Origin: Guillardia theta CCMP2712
Taxonomy: Eukaryota > Protista > Cryptophyta
DNA length: 64,000 bases
Assembly (NCBI RefSeq): GCF_000315625.1
Contig: NW_005434605.1
Coordinates: 52,407 to 116,406, forward strand
Reading direction: 5' to 3'
Numbering within the stretch: position 1 is the stretch's first letter; every line of letters starts with the position of its first letter. The notes beneath the pieces were generated by a model, which was not told the origin of the DNA, did no database searches, and saw nothing but the letters and a program-made list of their open reading frames with translations. Of the stretch, positions 1-64,000 are shown piece after piece. A program made the translations under genes and the position numbers.

Positions 1-93
1 GACTCCGCCGCTCCTGCAGCAAGGAAGATGTCAAAGAAGGAAAAGACGGCACTGCAGGAGTGCAATGGGCAGAGTCTTCGAGCCTCGCTCTGA
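1..93 (+). CDS. Possible 3' end of an upstream gene (DSAAPAARKMSKKEKTALQECNGQSLRASL*)
   Basis: Frame 1 is open from the window edge to TGA at 91-93 with coding-like composition; no recognisable domain. Confidence 0.3.
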   Translation, partial: DSAAPAARKMSKKEKTALQECNGQSLRASL

Positions 94-1863
94 CAAGATG
101 GTACAATGTTCATCTTACATCCCAAAAGATGATACTGTGTCCTTCTTACGTATCAACCCCCCACCCCCCCCCCGACACACACACATACACACCTCATACC
201 CTGCTCAACAACTTTCCGCTCTTCCGGCTGCTTCAAAGACATCTTCACTTCACCCCTTTCCATTCAGACTTACACCAAAGTTTTTGATCTGCCTCCTCCT
301 CGTCCTCCCTGCCTCCTCCTCGTCCCCCCTGCCTCCTCCTCCCTCTCTCCACCCTCTCTCCTCCCGTCTGCATGGAGCGATTTTTCCTATATCCGTCGCC
401 CCTCATCCCCCTCATCCTCTTTATGTGTTTCCAGGTCCGCCTCAGTTATTCCCGTTGTCCGGGCCCGGGCCCGGAGGGCGGACTCCCGGATGGACTTGTG
501 GCTCTTTTCTGGAGAACATTTCGATATGGAGATGCTCAATATTTCAAATTTCACTGAAATATTTGTAAAATAACCATCACCTCTGGTAACACCACCCTAC
601 CGTCCTCCACGATCCCCTCTGTCATGCACCGCCCGGAACATTTTCTAGCACCGGTCTATATGATATACTACCGGTGTGTTTCATAGTGTTTTCCTGGACA
701 TGGTACGGTACTTATTCTGACATGGGGGTACCCCAGAGACTAAACGCATGACCCCCACCCTCTCTGCAGAGTCCCAACGACAGCTAAACTTTGTTTTAAC
801 CCCTTGCTGACGCCCGGTACATCAATTTTTCTTCCCTTCGTATCTGAAATTTGAAATATTTTTCAAACTATTTGTTAATCTTTGAAATGCTACCCGAACT
901 TACTCTGGTCCGTCATGAAATCGGCATTCCTCAAGGCGTACAAATCGGAGTAGCCCCGGGGAGGCGCAACACTCAATAGAAACAGTTGGCGTGATTAAAA
1001 TTATGATAATATTTGTAACAGATCTTGGTTGTGATATAGTAATATTTTCCAAATAATCTGCCTAGGTAAATACTCATAGGACACACCTTGAGAAAACCAT
1101 AGGTATGAGGATCAACGGAATACGCCAATGTACCATGGAAATCATGCTTACTCTACCCCGGGGGCCGTCCTCTAAGAAGGCAGGTGGGTGGTACAAAGGA
1201 GGGGTAACACAGTTTCATGTGAGCTAAATTTGAGAAATATGGCAAAGGGTCGTCAAACAATAGAATGTATTCTTAAGTAAAATAGGCATAGGTAAGATAT
1301 GACACACCTGGCAACGCCAAGTGAGCACATGAAAGGGTAGGGGGTAAAGCTATTACGTAAAACTCAGGGAGGTAGCAGAGATAGGACCCTTCCTACGATT
1401 ATCTTAATAAAACCTTTTATAAAGTCTTTTAAAACATAGTAAGCCGTACTGCTTCACAGACATGCTGATGGCGAGCGGAGCTAATAATCAATTTACACAT
1501 CCTGGTACTATATCGCAGTACACATAGTCATAATAAAATTATTTAATCATATTACAATACTAGTAATAATGAACAGATACAACACTCTGTACCATGGGTA
1601 ATAAAGATGACGCAAAAGGGCGTGATTCCAAACTCAGTCAGAAGAGGACGTAGCAGGAAGAACAGCTAGGGCGATCAGAAGAGAGGCAAAGGAGTGATAA
1701 GCGCCAGTCAAGCTTTCATGAATTCTGATACAAGGAGTTGATAGTTGTCCCATTGAGCTCCAACTTTGAACTTGTTTCTTCTTCTCGTGCGATTCGGCGA
1801 AAGGCGTCTACTGATCATTGGTGAAAGCCGTCCGTCTGATTCGCATTGCTTAGTTGAAAGCGT

Positions 1864-3646
1864 ATGCCAATGGACGCACAGATAGTTGCCAAACAGTCAG
1901 ACTACAACAAAATAGACGCCGAAAACTCTTCGGCGAACTCAAAATCATGGTGGATCAAGTCTGCCATGACGTCATTGATTTCAATGTTGCAAAGCGGTGT
2001 CAAAAAAGATTACAACATAGATGACGACGAGATTGGCAAAGGAAAGTTTGGGATTGTCAAAAGGGCAATTAACAAAAGGACAGGACAGGTTGTTGCAATG
2101 AAGATCATGAGCAAGAGAGATCGAGACACCAAGGAGCTTCGAAACTTCAGGCGAGAAGCTGAGATTATGAAGACGATCGACCATCCCAACTGTGTGCGGA
2201 TGTATGACTTCTACGAGTCCAAGAATCATATTTACATCGCGATGGAACTGGTGAGTGGTGGCCAGTTGCTCGATCGCATCATTCAGAAGGACCATTACTC
2301 TGAGACGGAGGCCGCAAATGTCTTTGTGCAGATGATCGAGGCCATAGATTACCTGCATCAGAAGGGGGTTGTGCATCGAGATCTGAAGCCGGAGAACATC
2401 CTTTACTCCTCCAAGGAAGACAACTCGTCGATCAAGATCTGCGACTTCGGTCTGGGAAGGATCGTGAATCTCTCCGACATCCAGGCAGAGAGGATCAGGT
2501 TGTGGTCACGATGCGGCTCCCCAAACTACGTCGCTCCTGAGGTCCTCCAGCACGATGGGTATGGCATGGAGTGCGACGTGTGGAGCGCTGGAGTCATCCT
2601 CTTCATCTGCCTGTCAGGGATGCCTCCGTTCGATCAGCTGGCTGTTCACGACAAGTTCAAGAGCATCAAGGCTGGACGTTACTCCTTTGACGCGCCGCAA
2701 TGGGCAAGCATCTCCTCGGAGGCCAAGGACCTTATCACGCACATGCTGGATATTGATACCCACAAGCGATTCACTTGCAAGCAGTGCCTTCAGCACCCGT
2801 GGGTCAGGAAGTTCCATGCAGGAACTCTGTCCAACGATGCCATGCCCCAGACGCAGTCTCGTCTCAAGGACTGGAACGCGACTCGCAAGCTCATGGCGGC
2901 TGTTCACACGTGTGCTGCATTGAGACGCATGGCTAGTAACTGTGCGCTCCCAACAGAAGATGAATGCTTGCTGCGTCTGGCTGAGGTGCAAGGCGATCCC
3001 GTGAGAAAGGCCGAGCTGAAGGCATCGTTCGACCTCCTCGACAGAGAAAGCAAGGGCAGGATCTCATTCAAGAACCTGTCAGCGACGTTGAGGAGCATGG
3101 GAGAGAAGAAGGATGACAACACTCTGCGGGAGATGATCCGAAACTTCGACGTGTTCCACACTGGAGACCTGTGCTTTGACGAATACTGCATCATGATGTG
3201 CCACACTAGACCGCGAACGATCTCGGACCCTGGCCCTCCCCCCGATCTTGACAGCAACTCCAGCAATCAGCCGTGCTCTTGTACTTGTGAGGAGATGGAA
3301 AGCCTCTGGGAGGCGGAGGAGGAGATCTACGAGGCATTTCAGGCGATGGACGTGCTGAATGAAGGAGGACTGTCGAGCAAGGTGACCGTGCATGCATGAC
3401 GTTGCTATCTCATCAGGCTGACTTGCTGCTCTACAGTCTCTCAAAGAAGCTCTTGCTCGCTTCGGCTGCGAGGTCACAGATGAGGAGGTCTCGGACATCA
3501 TCACTGCGGGCGATCGGAACCAAGACGGTCTGATCGACTTCGAGGAGTTCAAGGCCCTTGTCTTTCCCAACGAATCGTTCAAGTTCCTGAAGAAGGAGGA
3601 GGACTCTGAGGACAGAGACTTCGACAGGAGAATCTCCTGCCCGTGA
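1864..3646 (+). CDS. Ca2+/calmodulin-dependent protein kinase with C-terminal calmodulin-like domain (CDPK/CCaMK-like), 2 exons
   Basis: GKGKFG, VAMK, HRDLKPEN, DFG and APE motifs. EF-hand loops DRESKGRISFKN, DVFHTGDLCFDE, DVLNEGGLSSKS. GT-AG intron 3382-3436 adds SLKEALARFG...DRNQDGLIDFEEF...RISCP* (stop 3644-3646). Confidence 0.93.
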
Positions 3647-3774
3647 GGTTGTTGATTGTTTTCCTTAGTTAATCGGTTCTCTTCGAGATTCGAGATTGTA
3701 CAACAGAATTTTCAAAGGGATTTTTTCCATTTTCAGTAAACAAAGCATCTCTCCCTATTTTTGTGGGCTACCCT

Positions 3775-4285
3775 TTCTCGCCCTCCTCCTTTCACTCTCT
3801 CCTCCTCTTTCCTACCCTCCCTTCCTCTGCTTCTAGCTCCCAATACCGCACTTCCTCCACCCGTTGGATTCGACCCGTTTGTTTCCGGCCTCCCTCCTCC
3901 CTCCCTCCCCTCCTCCCTCCCTTCCCTCTCCCTCCCTCCCCTCCTCCCTCCCTTCCCCTCTCCCTCCCTTCCCCTCCTCCCCTCCCTCCCCTCCCCTCCC
4001 CTCCCCTCCCCTCATTCAGCACTCCTCCCGTCCCTCCCGTCCCTCCCGTCCCTCCCGTCCCTCCCGTCCCCGCATCGCATCGCCTCCATTGAAATCCTTC
4101 CTCTCCCATTTCCTCTCCCATTTCCTGCCCCCCTTTGAAAATCCGCCCCTTCCTTGTCCCCCTGGTCTCCCTGCCGACAGTTCGCTCCCCCCCTCCCGCC
4201 CCCTTCCCGCTTCCCTTCCCTCCCTCACCTCACCTCTCTCCCTGCCCTCCCCGTCCCCGTCCCCCTCCTTGTCCTCCTCATCTCT
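3775..4285. repeat. Polypyrimidine low-complexity tract including (CCCTCCCGT)n at about 4024-4070
   Basis: Nearly pure C/T on the + strand; it produces the Pro/Ser and Gly/Arg-rich spurious ORFs. Confidence 0.9.
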
Positions 4286-4289
4286 CAGC

Positions 4290-5176
4290 ATGGTGCGGCG
4301 CTCTGCCGCGCTGCTTGCTCTCATCCTCAGCCTCGTTCCTGCATGTCCGGGGGGCGCGTCTGCGGGGCAGGGGCCGCTGCGCTCCTCCGACTGAGAGGAG
4401 GGCTGATAGTGGAGCGGATCGATCCTCCTCTCCGGCTGACGCAGGAGTGGCTGGAGGCGACGACGTTCGATGGCACTCCCGTGCATTGCGCCTTCCACAC
4501 GGACTGGAACGGGACCAGGTTCAGCAAGGAGGAGCTGCTGTGGAAGGCGGTGGAGATCGGGGACGCGGACGCCATAGAGCGGCTGATCAAGGCAGGAGCC
4601 GACATCAACGACATGAACCTGGCGGGTCAGATCCCCCTGCACTCGTGCGCTATGGCGGGGCATGAAGATCTACGATGCCTGGCAATGCTTGTGCTGCATG
4701 GCGCCAACATAACGCACAAAGACAACGGGGGATGGGATGCATTGACGTATGCCCTGGACGCTGCCATGGACGTGGGGCCTCCTATCGCAGTCACGTTTCT
4801 CATGGAAGTGCTGCGGTCCATCGATGTAGACCCGAAGAACAGCAGGGGGTTCGAGGAGCAGCCAGAGCTCATGGCCTTGTTTGAGATCCCTCCGGAGCAG
4901 AAGGAAAGGCTCAACGGTACGATGACGATGCTGCTGAGCAACTTCGAGGATGGCGGGTACGAGGCGGTCCCAAGTCTCCAGGAGGTGAACGAGCTGATAA
5001 GGAAGGGGCTCGGGGTGGAGAAGCAGAAGCAGGAGATCACGTTTGAGACAAGGAGGAATCCGAGGAGGAAGAAGTTTAAGAACGTGAGCGAGAAGTGGAG
5101 GGCGTACAAAGAGAAGAAGAAGAAGAAGAAGCAGTTGCTAGCGGAGGGCCAGATCAACAAGAGCCCGTCGGGCTAG
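4290..5176 (+). CDS. Signal-peptide + LRLRGG + ankyrin-repeat protein with Lys/Arg-rich tail (1-nt frameshift in G run 4349-4354)
   Basis: Ankyrin repeats LWKAVEIGDADAIERLIKAGADIN, GQIPLHSCAMAGH, GWDALTYAL. ATG 4290 gives hydrophobic leader MVRRSAALLALILSLVPACPGG, which joins the ankyrin frame if one G is added. Confidence 0.8.
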
Positions 5177-5202
5177 GTACGTGGGTTGAGGAGGGGGATG
5201 GG

Positions 5203-5203
<1 letters not shown>

Positions 5204-5238
<35 letters not shown>
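5204..5238. repeat. (CAG)n microsatellite between convergent stops
   Basis: About 11 perfect copies. Confidence 0.95.
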
Positions 5239-5240
<2 letters not shown>

Positions 5241-5288
5241 CGAGGAGGACATAAGATCGTTTTTGTCTACATTGCTCTTCAACAAACC

Positions 5289-7467
5289 TCAAATTACAAA
5301 ATCAGCTATTGACTTGTCTTCCTCTTGCACAACAACTTTGGATGCCAGCATCTCCTCCTCTGAGCAGATCCAATACGTCTCCATCGGTCCCTTGCCCTTC
5401 ACTCGAATGATCCCTCGTTCCAGCACACACACTCGCTGCTCGAACGACTGCTTCTGCTCCTGGATGAGATGGGCGGTTTTCTGCGCAGGCTTGTCAGGAA
5501 GAACAAGTACAGGAGGAGGACGAGGAGGAAGGCCCAAGTAAGAGGAAAGGATCATTGTGTTTTTTGTAGAAGAATGAGCACTGTGTGTACGTTATCATCT
5601 TCTGCATCTGCAACTCTATTTCTTTCATCATCATCTCCATCTCATTCATCATCATATCTATAACCATCCTCATCCTCATCCTCATCCTCATCCTGATCAT
5701 CATCCTGATCATCGTCATCACCATCATCATCAATATTATCATCGTCTCTATCGTCATCACGTTCTCATCTTTTCCTACCTCACTGCACAAGATCTTCTGC
5801 GGAAGAGAGTTTGACTCCATTCTCGAGGCAATATTCACTGTATCACCTGCCAAATAGCATCAGTCAGTGGACTCTCCTCCTCCTCCTCCTCCTCCTCCTC
5901 CTCCTCCTCCTGACTCCCCTCCCCTCTGAAGGAGCTGTGTGCGTTCTGGAGCACCTAAGTCGATTTCGAGGCGGGAAACACGATCATGAGCATGAGAAGC
6001 AGCTCTTTGCATCATGGTCAGAATTCAAGAGATCTCAGAGCAAGAAGAGCCGAAATGGTCCNNNNNNNNNNNNNNNNNNNNNNNNNNNNNNNNNNNNNNN
6101 NNNNNNNNNNNNNNNNNNNNNNNNNNNNNNNNNNNNNNNNNNNNNNNNNNNNNNNNNNNNNNNNNNNNNNNNNCCCCCCCCCCCCTCCCACCGAACAACG
6201 TGTACTTGGGCCTTGAAGTTCCTATGACGTTGGCCACCACAGGGCCCGAGTTGATTCCGATCCTCAGCTTCACGCACCCCAGCTCCTTCTGCTCCTCGTC
6301 GACCATCGTCTCAGCTGCCACCTGGACCGCCTTCATGGCGAAGAAGGCGAGACGCGCAGCATGGTCCTCCTGCTCTTCCACCAGGTTGGTAACGCACATG
6401 TAGGCGTCTCCGATGGTCTCGATCTTAAAGATGTCGAGCTCGCCAGCAATGCGATCCAGAGCCGTGTACAGCCGGTCGAGCATGTCAGAGACTTTCTCCA
6501 CGTCGATCTTCGAGCAGATGTCGGTGAAGCCGACGATGTCGGAGAAGTAAATGGAGACCATCTCCTTCTTCTCCGGCTCCACCTTCTTCCCGTCCCTCAG
6601 AGCATGCGCAATGTGCTCGGGGAAAACGTCGTAGATCAGGTCTGACGCTTTCCTCTCGTTCTCCTCCTCCGTCCCGTCACCCCCGTCCACCCTGCTTCCC
6701 GTCTTCCTCCTCCTCCACCTCTCATACGCCAGCTTCGTCTGGCAGGACGAGGATGCTGCTGCCGTGTCCACCGCCCGCAGCCTTCGGGCTATCTCAGCAA
6801 GGAGGGCGAAGCTCTGCCTCCTTGTTCCAGCAATCTCTGATCAGCCCCTTGATGTCAGCAGGACACCTCTCGTCGATAGCAGGACGTTTCTCCTCCTCCC
6901 TCCCAAGGTCCATCACCTCCAGCACTACCACCCTCATGTCCTCTCCCTGGTAGGGGTCCTGCCTGCTGAAGACCTCGTTCAAGATGACACCGAACGAGTA
7001 CACGTCCGACTCCGGCGTGTTGTTGCCTCCTCGCAAGAGCTCCGGCGCCATCCATGCTATCGTTCCCGTCCCCTTTACCATCTTGTCCCTCTGGTGAACG
7101 CTCTTCACGCGGGATAGGCCGAAGTCAGCTACCTGCAGACAGCAATGAGACGATCAGCGGACGAAAGGGAAGTATGGAGACCACTGAGAAGCGGTGAGGA
7201 GAAGTGGAGAACGGGGGTAAGAGAGGGAGGCGACAAGGAGGAGGAGGAGGAGGAGGAGGAGGAGGAGGAGCAGCAGCAGCAGCAGCAGCAGCAGGAGAGA
7301 CGAAGAAGAGCATGCAGTGAGTGCAAGAAGTTAACTTCTCTGCCTCCCTAGAGCTCTCTTCTTCCTGACTCGATCCCTTTCTCTAAACCAATCTCTCTAC
7401 TTCTCTTGTCTCATGCCCTCTTCACCTTCATTTCACCTCGACCCTTCTCGTCCCTTTCGCTCGTTCC

Positions 7468-7515
<48 letters not shown>

Positions 7516-8520
7516 CCCCCTCTTCCGCTTCCTCCTTCCCCTCTCCTCACCTTGGCTCTGAACTTGGAGTCGACCAGCACGTTGTGACTCTTCAAGTCGC
7601 CATGGATGACCTGCGGCTTGGACGAGTGGAGGAAGCGAATCCCCTGGACGACATCAAGGAGGATGCAGACAAACATCTCAGCCTCCAGCTCGATCGTCTG
7701 GTTGTGGATAAGGGAGTGCAGCGAGCCGAGGTCCATGTACTCGAGGACGATGAGCGGGTCCATCTTCGACTCTATGACAGCTCCCATGATGGTTATGACG
7801 CAAGGATGTCGCAGCCTGGAGAGGATGCGCATCTCCTTGATCAGATTCTTCCTGATCTCCTTCCTTAACGAAGAGAACTGGCTCGATCCCCTCGTGTTCG
7901 ACAGCGACCCGTTGCCGTCCTGCTTCCCGTCCAACATCTCTATCGACCCCGACCGCATCACCGAGTCCTCATGCATGAACAGCGGCAGCGACATGCTCAA
8001 CCTCCTCAGGCGCGTCATGTCCAGGAGCTTCGAAGACCCGCTCGCTCCTACTCCCGTCATCTTCCTTGCCAGCACTCTCTTCACCGCGACCGGCGTCCCC
8101 CGGAACTCAGCCTTGATCACCTCCCCAAACGTCCCCTGGCCCAGAATCTCCTCCGGCTCCTCTAGCTGCAACTCAGACGCCGAGACAAGCCACACGGAGT
8201 CCGCTTCCCTGGTCTTGTACAGCATGTACCAGTACCCGGCTGCCGCGCTGATGAGTATGACGGGGATGAAGATGAGGAGGAGGAGGAGGATCTTGTCAAA
8301 ATGCTGCTTGCACACGTTGACCGGGTTCATCCCTCCCTTGGGCCACACCAGCAGGGAAGGAGAATCGCCACCGATCGCGTAGGGGGTGAACAAGGTCAGA
8401 CTTCCACTGATTATCTTTCCTACTTTCTTCAGGCCGCTCCCTTGCATGTTGATCACATCAAACCTGCGTTGCAAAAAGTGAACACAAAGAAGAAATGGAG
8501 ATCTGTCAAAGGAAAGGTGG

Positions 8521-8573
<53 letters not shown>

Positions 8574-9792
8574 AACATCAAAGCTCTTGCTATCAGACTC
8601 ACGCATGCTTCAACTTCCAACCTCACCTGCCGTTCTTGATCTCCAAGTTCTCATCCAGCTGGATTCTCCCCGATGCTCCCATGTAGTCGACGGTCCGAAG
8701 GGAGCGGATGAGGTCGGAGACGTTTCTCATGTCCCCTCCCCTGCTCAGAAGCTCGTCGAACGCCAGCGCATACGTGAACATCACATCGTGCGACAAGGAG
8801 AGATAAGGATCGAACTGCAGCATATCGTAGCCAGGATACTTGGCAGGGTCAAGCCCCTTCCAGTAGTCGCTCAGCTGTATGTAAGCCTCGCTCGTGCTGT
8901 TGATCTCGATGTTGAGCCCCAGGTAACCTGCTGGGAGGTTCTTGAACGCAGACGTCACGGCATCGCATCCGATCCACACGAAGTCGTCGTAGACCCCAGC
9001 GCTCTTGGCAATGGTGAAGAGCGTCTGCGCCTGGTCGGCCTGGAGCAGCAGCAGCAGCACGCGGGGAGCCGAGCAGTTGTCATGCACCTCCAGGAGCACG
9101 TCTTGAGTGGACTGGTCATCGCCGAAGTCCCAGTGTTTGGGCGTCGTCTCCACGAGGATCTCCCTGTACTTCTCCTGCTCCATGACAGAAAGGAACTGAG
9201 CTTGCAAGCCTTGGCAGAAGCTTCCGTCGCAGGCGACCACCTGCACGTGCTGCCAGCCAAAGTACTGAATGAGCTCCGCTAGTGCCACGGCCTGAACGGA
9301 GTCGGAGAAGCAGATCCTGCCGATGTCAGGGAAGGCATGCTTGTTCGACAGCTGAGGACTCGATGCAGAGTAACTCAGCGCAAACATGTTGCGCGACTGC
9401 AGGATGGGCTGGATGAGCACGCAGTCGCTGCTCCAAGAGGGGCCAACGAAGGCAACGACAGCGTTGGTGGTGTTGCATTCACTAAGCAAGTCTTGTATGA
9501 TCATGGCGTATACATCTTCCATCAGTCTCTGCATGTCAACAACAGTGCTGGTATTCTGCATCGTCCTCAGAGCTGTCACATCGGCATAAGACACTTCAAG
9601 CCGAGTTCCTGCAAGAAGCTTTGGGTCTTTGTTGATCAATTCGAGGGAAACTTTGGAAGCGATGTACTCAGGATGTTCCACAGTGCTGCTGATTGCATAC
9701 AGACCGCCCAAACGAATGTTAGATGGTATTTGATATGCTGACACCATCAACCGCAAGAACAGAAGCATGCAAGATACTCGTAACCGTATCAT
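5289..9792 (-). CDS. Receptor-type guanylyl cyclase: signal peptide, ANF-receptor/periplasmic-binding ectodomain, TM helix, TKL-type kinase domain, class III cyclase
   Basis: Exons 9792-8627, 8463-7551, 7132-6192 (frameshift near 6800), 5846-5779, 5480-5289, all GT-AG. Motifs: AFVGPSWSS, LSYSASSPQLSNKHAFP, TM ILLLLLIFIPVILISAAAGYWYML, GQGTFG, HGDLKSHN, DFG, APE, YFSDIVGFT, KIETIGDAYM, YTLFGDTVNIASRMES, VKGKGPMETYW. Confidence 0.9.
5594..5910. repeat. Intronic (ATC)/(CTCATC)n and (CTC)n simple repeats flanking a 68-nt cyclase exon
   Basis: Degenerate ATC array about 5594-5765 and (CTC)n 5874-5910. Confidence 0.9.
6062..6173. other. Assembly gap (112 N) inside an intron of the cyclase gene
   Basis: Run of N. 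The flanking exons join in frame (LFG|DTVN), so no coding sequence needs to be missing. Confidence 0.97.
7236..7515. repeat. Intronic (GAG)n(CAG)n and (CTCGTC)n microsatellites
   Basis: 7236-7293 and about 7470-7515, within intron 7133-7550. Confidence 0.9.
8519..8572. repeat. Intronic (GGCA)n tetranucleotide repeat
   Basis: About 13 copies inside intron 8464-8626. Confidence 0.95.
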
Positions 9793-10632
9793 CTTGACAA
9801 TGACGAAGATGAGAGTCGCTCAGAAGCAAGTCACTTGCTTCGACAAGAGCTTCTTGCCTGACATGCACTTCCTTCGAGACCCACTCCTACCTTTCACTCC
9901 TCTTCCTCCTATTCTTCCTGCTACTCGTCTCGCCTCAGCTGCCCCGCTCTCATCGTATCATCGCCATCGCCACATCTACGACTGTCCCATGATAAACCCT
10001 ACCCCGAAATCATGCGTTTCCCTTTTTTCAAAAAACTATTATTAAAGGGTCTTTAAAATGAATATAGAACACCAATAATGGTTGTACACAGATATAATTA
10101 TTTTAAACATTTGACTGCTACATTGTAAAGGGCAATGACAGTTAAACCACCGTGACCCCAGGTGCATCTACCACCCCTACCCCCTGCATCCCATTAGCGA
10201 CGGCCGACACCATAACTTCGGACTTGAGGGCGGGGCCAGGGGTACAAGATTCCTCACACGTCCCCGCAGAAACCCCACGAGTGCTTGAGACCTCTGCTGC
10301 TCACAGACCCCACCCCCCACCCCCTACCCTGGTAGATGCCAAGGTTGCCTCTTGGACCCTGTCTTGGACCCCTGTCTCCTAAAGAGGTCATGCGGGTCGG
10401 CCTATCCGACTGGACCCCCCGCTAGCGAAAAAGTTCAGGAACACGATGAATCTCCATCTCTTGCAGTTTTTTAGTACCTGAGGACCTTGCTTGACATGGT
10501 TCCCTTCTCTTCCCTCCCCCGCCGCCCTCCTGCCCCCGTACTTCCAGCTCTCTCCCCACAGTGAACTTTGCCATCTCCTTCCTTGCATACCAGCACTCTT
10601 CGTTCAAGGACTCTTCACTCTTGCTCAGAGGT

Positions 10633-13250
10633 TCAACCCATGGTTCCTACCGCATGCAAGTTCTTTCTCCCGTTGTCTCTCTCGCCATCAAATACATGAA
10701 CCTCCCACGCCAGGCCTAGCAGCTGCAGAACCTTCTTCGTGTACGTCGACCGTTGGAAAGCTCTCGAGCTCAACCTCAGCCCCTGCATCCTGCGTCGGAA
10801 GGACCTCCTAAGAGATCCCGAGCGGACGAAGGCCCGAGCGACCTGCGCGTACTCTTGCCAGCTTCTGACTACGAGCGTTCCCTCCACTCCGAGAGAAGTG
10901 AGGAAAGACGCAGGGACCTGGCAGTCCGTTAGGTCAACTCGCCTCCACAGCAACGCGTGCGAGTACACGGGAGGTGAGGCGAGGGCCTGCTCGGGTAACG
11001 ACCGGCACACCAGCCCACAGACAGTCCACAGCGACCTACGTCAGCAAGTCGTCAGCCCGTTGTCATCGCTCCACAGCTCGTGGTACAGTGTGAGTGGAGT
11101 AGTGCCTCGGGTCTAGTAGAAGGGCTCCACAGGACAGCCCTGGCAGCCAGTCAGTCTCAACCATGCCTGTAGTAGGAACAGACGCGTCATGTAGTGACGG
11201 CTAGAGGAGGCCCATGTCACGAAGAGGACCCTTGAAGGGCTCACACCTTAAGCAGAGTCAGAGGAGGAGACGGAGCAGACAGGAAGCCACCATGTAGCCG
11301 CAAGTAGGCATTGATCGATGCGTTGAATGCAGCAAAGTATGGCCCAACTTGAACTACCAGAATCACCTTTGGGTTTTCTTTGGCCTGATACAGACAGTGT
11401 CATGCTGGGTCTCGGACATTACGAAAAGTTTTCCATCTGTGCCCATATTCTAAATATTGTACTGTACGACAATGTCAAGGAACTTTTGGTAAGAACGGAT
11501 CAAACGTACGGATCAAGCTTGTAATACTCGTACAGTCCGAGGATCGCAACGGCATCCTTGCTCCATTCGCAGGCATCCTTGTAGAAGAGACATGAGTATT
11601 CAAGTTCGTTGCTGCGGAGTTTTGACATCACCGGTTCCTCGGTCCAGTTGTATGCAAAGTCATAATTGAAGAAGTGGCTGTTCGGGAAGAATGAAGGCTG
11701 TCAAAATGCACGTGAGAACCGAAACATCACTCCCATGGCATTCAGACCGTTGTGAGCAGTAGTGAGTCCGGCTGCAGGGCAGCAAGCTCCGGAGGAAGGG
11801 CAACGCGATCGGCAAGTAGGTAATCGATGGGCCCTCCACCCGAGGTAGAATGCACGTCCCGTGAAACCTGTACCGGAGCTGGTCTGCTCAAGATTCAATG
11901 GGAGAGAGGGACGAAAGGGAAGGATGATACCTGAATGCCATAGTCTCCAAGGTCAGGGACTGTCTGCCCTCAGGGATCCAACCCATGAAGTCCTGTGCTC
12001 ATTTCAAATGTTCTCACTCTCTCTCACCCCATTCTCATGCAATACCATCAAAATATTGATCTCCTCCGAGTTGATTCGAGAAGCAGCCTCAAACTCATTG
12101 AGCAACTCGAGTCCAACAACACGCGCGATAGCATGAAGGCCCTGAGCTGAGCTCAGATTGTTTTGAATGTAATACAGGGGCAAACCTTGTAACCAGCATT
12201 CGGCACATCTTGAGGGGCCAAGGATATTGAGGGAGAGACTTCCCAACTGAAGAGTGTGAATGAAAAGCGGGAGGCCTGTTGTCCAGCAAGAGATACTGGA
12301 GAAGTAAGGAAATCACGCAGCAATCCTGACTCAAGGCCAGAAATTTTGTGGACTACTAGTCCAACTCTGATCAGATTGTTTTGTGATGCCGAGAATTTGA
12401 AGACTTGAGCTGGAAATTTGACTTGATTCTGCTTTACCAGGCTGTTGATGCGCAGGCGAGCGATCTCAACCACGTGTTCATGTTCAAGTGGGAAAACTGT
12501 GGCCTCCCATGGTTGCACGATACTGTAGCATACGCCCTGATCAGCAGTCGACGTATTCTCCTGAGATCTCTGACGTTTGCATTTCCTCACATCAGACTCA
12601 ACGGCAGCTGTCAACAGCGAGCTCATAACGTCCCAGCTGAACCAATTTGAGCACGTGTACTGTCCTATTCGCCAGCACTCAACGATAGCTCGAGCTGCAC
12701 TCTGTCCGTGGCAAGCGATGTTTCCACCCGCGTCTCTCTTGCAGGCAAGTTGAATGTAGACGTCGAAGAGCCGGAGAGCTGCTGACAACTCCATGCCTTG
12801 ACCGATCCGATCGCGAGCAGCGATGTAGTTCAACAGAAGCTCAGGGGCGTCGCAGTGAGGAACGGAACCCCCGGTCGTCAGGAACCGGAGGCACTCCGAA
12901 TGCCCAAGAGCGAGACTTGCGCTGACATAGGCCATGTAATGAGATTCGACGTGGCTGAGAGCGACGCTCATGTCCTGAAAGAGTTTGTAATGCTTGCAAC
13001 CGCATCTCTCCACCAGCTTCAGGAGGGCAGCGCTTTCACGATACCGCTGCTGACCAAGTAACAGGACTGCTTCACGATACCAGGTCGAAGAGCTCTCTGA
13101 TACACAGCCTTCCCCCTCAAGCTTCCCATCGCTCCTCACCCGAAAGTTATAGAGGGGCGGCTTCTCTAATTTCGCCTCGACGTCGGAGTTCACGTGGACC
13201 AGCACCATGAGCAGCAAGCCGATTACAAACTTGACTTTGCCACATCCCAT
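10633..13250 (-). CDS. GT41 family (O-GlcNAc transferase/SPINDLY-like) glycosyltransferase with N-terminal signal peptide, multi-exon
   Basis: Spliced C-terminus reads LLDPRHYSTHT|VAVDCLWAGVPVVTRAGPRLTSR|VPASFLTSLG...SWQEY, resembling the OGT C-terminal catalytic lobe. Also QYTCSNW, IRVGLV, AASRINSEEINIL. Leader VKFVIGLLLMVLVHVNS. Internal exon borders are approximate. Confidence 0.78.
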
Positions 13251-13518
13251 GTCGAGGTTGAAGTCCCATCAATGGCTTCTTCTAGCCTGCTCTCCGTCCT
13301 CTCGTCGAAGTATCATGTCGCTTCGCTCACATTGTAGCCCTCCTCCCGCTGTCCCTCGCCCACCCCTGTCCTCCCAGCACGATCCGCATTTCCTCCCGAC
13401 AAACTTGTACCCACCCCCGTGTTTGTTGACGAAAAACCACCCACCTGGGAATAATCGAAACAGATCGGCATAATTGTACCCCTCCTACATGACTTGACCC
13501 ACCTCAGTGAATCACTCT

Positions 13519-14561
13519 ATGGCAGCCTGTCCTAGCAGAATTGGCGGGAGAAAATGCGCAAGACGTGGAGTGGGAGGGAGGGAGAGCGAAGGTGGGTAGA
13601 GAGAGGGAGGGTACAATGGAGTGAACGAGCGATCAAGGGTGAGAAGAGGGGAGGAGGAAGAAGAGCTGGGAGGGGGTCAACTAGCCTGCAGAGCAGGTGT
13701 CAATGAGTTGAGCATGGGGGTGGGCGATACCAGCTGATGTGTGCGTTGGTTCTCTAGGAAAGATGGGAAGGTGGCTGACAGGACGAGCGTTATTGCGGCG
13801 ACAGCAAGCGACAAGATGCTCGAGAAGGAATCTTGCTCTTCTGCTCAAGTCCATGAACAAGGCCGACCGCAAGGCCCTGGATAGGTTGAGCCAGCACAAC
13901 TGGGCTGGGCTGCGGGAGAGGTGCAACAGGAAGCTGCAAGGGACAGGGAGGAAGGCATTCAGCATGAAGCAAGTGCGATCCATGGTGACCGATTACCGCC
14001 AACATGTTAAAAGGATGTATTCACAAATGATTTCAGGTGCTGGATGCGTCTACTACTCCCCACTTGCGACCCGTCAAGGCCAAGACCTCCAGGACAAGGA
14101 GCCATGGAGGCGGTTCAAAGGAGGATGCCCTCCATCCCTCCCCGTCCACAGGCAGGGCTCCTGACGGTGCTCGCCAAGGAGGGTGGGACCCCTCCGTGTC
14201 CCTTGAATCGCTCAGGGTTCTGCAGCAAAGGTTTGCCAGCGAGAGGAATTGGGATCAGCACCACTTGCCCAGAAGCCTCGCACTCGCACTCGTCGGGGAG
14301 GTAGGGGAGCTCTGTGAATGTTTCCAGTGGAAGAGAGACTGCGGGGCCAACCCTGGCCTGCCGTCGTGGAGTGCGGAAGAAAGAGTTCATGTCGGAGAGG
14401 AGATGTCAGACGTCCTGCTGTACCTCATCAGGTTGGCTGATCGATGCGAAGTTGATCTCTCCACAGCAGTGCTGGCCAAGATCGAAAAGAATGGCAAGAA
14501 ATATCCGGCTTCTCTGGTCAAAGGCTCCAGCGCCAAGTACACCGCGTACCAAAAAGATTGA
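13519..14561 (+). CDS. DCTPP1: dCTP pyrophosphatase 1 (MazG-like) with basic N-terminal extension; start uncertain
   Basis: FASERNWDQHHLPRSLALALVGEVGELCECFQW...EEMSDVLLYLIRLADRCEVDL...KNGKKYP...KGSSAKY. Intron 13973-14036 joins the 13739 frame to the 14037 frame. Confidence 0.85.
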
Positions 14562-14638
14562 TTGAGAGCCAGCGCGTCCTTCTGCCTTGTATAAAGTTCC
14601 TGAAGCCCGATCATCCTCTGTGCCTGCTGGATGGGTAA

Positions 14639-16098
14639 TCAGAGTTCTCTAAATTCTGAGTCGCTGTACACCGAGTCCATCTTTGCTACAAGTGAGTTTC
14701 CATCGCTTGAGATTGAAAGGTCAATGTTGTTGAAACTGACGGATTCTGGGTTTTGACACTCAGACATGAGTGCGTTTTCGATGATGGTGGAGATATCGTG
14801 ATCGATGTGTGTCTCGACTCCTCTTCCTCCATCAGACACGCACGTTGCATCCGACCAGCAATGTTTCGCGATCCATCGTGGTACCTGAGAGACAAGTCAG
14901 CGGCAAATATGTACCATCGGTGTCTTCACCTCCTTGGCCCATGTGAGCTTCCCGATCCACGATCCCTTATACTCGATAGCAAGCTTTTCTCCGAGTCTCT
15001 TCAGCTCTTTGACCGCCACGCTGGCAAAGTCTTCCTCCGTGAGTGGGAGGAAGGGCACGATATTCTGTAACAGCGCGCGCTTCTTGGATAAGAGGAACTT
15101 CTTGTCCGCGTCCTCTTGCACCGCCTGCTTTGCTTGCTCCCTGTCCATGTAAGGGTTCAACTTGGTGCTGCCAATGTCTGAGATGACGATGACAACGCAC
15201 AAACTCGTATTGACAGGAGCAGGGTGAGGATGGAAGAAGAGTGGGGGGCCGGACCCGTCGAAAATCTCGATGATAGAATCCAAGAGTTGTTCGGAGATGC
15301 TCTGAATCTCGTCGAAGATCAAGACTGACCTTGGGCAGTGAGACAGCTGTTCACCAACCTTGCGCCTTATGTCCTGCTCGTACTTCTCGAGATGAAAGGG
15401 GTTTCGAGAAGAGTACGCTCTCATCTGAAGGATAAACTTCCCGCACAAACGATTGTCAGCATTGTGCCGGTTGAACATGGAGCTTGCGACTATGTCTGCT
15501 GTCAATGACTTCCCGACTCCCGTTGGCCCAGAAAAGTGCATGAAGAGCGGTCGAGCCTTCAGTGCTTGAGGGTTTTCGTACGCCACCAAGAAAGTGGAAA
15601 GCATGTTCTGCCAAGGTAAGGTGAGGTATACACTGAGGGATCAAGCACTCTACCACATAGTAGGGATTCCAATTCTCTTTCGAGTAGTTCGAATGCTTTT
15701 GGATGTTTCGTGACAGCGCCTTGTGAATCGCTCTGCCTGCCAGGGACTGAACGACGGATGGTCAAAAGATCTCTATAACATGGCGGGAAATGCTGGAAGA
15801 AAGAGGAGGGAGGAAGAGAACCTGTCCGAATATCTTGCTCTGGAACAAGTTATCCCAAATGGCCATCGGATCCTCGTTGATCGGGCATTCGATCTCCTGT
15901 AACGGGCGATCAAGGCAGGGCTGGGAAGGGGGGCAGTGCAGGAGGTTGAAATAGAGAAGGTAGAAGAGGGGATGAGAAGAAGGACGCGGAGGGCAAGGGA
16001 CAGACCATCGGGTTCCATGTGCTGCAGTAGGAGGGGATGGAGGGGAGAGCACATGCCGAGCATGCGAGGGCGGCGGCCAACATCACCGCCCTTGCCAT
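14639..16098 (-). CDS. Torsin-like ER-lumenal AAA+ ATPase, multi-exon
   Basis: Signal peptide MARAVMLAAALACSACA; FQSKIFGQ; Walker A MHFSGPTGVGKS; Walker B CPRSVLIFDEIQ; IVPFLPLT; C-terminus ...SEFREL*. Confidence 0.85.
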
Positions 16099-16274
16099 GC
16101 TGAGAACGTAGTCTAGGGTGGACATGCTTGACTATAGAACTTGTAGCGGATGGGTGACTAAAACATACATGGTACACAATTCGTGTTGATAGAAAAATTA
16201 GTATACGAAAAGTCAAACTTTTTTCCAAGACATTGACTACAAAACTTTAGCTCGTATATTTCAAGGCTTTGCAA

Positions 16275-16660
16275 ACCCGCCGGGGCCGCCGATTGAGTGA
16301 ATCGTACAAGTCAAGTTGGCCGGGCCGCGCCAGCGGCCGCGGCCGCCCGCCGGGGCGGCGGCGGGCCGGGCGGGCGGGCCCCGGTGACTGTCCGGCAGAG
16401 AGCCCGGCCGCGGCCCGGGGGCTGGGTCCCGGCCGATCATCGGATCGAAGACGGTCCCGGCGAGGAACTTCGGAAACGGTTGACCGCGGCAGCCTCGGCC
16501 CGGACTGTACGGTACGGTCACTGAGTGGCACCGTCCGATCCGATGGTCCGCCGTCGGAAGTTAGTCACCGTCGCATGGCGGCCAGTGAATTCAGTACGCC
16601 AGTCACTGGCAGTTCAGCTCGGGCCAGCCGATCCATCCATGACTGATGATCCGGGACCCT
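16275..16660. repeat. GC/CpG-rich palindromic intergenic island, copy A
   Basis: Very GC-rich; shares CTGAGTGGCACCG, CACCGTCCGATC and GGAACTTCGGAA with the islands at 18.8-19.3 kb and 21.5-21.8 kb. Confidence 0.65.
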
Positions 16661-16695
16661 TTGAAAGTTCCCAGCTAGTCAGTGAGCCGTCTCAA

Positions 16696-18736
16696 TCATC
16701 TGCCCCTTGCTGCTCCCGACTCTGATGCCTCCTCTTGGAAGTTTCCGTTGTTTGAGCGGACGAAACGCTGCACGGAGGTCTCGGACGCTCCATTGATGGC
16801 GATGAAGGTTGTTTTCACGACACGAACCTGAAGGGTACAAGAGGATCATGATTAGGATCGGCAGACAAGGAGGGCAGGAAGTCAGGCAAGAACAAAACTG
16901 CGTTACCTCCCTTCCATTCTCAACAAGATTTTCTGTCTCGACTCTTTCAAGACCGCCTCCAACGCGGCGTGTTGTCATTTGTTTTCCTTTGATTAGTCAG
17001 CATCAGGTGTAGCGGAATGTAGGCAGGTGGACCTTGGTCCAAGGGAGCATGGAACTGTGCCGTTCGTGCCCTCCCTCCGAATCTCGGGTTCCTGGTTGCT
17101 GCGACCTGCCATCCCATGCCAAACCTGCGGGCCCTGTCATGCCGGGGCCGGAGAAGCCACCAGCAGACCTGTTCGGTCGCAACTGCTGTATATCCCCCCT
17201 CCATTTCTGCTTGTAGCGACTCATCTTTCGACCCCAGACTGGATCCCATTCTGAGAAAATCGTGTCCTGCGTCAGGTGTCAATCTCCGCTCCTCTCTTCT
17301 TGCTCTCTCCTACCAGATCGTCTTCCCCAAACATGTCCTTCCATACTTCCTCTGGAGTTCGCTGAACCTTCACCTCGGTAGCTGGGCCTCTGAAGCAAAG
17401 GAATCAACGGGAGGAAGTAAGGAGACGACTCTCTACCTCATGTCGTATCCTTCCCGAGACGTCGAGTTTCCAAGAATCTCAAATGCTTCAGCTATCCTCT
17501 TGAATCTGAACATGCAGACTCATCATAGATCATGGCAAAGATAATAGAAACCTGATTTCGGCTGCTTCACGATCTTTCATATTTTTGTCAGGATGATGCT
17601 TCAGTGCTGAAGGAAACCGTCATGAGGAGCATGAAACAGAGAAGTGTATGATGCCTGCTCTCCGATATGCTTTTCTGATCTCTTTGTCGCTTGCTGTGCG
17701 ATCAACTCCCAAGACCTGTTTATTCCAAGGTTCAATGTTCACGTTCACCATCGTCACACGTGTTTACGTCGTAATAATCTTCAGCCATTGGATTGCATTC
17801 GCGGGGAAGTTCTTCCTCCTCTTTACGCGAGCCATGAGCTGATTCCGGCAAATCTTCTTCCTCGCTTGAACTTGTTTCCACACCAGAGCTTTCGTTCCCA
17901 GCAGCTCCACTTGCTTCCGCCATGACCACGACATCGAGCCTCTCTTCTCCTTTACTGCAGGGTCCAGGAGGAGGCATGGGCCGGCTCGTCGTTCGCGGGT
18001 TGACCTCTGGGACTGGAGCTTGTAAGCGAAGATGGTTTGCATGTTTGGCGCTAAGAATAGCCTCAAGCCAACTGGAAAGGGCATCATGCTCCACAAAGGA
18101 GGAACGAAAGGCCATGTACCCGTTTCGTTCGTTGGGAGAGCTAAACAGAAAGAAGGATACAACGTCTCCGCGAAGATCTTTGACCTCGAGGCAGCATCTT
18201 TGAACTTTCTTGTTGGACGGTGAAACTTCAGTCTGAGCATGGAAAATCATTCACTGCCGTCAGGAGTGCAAGTGGTACTGTCTCCAATGGCCACGAGTCT
18301 TCAACACTTCCTCCAGCTCGAACGTAGCATTTTAAAGAGTCGCTGCTCAGAACGAGAGTTCTGGGCAACACAATGAGCTTCGATCATACATGGAAAAGAT
18401 CACCTTTCGCTCCATGGTCGCAGTCCCTTCCATCCCTCCTGCTGCTTTCGAGCACACCCTTCTATTGGGATAAATGAGCTATGTCCTTTATCCAAGACCA
18501 CAACATCTTGTTTCTTTGTTCTATAGTATCTCCTTTCCTCCTCTCCCTCTTCTCTCTCCCTCCTCTCCTCCTCTCCTCTCCCTCTTCTCTCTCCCTCCTC
18601 TCCTCCTCTCCTCTCCCTCTTCTCTCTCCCTCCTCTCCTCCTCTCCTCTCCCTCTTCTCTCTCCCTCCTCTCCTCCTCTCCTCTCCCTCTCCTCTTTTCC
18701 CCTTCCTCCGACTCTGTTCTCACCTCGCAAGATCAT
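16696..18736 (-). CDS. PH domain - J domain (DNAJB6-like Hsp40) fusion protein, multi-exon
   Basis: Spliced N-terminus MILREGCARKQQEGWKGLRPWSERTLVLSSDSLKCY...DALSSWLEAIL (PH-like), acidic linker, then MAEDYYD|VLGVDRTASDKEIRKAYRRA|ALKHHPDKN...FKRIAEAFEIL...REGYD and RTPEEVWKDMFG. Confidence 0.8.
18530..18700. repeat. Intronic CT-rich tandem repeat (about 30-35 bp degenerate unit)
   Basis: CTCTCCCTCTTCTCTCTCCCTCCTCTCCTC-like unit repeated 4-5 times in intron 1 of the PH-DnaJ gene. Confidence 0.85.
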
Positions 18737-18792
18737 TCCGCCATCACCATCTGCCCCACGATTTACTCAAAGTTAAGTAATAAATTTACTCC

Positions 18793-19320
18793 CTCGGGCC
18801 CCGGCGCCGGGCCCGCCCGGGGTGTGACAGTGCGGCGGCGGCGGGAGGCAGCCCACGGAGGCAGCCTGAGTGCTTACTCACCGTCCGATCACGGTCAGTG
18901 AGCCCAGCCGCTGCTACGGAGCCGTCCGGTGCCGGGAGCGCCGGCGGGTGGCTTCATGCCGGGCCCGGACACGCGGCGGCACTCAGCAGCTCGGCTGAGT
19001 GGCACCGCCACCGTCACGCCGGTGTGACATCGAGTCGGCCGACCGTGCCGTGCGTACGGTCCGACGGTCCGATCACGGGGTGACCGTCACCGGCGGGCGG
19101 GCACGCGGCCGAGTCTCAGCCGCGCCGACCCGTGACTGCCGGCCACTGAGTGGCCGCGGGCGGCCGTCCCAACTGGCAAGTGCCGGGCGCGCGCCCGGGC
19201 CGCGGCCGCGCCCTGGCAGCCCGGCCGGGCCGTCGGGGCCACGGTGATCGGACCGTACTGCCACCGACCGCCCAGCCGCGGCCCGGCCGCCGGGCCCCGG
19301 CCGCCCGGCCGCTCGGAACT
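18793..19320. repeat. GC/CpG-rich palindromic intergenic island, copy B
   Basis: Perfect 13-bp inverted repeat 19064-19076 / 19244-19256; internal hairpins GGTGACCGTCACC and GGCCACTGAGTGGCC. Confidence 0.7.
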
Positions 19321-20120
19321 CGAAACCGGTTGAAGTTTCAAATTTTCCATTGTTTTACAGGTCCTCACCCACCCCCATGGAGTCTCAAATTCGGTAACAA
19401 GGAGGGGTGCTCGAATTTGGTTGTGTCTCATCAATCCGACTGTAAAACAAGCAGAAAACAAGAGGTCCTTCTATTGCTGAGTTATAGGATTGCAATATTT
19501 TTGGAGAATTTTATGTATAATTCTTAATAATTATATATAATATTGGATTGCCTTTGGCCAGAATATACCGCAAACTTCATATCCTATTCTTTCATCAGTA
19601 AAAAATTGGTGGAAGGCAGAGAGGCCGGCCTCCATGGCGGGAACAAGAGACCGCAGGGTGAGAAGAAGGGATGGCAAAGTAGAGATGTGTGGTGTGCACA
19701 CAACCTTCAATGTGACAAAATGTCTTGTGCATGGATGAGAGAAGTTTGGGAATCAACGACGAAGAGATTGAGCTCGTTGTTGTGCATTGAGCAGTCCTAG
19801 AACCTGTGCAGTTGGGCGTCGCAACGGAGCGAAATCACATTTTTGGAGAAGCGTTTTTCAACTATCTAAATCATAAGGACTGAAACGTAAGAAGAAGCAT
19901 GACAACAGGGGTGTGCTGTGTCCATGATAGGCTGAGGTGAGGGCAAGGAAGACTTGGGGTCAAAATGGTAGCTTGACGAAACATCTCATTACACGGCCCC
20001 TGTGAAGGGCCGAGCATTCAGCTTGATATTCTTCTTGTGTAAATTTGTTACATTCAACGGTCAAAGGCAATTTGCAGAACTAAAGGGAGGGAGAATACTG
20101 ACTGTCAGAGCGCATTGAAA

Positions 20121-21440
20121 ATGGCGGATCAGTCAAACCGGAAGGAGAAAGGCTCTAAATCAGCAGGGAAGAAAGTAGAAAAGAAGACTTCGATTGGGGT
20201 CGTGCATGTATCGATTGTTATAGCTGTCCTTCTAGCCTTCAACGGTGTGTACATGAAGCAAAGAGCGGACTCCTTGATCGCCGAATGTGCCAAACACCAC
20301 GAAGAAGGCGATATGGTGACCGCCCTGCAACTCTGCAGGAATGCGCATTCGCTGTACATGGCCTTGAACGACTACACCAAGTATGCCGGGTGGAAGGATG
20401 GCTTCTTCATAGCAGACGTCATACAGTCACTGGTGATCTATCTCTATCTATCTACGCTGCCGTCACTGACTTGGGTTGGCATGCAGGACAACATTGGGGT
20501 GGTGATGATGAACCTGGGGGATCACGCAGCATCTTTGCAGTATCACGTCCGTGCTCTGCGATTGACAGTCGGAAAGTTTGGAGAGAAGCATGTGAATGTA
20601 GCGGCAGTGCAAGACAAGATCGGGCTTGTCTACCGTGACATGAACGACCTTGAAAATGCCCTCAAGTGGCACGAGCGAGCTTTTCAGATGCGAAATGAGA
20701 TCCTTGGAGAGAGAGACTTGGGGACAGCGACGTCAAAAAGTGCGATTGCTGACGTTTACTTCCAACAAGGAGACTTTGACAAGGCTCTCAGCTTGTACAC
20801 GGAAGTTCTCGAGATTCAGGTGAAGCCTCGTTGTGGCATCGTCGATTCTTTCTGATTCGATCCCATTGAAGGAACAAGTTTTGAGCCATGACCATTTGGA
20901 CGTGGCAGCAACTCTTCACAACATTGCGATCGTCCTGAAGAACAAAGACCTTGATGCAAGCTGGGAGAAGTTTGAGAAGAGTCTGGGGATCATCGTGGGG
21001 GTCTATGGATACAACCATCGAAGTGTCTCAGACACTTTGAGCAGTATGGCCACCATCAGATTTGCGCAGAAGAACTGGGAATCGGCGCTTGACACCTTCC
21101 AGCAGGTAAGTTGCCCGTTAGAAACGTGTCAGGAAACGATCTTGACTCTGTGCCAGTCTCTGGACATAGCGAATAACGTCCTTGGGAAAGAACACCCCGA
21201 TGTCGCGTCTACCTTGTACGGCATGGGAGCCACATACGCGAAGTTGGGCAGGAGCGAGGAGGCGGAGGAAAAATATAGGACGGTAAGAGGAGGCGGTGGA
21301 CGATCTTATGAACTTAGAAAACCTCATTTCTGTCGATGCAGGCGAAGGAGATTTGGGAGATGAATGGAGTGAATTGGAAAGAAGGAATTCAACACCTTGT
21401 ATCACCCGAAATTCTTGAAACTGAAGAGCAGGGAACATAA
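20121..21440 (+). CDS. Membrane-anchored TPR protein (kinesin-light-chain/nephrocystin-3 type 42-aa repeats), multi-exon
   Basis: TM VVHVSIVIAVLLAFNGVYM. Repeats GEKHVNVAAVQDKIGLVY, GERDLGTATSKSAIADVY, SHDHLDVAATLHNIAIVL, GKEHPDVASTLYGMGATY. Last exon ends EEQGT* (TAA 21438-21440). Confidence 0.85.
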
Positions 21441-21514
21441 ACAATGCCCTCTGTCCCAGCCTGTGTCCGACTCGCCGACACTGTGACACGTGAACTTGCC
21501 GCTAACTGTTCAAC

Positions 21515-21775
21515 GGTTCCGAAGTTCGTAGCGCCCGGGGAGGCCCGGCTGGCACCGGTCACTGCTGGGGTTGTGACGCCGGGCTCAAGTCACCGGAGTC
21601 AGAGTCACTGAGTCGATGTATGGAACTTCGGAAGTTGTCTCCGCCGTTGATCTGATTGGCCGCGATCAGCCGCCCGCCGTTGGCGGGCTCGGGGCTGGCG
21701 CCACGGGCTTCCGCCGGTCACTGAAACCGTGAACGTGACCGGCCGCCAGACGGTCGGTCTTTACAACTGAGTCGT
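21515..21775. repeat. GC-rich intergenic island, copy C
   Basis: GGAACTTCGGAAGTT at 21622, its reverse complement TTCCGAAGTTC near 21517, GTCACTGAGT, CCGCCCGCCGTTGGCGGGC. Confidence 0.55.
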
Positions 21776-21844
21776 GAGATTGATCACCCCAGAAGTTCCT
21801 CTGAGATTCTATAAAAGTTCATGGTCGCATGCTCCTCCCTAAAA

Positions 21845-22500
21845 AGATCTAGAGGGTAGGGGTGGATTGAAACCTTAGATCAGGGGTGGGTAGTTTCGAT
21901 ATACCGGGTCTGTTGTGTGAAATTTGGGGGGTAGGGGTGTGTACACTGTTGTTAGGTGACGGTCCACATAAATGTCGATGGTGGGGTACGAGGAGATTGT
22001 TGACCACCCCTGTATTGTACTGCAATATTGAGGTATCTGACAGGTAGGGGTGTAACATATAAGAGAGTGCCTTCAAAAGACCCCCCATTCAAACACTTTG
22101 ATTAGCCTTTGTAAGGGTGGGGTAGAGGAGGCGTAGGATGCTATCAAACCAGAGGGTGGGTGGGGGTACGTGAATTCGGATTCTTCTCACAGGAGAGGGG
22201 AGGGTTCAGAGCATGCTTGGTTCGTAGGGGTGGTAGGTCATAAACATACAGTAAGGTAGGGTAGGGTAGCAGAGGAGTGGTGGGTGGGGTGATATTTCTG
22301 ACTGCACGGGTATCTTGTTATAGGCGATTCATTATATAAAAGGGGGTAGGGTACTTTGAGATTGTGAGTGGTAGGTAGTCCGACCATGAAAACAATGGGT
22401 GGGGTTCATTGAGGCTTGTGGGTGGGTGAGGTGGTGTGAAACTCAGGGGGTGGGTGGAGTAGGGGGTGGGGGTCACGGGGGGAAAATGTGACGGCAGAAT
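21845..22500. repeat. Strand-asymmetric G-run region rich in GGGTAGGG/GGGGT motifs
   Basis: Many GGG(G)TAGGG and GGGTGGG runs on +; reverse-complement ACCCCTACCC motifs recur at about 10.0-10.33, 58.7 and 61.15 kb. Confidence 0.55.
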
Positions 22501-23067
22501 GGCGCGAGGAGGGCAGTTAGTTAAGAGTAGCACAAAGGGAGATGAAGGGAAGGATCTAGGAAAGAATGGAAGAAGTGAACGATCGAGATGTAGAAAGCAA
22601 TGAAAGCAACAAGTCTGAGAAACAGCAGTTAAAATCAGGGTATGAGGAATCTACTTCAGAACGTGGGTTTACCCAACACTGTAGAGGGTCTGGGAGTGCT
22701 CGATCAGTACGGACACGAATTAGACTAGGGAGCTGATCATCAAATTTTGTATTGTCATCTTCACCATCATGATTTGTGGGTGTTGAGCTAGATGTGTAGG
22801 TGGGAACTTGCTGTATTGGTGTGCATAGATACGGAAGATTAACTTTTATTACTGCCCCCCACTTGGTTCAATGTCTAGCCGATCAGAAAAGTCTTTTGGT
22901 GAACTGACTCGCTTTCTGCTGCAGCTTGGGTCATGAGCAGTCAGTTCCACACCTAATCCCTGCCTATATCTTTACATAGTTCCACCTGCCTGGATCGTAT
23001 TTCTTATCCCTTCCTCCTCCTTTCCTCCTCCTCCTCCTCCTCCTCCTCATACCCATAGTCAAGCTCC

Positions 23068-25069
23068 ATGGCAACAACCATGTCGTGCACTGCGAAAAGT
23101 TTGTGCGGGTTCATGCTGCTATGCCTGGCTGGAGCTGCCTCAGCTTGGTCAACTTCGTTCCATACTGTGCAGAGCCTCGGGGGTTCGCAGCGAATGAGGT
23201 TGAGCAAGGCTGTCGATGTTATGCCTGCCCTCCGGCTGACGAGGAAGAACGGCATGCAGAAGAGGTGTGCCTGACGGTATGACAAGGTGCCTCGGAACTG
23301 ATCGCTCTATGGCAGGGGAGCGACATTGAACATGATGACTGTTCTAGACGCTTTGTCCAGCCCGATGGTGCTCACAGCAGAGCCATCGGGACCTTGGATG
23401 GTTTTGGAAGGATAGCCATCAACATCCCGAGATATATGCCGTGAGCAGTGCAGCCGCCGAGCAATTCTCCATCTTTACCCTTCCTGCCAGGAAACTTTTG
23501 TCACAGAAGGATTTGGGCGATGACGCGGGCAACAAGGTCTCGTTGTCTGAACTTCGCGAATATGTTGTGGAGGATTACGTGAGATTGGAATTGTTCCCCT
23601 GCTCTGTGCCTGACGTACTTCCTTGGTAGGGTGCCAAGTTGGATCTGATCAAACTTTTCGTTTCGTGTGACGTGCAAGGGACTGGAGTTATCTCGAGCGC
23701 CTCTGTCCACAAGCTCTTCGATGAGCAAGGTGTGTTCATGCCGGTACTGGGTGAGGGACGAGGATGTTGACGAGTCGGGACAGAACGAGGAACCTTTCGC
23801 ATCGGAAGCAAATGGGTGACAGCGGATAATATCCTCGAGGTGTTCGAGATGTTCTGATCGTAACTGTCCACTGACATGGCATGCAGCTGACGGGGCTGGA
23901 CAGGATGACGAGCATCAACTACATCAAGTTCATGGGAACGATTGTGGAGGCGGCTGACCTGGAGGACATGCGAGTGAAGGCGCAAGCGAAGCTCGTGTCC
24001 GATGGCTACGAGGCCTGCAAGGACATGACAAGCGAGTACGCCAAGACTTTCTACCTCGCCACTCAGACTATGCCCGACGAGCAGGCCATGGCCACGTGGG
24101 CGATCTATGCCTGGTGCCGGCGAGTCGATGAGATCGTTGATGGCCCCAATGCGCTGGCGGAGGCGTCCATGCAGGAGGAGAGCCTGCGGGAGTGGATGGA
24201 TCGGCTGGAGAGGATGTGGGAGGGGAAGAACTTCAACGGGCTGAACCAGTATGACGTGGCGTTCGCGGACATGATCCGAAGGTTCCCGGGCAGCGACATC
24301 GAGCCGTACAAGGACATGGTGAGAGGGATGATGATGGATGTGTCCGACGAGGTCAAGTACGATAGCTGGGAGCAGCTCTACCTCTACTGCTACAGAGTCG
24401 CGTCGACCGTTGGGCTGATGACGCTGCCCGTCATGGGGACTGCGGAGGGAGTGACACAGGAGGATGCACGGGAGTCCGCGATTGCGCTAGGGATCGCGCT
24501 TCAGCTGACCAACATCCTTCGGGACGTGGGGGAGGACGCGAGGGACAGGGGAAGGATCTACCTGCCCGAGGAGGACATGAAGAGGTTCGGGGTGGACCCA
24601 CAGACTGTGCTGGACAGGAGCTTGAAGGGAGGGGAGGTAGACGACGCCTACCGCAACCTGATGAAGTTCGAGATCGAGAGAGCTCGGGAGTACTACAGGC
24701 AGGCCGAGAAAGGGATCCCGATGCTCGCCAAGTCTGCCCAGCTCCCAGTGGCAGTGGCCATGGAGCTCTACCGAGAGATTTTGGACAAGATTGAGCTCAA
24801 CGACTATGACAACTTCAGCCGCCGAGCTTACCTGACAGGTAAAACACGCACCTCCCCTCATCTCCTGTACCCTCTTGCCTCCCGCTCCCCCTTTCCTGTC
24901 TTCCTCCCTCTCCTCTGCCCCTCCTGCTCTTCCCCTCCTTCTCTTCCACCTTCCTGAACTCATTGAACCGGTTCTCACTCACCCTGATGGAATTGCAGGG
25001 TTCGAGAAGCTCTGCAAGCTGCCTGGCGTCTGGCTGCGAGTGATCACAGGGAGCTGGAATGTGGCGTGA
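23068..25069 (+). CDS. PSY: Plastid-targeted phytoene synthase with N-terminal degenerate EF-hand module, multi-exon
   Basis: YAKTFYLA, IYAWCRRVDEIVDG, YCYRVASTVGLM, LGIALQLTNILRDVGEDARDRGRIYLP, YDNFSRRAY. Leader MATTMSCTAKSLCGFMLLCLAGAASA-WSTSF (signal peptide then aromatic +1 residue). Confidence 0.93.
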
Positions 25070-25297
25070 GAGGAGGAGAACATGAGCTTTTAGATGCTCT
25101 GTACAAGTACGACAGAAGCGAGCAGGATGGAGTATGACTAACAAGTGAAGTAAATTTTGTTTGAGTATCAAAGGGGTCTGTATCACAGCAAGTCGTCTTC
25201 GGGCCTGTCATGGCGTTCATCACCTCAGTCAGAAGAGGGGGGAAAGAAGGAGAGGGAGGTCATCTCAGGGAAGGAGGGGGAGACTGCAGAGTAGGTC

Positions 25298-28200
25298 CTA
25301 CCGTAAGGGCGGCATCTTGCCGTGCTTGCGGTAATACCTGTACTGGTACTTGAGTCTTTTGAGTGACTCCTTCTCATAGCCTTTCCTGTGCGCCATGTGT
25401 CAGTCTGTCAGGTGTTCTAATGCAAGCTTCTCACTTCAAGCAAGGATTCTCCTCAGGGATTGGTTGGAGCTCTGAGTGACAAGCAAGTGAGTCAGGACGT
25501 GGCAGCACCAGCACCAGCACCAGCACCAGCACCAGCACCAGCACCAGCACCAGCACCAGCACCAGCACCAGCACCAGCACCAGCACCAGCACCAGCACCA
25601 GCGGCACAAGACAAGGTCCGCAGCGGCGGCGGCGGCGGGGGGGAAGCAGCAGCAGCACCAGCACCAGCACCAGCACCAGCAGCAGCAGCAGCAGCAGCAC
25701 CAGCAGCAGCACGAGAGAACCAGAAGTCTCACCAGATTCGGGGATGATGTCGAGGCGGTTTGAGTCATGGAGGACGAATTGATCGAGCCAAGTGCGAATT
25801 CCAAAGGTAGTTCCATCTTCTCTTTTGATTCGGCCGTGCCAACTGTCCTGCATGTTGTTGTATTCATGCTGAATCATACTGCACATGTTGCTTGCTTCCT
25901 TCAACATCTGCCCGAACATCGTCATCTCCCGCCATCTCAGCCTTGATGCAACCTCTTCCACAGTCATGTTCAAGCCTTTTTCTCGTTTGAAATCCTCCAG
26001 GGCGCTCCAGATCTTCAGCACATCATCAGAAGGTGAAACGCTACTTCAAGATTCACCTCATCTATCTCTTTCCTCACTTGCTCATTGTCTGAACAAAAGA
26101 CCAACACCAGGCCCGATGTCAATCGAGTTGTTGTAAATTCGAAGGCATCATTTACCTATCTCTCCATCCTCGTTGATGCTGAACTTTGGGTCCCGTATTT
26201 TTGCAACGTTTGGAGTTGCATTTCTCTTTCAAACAAACTTCAAACGCAGTGCCTCCAAGAACTGCAACAACCTTCTTCCAGTCGTCTTTATGCTTCCAAA
26301 CTCCCTGCGCTGTGTGTTCCTCGACGATTTGGTCAAATCTGGGCGAGACTGAGTGACCTCATGGCAACCAATCTGGCTCACGTCTTCTTCAGATCTTCCC
26401 TCATGTTGTCTAATTCCGCACATTTCTCCTTCCCTGCAGTCTAGTCATGACATACCATGAGGGAAAGAAACTGGATCGTACAATCGCACACTGTAGTGTT
26501 AAAGGCCTCGATGTCACGGGGATCGACCATCAACTGACAGATACACATCATGTTGCTATTCTTGAACGACATCGTACACCTCTTTCTGAAGAAATTCTAC
26601 CACGTGCGGATGATTATTTGCAATCGCGTACTGCAGTGCACTTCAAAGTGTGTCAGTCAAGAGAACGGACAGGTTGCACACAAACAACTTGTAGCCAAAG
26701 GCGTCAACTTGGCTCAGGATCCGGTGCCCCTGGTCAAAGTGAGCGGCAGGAGGCATCCTCTGCATTCTAACCTCAACTCTGTTTACCGGCGACCTTCCTC
26801 CCTTCTTCCTCAATGTGTGACAGGCTCCTCGTTCGTACAAGATCTTGTCCCAGGGTCAGGACCGACGTACTGTTTGTTTACATCTCAGGACCTTGAGGAC
26901 ATGAAGGTTCCCATACGCAGCTGCTAGGATGAGAGAAGTCTGCAGTATATCATGCACCTACACTCTCTTCCTCTCCTTCACCTGGTTGTTGTTGTTCACC
27001 GCTCTCACGTCCGCGCCATGGTCGAGAAGAACCTTGAGGAACAATCAACCCGTTATCGGACAACCAAGTTCTCACTTTCGCAGTCATGTTGCAGTTGCCG
27101 ACCTGGGAAGAAAATAGATCACGAAGCTGTCGTTCTCAGAGGGAAACTTACAGCGCACGAGTGCAGGGCAGTTCCGTTGCCAAATTCAGCGTCTCGAGCG
27201 ATGTTCACCTAAAGTTTCCTTACGAACTCATCTCAACATACAGAGTCTTCCAACCTGAGCTCCAGCTTCGATGATTTTCGGAATAATTTCGTGCTGCTCG
27301 TGGAGTGTTGCAAATCTTAGAAACAATGACCTCAGTGACCAAATTGCACAACATTTCACTGTCACATCAAACGTTCATTCAGTCGCTCCACAGTCAAACT
27401 GTTGGAGAAAACGTCAGACTGGATTTTGCGTCACATGAAACTGCACAGACTTGATCAAACTTTGTTCTGTGATGATGTGTGTCTCCCAGCTCGCAGGAAG
27501 CGGTTTCCAAGTTGCATTCAGCCAGATATTATCGGTCCAATTTCCAGCTACCCTCCTCCCAACGTACTGAAAGCAAGCATGTAAGGAGAATTTCAACATC
27601 ATTAGTCAGTAGTCCTCAAGAAAACAAATCGTGATGAGTTACAGCTCAAACAGGTACATAAAGAGACGGTTTCTATCACCGGGTCATAAGGCCAATCTTC
27701 GTCGTTGGCTTCCTCTAGGGGAGGGTTTTGATAGCCCGGAAACGTCTCATTGTCAGCATACCAGTTCGCAAACGACTCGTTGTCAGTGTAACGTGTTAGA
27801 GTGTAGTTTTCTAGTCTTGCTGACTCCTGCAGCATGCTCCAAATTTCAGCTTCAATCTCAGCATCGTCCTTGAAGCCTTCCTCGTCGTCCCCAGGTCCCC
27901 GGTCATTATCTTCCAAAAATCCGCGCAATCTCTCGTCGTCCCCAGATTCCCAGTCTTCCTCTTCCCCGAATCCGCGCAATCTCAACGCAGGAGGGCTCCA
28001 ACCCGATAACACAACCGAAGAGCATGACTTCAAGATTCCAGGCTGCCTTCGACTTGCAATCAGTCTCTTCACAACTACTGCTCCCACGCCTCTTTTCCTC
28101 GCTGATCTTTCATCGCTTTCCTTCAATCCAACATTACAATCGCCATCGCAGAAATCTGAGAACCCAGCGAAGTTGTTGCCTTCAACTCTGTCTCCTGGGA

Positions 28201-28309
28201 GAACAACCGTCTTGCACATGTATTCTGTTCGTTCTTGCATCGACAATATGCCTCCTCCCGCCACCATCGCCACCATCATCATCCCCTTCAAAACCATGAC
28301 GGGGCGCAT
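25298..28309 (-). CDS. Uncharacterised multi-exon protein: hydrophobic leader, LRLRGFG motif, acidic region, ankyrin-like repeats, basic tail
   Basis: MRPVMVLKGMMMVAMVAGGGILS...SPPALRLRGFGEEEDW. Ankyrin-like pieces GNGTALHSCA and VLLDHGADVRAVNNNNQ near 27.0-27.2 kb. Last exon HRKGYEKESLKRLKYQYRYYRKHGKMPPLR*. The middle exons were not fully resolved, so this could be more than one gene. Confidence 0.55.
25503..25710. repeat. Intronic (GCACCA)n / (GCA)n compound microsatellite
   Basis: About 16 GCACCA copies, then GGC, GCACCA and GCA runs. Confidence 0.95.
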
Positions 28310-28469
28310 CCCACGGGACTCACTGGAGCGGGCCGGGTGGCCCGGAGGAACTTGCAGACCTATCATTGTCCGGGTACCGTTGAATGTAACCGGAAAAGAA
28401 ACTGAATATAACGGTCTGCACGCTTGTCTGCGTAATGATATGGCAGAGGAAACGAAGGGTTGAATCTGC

Positions 28470-28508
<39 letters not shown>

Positions 28509-28549
28509 TAGGAGCAGGATTAGGAGCAGGAGCAGGAGCAGGAGCAGGA
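28470..28549. repeat. (GAGCAG)n hexanucleotide repeat between divergent genes
   Basis: About 13 copies with two variant units. Confidence 0.93.
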
Positions 28550-28888
28550 TCAATAGTATGTGCATGAAGTCTAGAAGGAGCTGAATTCCGATGCGGCTCT
28601 TCCAGTCAAGGAGATAGATTTACGAGGAGATAGGTCAGGAAAACAATTTGATACCATGTTTGGCTATTATGCAGAGATGATCCAAAGGAGAGACCCGTAC
28701 ATAGTATTCACTCGCAGAAGACGCTGCTAAGATCCTACTTTGATACATGATGAATTAATGCTGGAAAACTGCATGATCACTAAATTTTGGAACTGTCCTC
28801 ACGCTGTGGTCCAGTCGTGCCCTATGCTAGGGATCGTTCCTCCTCTCATGACAAACTTGGGTGCAGGTTTTGAATCACAGGAAATTTG

Positions 28889-29644
28889 ATGACTTTCTTA
28901 TACTGTGCGAACTGTCTTGCGCTGACATTCGTCCCTCCATGGATCTTGTACAAGTACAAATTGTGAGTCCCTAGTATAAAGGTTTGCGGTTCTTTTGACC
29001 TGTTATGGACAACAGGATAGAGTTTGCACCCGTTGCACTTGTCGTGCAAGCAGCGTTCGTCTATGCAGGCACTCAGCTCTTTCAGATGATCCTGATGGCA
29101 ACTTTTGTTCCCTCAGCGGACCCTCATGAATTCAACGTGTCGCAAGAGTGCATGAAAGCATTCATCACGCTTGCTGACGTTTTAGGGTTGCATTATCTCT
29201 TTCAGAAGAGATCTTCTATGGGGACTGCTGCAGGGATCGGATTATCATGGAGCGCGACAGAATCGTTGTTCCGACGACTCGTGCCGCTGTGGGTTGAAGC
29301 GAGAAGTTTGCAGTTTAGTTGGAATCATCTCCTGACCTCGATCGAAGCAAACATCAGCATTGCTATCCACATCGCCTTCGCTCTGCTTGTCTGGTTGTGG
29401 ATTCGCAAGCCAAACTCACGAATGACAGTTTCTGGAGTGATTGTAGGGCAGAAGTTTCTGTTTCCCCTCGTCACCAGGTTTCCTGCTCTCATGCGTCAAG
29501 ATTTGTTCTCTTACCCTTTGCGTCAGTTTTGCCCGTTACTCCGCGTTCGTTGAATATCCGGTCGCTGCCGTGATCGTACAATTTATCATGGCTGTGGTCT
29601 TCGGGGTGACGACTTGGCGTCTAATATCTGCTGCGAAAAACTGA
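28889..29644 (+). CDS. TMEM147: Transmembrane protein 147 (BOS complex, ER), 3 exons
   Basis: MTFLYCANCLALTFVPPWILYKYKL|IEF...QLFQMILMATFVP...GIGLSWSATESLFRRLVPLWVEARSLQFSWNHLLTSIEANI; stop 29642-29644. Confidence 0.88.
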
Positions 29645-29691
29645 AGAATTTGAGATATGAATAAACTTTCTTTTACACAAATTTTATACTC

Positions 29692-31371
29692 TCAGCTTCT
29701 TAAGCGTCTTCGCACATTTGCTACGATGTTCCACGCTGCAGATCCAGAATTGTCTCCGGCCTTGATCGCCTCGAGCGCTTGTGTGTGATTGCGTAAGATT
29801 GAAATTCTTGGTGACAAATCTTTGTATGTCCTGCTAGCTGCATGGAGACTGTCATGAAACTTTCGGGCATTGCCTGGAGATCGCGCTGACTGAGAGCCAC
29901 CGTTCTTGAGCAATTTCACATTCTTACGAGTTTTCTTGTTCTGCTCCATCTCCAAATCAAGACTTGGAGGCTTCATAGGGTTCTTATTTGAGTTCTGCTG
30001 CTGATCTCCAGCAACCTTGTCTTTCTCCACCGATATGAATAGAGCAATACCATCTCCAGGATTCTTCGGTGAGTTTGCAGCTTGTGTACTATCATCCTGC
30101 TTAGCGTCGTTGGCTGGGGCCGCAGCTTCAATCGACTGAAAACCTTCTTCTCTATCGAACTCCACCGACGAACTTGGTCGAGTGTGAGCAGCAGACCTTA
30201 TCTGTTTTGACATGTCGTTACGAAATTTCTTGTATGACTCAAGGATTGAGCTGTCCTTGGCCTCTGCCGTTCCTTCTTGTCCGTTCAACTCTTGGAGGGA
30301 ACGGAACACAATATCCTTCTCCTTCACGGACGTGCTCGACGATAGGCCTTCAGTCTCTCCAGCATTGCGAGGACGTGCCGCTGCAACATCAGACGAATCT
30401 TCCTCATCCGTGTTGTTTTCGGACTGAGAGCCTAGTGGACCTCCAAGATTCGAATATTTCGCGACCGTCGCGGCAAAACGATTGTAATCAAAGCCTGCAT
30501 CTATGGAGCTTCTTGCGCTAAGAGGCATGGGCTTCAGATCCCTCGTGGAATTCGTTGAAGAACGACTGATTGTTTCCTTGTATTTCAAGTACATGTCTTG
30601 AACATCCTTGGGCGGGGTTTCGCCTCTATCACCTTTGGGCCTCAAAGCTTTTTTCCTGCCGACCTCGCTTCCAAATTCCTGTGACACCTGACCTCTCGAC
30701 TCTTGGCTCATGCTCTTCTCTGGAGGCTTCGGTTTCACCTGGGGCTCCTGCTTGTCCTTGCTCGCGCGGAGGGTAGTCAGCCTAGGAGAAGCGAACTGCT
30801 GCCGCTCAGCGTTGGACCTCTCAGGCCTCCCTTGGGCCTCGGAGGCTGAGGAGTCCCGGTGCTGCTTCTTCCGCTCGTAAGCGTTCACTCCACCAGAGTC
30901 CTGTATGTCGGATCGGATCTTCTTCCTTGCTGAGAGGATCACGGCGTCCATGAGCCCCACCCCGTCTCTGGCGATGATGCTCCTCAGATCCTCCACGTTC
31001 ACCCCGATCTTGTCGGAAGCAGACTTGAGCACGTTCAGACGAGGAACGTGAGGCAGCTGCTTAGAACTCGTCCTCGAGGGTGAGGCCACGTTGAGACCCG
31101 ACAGCGCATCACGAATTTGCTCCGCGAAACGACATCGAATTCGTCCCAACACGGCCGAGCATGTAGGACAGCCTGCATCGGGCGTGTTCAGCCTTGACCA
31201 GCATGTCTGACATAACAGGTGGCCTTCTGTGCATTGGAAAACAGGCCCAGCAATGCTATCAAAGCAAACGGTGCAATCTAGGAACTTCATTACGGTTCCT
31301 CTTTCCCTTGACCTCATGGTGCCCTTTGGTGCAGTCGGCGAAGAAGCAGGATTCTGGTTCTCCATACTCAT
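29692..31371 (-). CDS. SINA/SIAH-type RING finger protein with long low-complexity tail
   Basis: FLDCTVCFDSIAGPVFQCTEGHLLCQTCWSRL...CPTCSAVLGRIRCRFAEQI; single long ORF, first ATG at 31371. Confidence 0.8.
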   Translation of the reverse strand: MSMENQNPASSPTAPKGTMRSRERGTVMKFLDCTVCFDSIAGPVFQCTEGHLLCQTCWSRLNTPDAGCPTCSAVLGRIRCRFAEQIRDALSGLNVASPSRTSSKQLPHVPRLNVLKSASDKIGVNVEDLRSIIARDGVGLMDAVILSARKKIRSDIQDSGGVNAYERKKQHRDSSASEAQGRPERSNAERQQFASPRLTTLRASKDKQEPQVKPKPPEKSMSQESRGQVSQEFGSEVGRKKALRPKGDRGETPPKDVQDMYLKYKETISRSSTNSTRDLKPMPLSARSSIDAGFDYNRFAATVAKYSNLGGPLGSQSENNTDEEDSSDVAAARPRNAGETEGLSSSTSVKEKDIVFRSLQELNGQEGTAEAKDSSILESYKKFRNDMSKQIRSAAHTRPSSSVEFDREEGFQSIEAAAPANDAKQDDSTQAANSPKNPGDGIALFISVEKDKVAGDQQQNSNKNPMKPPSLDLEMEQNKKTRKNVKLLKNGGSQSARSPGNARKFHDSLHAASRTYKDLSPRISILRNHTQALEAIKAGDNSGSAAWNIVANVRRRLRS

Positions 31372-31831
31372 GATTTCCAAGAGAGTTATTTACGCATGCA
31401 AAAGCGAATCGAGTAACAACAGCAGACTCTGACGAGAATAGGATGAAAGATACGTGCTTTGACCGTTGTGAACAAGCAAAAGTTGTGGATGAAGCAGCAA
31501 CGATAACACAACAGTATGCGTCTTCTTCTCACACTACCTCCTCATCTCTCCCCCTTCCTCGTTTGTTCTCTTCTCCTCTCTCTCTTCTCCTTGGCTCAGC
31601 CTCCTCTTACTTCCGCATCGCCTCCTGACTTCCTGCTTTGCAGTCCTCCAACATGCACGACCGGCGCTCAACCGACATGTAACCGTCCAACGGAAAAATG
31701 AAACGGATTCAACGGCAGACGGACATTCGACAATCAGTGATTGAGGACTCGGCCCGGCCCGGGCTCTCTTAGTATGAAAACATTCTTTACTCAACATTCT
31801 ATTGGTAGTGTACATGGACTCGTTGGTCCCT

Positions 31832-34800
31832 TCAGCGACTTGCGCTCATGATGCTCTTGAAGTGGCTGATTCGAACAGCCGTCTCCTTGAAGCTGCTCAT
31901 GCGCCATGTCAGTCAGCTGCTGAGGGGTTGAGAGGAGGGATACCTCTTCCTCGACGTCCGCTCCTTGCTGTAGTCTCCTTGCTGCGGGGCCCGGCGTCAG
32001 GAGAGTGACAGTGACAGGCCTGAGAGGCGGAGCTCACAGCAACGAGGTCCGCGAACGCGAGCGAGGAGGCCCTTGGCGGCTTGACCGTCTCAGGAGACCG
32101 CAAGGAGACGGAGGATTGAAAGTCAACGATCTTGGAGTGCGACTTCAGCCTGACCTGCGCCGTCCTCTCACTTCCTCTCCTCTCCCCGTCTCTTTCTCAC
32201 CTCCGGTGAGGTGTAGTTGTAGTCTGTGAGAGGGACTGGCAAGTGGCTGCTGTAGAACGAGTCCGCGTGCAGGCGACCGATCCCCAACTTGGGGAGGAGA
32301 GGCCGCTGAGGAGGACCTCCAACGATCCACTGCACGAGGAGGAGGTGAGAGGGGAGCAGGGTGAAGTCAGACTACCTGTGACGCCTCTGCATGCGACAGG
32401 CTCTTCTCCCTCACGTATCGAACCTTCCCCGTGCTGCGGGGATGCATGCTCTCGTTCTGGGAGGAAGCAATGAAAAGTTTGCCGCCACGACGTGACTTGC
32501 TTTCCTCCATGTCGACCAGGCTGCTGGCTCTACCAATGGGAATGAGAGGAGGAATAGCACGGGAATTCGTCTCACCCGTTCCCAAACTGCGGACTTGAAG
32601 TTCGCGGCTGCTGCCGGGAGCGGCTGAAGATGTTTGGGAAGAGAGCCTTCGATTGAACAGTCTCAATGATCATTGTCCGTAGCTCATCCTGATCGAGAGA
32701 CCTGTCGTTTCCCATCGTGAGGAGGAGTAAGGAAAGGGAGGTCAGAGTCAAGAGGAGGGGAGAAAGAAACACTCACTGTCGTTGCGGGAAAGTGATTTTC
32801 CTCTCCTTGATCAGATGACTCATTGCAATGATGTCTCCCTCAATCAGCGTCTTCTCCACCGCGCTCCGCATCTCTTCCTTTCTCCTCCTCCTCCCCTCGT
32901 CCAGGATCCAAAACCACTCGCACATCGAGTTTCCCAGCAGCCGCATCCTCCCTGCCCGATGGAACCTGGCAACGATTCCTCTACCTCGCTCGGCCCACCG
33001 CACAAAGTCGCGCCAGTCGATGATGGCGATGTGCAGGCCGCGCCTGAGGAAGCGAGAGATTGTAGGAGAGCTCTTGGCGAGGCTGAGCTGATGAGAGTAG
33101 TGGGAAGACATGGTGACGTCTTGCCACTTGTCGTAGCAGAGCATGAAGGCCTTGGTCCTTGCTCTCGAAAGCACGGCTCTTACCTTCCTGCAGTAATACG
33201 CGAAGCCCATGAGCGTCACGACCAGCCTGTGCTTGAGGAGGAGGCAGTGCCTCTCCTTGATCTTCCATGCCACGAGCTTGTGGAACTTGGCCCGCTGATG
33301 ATACGTGAGGAGCTTGCGAACAGACTTGAACAGCGACAAGTTGGTCCAACAGGCCACCACGTGCCTGATGATCGCTCGATCTATACCAAGGTCCTCCACG
33401 TGCTGCGCGTAATGCAGGAAAGCAGCGCGCAGCTCCCTGGTGTGCATTCGATGGCGAATGCTCGCAAGCACTTGTGCCTCCCTCTTCCTATCGAGGAACG
33501 AGGAGATCCAAGAGCTCAGGTGGAACCACAGGCTCGTGTTCTTGAACCTTTGAGAGGCAGATGAGAGGAGGAGGGGAGGTGGCGGCAGAATCATACCTCA
33601 TCGCTGCTCGCTTGTTCTTTGACCAGAGTGATTTCCACTCCTCAAACATCAACGACATCGTCTCTCCCGAGATGTAGGACACGATGGACGAGAATTTCTC
33701 GCGAACCTGCGGAGAGAAAGTGAGCAGGAGAGATTGGAGCACGTGGTTGCTTCACCTCCTCAAAGACGCTCATCGCTTCCTCGTAACTTTGAATCCACAA
33801 CTTTAGACATCGCCAAAGGGCCCCCTGGCTCCATCTCTTCAACGCCGCCTTCCGCCGAGATACAACAAGGTTCCACTCTTTCAGCATGATCATCTGCAAA
33901 GCACCAAACAAATCCTTCAGGAAACGTCGAAATATCAGCTGCATCCATCACCCCCATCGTCGCTCCTATCCCAACAACAACTCCTTGCAGCTTGTTGGTC
34001 ACTTCGCCATACAGAAGTCGGTGGTCTTCCAGCAAGCTTGACCACGACACGAAGGCCCAGCTCAACGTCGACTTGAACCACTTCATCGCAGCCTTCTTCC
34101 TGCTCCTGATAGCTCTTCTCCACAGCTGGTTGAAACATCACGCGATCTCCTGAAGACAACCAGACTTTCACCTTGAAGGTTTCTTCTTTCAACCTTGCGT
34201 TCATTCTGACATGCGACTTCAAATGCGACGAGGCGACTGTGCGCTTCATATTCACCACCTGGAGGTTTCAGTCAGGAGCTCAGGAAGACCGAGTGAAAAG
34301 AGCTTTCCTGCAGCCATAGGGGAAAGAATGTTTTCCATATCTTGAATCTAGAGGACAATCCACTTTCGATCTTCTTCGAGATTCTGCCAGCCCATCAATG
34401 TGCATCTTCCTTTCAAACTTCAAGAATACCTTGTCATCTCTCGCTTCCAATGCAAGGCAGCCAGGAGCGCTTCGAATGCCTGCAGTCCGTGCTTAGCGAG
34501 CAGGTTGCTCTCGCCCCGGACTCTGCTTCTTCACCTTGGCAACAAGAGTCTTTGATGTGTTCAACCCAACCTTCCCAGCAATCCCTCGAATCTTCTTGCT
34601 CTGAAGACAACATAACTACAAGAAATCACCGTGAAACTTTCAAAACTCTCACACCTGCTCCTTGAACTTATACCATTTCATGTAGCACTTCACCCATATC
34701 GGTGATCGGATGAAGGAGATCAAACGGAACAACTCCTCTTGTCCCAAGAACGCGTCGTTAGACTCTTCGATCCTCGACATCGTCATCCTAGTCTGTGGTC

Positions 34801-35949
34801 CGCAGGTCAGCAACATCACCATCAACAACAACTCACCTTGATCCTGCAGGTTGTGAGGTGATCGGATTGCGAGCGACGGAATTTATAGATGTCTTTCAGC
34901 GAGGTAATGCTGAACTCTTTACCGTCCTTGTCCAAAGGTGGGAGGCTTTGCACAAAATCCAGAAAGTGGGCGAGGGTTGCTTCGCGAAAGTCATAGTCTT
35001 CCAGCTTCGATATGATTGTCTTCAAAGTTTTTCCCAGTCAGCAACAACATTATCACAGCCCTTGTTAGCAGACCTTCCCGACGTCATTCGCAATTGCAAG
35101 TTTATGTTCAAGGTCTGAAGTCCAATGCTGTTACTACTACTGATTGGGTGCTGGGAGATTTCACCTTCACGCTCCTCATTCAACACGGCCAACTTCTCCT
35201 CGTCTCTCTTTGCATCTTCTTCATCGTTTACCTTGACACCCTCAAGTAAGTACATGAAGCTCAGGCTTTTCAACCTGTACTGGCACAACTCACCGAACTT
35301 TCTGGGCCCTTGCCTTCGACCTCGATGTTTTGATGGACTTCATCTTCCGCTGAAGAATCTCTTGGCTGTCGTTTCCCTGTCCTGAACATTTCATTCTGCA
35401 TGGACAGTATGAGCAACTCAAAGCAACGTCGGTCATTACCTGAGCTTCAAGTTCTTCTACTGTCATCCCAACCTTGGCCGCGTATTCAGCAAGCTGCTTT
35501 CTCCTCTTCCTCTGCTTTTCTCTCTTGTTGATCTCGGAGATGCCTTCTCTGACGACACCGAGCTTGCTCTCCAGCTCATTAATCAGCAGGTTATTCATCT
35601 TCTTCTGTGCGTTCAGTCGATCGGCATTCTCGCTGGAGAACTTCATGTTCCTTCGCTCACTCGAGATGATCTCCTTGAGGACTGACATGGTCGCAACTCC
35701 TGTCACCCTCCCATCGCTCCCGACAACCGTCAGCGTCTCGTCTGCCATCCTCCTCCGCTCCAGCTTGCTGTATCCCTTGTCCTGTAGGAAGAGCGAGAAC
35801 GACTTTCCAAGATACTCGATCGTCGGCTTCGAGTGTGTCTTCCTGGTCACCTCCAGGTAGACGCCCAACAAAGTGCTGTAGTACGAGTTCCTCCGAACGC
35901 CATGCTCCCTCCCTCCCGTTGGGGTCTCCGCTAGGCCCTTCCTCGACAT
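31832..35949 (-). CDS. Large multi-exon coiled-coil protein with Sfi1-like (centrin-binding) Trp repeats; 3' end approximate
   Basis: Periodic basic helical repeats ending in F/L-x-x-W: TLSWAFVSW, IMLKEW, LWRCLKLW, MSLMFEEW, FMLCYDKW, HIAIIDW, GNSMCEW. N-terminal coiled coil. Confidence 0.55.
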
Positions 35950-36024
35950 GGTTGATGGGCAAGTAGGATCTACTTTTTCCTTGCAGCTCCCTCCGCCTCC
36001 CGTTCCCCTTTGCCCTCCTCTTCT

Positions 36025-36113
36025 CCCTCCTCCTCCTCCTCCTCCTCCTCCTCCTCCTCCTCCTCCTCCTCCTCCTCCTCCTCCTCCTCCTCCTCCTCCT
36101 CCTCCTCCTCCTC
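36025..36113. repeat. (CCT)n microsatellite
   Basis: About 29 perfect copies. Confidence 0.97.
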
Positions 36114-36236
36114 TTCATCCCCTGCAACCTCCACCTCGATTACTCTTTCCTGCTCCGTCCTCCTTCACCTTGTCCCCACCTCTGGTCTACTCTCTCCTTC
36201 TTGCTGCAAAAGTTTTGGTTACATCCACGACTTCAG

Positions 36237-36762
36237 GCTGGGATTGCTGCAGCGCTGGCAGCTGAGAGCGGAGATTTCACAGTGGAGGAGGACGATGGGA
36301 GGAAGTGGAGGATCAGAGACTTGTTCGCCGGGAACTTCGAGCTCTTGTCCTCGGCAGTGAGCTCCGACTAATAAGTGAAGACGCTGCTGACGCACTTTCT
36401 CCCCTGCTAGCTGAGACAAGGAGCAGGGCTGAAGATCTGTGAGGCCCAAGGGGGCTACTTCCTGGTCAGACGCCCCTTGCTCCCTGCAACACGCTCTTGT
36501 CACGCGCGCGGCAGGTGGCGGAGACGGACGGGATGCGAGACGTGGACTTTTGCAGGAAGCTGGCGCAGGAGAAGGGAGTAGTTTGCACTCCCCTCTCGCC
36601 CTTCTACCTCAATATGCAGCCAGAGGTTCAGAAGCTCCTCCCACTGCCTTCCCCGCTGACTCTGCGCAGGATACCTGCAAGCTGGTTCGCTTCACCATCT
36701 GCAAGTCCCGCTCGTACATAGAAGAGGCTTGCAGGAAGATCAGGAGGGAGACGAAGATATAG
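36237..36762 (+). pseudogene. 3' fragment of a class I/II PLP aminotransferase (kynurenine/methionine aminotransferase-like); truncated or misassembled
   Basis: Four GT-AG-joined exons give AGIAAALAAE...FELLSSA|LRQGAGLKICEAQGGYFL|VAETDGMRDVDFCRKLAQEKGVVCTPLSPFY...|DTCKLVRFTICKSRSYIEEACRKI*. No upstream exons were found. Confidence 0.7.
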
Positions 36763-36868
36763 GAAGCAAGTGGTCAGTCAATCTCTCAGCGTCTTCCGAT
36801 TCTTGCATATAAGAAAGAACAAGAAACCGTCGCAGTACATGTACATGTCCCCAAATTCTTTCCTCCTC

Positions 36869-39800
36869 TCACGCGCTCGCTTGCGTCATCGCCGTCCCCG
36901 AGCTCTTCACTGCTCCGAGAGTCTGAACCGTCCGGACTCGGAGAGAAGTCGCCGGCCCCCCATCCCAGCAGTTCCCCCGATTGTCGAGGATGTCTGCGCT
37001 GATGCTGACTGAGTAAGAGCCGAGCGCTTGCGATACGGGGAGGAGGCAGGAGGTCGACACGGACCCTCCCTTGCACCGCAGCTTGAACTGCATGCTCTGA
37101 GGAAACTTAGCAGTCGTGCCCTTGGGGTCCAGCGCATCATAATTGATCACGACAGAGAGGACGATGTATGTAATCTGCATCAGTGTCAGTTGACCCCCCC
37201 CTCCCCCTCCCACCCGCTCTTCCTTCGCTTTCTCCCTCCCCCTCTCCCCCTCTCCCTCCTTCTCCCTCTCCACCTGGGAACTCCACGACTGTCTAGTGTG
37301 GAGGTTGACGATGGTGGCTTCGATCTTTAGGACGCATCCGATGCCAAGTTGAGTCTCGATCGGCTCCATGGCGCTGGAGGTCGGAGGGATCAGAACGAGG
37401 AAAGAAGGCGAGAACATGTCGAGTCACCTCTTAGGGCTCGGCAGGGACTTGATGTCCACGTAGACAGGGTTGGAAGTGTCCAGGAAGCTCGGGGGCACGA
37501 GCAGCGGGAGTTTGTTTAGCGCGCCCATGACATGCAGGAATGCCTGCACCCGGTGAAGATCCGACAGCTCCCCACGCTCGCTGTCGTTCCCTTCCATCGT
37601 CTCCCGCCCGCTTTCCGCGAAGAGGTCCGTCAACCACTTCATCAGCGCCTTGCACGTTTGAGCCGGCAACATCGCCAGCACAGTCTGCTTCTCTCTGGTA
37701 ATGATGCTCTCCACGATCGAATCCCATCCATCTACAAAGACAACTTGTCAATCAATGAAATACGACGACGAGAAGGAGGAGCAAGACTGACAGATCAAGT
37801 TCTCCTTGTCCTCGTTGAGGAACATAACGGAGGCAACTCGGGCAATGAAAGCTTGACAGATCGCATGTTGCTCAAGACACATCTCACTCTGCGCGTCTGT
37901 TCCTGTCATAGAGAGTCATTAGAATCCTCGACAATGAACTAGAAGTTCACCAAATCTGCATCGCCTGAGCTCCAAAATCTTGTCCTTAGCAACCTCCAAC
38001 GATCTGATTGCTTCTGATATCATCTTACATTCGTGCAATTCTGCAGAAAAAATTAAATCGAAGCGTATACACGACAGGTTAACCTTCAGTGTCACTGTGC
38101 TGCACTTTTTGACTTGGATCGAGCGGTCGGAAATCGAGCCAGTCCCAGACTGCGAGTCTGAAGTTTCTTATTCAGCAACGACAGACTACAAGCTCGGATC
38201 TTATCACCTGAGCCTCGACAGGGCGTCGTTGGAGGTGATCAAAGCCTTGAGGTATCGTTTCTGGAAGGTGAAAGTCTTGGAGCTCGGGCCAACAACATAC
38301 ATCTGTTGAGCCGCCTGCAGAATTCTCCTCTCAACCAAATTGCTACTGAGTGAGAGCACAAGACCTCCTGGAGCTTCTCGACCGTCATCGAGTAATTTTC
38401 AGAGGTTCTAATCTCTTCAGCCTATTGTGATTACAACCAATGTCAGACGGACGTCTCTCCTAGCTCCCCAAGACCTCGGCCAGGAAGTAGAGGGAGGACA
38501 TCCATGCTCGCATGCGGACGCTTTCAACCTTCCTGAAATCGGAAGTGAAACCAGCAGAATGGAAGCGATCAAGGTTCACGTTTTCAGCTCGTCGATTAAA
38601 GGCAGAGCGAGCTTAAGATATCCCATGACAAACGCACTCCTCAACAACCTTCGAACTTGCCATCAAGACGATAGAGTAGAAAGCGCTGAAAATGTACACC
38701 ACCTGTAACCGTTCCAAGGATTCTCTCTCAACGCAGACAAGCACTTGCTCTTAATCATTTGAATCGTTTCCACCTTCAACCACAAACAATCATGTCTCAG
38801 CCATCCACCTGCCACTCTTCACCTGAGACTTCAAGTTCGACATTCCAAGAAACATGATGGACTTCACGAGGCTCAAGAACAACACCTTCACCATGTTGTT
38901 TCAGTTGCAACGCACATGAGCAAGTCAAGATAGCAGTACTGGATTCTCCGAGCCTCTGGGACACTCAAACAACTTTCGAATCAGATCGTTCTAAAGCACC
39001 TGATCATCTCCTCATCCCACCATGAACGCATTACCATCAAGTGCGGAAATTGACTTGCACATAACGACAGACTTTGACAAGATGCTTCTAGCGCGCGATG
39101 GGGATCACCCTTCTCCCTGATACCGAATGAGCAGGATTGTTGAGTTTCAGCAATGGAATACCATGTTGTGTTGATGGCTTCACAAAAGGAACCCACAACA
39201 CGGGAGCAAAGCGTCATCTGTGCAGCGAGACTCTCTGCACTCCTTTTCGATGATGCAGAATTGGTCGGAAAGATTTCGAGTAGAGTATGCATCAAGGTAA
39301 TGTCTTCTTTGTTCAAACTTCCAGTTTCTTGCAACATTGTTGATCCGCAAGTCAAAACCTTTCAAAAACAAAATCACAAGGTCCCTCATAGCATCTGATT
39401 ACAAACCTTGGATTGAAATGAATACAAGTCCTCAGAAGAATCGCAAGATTCTTGCTCAACCAACACGACCTGAATTAGCGTCATTGGCATTCTCCATCCT
39501 AACACTCATACCGTTGCAAGCATTGCACAAGTAAACTTTCTCAATCGAATATCTTCAGACCACGGAACTGAAGACGAGCAAATGTATTGGAGAAGATCTC
39601 CTATCACAGTATCCGTACGAGACACCTTCCTCGCCCGCACCAACGAACTCTAAAGGAGAGATCGCATTCGATCAGTACAGCACACGAAACAGTTTCGGAT
39701 GCACACACCATCATGCGAATGCAGGATTCCTGCACTTCGATGCATTTCGACGTTCGGGCAACGGCAACGATGTCGTCATGTGGACAATCAAAAACAAAAG

Positions 39801-40725
39801 CTGCGCTAGACACTAATGTTGAAAGGCAGTGCGCTGCCATCGACTGGACTTCACTTCGTTCATCGGTCTTCATGTACTCTAGCATGAGCTTGATGAGCTG
39901 CTCATGTCGTATGCTGCTCTTGATCGACAACTGAGAAAGAGTTCTGAGGGAGACAAGAACGATGGGCAGCATGGGATAGCGATCCAAAACATCTGTGAGA
40001 AGAACCCAAGAATCCAACGCAGTGACAGGATCACCGCACATGTACTCCAGGGAGGAAATCAGCTGCAATCTTTGCATGAGAGGCGTTTCAAGAGCTAAGA
40101 CGATTTCACGAATGAGACTGAGCGTGTCGCTTGCAAAGGAGATTGAGACTCGGCAAAGCTCTTTGATGCAGAATATGCAGGCGGAGACCTCTGATTCATT
40201 TGGAGACCGGATCGCGTTTCTGACATCGCTATGGATTCTCTTGTCATCAACAAGGAGGATCGCCATGCATGCAAACATCCTGATAGCGAGAGATCGCGCT
40301 GCTGGATCAATCTCGTTCTCAAACACATGATGCACTCTTTTCACCAGGCGCTCGGCGTTAAACACCCTAACCAGAAGTTTCCTGCACTTCTCAAAGACCT
40401 TCAGGACACAAAACCGGATGGTGTTATCGCCGCTCTTGAAGATATCACCAAGTTTCAGGAAAATGCTGTTGCAGACAGAGGTAGTCGGATAACTCGATAG
40501 AATGTTCACAAAGCTGGCAACTGCAGAACATCTGGAGGGAAATTATGACGGCAACGACTACTCAGAGGTTACCTGACGGCAGGAGTCGATGTCTTGCTAT
40601 TCAAGAGCTTGTCCAACTCTATGATAGCACTCTGTATCTCATGTTAGATGCACGATAACGACAGAATTTCAAAGACTTCGAACCTGCTGCTCCCTCTCTG
40701 TGGTGACCGTGTTTGGAAGAACCAT
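36869..40725 (-). CDS. INTS7: Integrator complex subunit 7, multi-exon
   Basis: MVLPNTVTTEREQQ|SAIIELDKLLNS...YPTTSVCNSIFLKLGDIFKSGDNTIRFCVLKV...DPAARSLAIRMF...SPNESEVSACIF. C-terminal ILDNRGNCWDGGP matches the INTS7 beta-domain end. Confidence 0.85.
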
Positions 40726-41141
40726 GGACAATTGTGTGAGGTAAAAGAACTAAGACCAGCAGCTCCGCTCAAACAAACAGTGAGGAGAGGGATGAAGAGG
40801 AGGAGGAGGGATGGTGCAGAAGATCTGACAGGATTCGCCAGCGTCCATGCGCGCCCTGCCAACTAAGATGGCCCAGCATGAGGCAGAGGACGGCGCAGGA
40901 GAGATGATCCGAGTCTGCCTCAGAGCAATGTATAGAGAGGTTATGAGCCTTCCACTCCTTTTTTGTGTGTAAAACTTTATATCGTGCTGTATGAGCTTGG
41001 ATCGTTTCGGCCCGATACTACCAGACGCTTGCCATGGCGGCGTTAATGGACAAGTGAGAGGAAAGAAGAGCCGAAGGTGCGGGAGACCCTTGAACCCTCT
41101 GAGAACATGATCAACGTGTGTAATGGTTGACTGCCAACGAT

Positions 41142-41207
41142 CTCAGTCGTGACCTCTTCAGTCTGTGTTCTGCACTCAGTCGTGACCTCTTCAGTCTGTG
41201 TTCTGCA
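41142..41207. repeat. Perfect 33-bp tandem duplication
   Basis: CTCAGTCGTGACCTCTTCAGTCTGTGTTCTGCA twice (41142-41174, 41175-41207). Confidence 0.95.
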
Positions 41208-41287
41208 ACATGCTGATTGACGCCTACAGATCCCGCAATCTATTGGTACACACTTGAACTGGAGCTGTTCTGTTGGCTGCGAAGGCA

Positions 41288-44200
41288 ATGTCGTTCTTCG
41301 ACGTGTCAAAAGCTACAAATTCGTTAGAAGCATGGAGCAAATGGTTGATTGATAGAGTTCATCTTCTTATGCCTTCCGCTCCAAGTGATGAGCTTGATAA
41401 ATTTTTGAAAAGTCAGCAGACACTGTAAGTTGCGATCCTGATACTGCAAACTCGTTAATGAATCATTTTTAGATCAATTCTTGACAAATATCTTGAGAGA
41501 GATAATCAGAAATTTCTTGTCATATGCCGTAATGGAAGCAAGTACAGTATCCACAACTCCTGCCCTCAAGATGCCTTCACTTCGGTACGCCATGGTCTGC
41601 ATGAGCAAGGCTCATGACAAGGTTTCAGGGACTCTTGCTGACAAAGAGGGTGGCAAAGGAGGGGGAGAAGCAAATATTGAGTATCAGCATGACTCAGATA
41701 GATGGCAAAAGAACACTTCAAAACGCTTTGCACTTGGCTCGGGATTTGTATTATCCGCTGATCCGCCATGCTGCTGCGAGGGTATTGTACTTTGAGTGCG
41801 CTTGAGAGTTTGATCTCGGAGTCTGCAGGAAGGCTGGCCGGACGTGATTGCAAAAGAAATTCAAGAAGAGCTGCAACGATTCATGTCAGCTACCTACATC
41901 ACAATAGGTGCCAACGAAATGCTGAGGTGACTTGAATGGGGGAGATGAAATGATGGGGTTACAAGGAAACATCGCCGGAAATACCTATCTGCCTTTGCCA
42001 TACTTTGGGACTGAAGACATAGAGATCAAGGAAGAAATCAGTGGATACAACGACAAAGAAAGGTTGTGCTGAAATCATACTCTTGTGGAAAACTGATGAT
42101 GTACATTTCGTGCATAGGATCCATGTTATAGAAAACTCGATAGTTCTTTGGACAAAGCAAATCAAAGATGTCTTGCTACTCAATCCCGAGGTAAACGTGA
42201 GAAAGTCCTGATTCAAACCTTACAATCGACCGTAGACCATCTTCAAGCAAGGCTTTCCCCGTCCAGGTGACACGACCATGTTTGCTTCTCTAGACCAGTA
42301 ATGGCCTGAATGCGACAGAGGTGGAGCTAGAGTTTTGGTCCAAACAAGCCAAAAAGCTTAATTCGATCTCTCATCAGGTGCATGTCAAATAGTTCACCTC
42401 AGTACTCAGTACTAACTCGCATCTATTTGAAGTTGGAGAGCTCGAGATTTGATAAGATAATGCAAATCCTAGAAATAAGCAAAAGTACCTTCTTTCCAGG
42501 TTTTCCCTCTTGCGATATAGAAACTTGATTGACCGGTCTCTGACGGATTATTTTGAATGCAGCGTTCAGCAGACTATGCAAAGAAGTCAAAACAGCACAA
42601 GAAGAAGCAAATGACAATGTATTGTATCTTAGACCAGCCAACAAGATTTATTCAGCAATAATGGTTTTCTTCTTCATCCTTCTCTTGTCAGGATCTTACC
42701 ATTTGTTATTTGCACAGGTTGACAGTGTAACTACGATGAGACAAAGGTTCAATGTCATTATGCATGTCACATTACTTGTTTGGAAGCACTCAAAATTCTA
42801 CAACACGCAAGGTAGACTAGTCCTCCTTATAAGGGAAATTTGCAACGAGATAATCATCCGTTCGAGGAGGCAAGGAGTTGAATGTCTCATAGATACACTT
42901 GATTGACAACAATACCAGGTACATGGGGAATGAAATATGGACTTCGGAGCCTGAACATGCTATAGGGATGGTGTATGATGTTATCGAATCTTGCGAAAAC
43001 TTCAAACAGGTCTATCAAAAATTCAAAGAAAGATCAATTGCAGAGTGTCCTGACAATCCATGGAGATTTCAAAATGACGTTCTCTTCGAAAAACTTGACA
43101 ATTTTCTGGAAAGATGTAACGATGTCCTGAACCTGATGACCAACCTCAATGACTTTAAGACCTTGAAGTATTTAGAAATCGGGGGTTCAAAAGGAAAGAC
43201 TTTAACTTCAAGTGTATATCAAATTAATTCAGATTTTGAGATCTGCGTCTTGAATTTTCAAAATGCCAACATCGACATATTTGATGCAGAATCGAGATTA
43301 TTTGATGAATCGTATTTCGCATTCAAGATCAGGGTTGACGAGGTAGCCAAATTTGAGCTTGTTATTTCTGCGCTGATAGGTTTGTGCAGCTTGAGAGACG
43401 CCTTGCCTCTGTCATTGTTCAAGCATTCGAAGATTGCTCCACAATAATTGGAAAGTTGAAGTTGTTACAAAGCTTTGGAAACTTGTTGCATCGGGATGTG
43501 TTGCAAGCTGAGCTACAGTCAAAACACACGCAGCTCTTCCGGGAATATTTGCAGGTGACCCATGCTCGAGCAGTTTTGGCTTTAGTTATGATATCAGTGT
43601 TTGCAGGACATCCAGCAAGTGATAGAAATTTTCAACTCAGGCAAATCTCTCAGCCGTTTTCATTACAATTCTCCTCCTCATGCAGGTGCTGTCATGTGGT
43701 CACGTGGTCTGCTCGAAAGAATCCAAGAGCCAATGCTCAAGTTTCGACAGATATACAGCAAACAATTCAATAGGTCTGAAGGTCAAGACATCCAAAATTT
43801 GTATTCTACAACATCACATCAGTTAAGAGCTTTCGAAGACGAACATATATCACAATGGTCAGAAAATATTCTTAACATATCCGAGGAAAAATTGAAAATG
43901 CCATTGTTGAAAAGGATTTCAGGGAAGGATATGAACCTTTTGTCAGTCAACTTTGATCCCGCTTTAGTCTGTTTGCTGAGGGAAGTGAGGTACTTTGTTT
44001 CGCTAGCGATATCTGTTCCTGAAGCTGCTCGGACCTTGTTTTTGAATGAGGAAAAATTTAGAATACAGTCAGGAAATCTTGACCTGATCGTGGTGAGGTA
44101 CAACAAAATTTTACAAATGTTGAGTCAAGTTGAAAAGAGGCTGATACAAACAAGAATAGATGCTATTGACAAAATTCTTGAAAATGGGTTGACTAATATA

Positions 44201-47200
44201 AATTGGAAAAGCCATTCAATCGACGAATTCATAACTCAGGCAATGTCAATGGTTGGGGAAGCATATCATATTGCTGAGTCCATGAAACATTACATGTCAT
44301 ATACACAAGATATTCTGCAATCTTGGATCGACAATCCCATGATACAACGGAAGACGATGAAAACGTATCTGCCCACAGACTTTTCCAAATTGCAGTCTTC
44401 AGTTATTGAACAAGGTTATGCTCATATCCGGAATGGCGGTCGAACGATTCATGACTATCTTGTTAAATTTCAGAATATGGTGGGAGCCAACAAGGGGTCT
44501 GCTTCCTTCAAGGCATATCTACAAAGTGTGGATCAGATCGTCGTAGAGGGACTTCGCCGTGCATTTCTCGCCAGTTTAACATACCTTTATCACCAAATTG
44601 ATTCAGACAATCTGATAAGAAGTGATACTAATCCTCTCCTGGAGATACAACTCCTCCTTGAAAACAATCAGTTCGTATTTCAACCAACAATCTCTTCAAC
44701 AGATGACAAGAAGGGCTTAAGAGACATGATTTTCTCTTGGATACACAGTTTTCAGAATATAGGAACCCTAGTACCAAGGGTAGATAACAACGTTGGATTC
44801 GATGATTACGATGTTGAATTGCATGACGACACATTTCTCAGAAAGATTCTGAAACAAATTGATACTTCTCTGGCTGCGAGTGAAGCTGAGTGTGATGAAT
44901 TTCGTCTTTCGTTCAACGAATTCTCTTTCTTATGGATGTCTTCGCCATCAAATGCTCTAGAAAGTTTTTTAGAATATGAACGTGAAATCATTGACTCTGT
45001 TCCCTCCGTTTCAAGCTTTGAAAGAGAGATTTTCAAATATCGTCAGATTGAAGAGGAAATAAGATTTTTGCCTGGGTCTCAAGTTGTTGGTTGGTTGAAG
45101 ATCGACACAAGGCCTCTTCGGCAAACCTTGCTCAACTTAATAGCTTCATGGCGATCAGTTTTTCAGGAGTACCCGTTAAATTTTGTCGAAAAGTCTGTTT
45201 CTGAAATGCTTCAATTTATTTCTGATACATCAAAAAATCTTGACTTGGATGTCTTTGAATTCAATTCCTTGGTGAATGTTTTGAAAAGCTTGAGAGACAT
45301 CAAGCTCGTTGAAGCAAAGTTTACCATGAGGTTGAATATGATGCTTCCAATGTTGCAGATGCTTTCGAAACACGGCAGAAACATACCTTTTGAACTGATA
45401 CAAGAAGCTGAGGGTCTCAAGATGAAATGGATCGAGCTTAAGAACAAAGGCGGCTTGGTCAAAGACAAGAATTCAGATCTGATCAGGAAAGAATCTTCTT
45501 CGCTCCAAACAAAGATAAAAGAGATGACTAAGAAGGTAGAAAGGTTTAGGTCGTATTTTCTGCATCAACTTCCAAACTCCTTTCAGGATGATAGTTCTAC
45601 AGCATTTGCTCAACTTGATGCTCTGATATCCGCACCAAAGAATTCGATTCAAGTCTACCAGAAAGAAAGAGAACGACTCCTGCTGCTACAAGAGCTGTTT
45701 GAGGTTGAGATTCAGGACTTCCCTTCGCTACTCGAATGTCTAAGGGATGCACAAGTCGTGAAAACATTGTTGGATATCAATTCTTTACTTGTGAATACTT
45801 TGAAGCATTGGAAAAAACAAAGATGGTACGATGTATTACCCAAAATGATGGAAGTTGATATGATGGAGATTGACTCGATATTAGAAAATCTGAATCCCGA
45901 AGTTAAGAGGTGGAACCTCTACATTGAAATGCATAACTTGCTTGCTGAGCTGAAAATCACCATACCTATTCTGGAATCTTTACAATCCGAAAACATCAAA
46001 ACTAGGCACTGGAAGCAAATTATGAGAGCAACGGGAGTTTCATTTGTCATTGACAACAAATTCGTTTTGGAAGAACTATTAAAGTTGAACTTGCACTTGT
46101 TTAAGGATGAAATTTCTCGCATAATTGTTCAATCTTCCCAAGAGCACGGAATAGAAAAACAGCTAAGGAGGATTGAAGACTACTTTAATCAATTGAAAAT
46201 GCAAGGCTCTGACTCGAGTCAAACTTTCAACTTAAACCTGGATCCAGAAATCTACAGCGATCTTGAACAAAATCTCAATGTGCTACATACACTGGCTAGT
46301 TCCAAGTATGTATCATTCAACCAATATCTTCAAGAGGCTATTCACAGTCTTTTGGACAAACTTGGATTTGTGGAGAGGTTTTCTGAATATTGGAACACGG
46401 TGATCACGAAATGGCAATCGTTGGAGGGTGTTTATTCGAAATTCAAATTGAAAGAGGATTTTGATGAATATTATCACGTTGCAAGTGAATGGAAAAAGTA
46501 CGTCGCTGATCTACCCCAGGATTTTACATCCCTCCACTCCGCAAAAGAGATAACTTTGCAAGCATTGTGGGGTTTTGTCAACAACTTCGAAAAGTTCGAA
46601 AAGAACCTGGAAGCCTTGCTCAAGTATCGAAGAAAGATTCATCCGATTCTCTATTTCCTTTCAGACAAAGATTTGATTAAGTTGTTGACTCTCGATACCA
46701 GGATTCAAAGTCTTGACGTGTATGTCAACATGTTATCACAGGGCATTCACGGACTTTCAATTAGAAAGGAGAACAATCATAATTTCCAAGTACGTGGAAT
46801 AGTGAACAATGCAGGAGAGACACTTGCATTTCCAGAAGCAATCCTTCTATCCCAAGAAAATGATGTCAATGTATCAAACGTAATGGAGCATACGAAAAAG
46901 GTTATGGAAAATCGAATTTACAGCATGTACGTGGAATGCAAGCAAAAAGAAAGGTGGAAGACGTTTCAATCAATGTCTACACAAGAAATCCTTCATATTT
47001 TCAGCATTTTCTTTACAGAAAAGGTAACGAATGCATTGGAACAATGTGAAAAACCTGATTCCACAGGGGACATATTAGAAATATTGAGCTCAAACCTCAA
47101 GGCAGATCATCAAGAAACAGTGGATCTTAATGCACAAACATTGTCGCACATAGAACGTAAAAAGTACGCTTCTCTTGTTGTTGCAGGGCTGGCTCAACTT

Positions 47201-50200
47201 GACATAATGGGAACCTTGGTGAAATGTAGCGCATCTAGCAGAAGTTCCTTCGAGTGGCAATCTCAAAAGCGAATGTACATGAATTTCGAAACCTGCAAAA
47301 GTCACGGAGAAATTTTGAATTATAAGAGGGAGTATGGACATGAAGTTCTAGGGCATACTGAAAGAATCGTGTTGACACCGATGACTCAACGATGTCAAAT
47401 CTCAATGGCAAATGCTGCTGGTCTCCGCCAAATAGGAGCTCTACTTGGACGCTGTGGGAATGGGAAACGTTCTATCCTGCAGGACATGGCCTCGTTCTTC
47501 GGCGAAGCAATCCGCTCACAAGTCTTCTTTGAAGACTGCAAAGATATCGTCGACCTGGTACATGCACTTTCCATCACAAACAGTTGGGCCGTATTTGAGG
47601 TGTCGATGTTGAAGTCAGTCGACGCGGCTGTTCTGTACTCTGCGATCAAGGAGACCTTACTTTTCTTGAGACGAAACATTAACGTCAATAGAGGCGAAGC
47701 CGATACTATCCTACGCAGCGCTTCTTCTTCTCCCACGTTTTCTGTTCAACCTCAATTCTTTCTCACCATCGACGTAGATGCATTGAACTACCTTTGGCAT
47801 CCCTCAATCAAAGGAGATCTAAGAGCTTGCACTGTCTTTGAAGTTCACCTTGAAATTGTCCTCAGTACAAAATTGCAAAGTGAAGGCTTCCAAAAACATG
47901 TAATGCTCACCCATCGACTGTGCAGTCTCAAAGAGATAATCGAGAATCTGGTATTAACGAGAGTGAGCGTCAGCCTGTTGAAAGCTCTGATATGGAAAGC
48001 TAAAACCATTATCAGTGCAGGTTTGCTACAAGATGAGATTTCTGCATTTGTCATCGCTGTGGAAGAACTTCTGAGTCAGAGGTTCGATCTTCAGGAGCAT
48101 ACCAATGCGCAAATAATCTCACAAGTGTTTGGAGAACTGAGTCTTGAGACAAGTCCGACAGACAAAACTTGGGTGTATCGCGATTTTAGAGCAAAGACGA
48201 TCTGCTTTGAACAAGCAGCGCAAGAACACCGATCTATATTTGTCATTGGACCTGCAAATAGTGGAAAGTCTTCCATCATTCACTCATACATTGAATCTAA
48301 GGTTCAAGCAGGCAAGAAAGTGAAACATCTCTGCATGAATCCAAAAGCAATACAGACAGCTCACATGGTCGGTTATTATCGAGATGGGATTTGGATGGAT
48401 GGAGTATTGACATGCGCATTGAAGGATTTAGAGCAGGATGCCGTGCACGATATGAAGATTCTAATATTCGATTCTTTGATGGATCCAGTCTGGACTGAGA
48501 TGATAAAGCCTTTGATTGACACCAAGAGGTTCTTTCAGTCAAAGAACCAAGAGAACATAGCCATCAATCCAGACACAAAAGTCTTCTTTGAAACACCGGA
48601 CCTTCAGTTGTGCGCGCCATGCATCGTTGGAACAAGTTACATCTCTTTCGTGGGAGATGATTGTGTACCCTGGAAAGCATTGATTGAATCGTGGGTATCA
48701 GAAACTCCGCACAAAGAAATTCTCAGGGAATTTTCTGAATTCTATCTGCCCAAGATTGTGAATTTCTTGGAAGAGAACGAAGACATGATCACAGGATACC
48801 ATCTGAAGAGCAGAATCAAGGGTCTGATTGAAATATTTGACCTGATTGCACAAATCAATGTCGAAAAACTTGACAGAGAGGAGCAAACACTTGAGAAGGC
48901 AAAATCTCTGGAGGGTGTTTACATTTTTTCTTGTTTCTGGGCATTGTTTGGGTGTTTTGACTGTGAGTCGGCGACAAACTTTCGGAAGAAAGCAAACTCT
49001 TTCTGGAAAGAGACTTTTGACAGGGTGATTTTACCCAGCGACTTGACAATTTTTGAAATTTGCTTTGATTTCGTGAAGCGTGAATTTGTCCCTTGGCAGT
49101 CACAATTATCAGTTTACTTTGACATCTCGCAATCTAACTTTGGGCAGCTGTTTGTCCCAACCCCTGAAACAGTGCCATATTCTTTCCTAACTTCAATGCT
49201 TGCATCATGGAACAAGTTTGTACTGTTGAAAGGAAGGCCTGGATGCGGCAAGAGTTCTCTTATCCGCGAGACGTTAAGAGTGCTTGACCAAGAGGTGTTC
49301 TCAACTGAGTACATGCTCTTTCAATGCACTACCAGTGCAGAAACACTTCAACAGAAATTTCAGGGAATGCTGGTGAGGTCTACAAAGAGGTTCTGGTATC
49401 CCCTTAGTGGAAAGAAGCTCATCATTCAAGTAGATGACATGAATTTGTGCGAGCGAGACAGGTATGATTCGCAGAATGCCTGTGAATTTCTGCGGTACTT
49501 CTTGAAACATCGACAATACTATGAAGGATTGAGCTCTATAAGCGTCAATGTGAAGGATGTTGTAGTAGTTGGAAGCTATACACCATTCCCAGGATTTGCT
49601 TTGAGTCAAAGGCTAGAGAACAAATTCATCTCCTTCACGATTGACAACCCCAGTGACAACGCATTGCACACCATCGTTACCACTCTCGCGCTCACTCACT
49701 TCAACACTTTTGAAACCAGAATCAAATCATTCATCTCAGAAGCGATGGTGTGGGCAACCATCAACGTTCATCATATGGTGAATGAATGCTTCAAGGCTGT
49801 TGGTGAAAGGTTTCACTATGTGTATGGATTGAAGGACATTTGTGCAGTGATGCAAGGAATGTCTAGAGCTACAACGAGGTTCTTCGATTCTCCTGCTTCG
49901 TTGATCAGCTTGTGGATACATGAATGTGAAAGAGTGTACAGTGACAGATTTGTTTCCAAGTCTGACTTTCAAATTTTTAAAAAGAAGTTGAACGATGCTT
50001 GTTTCAAATGGTTTGATGAGTATGACGATGATATTAACATGATTGTCTCCAAAAACAATCTTTACGCACCTTTGGTTCTGCAGGGGCTCGAGCCAGGGTC
50101 TGAACTAGACCAAACCATGTATTCCGTAATGCTGAATATGGACAAAGCTAAGCGAGTTGTTGCGGAGAAGCACCTTGAGTTTCAAAGATCTGCCAAGTTA

Positions 50201-53200
50201 GCACCATTCGTCACTTTGACGCATTCACTTTCACACATCACCAGGCTGACAAGAGCAATGACACAACCGTCTGGCCACGTCATATTCCTTGGCTCTCATG
50301 GGAGTGAACGACGAGTTCTGATTGCTATCAGTGCTTACATCCTTGGTATCGAGCTAGTGAGCGGCAAAGGCTCTTACGATGATTTCTGGAAGGCTTGCAA
50401 ACGCTGGCATAAAGAAGCTGGTCTACATTCAAAACAAGTCGTGGTTGTACTGGAAGATGATGACCTCTTAGATTGCAAGAAAGTCTCCCTCACCCAAGAG
50501 ATCATTGCAACAGGGTACGCAAGCTCATTTTTTGATCGACAGCAGAAAGAAGATCTCTGTAAACAAGTCAAACCAAGGCTGAATGACAGCGGCATCATCG
50601 ACAACGCAGACAACTGCTGGGAATATTATCTTACAGAAGCGAGAAAGAATTTTCATTTTAGTCTGTGTTTTGCTAATGATTCTGAGTTCCGGAAAGTTTC
50701 AGTCAGTCGTTTTCCAAGCTTATATCAAGGAATAGTGATTGACTTCTATCATCCTCTCGTCAAGGAAAATCTGATAGAAATGGCCCAGATGTACCTTAAA
50801 AGTGACTTGCTTGTTCCAGAATATTTAAAGGACAATAGTGCCCAACATCTTGCCTTTGTGTTTGATTTCTTTCGGTTTTCTAGTATTTCTTCTACCATGT
50901 ATCTGGATAAATCTCCCTCTGGTTTCTTGAATTATGTTTCTGAATTTCAAGCACTGCTGAGACGTAAGCATGTTGAAAGTCAACGACGGAAGGTTAGGAT
51001 TCAGTCAGTCTTACACAAGCTTCAGACTGCAACAGAGAAAGCTAAGTTCCTGGAGCAGAGGCTCCAAGATGACTTGAGAGATCTTCAGGACAAGAGCGAC
51101 ATTGCCGAGCAGAGCTTGCAATCCTTGAGCCATGAAACTTCGATTGTGGATGCCGAGAAAGCATCAGCGTCTGAAGAGGAGGCCGTCCTTGTCTCTTGTA
51201 CCTCCGAGTTCGAACGACAACAGCAGCAGTACCTGGAAGAGCACAAGTCAGTTGATCCTTTTGTCACCGAGCTCGAAAGCTCCTTGTCCCTTATAGACAA
51301 GAAGTCTCTGAATGAACTCAAGGCACTAAACACGCCTCCTAACGGTGTAGAAGACGTCATCTTGGCTGTTGCCGTCATCGTCAACAAGGGAACTGTTCCC
51401 AAAGAGGTCGGGTGGAACTTCTGCAAGAAGGTGATAGCAAACAGCGAGCAGCTGTTGAAAGCCCTAAACTCAATCAACGGTGAGAACGTGTCAGATGCTG
51501 CTGTAGCATACTGCGAAGCCAACCTCGTCAAAAAAGACTCTTTCAACCCCGACAAGATCAGAAGCAAGAGCGCGGCAGCCTCTGGAATGTGTGCCTGGGT
51601 GATCAGTCTTTGCAGGTATCACAAGGCATTCCAGGCCGTGATGCCGGCCCGTAAGAAGCTTGATGAAGCAGCAGGCAACATGCAGAGACTGGAGGTGAGG
51701 ATGGCAAACGTTCACTCTCACCTGCAAGCCATGGACGAGAAGCTGAGCCACCTGACGAGTCTCTATCAAGCAGCGCTCGCCGAGAAGAACAAGGCACAAG
51801 GAGTGGTGAACGACACCCGGTCTCAAATCGACGTGGCAAAGAAGATGATGGACATCTTGAGTGTTCAGAGTGATCGATGGACCATGAACATCAAAAGAAT
51901 CGAGTCTGATGATCAGTTCATCTTTGGGGACACCCTGCTGTGCGCTTCATATCTTTCGTTCATGGGAGTTTGCAACCGAGTGCAAAGAAAAGAAATCTTG
52001 TCGTCTTGGAAACTGGATCTAACAGAGAGAGACATCGCTGTGTCAAAGGAGTTCAGCATCACGAGAAACCTGCTGAGTGAGGTCGAGATTGATAGATGTC
52101 ACCTTTGGAAGCTCCCTCAAGATTCTCTTGTACTCGAAAATGCTGCGCTGGTGCTGCACAGCCTTCAGACGCCGGTGATCCTTGATCCTGATGATGTTTT
52201 CTTGAGATGGCTGCGCAATCACTTGGGTCTGCAAGAACAAGGAGTGGCTCATGGTCAAACTTCCGAGGTGGTATGGTGCAGCTGTCATGACAAAAATTTC
52301 GTCGAGAAAATCGATGCTTGCATCACATCGGCGAAGATGTTGGTAGCCTTTGACTTGCTGGATGACATTCCAGACAGCCTGCTTGGGTATCTCAGTAAAA
52401 AGAACAACATTTACTTGCATACACGATTGGAAAGGCCGAGGTTCATCAGCGAGCACTGCTCCGTACTCACAGTCATAGACTGCAAGCTAGATTCAACATC
52501 CTTTGAGGCAATCTTGCAGGAAGTGATCAACCGAGAGCTCGACTTTGACAACTACAAGAAGGTTTTGAGTCAAAAGGAGGAACAGATCGAGTTGCTCGGG
52601 AAAAGAGAATCCTGTGAGCAAGAGCTTCTCAGCCTCATAGCGGACTCCAGTGGAGACGTTCTTGAAGACCCAGGTTTCTTGGAGAATTTGGAGAAATTCT
52701 GGACAAGATTTCAGGCAGCTGGTGAGGAGTACGAAAGAAGTACACTTCATCAGGAAGAAATTCGATTGCCTGCGGAGTATTATGAGGTTTCCTATCGCGG
52801 AACGCTGCTTTACCAGCTAGCTCAGAGGCTGGTACACTTGGACAGCACTTACATGGTCTCCACTCCTCAACTGTTGACTTCGTTTCTGCGAGGTCTGAGG
52901 AGTGCTTCGGATGATGAGGCACATCAGAACAAGGCGGACCCTGACTGGAAGCTGCAGAGCTTGATGCTAGCAACCACGTTGCACATGTGCAGGTTGGTGG
53001 TTGCTAGCCTGTCGAGCACTCATCGGTTGCCTTTCTTGTCGTTTGTCACGCTGGAGGTGTCGGCGGCCAAGGACCCATGGGCCTCGCAATGCAAGGGCTT
53101 TCTCTTGAGGAAGCAGCGAGCGCAGGCGACCGAGTCGTCACCCTTCCCTTGGCTGCACGAGTCCCAGTGGTCGCAGCTCTCCGACCTCGAGGACTTGGCC

Positions 53201-55258
53201 CTGCCCCCGCAATCCGGTTCCTCTACTTTGGTGTTGAGGCCCTTTGCAGGGTTCAAGCAGGAGATGCTAAGGTCCTCGGGCCGCTTCCGAGAGTGGTACC
53301 TCTCTGACAGCCCTGAGCACGCCTCGCTGCCCGGAGACTGGCGGCAAATAGACGAAACATCCATGATCGCCCTCGTCTCCATCCTGCGACCTGACCGCCT
53401 GCCACAAGCGTTGGAGCAGCTCGTGAGAAAGACACTCGGCCTGGGGTCCCTGTCCACGATCCTCAACTCCGATGAAGCTGTCAAGGAACAGGGCGACAGC
53501 AAGCATCCTATCTTCTTCATCGTCAACGAGGACGAAGACGTGGAGGAGCTGGTCAGGGCAACTTTGCAGTATGCTGGCCTGATGCCATCGGGTCGGAAGA
53601 TGAGATCGATCATCCTGTCGGACACTGACATGGATAGACTAGACATATTACTAGAGGAAGAGCTTGAGGGGGACCATGTTGTTCACCTCCAAGATGTGCA
53701 AGTTGCAAGCAGATGGTTGAATCTGAGCTTTCCGCTCTTTCTCTCGAGGCTGAGACAAGGAACATTGCCTTGTATTTTGATTCTATCCGGAAAACGAGCC
53801 GCGATCACTGAGGTGATTAGTGGAACCTGCTTGAAGGTTGACAGGACAGCACCAAGGTCACTGCACTCATGCTTGAAGATGAACGTGCAGGCTGTCGGAG
53901 ACAAGATCGATCTGGAGCACTCTTCTCCTACCTCCAGGAAGATGATGTTTGCCCTCTGCGTCTTCTACGCGGTCATCGACTTCCGCAAAAGCTTCCGGGA
54001 GGTCGGATGGAACCATCGGTACTCCTTCGGTCTCGACTCCTTGCTTGTCGCTTGCGAGTTCGCCTCCGACGTCGCTGAAGGCTTCGCCATCAGCCCCTGG
54101 CAGCACCTCAGGCACATGGTTGTGCGGCTCACCTGTGGCGAGGAGATGTCAGATGGTATAGATGAATCTGTGCTAGACGCCTATTGCCACAAGTTTGTTT
54201 CCGAGAGTCTCCTGTCCAACTTGGAAATCCTTCCTGGTTTGAAAACTCCTGGAGCTAGGTACGAATGGAACGACATTGTGGGTCAACTTCAGCAGGAGGA
54301 AGTCCTCCATTCCCCCACGAGCATCGGGTTGTTCAAGTACGCGGGGCTACGGCAATCCCTGGAGGAGTCTCAAATCCTGCTGGAATGCATCGGATCTTTG
54401 CAGCTCGAGGCCTCCGGGAGCAGCAGGAGCAGCGAGGAGGCGCTCACCATAGCAGACGAGATCCTCGACAAGATCCCGGAGGTGATCAGCGTCGAGAGCG
54501 CAAGGAAAGACCCGCTCTCCTTCTTCTTTCTCAGCGAGATCGATCGGCTGAACCGGTTGACCTCCAAGATGACGGTTGACGTCACCAAGTGGCGGAAGGG
54601 GCTGAAGCAGCAGCTGCTGTCAGCTGACGAGAGCGGCTCGGTGGGCAGCATGGCAAGTAACATGGTGCCGACGGCATGGGAGGCGATGGCCTACCCCTCG
54701 CTGAGGTCTCTGTCGTCATGGCTGGCAGACTTGAAGGAGCGACACGGTCAGCTGCGAGACATCGCGAGCTCCGACCTCGAGCCGCTGAAGGCGATCTGGT
54801 TGCCCGGCCTCTTCTGCCCTCAGGCCTTTATGCATGCCGTGCGAGTGTCGCTCGCCAAGACGACGAGCATGGCGGTCGAGGCGACTGAGATCGAGGCAGC
54901 CGTCTTGTCCGGGGAGAGAGCAGCCCCAGGAGCCTTCGATGGTGAAGCGTTTCATGTGAGTGGCATCTTCTTGGAGGGTGCGCGATGGAGCGAGCAAGAC
55001 GCGAGGCTCGAGCTCGCGTCCGAGCATCACACCAGCTGCAGCAGAATCGCTGACGTCAGTCTGACTCCTCGCAAGGAGAGAAGCAAACCGAGCCTCTCCC
55101 TCCCCGTCTACCGCACTCGCATGCGCGGGAACTCCTACCTCTTCCACTTGCTCTTCCCTTCCAACGAGCACAGTGCTGCATGGCTCATGAGCGGGGCTGC
55201 CGTTGTACTCGACGTTGAAACTTCAGCTCGAAGTGAGGGAGGTCCTAGTGTGAGGTAG
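41288..55258 (+). CDS. Divergent axonemal dynein heavy chain (two-headed/outer-arm type tail); many small 5' exons then one exon of about 11.6 kb
   Basis: Tail motifs IHVIENSIVLWTKQIKDVL, SKFYNTQGRLVLLIREICNEII, PPHAGAVMWSRGLLERI; linker IKTRHWKQIM, LYFLSDKDLIKLL; RIVLTPMTQRC; P-loops GPANSGKS and GRPGCGKS; MTBD ELKALNTPPNGV; C-terminus IWLPGLFCPQAF, VSGIFLEGARW, LPVYRT. Start codon approximate. Confidence 0.92.
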
Positions 55259-55309
55259 AGAAGTAGGTGACGATGAACATGGTACTTTAGTAAATCTATT
55301 TCTTCCTCA

Positions 55310-58300
55310 TCAGCTGTCTGAAAACTTTGTTTGCACGTGTTCCTTCATGCGAATCACATTCAACTGCTTCTGCATTGCTCGTTCGTGGCGGATATTCCTA
55401 TCGACCTGGAGCAGAACGTCAACGAAGAGAGAGGTGCATGGGGAACTTGTCCTCACTTCTTCAAATCGACTAACTCGGGTATTCGTCTTAGCAAACAACA
55501 TTTCCAGTATCTCTTGAATGTGCGAATGCACGTCGTTGAAGCTCATGTTTCTCACAACTGCACAACTTTAGGACACAAACATGGTGATTGAACAAATACC
55601 TAAAGACTTCTCGCGCAGCCTCCTCGTTTCTTCGCTGCAATCCTCCCTAATGGATTTCCTCCTTTCAAGTCCAAGTCATTATCATCACCGACCCTTCCGT
55701 CTCTCATACTTGGATGTTGCGTCTTTCGAGTCTTCCTTGCCCTTCGCTGTCTCCACACTCTCATCCGATTGTCTTTTCCGCTTCCTTTCGCTCTCCACCC
55801 TTGAGATGACAATCATCCTCACGCACTCATCTCTCGAGTCTTTTACCTCTCGTGATCTCCATTCATCATGTACGTCCCAACCTTTCCCATCGGTATGACC
55901 GAAGCTTTCGACAGGTCGAAAGTATCCAGCTGAGGGAACAGTCAGCACCCTCATCGCAACTGCGTCGGAGCGTCACGTCATCCAGCTTAGAGGTCTCCAT
56001 GTACTTGCACTCTATCGCTTCTTCGATCAGCTTCACCTGATCCCAGACAAGCGTAAGGCAATAGCGGCACTTGGCAACTCGCTTACTTCGTCATCGCTGA
56101 CCACTCGGTACTGGGTTGGGAGGAGCTGCAAGGTCACCATCCCCGCACATCCGCAGAGCTCCACGTCGAATATGCCAGCCTAGGACAAGACTAGATCACA
56201 CGGGAGGGAGCGGAAGGCGGGTGACACACCTGCAGGTTGTAGATCTTCTTGATACACCCTCGATTTCTTCTCGCCTCGTCGCAGATAAGAACGATGAAGC
56301 TGCCAACTTTTGGCACTGCCGTTCCATCATACGGCCATTGGAGAACTTCAAGCCTGCATGATTCGATCAGCAGCGAGCTTCATAATTCGTTCTCGGACCA
56401 TCTCAAACTTGGTTCCCGGCGAATTTCTTCAGCTTCCCCTTCGTGATGGTCGCTTTGCCGTTCATCGGACATAGTTTCATCTGCGACAGGCAGACTTGTT
56501 GAAGATTCGGACCCTGACGAGATCGCTACATTCACGTCAGGAACATCAACTCATCTTCCACGTCATCACCATTGATCGCCGCGTCGTATGCACCTTCCAA
56601 ATGAGGGCTTTCTTTCAAGCTTGCTAACCAAGGAAACCATCTTGGCGACCAATCACCCGGGAAATATTTTCGATCTTCACTCTGATTGACTGGTTTGAGA
56701 GGATAGCAATCCTTCGTGATAATGTAAGCTTTCAGAGGCGACGTGAACGTAACCCTTTATCACCTCAATGAACCTGTCGGCGATCGGCAACCTTGCGAAG
56801 TGCAACACGCATTGCTGCATCGTCTTGCCTCCCACACATTGTGCCACAACATCCCAATCATCCCCACAGCTTCGACAAGGGATTAGAAATCGAAGCTCAC
56901 GTTCAAGGCTCACCGGTGAACCGCGTCTACTAATCGATTCGTTTCTTCTTCAGTCCAGTCATCGAATGAAGGCCTGTGAATGCATGTCATTAGACAGAAC
57001 CATCACTTGTCAAAGGACGAGATTACTTGGATGCTGTCAGAGGATCGCTCAAAACCTTTTTCTTGAAGTCCGATGCCGCCATGTGCATGGGAAGCATTCC
57101 CGTGCTGATTGCTAGAGGAGAGAGGTACACTCCCTGCCACTTCTGGGAGGAATAATGCATCCTTTGCAGCGGTTCTCCTGTCACTGTACAGTTCCTGATA
57201 TTCTTGCTGGGTCCTTGCTCAGACAAAAGCTTTGCGATTCCCCTCGGCGTGTCGAAGTTTGAGAGGCAGAACATCGCCTTAGAGAATCGCACTCGAGCGT
57301 CAGATTCGGTGTTGATGATTCCCCAGTAATCCAGGAAGGAATGTACACGGAAGACAGTGGATGCATCTGCTGAGACGTGCCGCAGGCAGTCTGTTGCATA
57401 TAGAGGGACTTGGGGGAAATCCCGATAGGTCTCAACAATCTTGTTCCTTAGAGAGATGTAGCGACTGACATCAACTGGCGTTTGGGCATACTCAGGGAAT
57501 GCAGACTTCTCGATCTGATGCATTTTGCTGATGTCAAACCAAACAGAGTAGCTAGGGAGAACAATCTGGAGTAGAAGAGAGTCAGCGGCACAACAAGTAA
57601 GGGATCCTATGAACCGGATCCTGTAGGCTCAAGTCACTTGCAGAGTCGTTGGAGGCAACCGCTGCATGTGTGTACTCTCTGGCGGCCATGACCTGCTCTC
57701 ACTTCAACTTGAGAGGAAGTCAACCATAACTGAACCTGTAGTGGTATCGGAGTTGTAGTATTCTTGACATTCTTGGATGGCACAGCAACATTCTTTGACT
57801 CCACTTTGGGAGTAATTACATTGATATTCGACAGCTGATTCGAAGAAGCTGCCTGTGTGTTGGTCGCTGGGACATGCTGGGTCATGACAGGTTGACTCTG
57901 TTTGTTAGTCTGAGTCTGATAGATCGTCGAGCTTCCTGATGGAGTTGCTATCTTGTGCTCCTGCGATTCTCGACTTTCATCAGCACTGCCAGCTTGTTTC
58001 TTGGAATCCTGTAATTCTCTCAGATTGCGAGCACAGAGAGCCAAGGTATACATTCTTCTCTATCGAGTTTGTCTCTTTCACGTTTGAAGATTTGGTCGAC
58101 GGCGTCGAGGTGGAGTCTGCCGCCTTCACAGGGGTAGCCTCTTTCCCCTTCCTCTCTGACTCCTTCTCTTTCTTCGGGGTTTCAACTCTCTGCGATCCCT
58201 CATTTGCCTCCTGCTTCACAGAGTCTTGCTTCTCAGATGGTGTTGCTGAATTTTTCGTTGATTCTCCTGAGGATTTCTTCGGCGTCGTTGTCCTTGAATC

Positions 58301-58396
58301 TTTTTCTGTGGCAGAATCCATGCTGTCTTCTACATCTCGGACGCTCCTTGTAACCCCTTTCTTCTTTCTCCTCGGAACTGGATCAGAATTTTGCAT
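55310..58396 (-). CDS. SWI/SNF subunit SWI3/SMARCC-like (SWIRM + SANT), multi-exon; true start probably slightly upstream
   Basis: IVLPSYSVWFDISKMHQIEKSAFPEY...YISLRNKIVETYR...VFRVHSFLDYWGIIN (SWIRM); DWTEEET...GDDWDVVAQCVGGKTMQQCVLHFARLPIADRF (SANT); C-terminal coiled coil. Confidence 0.88.
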
Positions 58397-59008
58397 CTAC
58401 AAAGCATGAAAAAATCAGTTGCATACTCATGAAAGATTCTCCTGTTCTCAGACATCCGTACTTTCCTCACTGCTCCTTCCTCCTCTGCGGCCTGTCCATG
58501 CTGCGCGGCTGCCCTCTGACTGCTCTATCCCTGCCTACTTCCTTCCCCCTGTCTCTCCTCGCTGTGCTCCTGAGAGATCCTCGGTTGTAAGCTCCTCTCC
58601 CTCCCTCCCTCCCTCCCCGTTCCATGCTTCGTTTCTCCCTTCATTTCCTGCCATCCCATCCCTTCCCTCAGTCGTTTTTGCATCTTCCCCGCCTCTCACT
58701 TGTCCACCTACCCTACCCCTTCCTGGTCAGACAGTATGTACCCCTTAATTTCCCTTTCAAAAATGAGAATTTAGCTACCAGGGGTAGATCACCCCCACCC
58801 CACCCATACAACTCTCTCGCAATGCTCGTGGTTGGAGGCGCCGCTGATGGGACGGAGAGAAGAGGAAGGGGATGGAGATGAAGCAAGAAGACGCTCGTGC
58901 TACAGGGTGAATGGTATGAACGAAGGAGGATGAGCACGAGGAAGAGGGGAGAGCACTCGGAGGGGGCAGGCAGAGTTGCTTCTGATGTATCTTAGTTTCT
59001 GCTGCTCG

Positions 59009-60931
59009 TCAACTTGGCAGTCCTGGATGTCTGACGGTCCCCTGGTTCTCACAGCTCAGCGACATGAGTCGAACTTGACCGGATCCTTCTTGGCTCCACG
59101 ATGACCAGGCTTCTGACACCTGAAGTGCAAGTCCCATTAAGCGAAAGATTACACGCGTTGAATATATGAATGTAGATCGGAATGATGCTCGCATGCCGCT
59201 CAACGCACCTTTGCCATGCCCTCCTCTCCTACAGCTATGGCAAAAACAGCGTCGAAGCCTCCGGCTGAGTGCTGAGTCAGACCTGAGAGCAGGAGAGGGA
59301 GCATACCTCCAGGAACTCCTGCTGCGAGGACGTGAGGGATCTTGGTGGTCATGTCCAAGAGGTTTGTCTAGTGCCGACAGAGTGAGGACGAGCGAGCAAG
59401 AGCATAGGGGGACATCACCTGAGGTGGAGGCTCAAGCGGAACTCCTGCCATCTCTCCCATCTGTCTCATGGCCGCTCTCACCTCAGCCATCTCCTCCGCA
59501 AACTTCTGGATAGCATCGAGACACTCCCTGCACTCCTCGCCCGTCTGCTCCTCGGCGCCCTGCCTCATCTTGACATACAGAGAAATCGCCTTGCTGTAAG
59601 TCTCCTTGTTGCTCTTTGAGAGCGCTGTCACGTCCGAGAGAGCCTTCCCAACCTGACAACCACTGAGAACAAACCCCGCAAGGAACCAGCGAAATGCTCA
59701 CCCTTGCGTTCATCGAAATTATCCTCTTCCAGTGGTTCTGAGCTTCCTCCGTGGAGACCCTCCTAGGAAAGAATCTCAGCAACACTTCGGCATCTCCGAC
59801 AGGTCTCAACCATTTGTTGATCGCAGACACCATAGAGGGAGTCGACGAGCCTCCTCCTCTCACGTCACCCACAGCCAAGAAGAACCCGGCAGGGAGCTCC
59901 CAAGCAACCACGTTGTGATCGAAACCATCCGACTGACAGGAAGGGGTTACAAGGGATGGAGGTTGAAGCGAGTACCTTAGTGATGAGCTGACTTAGACTC
60001 TTCCGGTTGATCACGTTCTCTTCATCTTTCTTCACATCCAAGACTGAGGGCGAGAATCGGACGTATTGAATGCTTCCTACACCGTCAACTCGTCAGAGCA
60101 TTCCAGCACAACAGGAGCAGGTAACAACCGAAGACTGCTGCTGCAACATCGAAGCCACTTCCAATCTTCCCTTGAGCTATGCAATGACAATACTGTGCCA
60201 GTTTGTGCAGAGTCTCTTGACCTTGAAAACTTGGGTCCTCAGGTGAAGAATTTGGACCTGGGAGTTCCACCACATGGAAATGCTGCAGCAGTGCAGCAAC
60301 TAAGGAGGTCACGAGGGCAGCAGAACTTCCTAGACCAGTCTTCTGCACTTCAGCAGCATGCTCAGCAGCACCATCTGCTTGTCTTGCAATCTTTGGAAAC
60401 CTGGGAACTTTATCATAGTCTCCATCGATAGCATAAAAAGATTTGTCTCCATTGATCGAAATTTTGATGGGATTGAAAGTTTGCAACTGCTTCTGCTCTG
60501 CAATGAATGCAAATGTGTTCAAGACAGTTGACTCGATGTAACCGTTCCTCTTCAGACCCTCACGTTGAGAGATCGATAGGCTCTCGCCCTCCATTTTGAG
60601 CGTGTAGACGCGTGTCTCCTCCATTTGGGGGGAGTGAACAACCACTGAATTGCATGGGAACTCTTCTCCATCAGCGATGTCCAGAACTTGCGTATAAACT
60701 CTTGCCGACACTGCGGCAACGATGGCTGGATTCGGTCTTTCCAACACTACATACCCACCAGCGATCATTACCTGCAGGAAGGAAGCAGTAAGCATTCATT
60801 GTGAGCTCATGTACTAAACAATCCACAGATTCAAACAGAGTGTTGTGCTGGACTTGATCCTCCTCCTCTCCCCTCATTCCTGCACGCACCTTCCCTGGCG
60901 CCGATGCGACCGTCTCCCCCGCCGCCGCCAT
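59009..60931 (-). CDS. ERG8: Phosphomevalonate kinase, ERG8/plant GHMP type, multi-exon
   Basis: SAPGK|VMIAGGYVVLE, KTGLGSSAALVTSLVAALL, HCIAQGKIGSGFDVAAAVFG, GGSSTPSMV, AGVPLEPPPQ, AGVPG|AGGFDAVFAI. Confidence 0.93.
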
Positions 60932-61530
60932 TCTGCTTGTATGTCGTGGGGCCTTCTTTTACTCAACGATGGAGCCCGCCTCAATCTAAAGCTTGTTTTT
61001 TGAATTTTGCCCGCCCAATGGCAGGCCCCGCGGCCCGGGCCCGATCAAACTGAGCTCCGGGCCCGGGCCTCAGGGCCTCGGACAAGCCCGGCCGACTTTA
61101 TTACAGTTACACTACTACTATCTCACTGCTGAGAGTCACACGAGACGTGTACCCCTACCCCATTACCCCATGGTTTTTTAAGGGGTCATTGCTCGGCGGC
61201 GAGGTGGGTGGTAATGTACCAACTAATAGCAGTCACTTCCCTCACTAAAATCAACGAGGTGTGTTCACTAGGACAAAGTAGAAACGAACGCTGAGAGCAA
61301 CGCGCAGGATCGTCCCTGCTCCTTCTGATCGGACCTGTGCTCTCCTACCCTCTTCTTTTCTCCTTTCTCCCTCTTCCTCCGTCTTCCTCCCTCTCAACCC
61401 TCGTTGAGAGGGAGGGCTCACTTTTGCCTCCGTATTCCTTCTCGACCTCCTATCTCCTCCCTGACCATGAAGCTGTACCCTCTGCGCATGGTCACATAGC
61501 TTATGAACCCTTCTGAATTTACAGTATAGC

Positions 61531-64000
61531 ATGCTGGCTGTAGTCAGAGCCATCTTCTTCAACATCGCGCTGTGCTCATTGCTTTCAACAGATGGCAGCA
61601 GAGTTCCAGTCATAGATGTTCGCTGGCCTTCGCATCTTCTCGTCTTGAAGAGATCGGTCGCCTCTGCTGAGGTTCCGTTTCGTCTCCACCTGAGCTCAGA
61701 CGATGAGCCTCATTGTGAGGGTTGGGTGTATCGCCTGTACACGACAAGCCGGGAACCTAGCATGGAGGATGCAGTGCAGGGGGCCGGGAGCCCTGCGAGC
61801 AATGCTCACGACATATGCAGGCACTGCGAGCGGTCAGGCGATGGAGCGTACGCGTGCAAGATGAATGCAATCAATCTCACGCAAGGGCACTTGTGGTTCG
61901 GTACATACCTGGAGCACGAGGCGAGAGCTTCAGTATCGGGCGGGAGGCTGGTGGTGTGGCATGAGATGGAAGTGGTGTATGGGGCTAAGCTCAGCCTCAA
62001 GCTGCCAGCGCCAGACAGCCATCTTGTGCCCTCAGATCAAGGGGAAGTAGAGCTCACGGTCGGTTACAGCGCTGAGCTCGGGAGCAGTGAGCACGTGGTA
62101 GCATTCTACTCGGTTGAGATTTGGTTTGGGGATGCGCGGTTAGAAGCAGCGAGAGATACAAGAGAGAACGGATGGGAGTTGACAGAGCAGCTGTTGAGAG
62201 GAGAGATCATCGATCGACATAAGATCAAGGCAAGGCCTGGCTGCTACGAGCTGAGGGTCGTTTTGAGTTGTACGTATGCGTTGCCAGACGAGGACGCAGA
62301 CGAGACGTCGCATGTGGAGGAGATGATGAGGGAAGTGTGCATTGAAGGGGAGGAGCCTGAGGGGGAGGGCTGGGAAGGATCGCTCTCGCCCAAGGTGAAG
62401 CTGTTCTGTCAGGACATGGCGTGTAAGTGTGAGCTGGACGACACTTGCCGCGATGACGACTACGAATGTGAAAGCCCGACCTTTCCGGACATGCTGCAAT
62501 ACACGGAAGATGCGATGATCAACACGAACAGGTACTTGAGAGGAGACTTCTCTTTCGACCAGGTGGAGCATGCGTTCGACATGAAGGTGTTTGTGTTGAG
62601 CCTTCCTGGGAAAGAACAAAAGCGACGACACATGGAAGGCTTGCTGAAGGCAGCAGGCTTCAGGAATGTGAGCTTTCCGGCACTCACCCTCAAAGAGGAG
62701 ATCGATGTAGAAGCGTTGATCAGCTCTGGGTGGGTAACGCGGGAGGGGGTGGAGCTCATGTCGATCACGCCATGGACGATGCATGGTGCGCTGAAGCCGT
62801 ACATCGCTCGGGCGATGGACAACCTCCGGGTGTTGGAAGAAGGTCTATCAAGCGGGGCAGAGCTGATCGGAGTGTTCGAGGACGACCTGATGGTGCATGA
62901 CGACCTCCCGTCTCTCAACTTGCGGATCAAAAGAGCGCTGGAGGAGCTCCCGGCCTCGGCAGACCTGCTGTACCTGGAGTACTGCTTCGAGAAATGCAGC
63001 TCACACTGCTCGGAGCCAGGGCTCGCTCACATCAGCCGGGCACATCGGCCTCGATGTACAGGAGCGATAGTGTTCACTGCTCAGGGGGCGAGGAAGGTCC
63101 TGCACCTGTGCAAGCCCGTGTTTGCTGCTGTGGACAACATGCTTCCGATGTTGATCGAGCGGGGGCACCTGGAGGCGTACCTGCTGAGGAGACCAGGTTT
63201 CTTTCAGGTGAGGGGGGAAGGGTGCTATGCTAGCGTGACTGTATTGACGGACTTGTTGTGACGCAGGACGCTTTCTGGGGCTCAGATGTCGATCGACAGA
63301 CTCGATTTCCTCACAATCCGAGGCAGCACGCTCCGATTGCCCCAGTCTGCGAGGAAGATTGGTTCAGGCATTCCAGGTTCTCAAGTATGTACAAGTTTTA
63401 CGTGGCGTCAGTGGTAGGGAACATGACATCAGACAACTCGTACGTCGACAGTGTGTATGGGAGCGTGGATGCGGCAGTCTCAACTTGCATGCGACAGGCT
63501 GAGGGGGACGTGGTCCTGTTACCGAGAAGCTCGTATCACGTCTTCCACTCCATTCCGTCTTGCTCGCTGATGGTGGATCAGCCTCAATGTCTGCTGTCCC
63601 ACGTCGCCGACTTGGCTCCTCGAGTCGAAGTGTTTTGCGATGATCCTGTCCTGGACGGCAGGATTTCGGGGGTTTGCTCAGTTGCTGAGAGCCATGAGCG
63701 GTTCATGTTTTCGATGTGCGAGGATGCGGAAGGAACGGCTCTGATTCTTTCTCCGAGCAATGACTGCTATCGGTCACGCTCTTGTCACTTTTCTCTGCTC
63801 TCGCAGGACGTGGAAGCGGACTATCGAGCTCGGATGAGCCTGCATCGAGAGTTGAGTATCATGGTGTTCGATGACCTCGAGCGAGAGCGGCGAGAGGTGT
63901 GCTACTTGCTTTACGGGGAAGCGCTCACAGGAGAGCACCTCGAGTACCTGCGGACAAGGCTTGCGGCCGATGAGTCAGGGGGGAGGCTGAAGCAAGGCAT
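61531..64000 (+). CDS. Secretory glycosyltransferase family 25-like protein, runs off the window end
   Basis: Signal peptide MLAVVRAIFFNIALCSLLS; VFVLSLPGKEQKRRHM, IGVFEDD, ADLLYLEY, CTGAIVFTAQGARKVL, AVDNML. After a GT-AG intron near 63208-63266 the frame stays open to 64000. Confidence 0.75.

What the first reader, a model, noticed from the sequence alone, without database searches (positions are those of the whole stretch)
23491..23960. Calmodulin-like EF-hand module fused in front of phytoene synthase
Seen: small exons between the plastid leader and the PSY core splice to GDDAGNKVSLSELREYV...LIKLFVSCDVQGTGVISSASVHKLF...VTADNILELTGLDRMTSINYIKFMGTI. These are three helix-loop-helix units with calmodulin-like spacing. 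Established: plant and cyanobacterial PSY/CrtB are single-domain enzymes at the committed step of carotenogenesis. The loops are degenerate (unit 1 lacks Asp1; units 2 and 3 lack Glu12). Inference: a regulatory module giving Ca2+/Mg2+ or partner-dependent control of carotenoid flux in the plastid.
Basis: partly seen in the sequence, partly recalled or inferred. Interest (0 to 1): 0.75.

Follow-up and report, generated by a model that had tools for sequence, protein, structure and literature searches.

The report
Phytoene synthase with worn-out EF-hand pair
This cryptophyte alga's phytoene synthase, the first committed enzyme of carotenoid synthesis, really does carry a small extra domain descended from a calcium-binding EF-hand pair, but in this gene copy both calcium sites have decayed, so it probably works as a calcium-blind structural or docking piece while a sister copy elsewhere in the genome keeps intact sites.

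Summary
The gene (23068-25069, + strand, 7 exons) encodes a 529-residue plastid-targeted phytoene synthase (PSY).

The window lacks one G after 23379 that every transcript carries. The reading frame closes only with it.

The insert is one EF-hand pair, not three calmodulin-like units:
- Exon 4 is EF1. Exon 5 and the start of exon 6 are EF2.

The window's own sequence matches no EF-hand profile. Both loops (DVQGTGVISSAS, GLDRMTSINYIK) lack the acidic residue at position 12. Homology runs through intermediates to a sister clade with canonical loops, which includes a second PSY in this genome.

The motif-plus-EF-pair module occurs only on PSYs of one clade, whose only named members are cryptophytes.

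Best reading: a calcium-insensitive structural or docking adaptor. The scan had already noted the canonical paralogue on other DNA (s1-453412). I found no paper describing the fusion.

The parts
23068..23264 (+). Exon 1: start codon and bipartite plastid leader. A hydrophobic signal peptide ends in small residues and is followed by Trp, then a transit-peptide-like stretch.
   Evidence: Transcript joint 23264/23316. The exon translation continues into P0001. Relatives' leaders show Phe or Trp after a small-x-small site. The targeting reading is inference from established cryptophyte leader rules.
23316..23440 (+). It holds the conserved hydrophobic Gly/Ala-rich motif (P0001:30-64, window 23332-23435). 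The window lacks one G after 23379 relative to all transcripts.
   Evidence: Joints and the 'put in behind 23379: G' row. There are 11 invariant columns across 14 relatives. In the genome search the motif matches in two frames that break at 23379/23380.
23491..23578 (+). Exon 3: low-confidence loop plus helix P0001:84-93. It is a helix in front of the EF pair, not a supported EF-hand.
   Evidence: Relatives have no EF-like loop at this place.
23630..23729 (+). Exon 4: EF-hand 1 (helix, 12-residue loop, helix). The loop DVQGTGVISSAS lies at 23669-23704.
   Evidence: AlphaFold2 gives H95-108, strand 115-117 and H118-127 with pLDDT above 90. It aligns to the canonical loop DTDEDGKLSIDD of the paralogue.
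23784..23839 (+). Exon 5: short beta-hairpin insert between the two hands (specific to clade A) and the entering helix of EF-hand 2.
   Evidence: Strands 133-135 and 138-140 and H142-148 in the model. The insert is present in all clade A rows.
23887..24838 (+). Exon 6: EF-hand 2 loop GLDRMTSINYIK (23893-23928) and its exit helix; a long connecting helix (about 23950-24039); the SQS_PSY catalytic domain with both Asp-rich motifs (24127-24141 and 24523-24537).
   Evidence: Pfam PF00494 at 2.7e-73. D228, D232, D360, E363 and D364 are invariant in 58 PSYs.
24999..25069 (+). Exon 7: the last 22 residues and the TGA stop.
   Evidence: Joint 24838/24999. The exon maps to P0001:466-487 and the stop codon was checked.

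Best explanation
What it is (shown). The gene is one of two nuclear PSY paralogues of a Guillardia-type cryptophyte. After a bipartite plastid leader, the mature protein has four parts: a strongly conserved hydrophobic motif, a helical linker, one EF-hand pair, and a long helix running into a catalytically intact PSY domain.

Origin (shown). The EF pair descends from a canonical Ca2+-binding pair that was already fused to PSY before the two paralogue clades split. Clade B, which includes this genome's second copy, keeps canonical loops. Some clade A members keep a canonical EF1.

How it works (inferred). In this copy both loops have lost the ligands needed for high-affinity Ca2+ binding, while the fold is kept. 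It most likely acts as a Ca2+-independent adaptor that holds the hydrophobic N-terminal motif, a possible membrane tether, in a fixed relation to the catalytic domain, or that grips a helix in cis or in a partner. That is how non-binding EF pairs of myosin light chains work. Any Ca2+ responsiveness would then rest with the clade B paralogue.
For: - Splicing and expression in three studies; exact exon-to-protein mapping.
- PSY domain and Asp-rich motifs intact.
- Second PSY on G000:C68 is identical to P0016, with Pfam EF-hand_7 at 37.7 bits, above the cut-off of 30.
- The 25 nearest PSYs form one clade (SH-aLRT 100) that splits into A (window) and B (P0016, Proteomonas, Baffinella).
- Module homology A versus B: 99.4%, E 2.4e-21. 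EF region only: 95.4%, 1.9e-8. Window EF region versus the other clade A members: 76%, 2.2e-5 over 83 columns.
- Clade A profile hits EF-hand proteins in the PDB (1.4e-5).
- AlphaFold2: the EF region has pLDDT of about 90 in both models, and the full-length pTM is 0.82.
- VIA-align: 49 of the 50 rows listed are EF-hand proteins, best Z 6.4 over 80 residues.
- Loop table.
- dN/dS of the EF pair in two clade A orthologue pairs is 0.27-0.28, against 0.03-0.08 for the core.
Against: - No metal-binding measurement exists. Gln3, Thr5, Ser9 and Ser12 of EF1 are oxygen donors, so weak Ca2+ or Mg2+ binding is not excluded.
- The structural Z-scores are modest, and Foldseek alone gave nothing at E<=0.001.
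- The window's EF region is only 13-21% identical to its orthologues, and its terminal branch is long (0.53 against a median of 0.14). Relaxed constraint in this species cannot be ruled out.
- The membrane-tether role rests only on hydropathy, which is 1.4-1.5 in clade A and below the usual 1.6 threshold. AlphaFold2 leaves the motif unmodelled.
- I had no model coordinates, so the EF-to-core interface was not examined.
Confidence: 0.6

Rival explanations
1. One reading: a calmodulin-like, three-unit sensor that puts this PSY under direct Ca2+ or Mg2+ control.
For: The module is EF-hand derived. EF1 keeps Asp1, Gly6 and Ile8 plus oxygen-bearing side chains. Relatives with canonical loops exist. 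A weak, non-significant alignment of the linker to EF1 of an Entamoeba Ca-binding protein appeared once, with a domain E-value of 1.8.
Against: - Pfam finds no EF-hand at E<=10.
- Neither loop has an acidic residue at position 12, and EF2 has Gly1, Met5 and Lys12.
- Only one pair is modelled and matched.
- Unit 1 is not conserved as a loop in any relative.
Confidence: 0.12
2. A vestigial spacer: the EF pair of this copy is decaying neutrally and serves only as a linker between the conserved N-terminal motif and the enzyme.
For: EF-region identity to orthologues is very low at 13-21%. BLASTP between the EF regions of the two paralogues of the same genome finds nothing. The terminal branch is long. 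The linker and EF pair evolve about 3 to 10 times faster than the core.
Against: The frame is open and spliced across four small exons. The hydrophobic core pattern is kept well enough for a pLDDT of about 90. Orthologue pairs show purifying selection on the EF pair, omega 0.27. The length and the position of the hairpin insert are kept across clade A.
Confidence: 0.2
3. A dying gene: the one-base gap at 23379 is a real frameshift and the locus is a transcribed pseudogene.
For: As given, the window breaks the frame at 23379/23380.
Against: All three transcript assemblies and the stored protein P0001 carry the extra G, which restores the T-A-G-A residues invariant across clade A, three of them across all 14 relatives. 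The catalytic residues are intact. Transcript depth is high. One of the RNA assemblies bears the same organism label as the DNA runs that hold 0.97-0.99 of the stretch.
Confidence: 0.04

Closest known systems
Plant, algal and cyanobacterial phytoene synthase (PSY/CrtB; Pfam SQS_PSY PF00494)
   Same: The catalytic domain is the same, with both Asp-rich motifs invariant. It is 50-54% identical to named haptophyte and ochrophyte PSYs among others.
   Different: It carries a roughly 165-residue N-terminal module (hydrophobic motif, linker, EF pair). That module is absent from the 95 PSYs outside this clade among the 120 best hits.
Second PSY of the same genome (P0016, G000:C68) and its clade B
   Same: The architecture and the N-terminal motif are the same. 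The modules are homologous.
   Different: - P0016 has canonical loops (DTDEDGKLSIDD and DSDKDSQIDCYE) and passes Pfam EF-hand_7; the window copy has neither.
- The window copy has a hairpin insert between the hands.
- Its module is split over four exons, against one exon in the paralogue.
Calmodulin C-lobe and the CDPK calmodulin-like activation domain
   Same: A single EF-pair fold: Z 4-4.8 with about 68 aligned residues for calmodulin, and a family-profile E-value of 1.6e-8 to the CDPK domain. As in CDPK, the module is fused in cis to an enzyme.
   Different: There is one lobe rather than two. The window's loops lack the Ca2+ ligands. The partner enzyme is a prenyltransferase, not a kinase.
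Non-Ca2+-binding EF-pair proteins (myosin essential light chains, MTIP)
   Same: They are among the structural matches at Z 3.7-3.8. They keep the fold without functional loops and act by gripping a helix.
   Different: No target helix has been identified here. The resemblance is a working analogy, not a membership.
Other plastid proteins with fused EF-hands: plant RSH4/CRSH and the brown-alga/diatom EF-hand-Tic20
   Same: A plastid protein gained EF-hand motifs by fusion in one lineage (PMC5633626; PMC6720183 abstract).
   Different: The enzymes and lineages differ, and no carotenoid enzyme is among them.

Membership tests
Phytoene synthase (SQS_PSY, PF00494) | Profile match above the curated cut-off | tested here: met
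   247 bits against a cut-off of 26, E 2.7e-73.
Phytoene synthase (SQS_PSY, PF00494) | Two Asp-rich substrate/Mg2+ motifs intact | tested here: met
   D228, D232, D360, E363 and D364 are invariant columns in 58 PSYs, the window protein included.
Phytoene synthase (SQS_PSY, PF00494) | Condenses two GGPP molecules to 15-cis-phytoene | not testable with these tools
   Needs an enzyme assay or E. coli complementation.
EF-hand pair (Pfam EF-hand_7 and its clan) | Own sequence matches an EF-hand profile | tested here: not met
   No Pfam hit at E<=10 for P0001:1-180, and none at E<=0.01 for the whole protein. The best phmmer hit in the PDB is a calmodulin-related protein at E 0.34.
EF-hand pair (Pfam EF-hand_7 and its clan) | Homology to bona fide EF-hand pairs through intermediates | tested here: met
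   Window to clade A, E 2.2e-5. Clade A to clade B, E 1.9e-8. Clade B to Pfam EF-hand_7, 2.6e-9 to 3.1e-10. Clade A profile to PDB EF-hand proteins, 1.4e-5.
EF-hand pair (Pfam EF-hand_7 and its clan) | Two helix-loop-helix units paired through short strands in the loops | tested here: met
   The AlphaFold2 model has four helices and strands at loop positions 7-9, with pLDDT of about 90. VIA-align gives Z 6.4 over 80 residues and Z 4-4.8 to calmodulin lobes. The Z-scores are modest and Foldseek alone was not significant.
EF-hand pair (Pfam EF-hand_7 and its clan) | 12-residue loop with oxygen ligands at positions 1, 3 and 5 and Glu or Asp at 12 | tested here: not met
   EF1 is D-x-Q-x-T-G-x-I-S-x-x-S. 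EF2 is G-x-D-x-M-T-x-I-N-x-x-K.
EF-hand pair (Pfam EF-hand_7 and its clan) | Binds Ca2+ | not testable with these tools
   Needs calorimetry, 45Ca overlay or a thermal-shift assay on the recombinant module.
Calmodulin-like protein (two lobes, four EF-hands) | Two EF pairs joined by a linker | tested here: not met
   Only one pair is modelled and matched, at model residues 69-147. The N-terminal 50 residues are unstructured in both models.
EF-hand PSY clade whose only named members are cryptophytes (both paralogue clades) | N-terminal hydrophobic motif, EF pair and PSY in one chain, grouping with named cryptophyte PSYs | tested here: met
   A module HMM hits 16 of the 120 best PSY relatives, all within the 25-row clade. 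The motif alignment has 11 invariant columns.

The most novel reading that the evidence does not exclude
Cryptophyte PSYs are tethered, EF-hand-gated enzymes, and the two ancient paralogues divide the work. Clade B senses stromal Ca2+. The window's clade A copy is a Ca2+-blind partner that heteromerises with it or competes with it at the same membrane site through the shared N-terminal motif. Plastid Ca2+ transients would then switch flux at the committed step of carotenoid synthesis.
Probability: 0.15. Interest if true: 0.8.

Novelty: new variant of a known kind. Interest (0 to 1): 0.58.

Why it matters
PSY is the flux-controlling entry step of carotenoid synthesis, and its known controls (transcription, the OR protein, Clp protease, membrane association) all act in trans; that list is from general knowledge. 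A sensor-type domain built into the enzyme would be a different kind of control.

It would also place an EF-hand protein in the plastid, where classical EF-hand proteins are reported to be scarce (PMC4844381 abstract).

This window supplies the natural control. The same genome carries one PSY with intact Ca2+ loops and one with decayed loops on the same scaffold. That makes the Ca2+ hypothesis directly testable by comparing the two proteins. It also shows the module is kept even where Ca2+ binding is probably lost.

Tried and rejected
- Pfam on single small exons found nothing, as expected for 29-33 residues.
- phmmer of the window module against PDB sequences: best EF-hand hit E 0.34, not significant.
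- BLASTP of the EF regions of the two paralogues gave no alignment.
- Foldseek against the PDB gave nothing at E<=0.001, although the top rows were EF-hand proteins. I relied on VIA-align and on profile homology instead.
- The language-model atlas placed the window's EF region next to EF-hand clusters at 0.91-0.92. By the tool's own calibration this is only a lead.
Organism names for the unlabelled relatives could not be obtained, and the look-up of encoding contigs gave only metatranscriptome sample ids.
- The first tree call was lost. It was repeated with the quick method.
- I looked for a third EF-hand in exon 3 and rejected it for lack of conservation and model confidence.
- I looked for an EF-loop in the conserved T-x-D-G-x-G-R stretch of exon 2 and rejected it: the stretch is unstructured in both models and lies in a hydrophobic motif.
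- The upstream TPR gene was compared with a TPR-PSY fusion from another alga and showed no specific similarity, E 0.26.
Every exon was searched by reference, and the stored protein P0001 stood in for the spliced product.

Full report
**Gene structure**

The window carries a eukaryotic gene on the + strand from the ATG at 23068 to the TGA at 25067-25069.

Transcript contigs from three runs of three different studies (X1, X2, X4) were laid on 22700-25400. All three show the same six GT..AG joints. These remove 23265-23315, 23441-23490, 23579-23629, 23730-23783, 23840-23886 and 24839-24998.

Each exon was translated by reference and located in the stored, transcript-derived protein P0001 (487 residues). 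Every piece matches exactly, with one-residue gaps at the split codons. With the 42 residues of exon 1 that lie upstream of P0001's first Met, the precursor has 529 residues.

**A one-base discrepancy**

All three transcript assemblies carry a G after window position 23379 that the window lacks. Without it the frame breaks. With it the protein reads the T-A-G-A residues that are invariant across clade A, three of them across all 14 relatives. A genome search with the motif profile finds the window copy in two frames that meet exactly at 23379/23380.

**The enzyme**

The large exon gives Pfam SQS_PSY at 2.7e-73. In an alignment of 58 PSYs, both Asp-rich motifs (D228/D232 and D360/E363/D364 of P0001; window 24127-24141 and 24523-24537) are invariant.

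Exon 1 encodes a hydrophobic signal peptide. It ends in small residues followed by Trp, and then a transit-peptide-like stretch. The relatives that include a leader show Phe or Trp at the same place. From established knowledge of cryptophyte targeting, this points to import into the plastid stroma. That is inference.

**Organism and paralogue**

The assembly has 87.1 Mb in 669 contigs.

Searching the whole assembly with P0001 finds a second PSY on another contig (G000:C68). Its translation is identical to the database protein P0016.

P0016 carries an EF-hand pair that passes Pfam's own threshold: EF-hand_7 at 37.7 bits against a cut-off of 30, E 2.6e-9. So do P0020 and P0021. The scan had already reported that paralogue from other DNA (s1-453412). 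My result agrees with it and was obtained independently.

**The family**

- Among the 120 best PSY relatives, an HMM of the N-terminal module hits 16.
- A maximum-likelihood tree puts the 25 nearest sequences in one clade (SH-aLRT 100). The two named cryptophytes, Proteomonas and Baffinella, are in it.
- That clade splits into clade A (the window protein, on a long terminal branch of 0.53) and clade B (P0016).
- No haptophyte, ochrophyte, red-algal or euglenid PSY in the set has the module.
- An exhaustive profile search of 1.84 billion representative proteins found that every hit spanning both the hydrophobic motif and the EF pair is a PSY or a fragment of one. One is a more distant 582-residue member, P0146. 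The other hits are generic multi-EF-hand proteins that match the EF part only.
- Five literature searches were run. Four of them looked for a paper on an EF-hand-PSY fusion and found none. The fifth looked for other plastid proteins with EF-hands.

**Is the window's insert an EF-hand?**

On its own sequence, barely:
- Pfam gives nothing at E<=10.
- The best PDB EF-hand match is E 0.34.
- BLASTP against the paralogue's EF region finds nothing.
- hhalign against the clade B EF profile aligns only EF1, at E 5e-4 and 32% probability.

Through intermediates the link is firm:

| Comparison | Result |
|---|---|
| Window EF region vs the other clade A members | E 2.2e-5 over 83 columns |
| Clade A vs clade B, EF region only | E 1.9e-8, 95.4% |
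| Clade A vs clade B, whole module | E 2.4e-21, 99.4% |
| Clade A profile vs PDB EF-hand proteins | E 1.4e-5 |

AlphaFold2 models of the module and of the full protein give four helices, with short strands at loop positions 7-9, at pLDDT of about 90. The full-length model has pLDDT 85 and pTM 0.82. VIA-align matches model residues 69-147 to EF pairs: Z 6.4 over 80 residues for a calmodulin-like domain and Z 4-4.8 for calmodulin lobes. Of the 50 rows listed, 49 are EF-hand proteins. These Z-scores are modest and Foldseek alone was not significant. The fold assignment therefore rests on structure and profile homology together.

- There is one EF pair, not three units.
- Exon 4 is exactly EF1 (helix 95-108, loop 109-120, helix 118-127).
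- Exon 5 adds a beta-hairpin insert found in all of clade A, plus the entering helix of EF2.
- The loop and exit helix of EF2 open exon 6.
The loop before it is modelled at low confidence, and no relative has an EF-like loop there.
It is a hydrophobic Gly/Ala-rich motif (P0001:30-64) with 11 invariant columns and dN/dS of 0.04-0.09.
- In this genome the motif occurs only in the two PSYs.
- Its mean hydropathy is 1.4-1.5 in clade A and 1.9-2.3 in clade B. AlphaFold2 leaves it unstructured. A membrane tether is a reasonable guess, but only a guess.

**Metal binding**

The loop table shows a gradient:

| Sequence | EF1 loop | EF2 loop |
|---|---|---|
| P0016 (clade B) | DTDEDGKLSIDD | DSDKDSQIDCYE |
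| P0014 (clade A) | DSNGDGTVDLDE (canonical) | begins with Gly, as in all clade A |
| Window protein (clade A) | DVQGTGVISSAS | GLDRMTSINYIK |

The window protein is the most worn. It has one acidic ligand in EF1, no acidic residue at position 12 in either loop, and Lys at position 12 of EF2. From the established geometry of EF-hands, high-affinity Ca2+ binding is unlikely, though this is untested.

The domain is not free to drift in the clade. Two orthologue pairs give dN/dS of 0.27-0.28 for the EF pair, against 0.03-0.08 for the core. No such pair was available for Guillardia itself.

**Verdict**

The module is EF-hand derived and fused to PSY. It is a single, decayed pair, most likely Ca2+-blind, that serves as a structural or docking adaptor. 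The Ca2+-sensing idea belongs to the paralogue and clade B.

Novelty: a new variant of a known kind, namely a known enzyme with an undescribed built-in EF module, so far seen only in a PSY clade whose only named members are cryptophytes. The canonical and decayed versions side by side in one genome offer a ready experimental contrast.

Noticed in passing
window 23379/23380: The window lacks one G that all three transcript assemblies and the stored protein carry, which breaks the PSY frame in the genome sequence. It is probably an assembly error, and any gene model built on the genome alone would be wrong here.
   Followed up: partly
window 25204-25300 and onward, minus strand: A CT..AC joint (a minus-strand intron) lies just past the PSY stop. 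Two 3.6-kb transcript contigs run through both genes, so a convergent neighbour overlaps or abuts the PSY 3' end. Its ORFs gave no Pfam hit.
   Followed up: partly
window 25497-25720: A long hexanucleotide microsatellite of CACCAG units runs into CAGCAG and GGC runs, inside the region of the minus-strand neighbour.
   Followed up: no
window 20115-21360, + strand: The gene just upstream of PSY encodes TPR_12/TPR_10 repeats. A PSY from another alga (P0048, 54% identical) carries an N-terminal TPR_12 stretch. The two TPR parts are not specifically similar (E 0.26), and TPR_12 is common in this genome with at least 97 matches. This is probably coincidence.
   Followed up: partly
window 22000-22500: A G-rich stretch full of GGGTGG-like words lies upstream of the PSY gene, with strong GC skew (0.21 in the 22001-24000 bin).
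   Followed up: no
G000:C28:237273-238049 (L003): A third SQS_PSY-like locus in the genome, 39% identical to the PSY core with no N-terminal module match. It may be a squalene-synthase-type or other family member.
   Followed up: no
G000:C68 (L002), minus strand: In the paralogue the whole leader-plus-module region lies in one exon, while the window copy splits the same region over five exons. The introns were either gained here or lost there.
   Followed up: partly

What the first reader, a model, noticed from the sequence alone, without database searches (positions are those of the whole stretch)
47447..47605. Full-length dynein heavy chain with a degenerate AAA1 catalytic site (probable motor-dead dynein)
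Seen: AAA1 Walker A is GRCGNGKRS (canonical GPAGTGKTE) and Walker B is WAVFEVSML (canonical WGCFDEFNR). The AAA4 P-loop is GSHGSERR (about 50290-50313). AAA2 (GPANSGKS), AAA3 (GRPGCGKS, IQVDDMN), the stalk/MTBD and the N-terminal tail remain recognisable, and a 3885-codon frame is uninterrupted, so the gene appears to be under selection. Established: AAA1 is the main hydrolysis site driving the power stroke. Inference: a structural, tether or brake dynein in the flagellar apparatus, analogous to but possibly independent of animal DNHD1.
Basis: partly seen in the sequence, partly recalled or inferred. Interest (0 to 1): 0.72.

Follow-up and report, generated by a model that had tools for sequence, protein, structure and literature searches.

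The report
Motor-dead outer-arm dynein heavy chain
The cryptophyte alga Guillardia theta expresses a full-length flagellar outer-arm-type dynein whose main ATP-burning site is destroyed, while its anchoring tail and microtubule-binding stalk are kept. It is therefore probably a non-motile structural or regulatory arm component, one of seven such genes in this genome, and of a kind so far studied only in animals.

Summary
The frame 43601-55258 (+) is the last exon of a spliced, expressed dynein heavy chain gene of Guillardia theta (annotated GUITHDRAFT_75827).

**AAA1 site.** It has lost:
- the Walker A threonine
- one Walker B acid
- the sensor-I loop
- the sensor-II arginine
- the arginine finger from AAA2

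The AAA4 P-loop lysine is also gone. The AAA2 and AAA3 P-loops, the linker, the stalk/MTBD and the tail are kept.

**Conservation.** Hanusia phi has an intact orthologue (67% identical) with the same dead site. Between the two species the tail is the best conserved part (83-87%), then AAA3 (79%), and AAA1 is among the worst (56%). This is the reverse of normal dyneins.

**Class and relatives.** The tail is outer-arm beta type. The genome holds six more AAA1-dead heavy chains: two beta-tailed (one only weakly), three gamma-tailed, one unclassed. The scan had already flagged these paralogues on other DNA.

**Literature.** Kollmar (2016) listed Guillardia "orphan" dyneins without analysing their ATP sites. 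Non-motile dyneins (DNHD1, DNAHX) have been described only in animals.

**Verdict.** This is a real, selected pseudo-motor and a new variant of a known kind. Its role as tether, brake or regulator is inferred, not shown.

The parts
41700..43606 (+). 5' exons and eleven short introns (45-63 nt) of the gene. Introns lie at about 41781-41827, 41906-41963, 42061-42115, 42189-42233, 42264-42315, 42376-42430, 42497-42559, 42663-42716, 42868-42916, 43341-43387 and 43548-43599 (the last may be shifted by up to 7 nt). The mRNA continues for a further 528 spliced nt upstream of 41700.
   Evidence: joints in the contigs of runs X1 and X2, ten of eleven readable as GT..AG; the exons encode the N-terminal part of DHC_N1.
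43607..55258 (+). Last exon, about 3883 codons plus the stop. It encodes the rest of the tail, the linker, AAA1-AAA6, the stalk/MTBD and the C-terminal domain.
43604..46921 (+). Tail (C-terminal part of DHC_N1) and linker (DHC_N2), outer-arm beta type.
   Evidence: Pfam; outer-arm beta chains score 216-443 bits, the next class 191; tail tree.
47333..48271 (+). AAA1 module, the most degenerate part of the protein (Pfam AAA_6 scores only 57 bits, against 410-520 for the canonical paralogues).
47447..47473 (+). AAA1 Walker A remnant. The glycines and the lysine are kept. The Mg-binding Thr is replaced by Arg (Gln in Hanusia).
47585..47611 (+). AAA1 Walker B remnant. Only one acidic residue is left of the Asp-Glu pair, and a deletion follows it.
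48248..48271 (+). AAA2 P-loop, canonical.
49130..49651 (+). AAA3 large domain with a canonical P-loop (49232-49255) and an axonemal-type Asp-Asp Walker B. It is the best conserved AAA module between Guillardia and Hanusia.
50291..50314 (+). AAA4 P-loop remnant. The lysine is replaced by glutamate in both species.
50996..52003 (+). Stalk coiled coil and microtubule-binding domain. Its length is unchanged (336 versus 337 residues) and most canonical invariant residues are kept.
54365..55207 (+). C-terminal domain (Dynein_C). It ends 16 residues before the stop, so there is no extension.

Best explanation
This is a functional, expressed gene for a heavy chain derived from the outer-arm beta dynein family that can no longer hydrolyse ATP at AAA1, the site that drives the power stroke.

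**What the protein keeps.** It keeps the beta-type tail, which in canonical arms binds the partner heavy chain, the intermediate and light chains, and the A-tubule docking site. It also keeps the linker, the P-loops of AAA2 and AAA3, and a stalk/MTBD of normal length.

**Most likely role.** It is probably built into an outer-arm-like complex of the flagellar axoneme as a non-motile head. Its partner may be one of the gamma-tailed heavy chains. In that position it would bind the neighbouring B-tubule as a passive or AAA3-modulated cross-bridge (tether, brake or regulator) and would not generate force.

**Shown:**
- loss of the catalytic site
- expression
- conservation of the lesion in Hanusia
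- the tail class
- the pattern of constraint

**Inferred:**
- axonemal location
- the partner
- microtubule binding
- the mechanical role
For: **Catalytic site.** Measured against nine canonical chains, the site has lost the Walker A Thr, one Walker B acid, the sensor-I loop, the sensor-II Arg (now Lys, with a lid deletion) and the AAA2 Arg finger. The same changes are present in Hanusia.

**Expression.** Spliced contigs from two independent studies carry eleven removed introns, and raw RNA reads also map.

**Selection.**
- The frame is open for 3885 codons.
- Hanusia has an intact 3701-residue orthologue, 67% identical.
- Identity between the two species is 83-87% in the tail, 79% in AAA3, 70% in the stalk/MTBD and 56% in AAA1.
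- Canonical invariant columns are kept at 91% in the tail, 58-65% in the stalk/MTBD, 55% in AAA3 and 29% in AAA1.

**Class.** PDB scores, the tail tree and the LG+G4 motor tree all point to outer-arm beta.

**Context.** The genome has six further AAA1-dead heavy chains, with beta or gamma tails where classed.
Against: - No localisation, proteomic or biochemical data exist for this protein.
- The P-loop glycines and lysine survive in both species, so AAA1 may still bind ATP. A hydrolysis-dead, ATP-locked dynein is expected to bind microtubules weakly, as reported for DNAHX. That would argue against a rigor-like tether.
- Placement of the motor domain is model-dependent.
- dN/dS could not be computed, because no Hanusia nucleotide sequence was available.
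Confidence: 0.6

Rival explanations
1. It is an assembly or transport template, not an axonemal component. As proposed for DNAHX, the dead head would be locked in one conformation. It would pair with an active heavy chain in an autoinhibited phi particle during cytoplasmic pre-assembly or intraflagellar transport, and would then be recycled.
For: - The Walker A lysine is kept while the catalytic residues are lost. That suits an ATP-locked state like the one reported for DNAHX.
- The tail, which mediates dimerisation, is the most conserved part of the protein.
Against: - DNAHX lost its microtubule-binding domain. Here the stalk/MTBD is unchanged in length and well conserved, which suggests that microtubule binding matters.
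- There is no insertion in the AAA4 small domain and the protein is not longer than usual.
Confidence: 0.15
2. It is still an active motor. The drive would come from hydrolysis at AAA3, or from a non-canonical catalytic arrangement at AAA1.
For: - AAA3 keeps its Walker A and Walker B and is the best conserved AAA module.
- The linker and stalk are intact.
Against: - From established knowledge of cytoplasmic dynein mutants, AAA1 Walker mutants abolish motility and AAA3 alone does not drive it.
- Five separate elements of the AAA1 site are gone, including the trans-acting Arg finger.
- AAA1 is among the least constrained parts between the two species.
Confidence: 0.08
3. It has a non-flagellar role. 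The protein could be a microtubule-associated tether on cytoplasmic arrays of the cryptophyte cell, such as flagellar roots or the rhizostyle, having been freed from axonemal duty.
For: - The gene evolves fast and is restricted to one lineage. Only Hanusia has an orthologue among 1.8 billion representative proteins.
- The genome has many extra heavy chains.
Against: - The tail keeps 91% of the columns that are invariant in canonical outer-arm beta chains. This points to the usual partners and docking.
- Kollmar (PMC5100056) argues from tails that all such orphans are axonemal.
Confidence: 0.1
4. It is a decaying, functionless paralogue that happens still to be transcribed.
For: - Divergence from every canonical dynein is extreme (22-27% identity).
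- The nucleotide sites AAA1 and AAA4 are both degenerate.
Against: - There is no stop in 3885 codons (ln P about -225).
- Eleven introns are correctly spliced.
- The Hanusia orthologue is also intact despite 33% amino-acid divergence.
- Constraint is strongly uneven along the protein.
Confidence: 0.04

Closest known systems
DNAHX / dynein-X of sea urchin sperm (Chai et al. 2025, bioRxiv 10.1101/2025.01.18.633724); probably Kollmar's class 12
   Same: - A full-length heavy chain derived from an outer-arm paralogue.
- Non-conserved AAA1 motifs: the Walker A Thr is lost, the sensor-I loop is altered and the sensor-II Arg is replaced by Lys.
- Proposed to be non-motile and to pair with another heavy chain.
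   Different: - DNAHX derives from the other outer-arm lineage (alpha in animal naming, gamma in Chlamydomonas), whereas this gene has a beta tail.
- DNAHX is about 5270 residues long, with insertions that disrupt the MTBD and lock AAA4, and it keeps Walker B. The window gene has no such insertions, has an intact stalk/MTBD, and has lost Walker B.
- DNAHX was reported as animal-only and absent from protists.
DNHD1 (Kollmar class 11), the animal 'orphan' heavy chain needed for sperm flagella
   Same: - AAA1 is poorly conserved and lacks catalytic Walker B residues.
- It is regarded as a non-motile dynein with a real function.
   Different: - DNHD1 is restricted to metazoans and is highly aberrant, with disordered insertions throughout.
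- The window gene has a clear outer-arm beta tail and an ordinary domain layout.
- No DNHD1 sequence was available here, so the two were not compared directly.
Kollmar 2016 class-13 dyneins and the Guillardia/Thecamonas 'orphans' (PMC5100056)
   Same: - An outer-arm-beta-like (class-4) tail joined to a strongly divergent motor.
- Predicted to form a heterodimer with a partner carrying the other outer-arm tail type.
- Guillardia orphans were reported to group basal to classes 12 and 13.
- In my trees the gene groups with a beetle AAA1-dead chain.
   Different: - Class 13 is defined by a longer AAA5 and a low-complexity C-terminal extension. Here AAA5 is shorter than canonical and there is no extension.
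- No indels are shared with the animal or ichthyosporean dead chains.
- That paper did not analyse ATP sites.
Canonical outer-arm beta heavy chain (Chlamydomonas beta, DNAH9/11/17)
   Same: - Best match over the whole length and in the tail.
- Same domain order and same stalk length.
   Different: - Only about 26% identity, where canonical orthologues share 50-90%.
- The AAA1 and AAA4 sites are dead.
- Guillardia has a separate canonical beta gene, on contig 76 (locus L025).

Membership tests
Dynein heavy chain superfamily | Tail (DHC_N1), linker (DHC_N2), six AAA modules, stalk/MTBD between AAA4 and AAA5, and a C-terminal domain, in that order | tested here: met
   all Pfam modules are over their cut-offs and in canonical order.
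Outer-arm beta heavy chain (class 4; DNAH9/11/17) | Beta-type N-terminal tail | tested here: met
   beta chains score 216-443 bits, the next class 191; the gene falls inside the beta tail clade (support 99).
Outer-arm beta heavy chain (class 4; DNAH9/11/17) | Motor domain groups within the beta clade | tested here: inconclusive
   - LG+G4, 1207 columns: inside the beta family (support 100).
- FastTree: in a long-branch cluster outside it.
- Site-heterogeneous model, 610 columns: unresolved.
Outer-arm beta heavy chain (class 4; DNAH9/11/17) | Catalytic AAA1 (Walker A Thr, Walker B Asp-Glu, sensor I, sensor II Arg, Arg finger) | tested here: not met
   all five elements are lost or altered.
DNAHX / class 12 | Tail of the other outer-arm lineage (DNAH5/8 type) | tested here: not met
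   DNAH5-type chains score far below the beta chains.
DNAHX / class 12 | Aberrant stalk without a normal MTBD; insertion in the AAA4 small domain; length over 5000 residues | tested here: not met
   the stalk is 336 residues against 337, the MTBD invariant residues are mostly kept, there are no large insertions, and the gene is about 4400 codons.
DNAHX / class 12 | Non-conserved AAA1 motifs | tested here: met
   compared with the description read.
Kollmar class 13 | Class-4-like tail with a divergent motor | tested here: met
Kollmar class 13 | Longer AAA5 and a low-complexity C-terminal extension | tested here: not met
   AAA5 is 365 residues against 414 in the reference. Dynein_C ends 16 residues before the stop.
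DNHD1 / class 11 | Sequence grouping with animal DNHD1 | not tested
   No DNHD1 sequence was returned by any search. Independence is inferred from the beta tail and from PMC5100056.

The most novel reading that the evidence does not exclude
The seven AAA1-dead heavy chains of Guillardia may form dedicated two-headed, non-motile outer-arm-like complexes. Two of them (this gene and C69:420k) have clear beta tails, a third is weakly beta, three have gamma tails and one is unclassed. These complexes would be homologous to the animal class-12/13 pair (dynein-X). If so, 'dead' outer arms would be an ancient part of the eukaryotic flagellum, dating to near the last eukaryotic common ancestor, and not an animal invention.
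Probability: 0.2. Interest if true: 0.75.

Novelty: new variant of a known kind. Interest (0 to 1): 0.55.

Why it matters
Non-motile dynein heavy chains have only recently been recognised, and only in animals. DNHD1 is needed for human sperm flagella. DNAHX was described in 2025 and explicitly reported as absent from protists.

This gene shows that a protist keeps, expresses and selects for an outer-arm-derived heavy chain with an erased motor site. Unlike DNAHX, it has an intact microtubule-binding stalk.

Taken with its six paralogues, which carry both outer-arm tail types, it raises a testable question. Either dead outer-arm pairs are ancient, or pseudo-motors arise repeatedly.

It also offers a natural experiment on what a dynein ring does when only AAA2 and AAA3 can bind nucleotide.

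Tried and rejected
**Foreign origin or odd composition: rejected.** The gene's low GC is not special. GC3 ranges from 41 to 85% among both canonical and dead dynein genes of this genome.

**Recent cryptophyte-specific duplication of the beta gene.**
- An AU test rejects the gene as sister to the cryptophyte-like canonical beta chain (p = 1e-5).
- Long-branch effects could produce the same result, so I do not treat this as settled.

**Single origin of all the dead chains.** This is rejected only weakly (p = 0.02).

**Common ancestry with animal or ichthyosporean dead chains.** I looked for shared indels in AAA1 as rare-change evidence and found none.

**More orthologues.**
- A full HMMER scan of 1.8 billion representatives found only Hanusia above 28% identity.
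- The next hits are ordinary beta-family chains.

**Rate calibration against the canonical beta gene.**
- One search timed out and was not counted.
- The repeat returned other cryptophyte-like beta chains, 82-90% identical to Guillardia's, but no Hanusia sequence.
- No direct rate ratio can therefore be given, and no dN/dS.

**Technical failures.**
- Two tree runs with the site-heterogeneous model gave no answer.
I redid that step with coordinates and generic P-loop patterns.
- Kollmar's supplementary tables are not held, so I could not confirm which named orphan this gene is.

Exons and the database model P0001 were used by reference only.

Full report
**What is there.**
- The window comes from the nuclear genome of the cryptophyte Guillardia theta. 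Earlier scan notes said so. The protein search confirmed it by returning the annotated model GUITHDRAFT_75827 (partial, 4312 residues) at 100% identity.
- The open frame 43601-55258 on the + strand has 3885 codons.
- It carries every dynein heavy chain module in canonical order: the end of DHC_N1, DHC_N2, AAA1 to AAA6, the stalk and Dynein_C.
- DHC_N1 begins only at profile position 353, so the gene must start upstream.
- Reads laid on 41700-47699 show this directly. A 15.9-kb contig from one study and contigs from a second study skip eleven introns of 45-63 nt between 41781 and about 43606. Ten of the eleven can be read as GT..AG.
- Those contigs are otherwise identical to the window, including the AAA1 site. 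A 2026 RNA-seq run adds a few raw reads.
- The gene is therefore transcribed and spliced, and the odd motifs are not assembly errors.
- The last exon starts at about 43607, and the mRNA extends a further 528 spliced nt upstream of 41700. All work used the window, loci and database proteins by reference.

**The observation.**
- HMMER alignments to solved dyneins and multiple alignments with nine canonical chains place them under the canonical motifs.
  - The Mg-binding threonine of Walker A is replaced.
  - Only one of the two Walker B acids remains, followed by a deletion.
  - The sensor-I loop is unrecognisable and longer.
  - The sensor-II arginine is a lysine, next to a lid deletion of some 16-22 residues.
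  - The arginine finger that AAA2 contributes to the AAA1 pocket is gone.
- AAA4 has lost its P-loop lysine.
- AAA2 and AAA3 keep canonical P-loops, and AAA3 keeps the axonemal Asp-Asp Walker B.

**Is it selected?**
- An open frame of this length has ln P of about -225 by chance.
- Hanusia phi, the sister genus, has a transcript-derived orthologue of 3701 residues that is 67% identical.
- The orthologue carries the same kind of lesion at every AAA1 element and at AAA4. Within Walker A only the glycines and the lysine are shared.
- Identity between the two species by domain:

| Domain | Guillardia-Hanusia identity |
|---|---|
| Tail | 83-87% |
| AAA3 | 79% |
| Stalk/MTBD and linker | about 70% |
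| AAA2 and AAA4 | 68% |
| AAA5, AAA6 and C-terminus | 58-60% |
| AAA1 | 56% |
| Segment just before AAA1 | 52% |

- Among canonical chains from different supergroups the order is reversed: AAA1 about 60% and the tail 22-31%.
- Of the columns that are nearly invariant in canonical chains, the gene keeps 91% in the tail, 58-65% in the stalk/MTBD, 55% in AAA3 and 29% in AAA1.
- The stalk has no length change.
- Constraint has therefore moved away from the catalytic site and onto the tail, AAA3 and the microtubule-binding apparatus.

**What kind of dynein.**
- Over its whole length, and in the tail alone, the best matches among solved structures are outer-arm beta chains.
- A tail tree puts the gene inside the beta clade.
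- The motor is so divergent (22-27% identity to anything but Hanusia) that its placement depends on the method:
  - FastTree lumps all divergent chains together.
  - IQ-TREE under LG+G4 places it in the beta family with full support.
  - A site-heterogeneous model on fewer columns leaves it unresolved.
- A full scan of 1.8 billion representative proteins found no relative above 28% identity except Hanusia. The next hits are ordinary beta-family members.
- Guillardia has a separate canonical beta gene (locus L025).

**Family context.** A Pfam AAA1 scan of the whole genome gave about two dozen heavy chain loci with canonical sites and seven with degenerate ones. Tail classes come from matches to solved structures:

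| Locus | Tail class |
|---|---|
| Window gene | beta |
| Contig 69, near 420 kb | beta |
| Contig 21 | beta, weakly |
| Contig 93 | gamma (DNAH5 type) |
| Contig 1 | gamma (DNAH5 type) |
| Contig 11, near 130 kb | gamma (DNAH5 type) |
| Contig 11, near 65 kb | not classed |

- The LG+G4 tree places the gamma-tailed set as sister to canonical gamma chains and the beta-tailed set with the beta family.
- One clade holding all the dead chains is rejected weakly (p = 0.02). AAA1 was therefore probably inactivated at least twice.
- The scan had already flagged the six paralogues on other DNA, with similar readings. I found them independently before reading those notes.

**Literature.**
- Kollmar 2016 (PMC5100056) catalogued Guillardia "orphan" dyneins. 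That paper noted that they group basal to the animal classes 12 and 13, whose tails resemble the two outer-arm classes, and predicted heterodimers. It stated that ATP sites were not analysed.
- Chai et al. 2025 described DNAHX, a non-motile heavy chain derived from the other outer-arm lineage. It has a disrupted MTBD and an ATP-locked AAA1, is said to be absent from protists, and was compared with DNHD1.
- I found no paper describing AAA1-dead dyneins in protists.

**How it most likely works.**
- Shown: the gene cannot run the canonical AAA1 ATPase cycle.
- Inferred: with a beta tail it joins an outer-arm-like complex, and with an intact stalk it binds the adjacent doublet. It would then act as a non-motile cross-bridge or regulator. 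AAA3, the best kept nucleotide site, may tune it.
- Open: the P-loop lysine survives, so an ATP-locked, weakly binding state as in DNAHX is possible. The conserved MTBD argues against that, but does not exclude it.

**Limits.**
- There are no localisation or biochemical data.
- No dN/dS could be computed.
- There was no direct comparison with DNHD1, DNAHX or named class-13 sequences.
- The recurrent grouping with a beetle dead chain has no support from shared indels and may be long-branch attraction.

Noticed in passing
window 43601-55258: Third-position GC rises steadily along the exon, from about 41% at the 5' end to 74% at the 3' end. The gene lies in a 39-42% GC stretch of a window that is otherwise about 53% GC.
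   Followed up: partly
window 41781-43606: All eleven mapped introns are tiny (45-63 nt) and lie in the first 2 kb or so, ahead of an intron-free exon of 11.6 kb. Several other Guillardia dynein genes have open frames of 4100-4500 codons. This suggests a 3'-biased loss of introns.
   Followed up: no
window 42188-42920: The annotated model GUITHDRAFT_75827 is partial at its 5' end. It also disagrees with the RNA-supported splice sites in this stretch, where its residues 89-230 match the translated DNA at only about 70%.
   Followed up: partly
G000 contigs C69:420602, C11:130715, C11:65207, C21:288937, C1:346981, C93:135890 (loci L027, L030-L044): Six further full-length heavy chain genes have degenerate AAA1 sites. 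Five of the seven dead chains keep the P-loop lysine, and all seven lack the Walker B glutamate. Where classed, their tails are beta or gamma type.
   Followed up: partly
proteins P0141 (Chromosphaera perkinsii), P0240 (Gonioctena beetle), P0148, P0232, P0185, P0226, P0238: Heavy chains with degenerate AAA1 motifs turn up in several unrelated eukaryotes among the representative hits. P0141 has a beta-like tail and a long AAA5, as described for Kollmar's class 13.
   Followed up: partly
G000 loci L005/L020, L006/L018, L008/L009, L010/L013, L001/L002: The canonical dynein genes of Guillardia come in closely related pairs. This fits the unusual duplications noted by Kollmar for this species.
   Followed up: no
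window 55259 to about 57670: The 15.9-kb RNA contig of run X1 would extend about 2.4 kb past the stop codon if it stays colinear. That means either a long 3' UTR or read-through into the next transcript.
   Followed up: no
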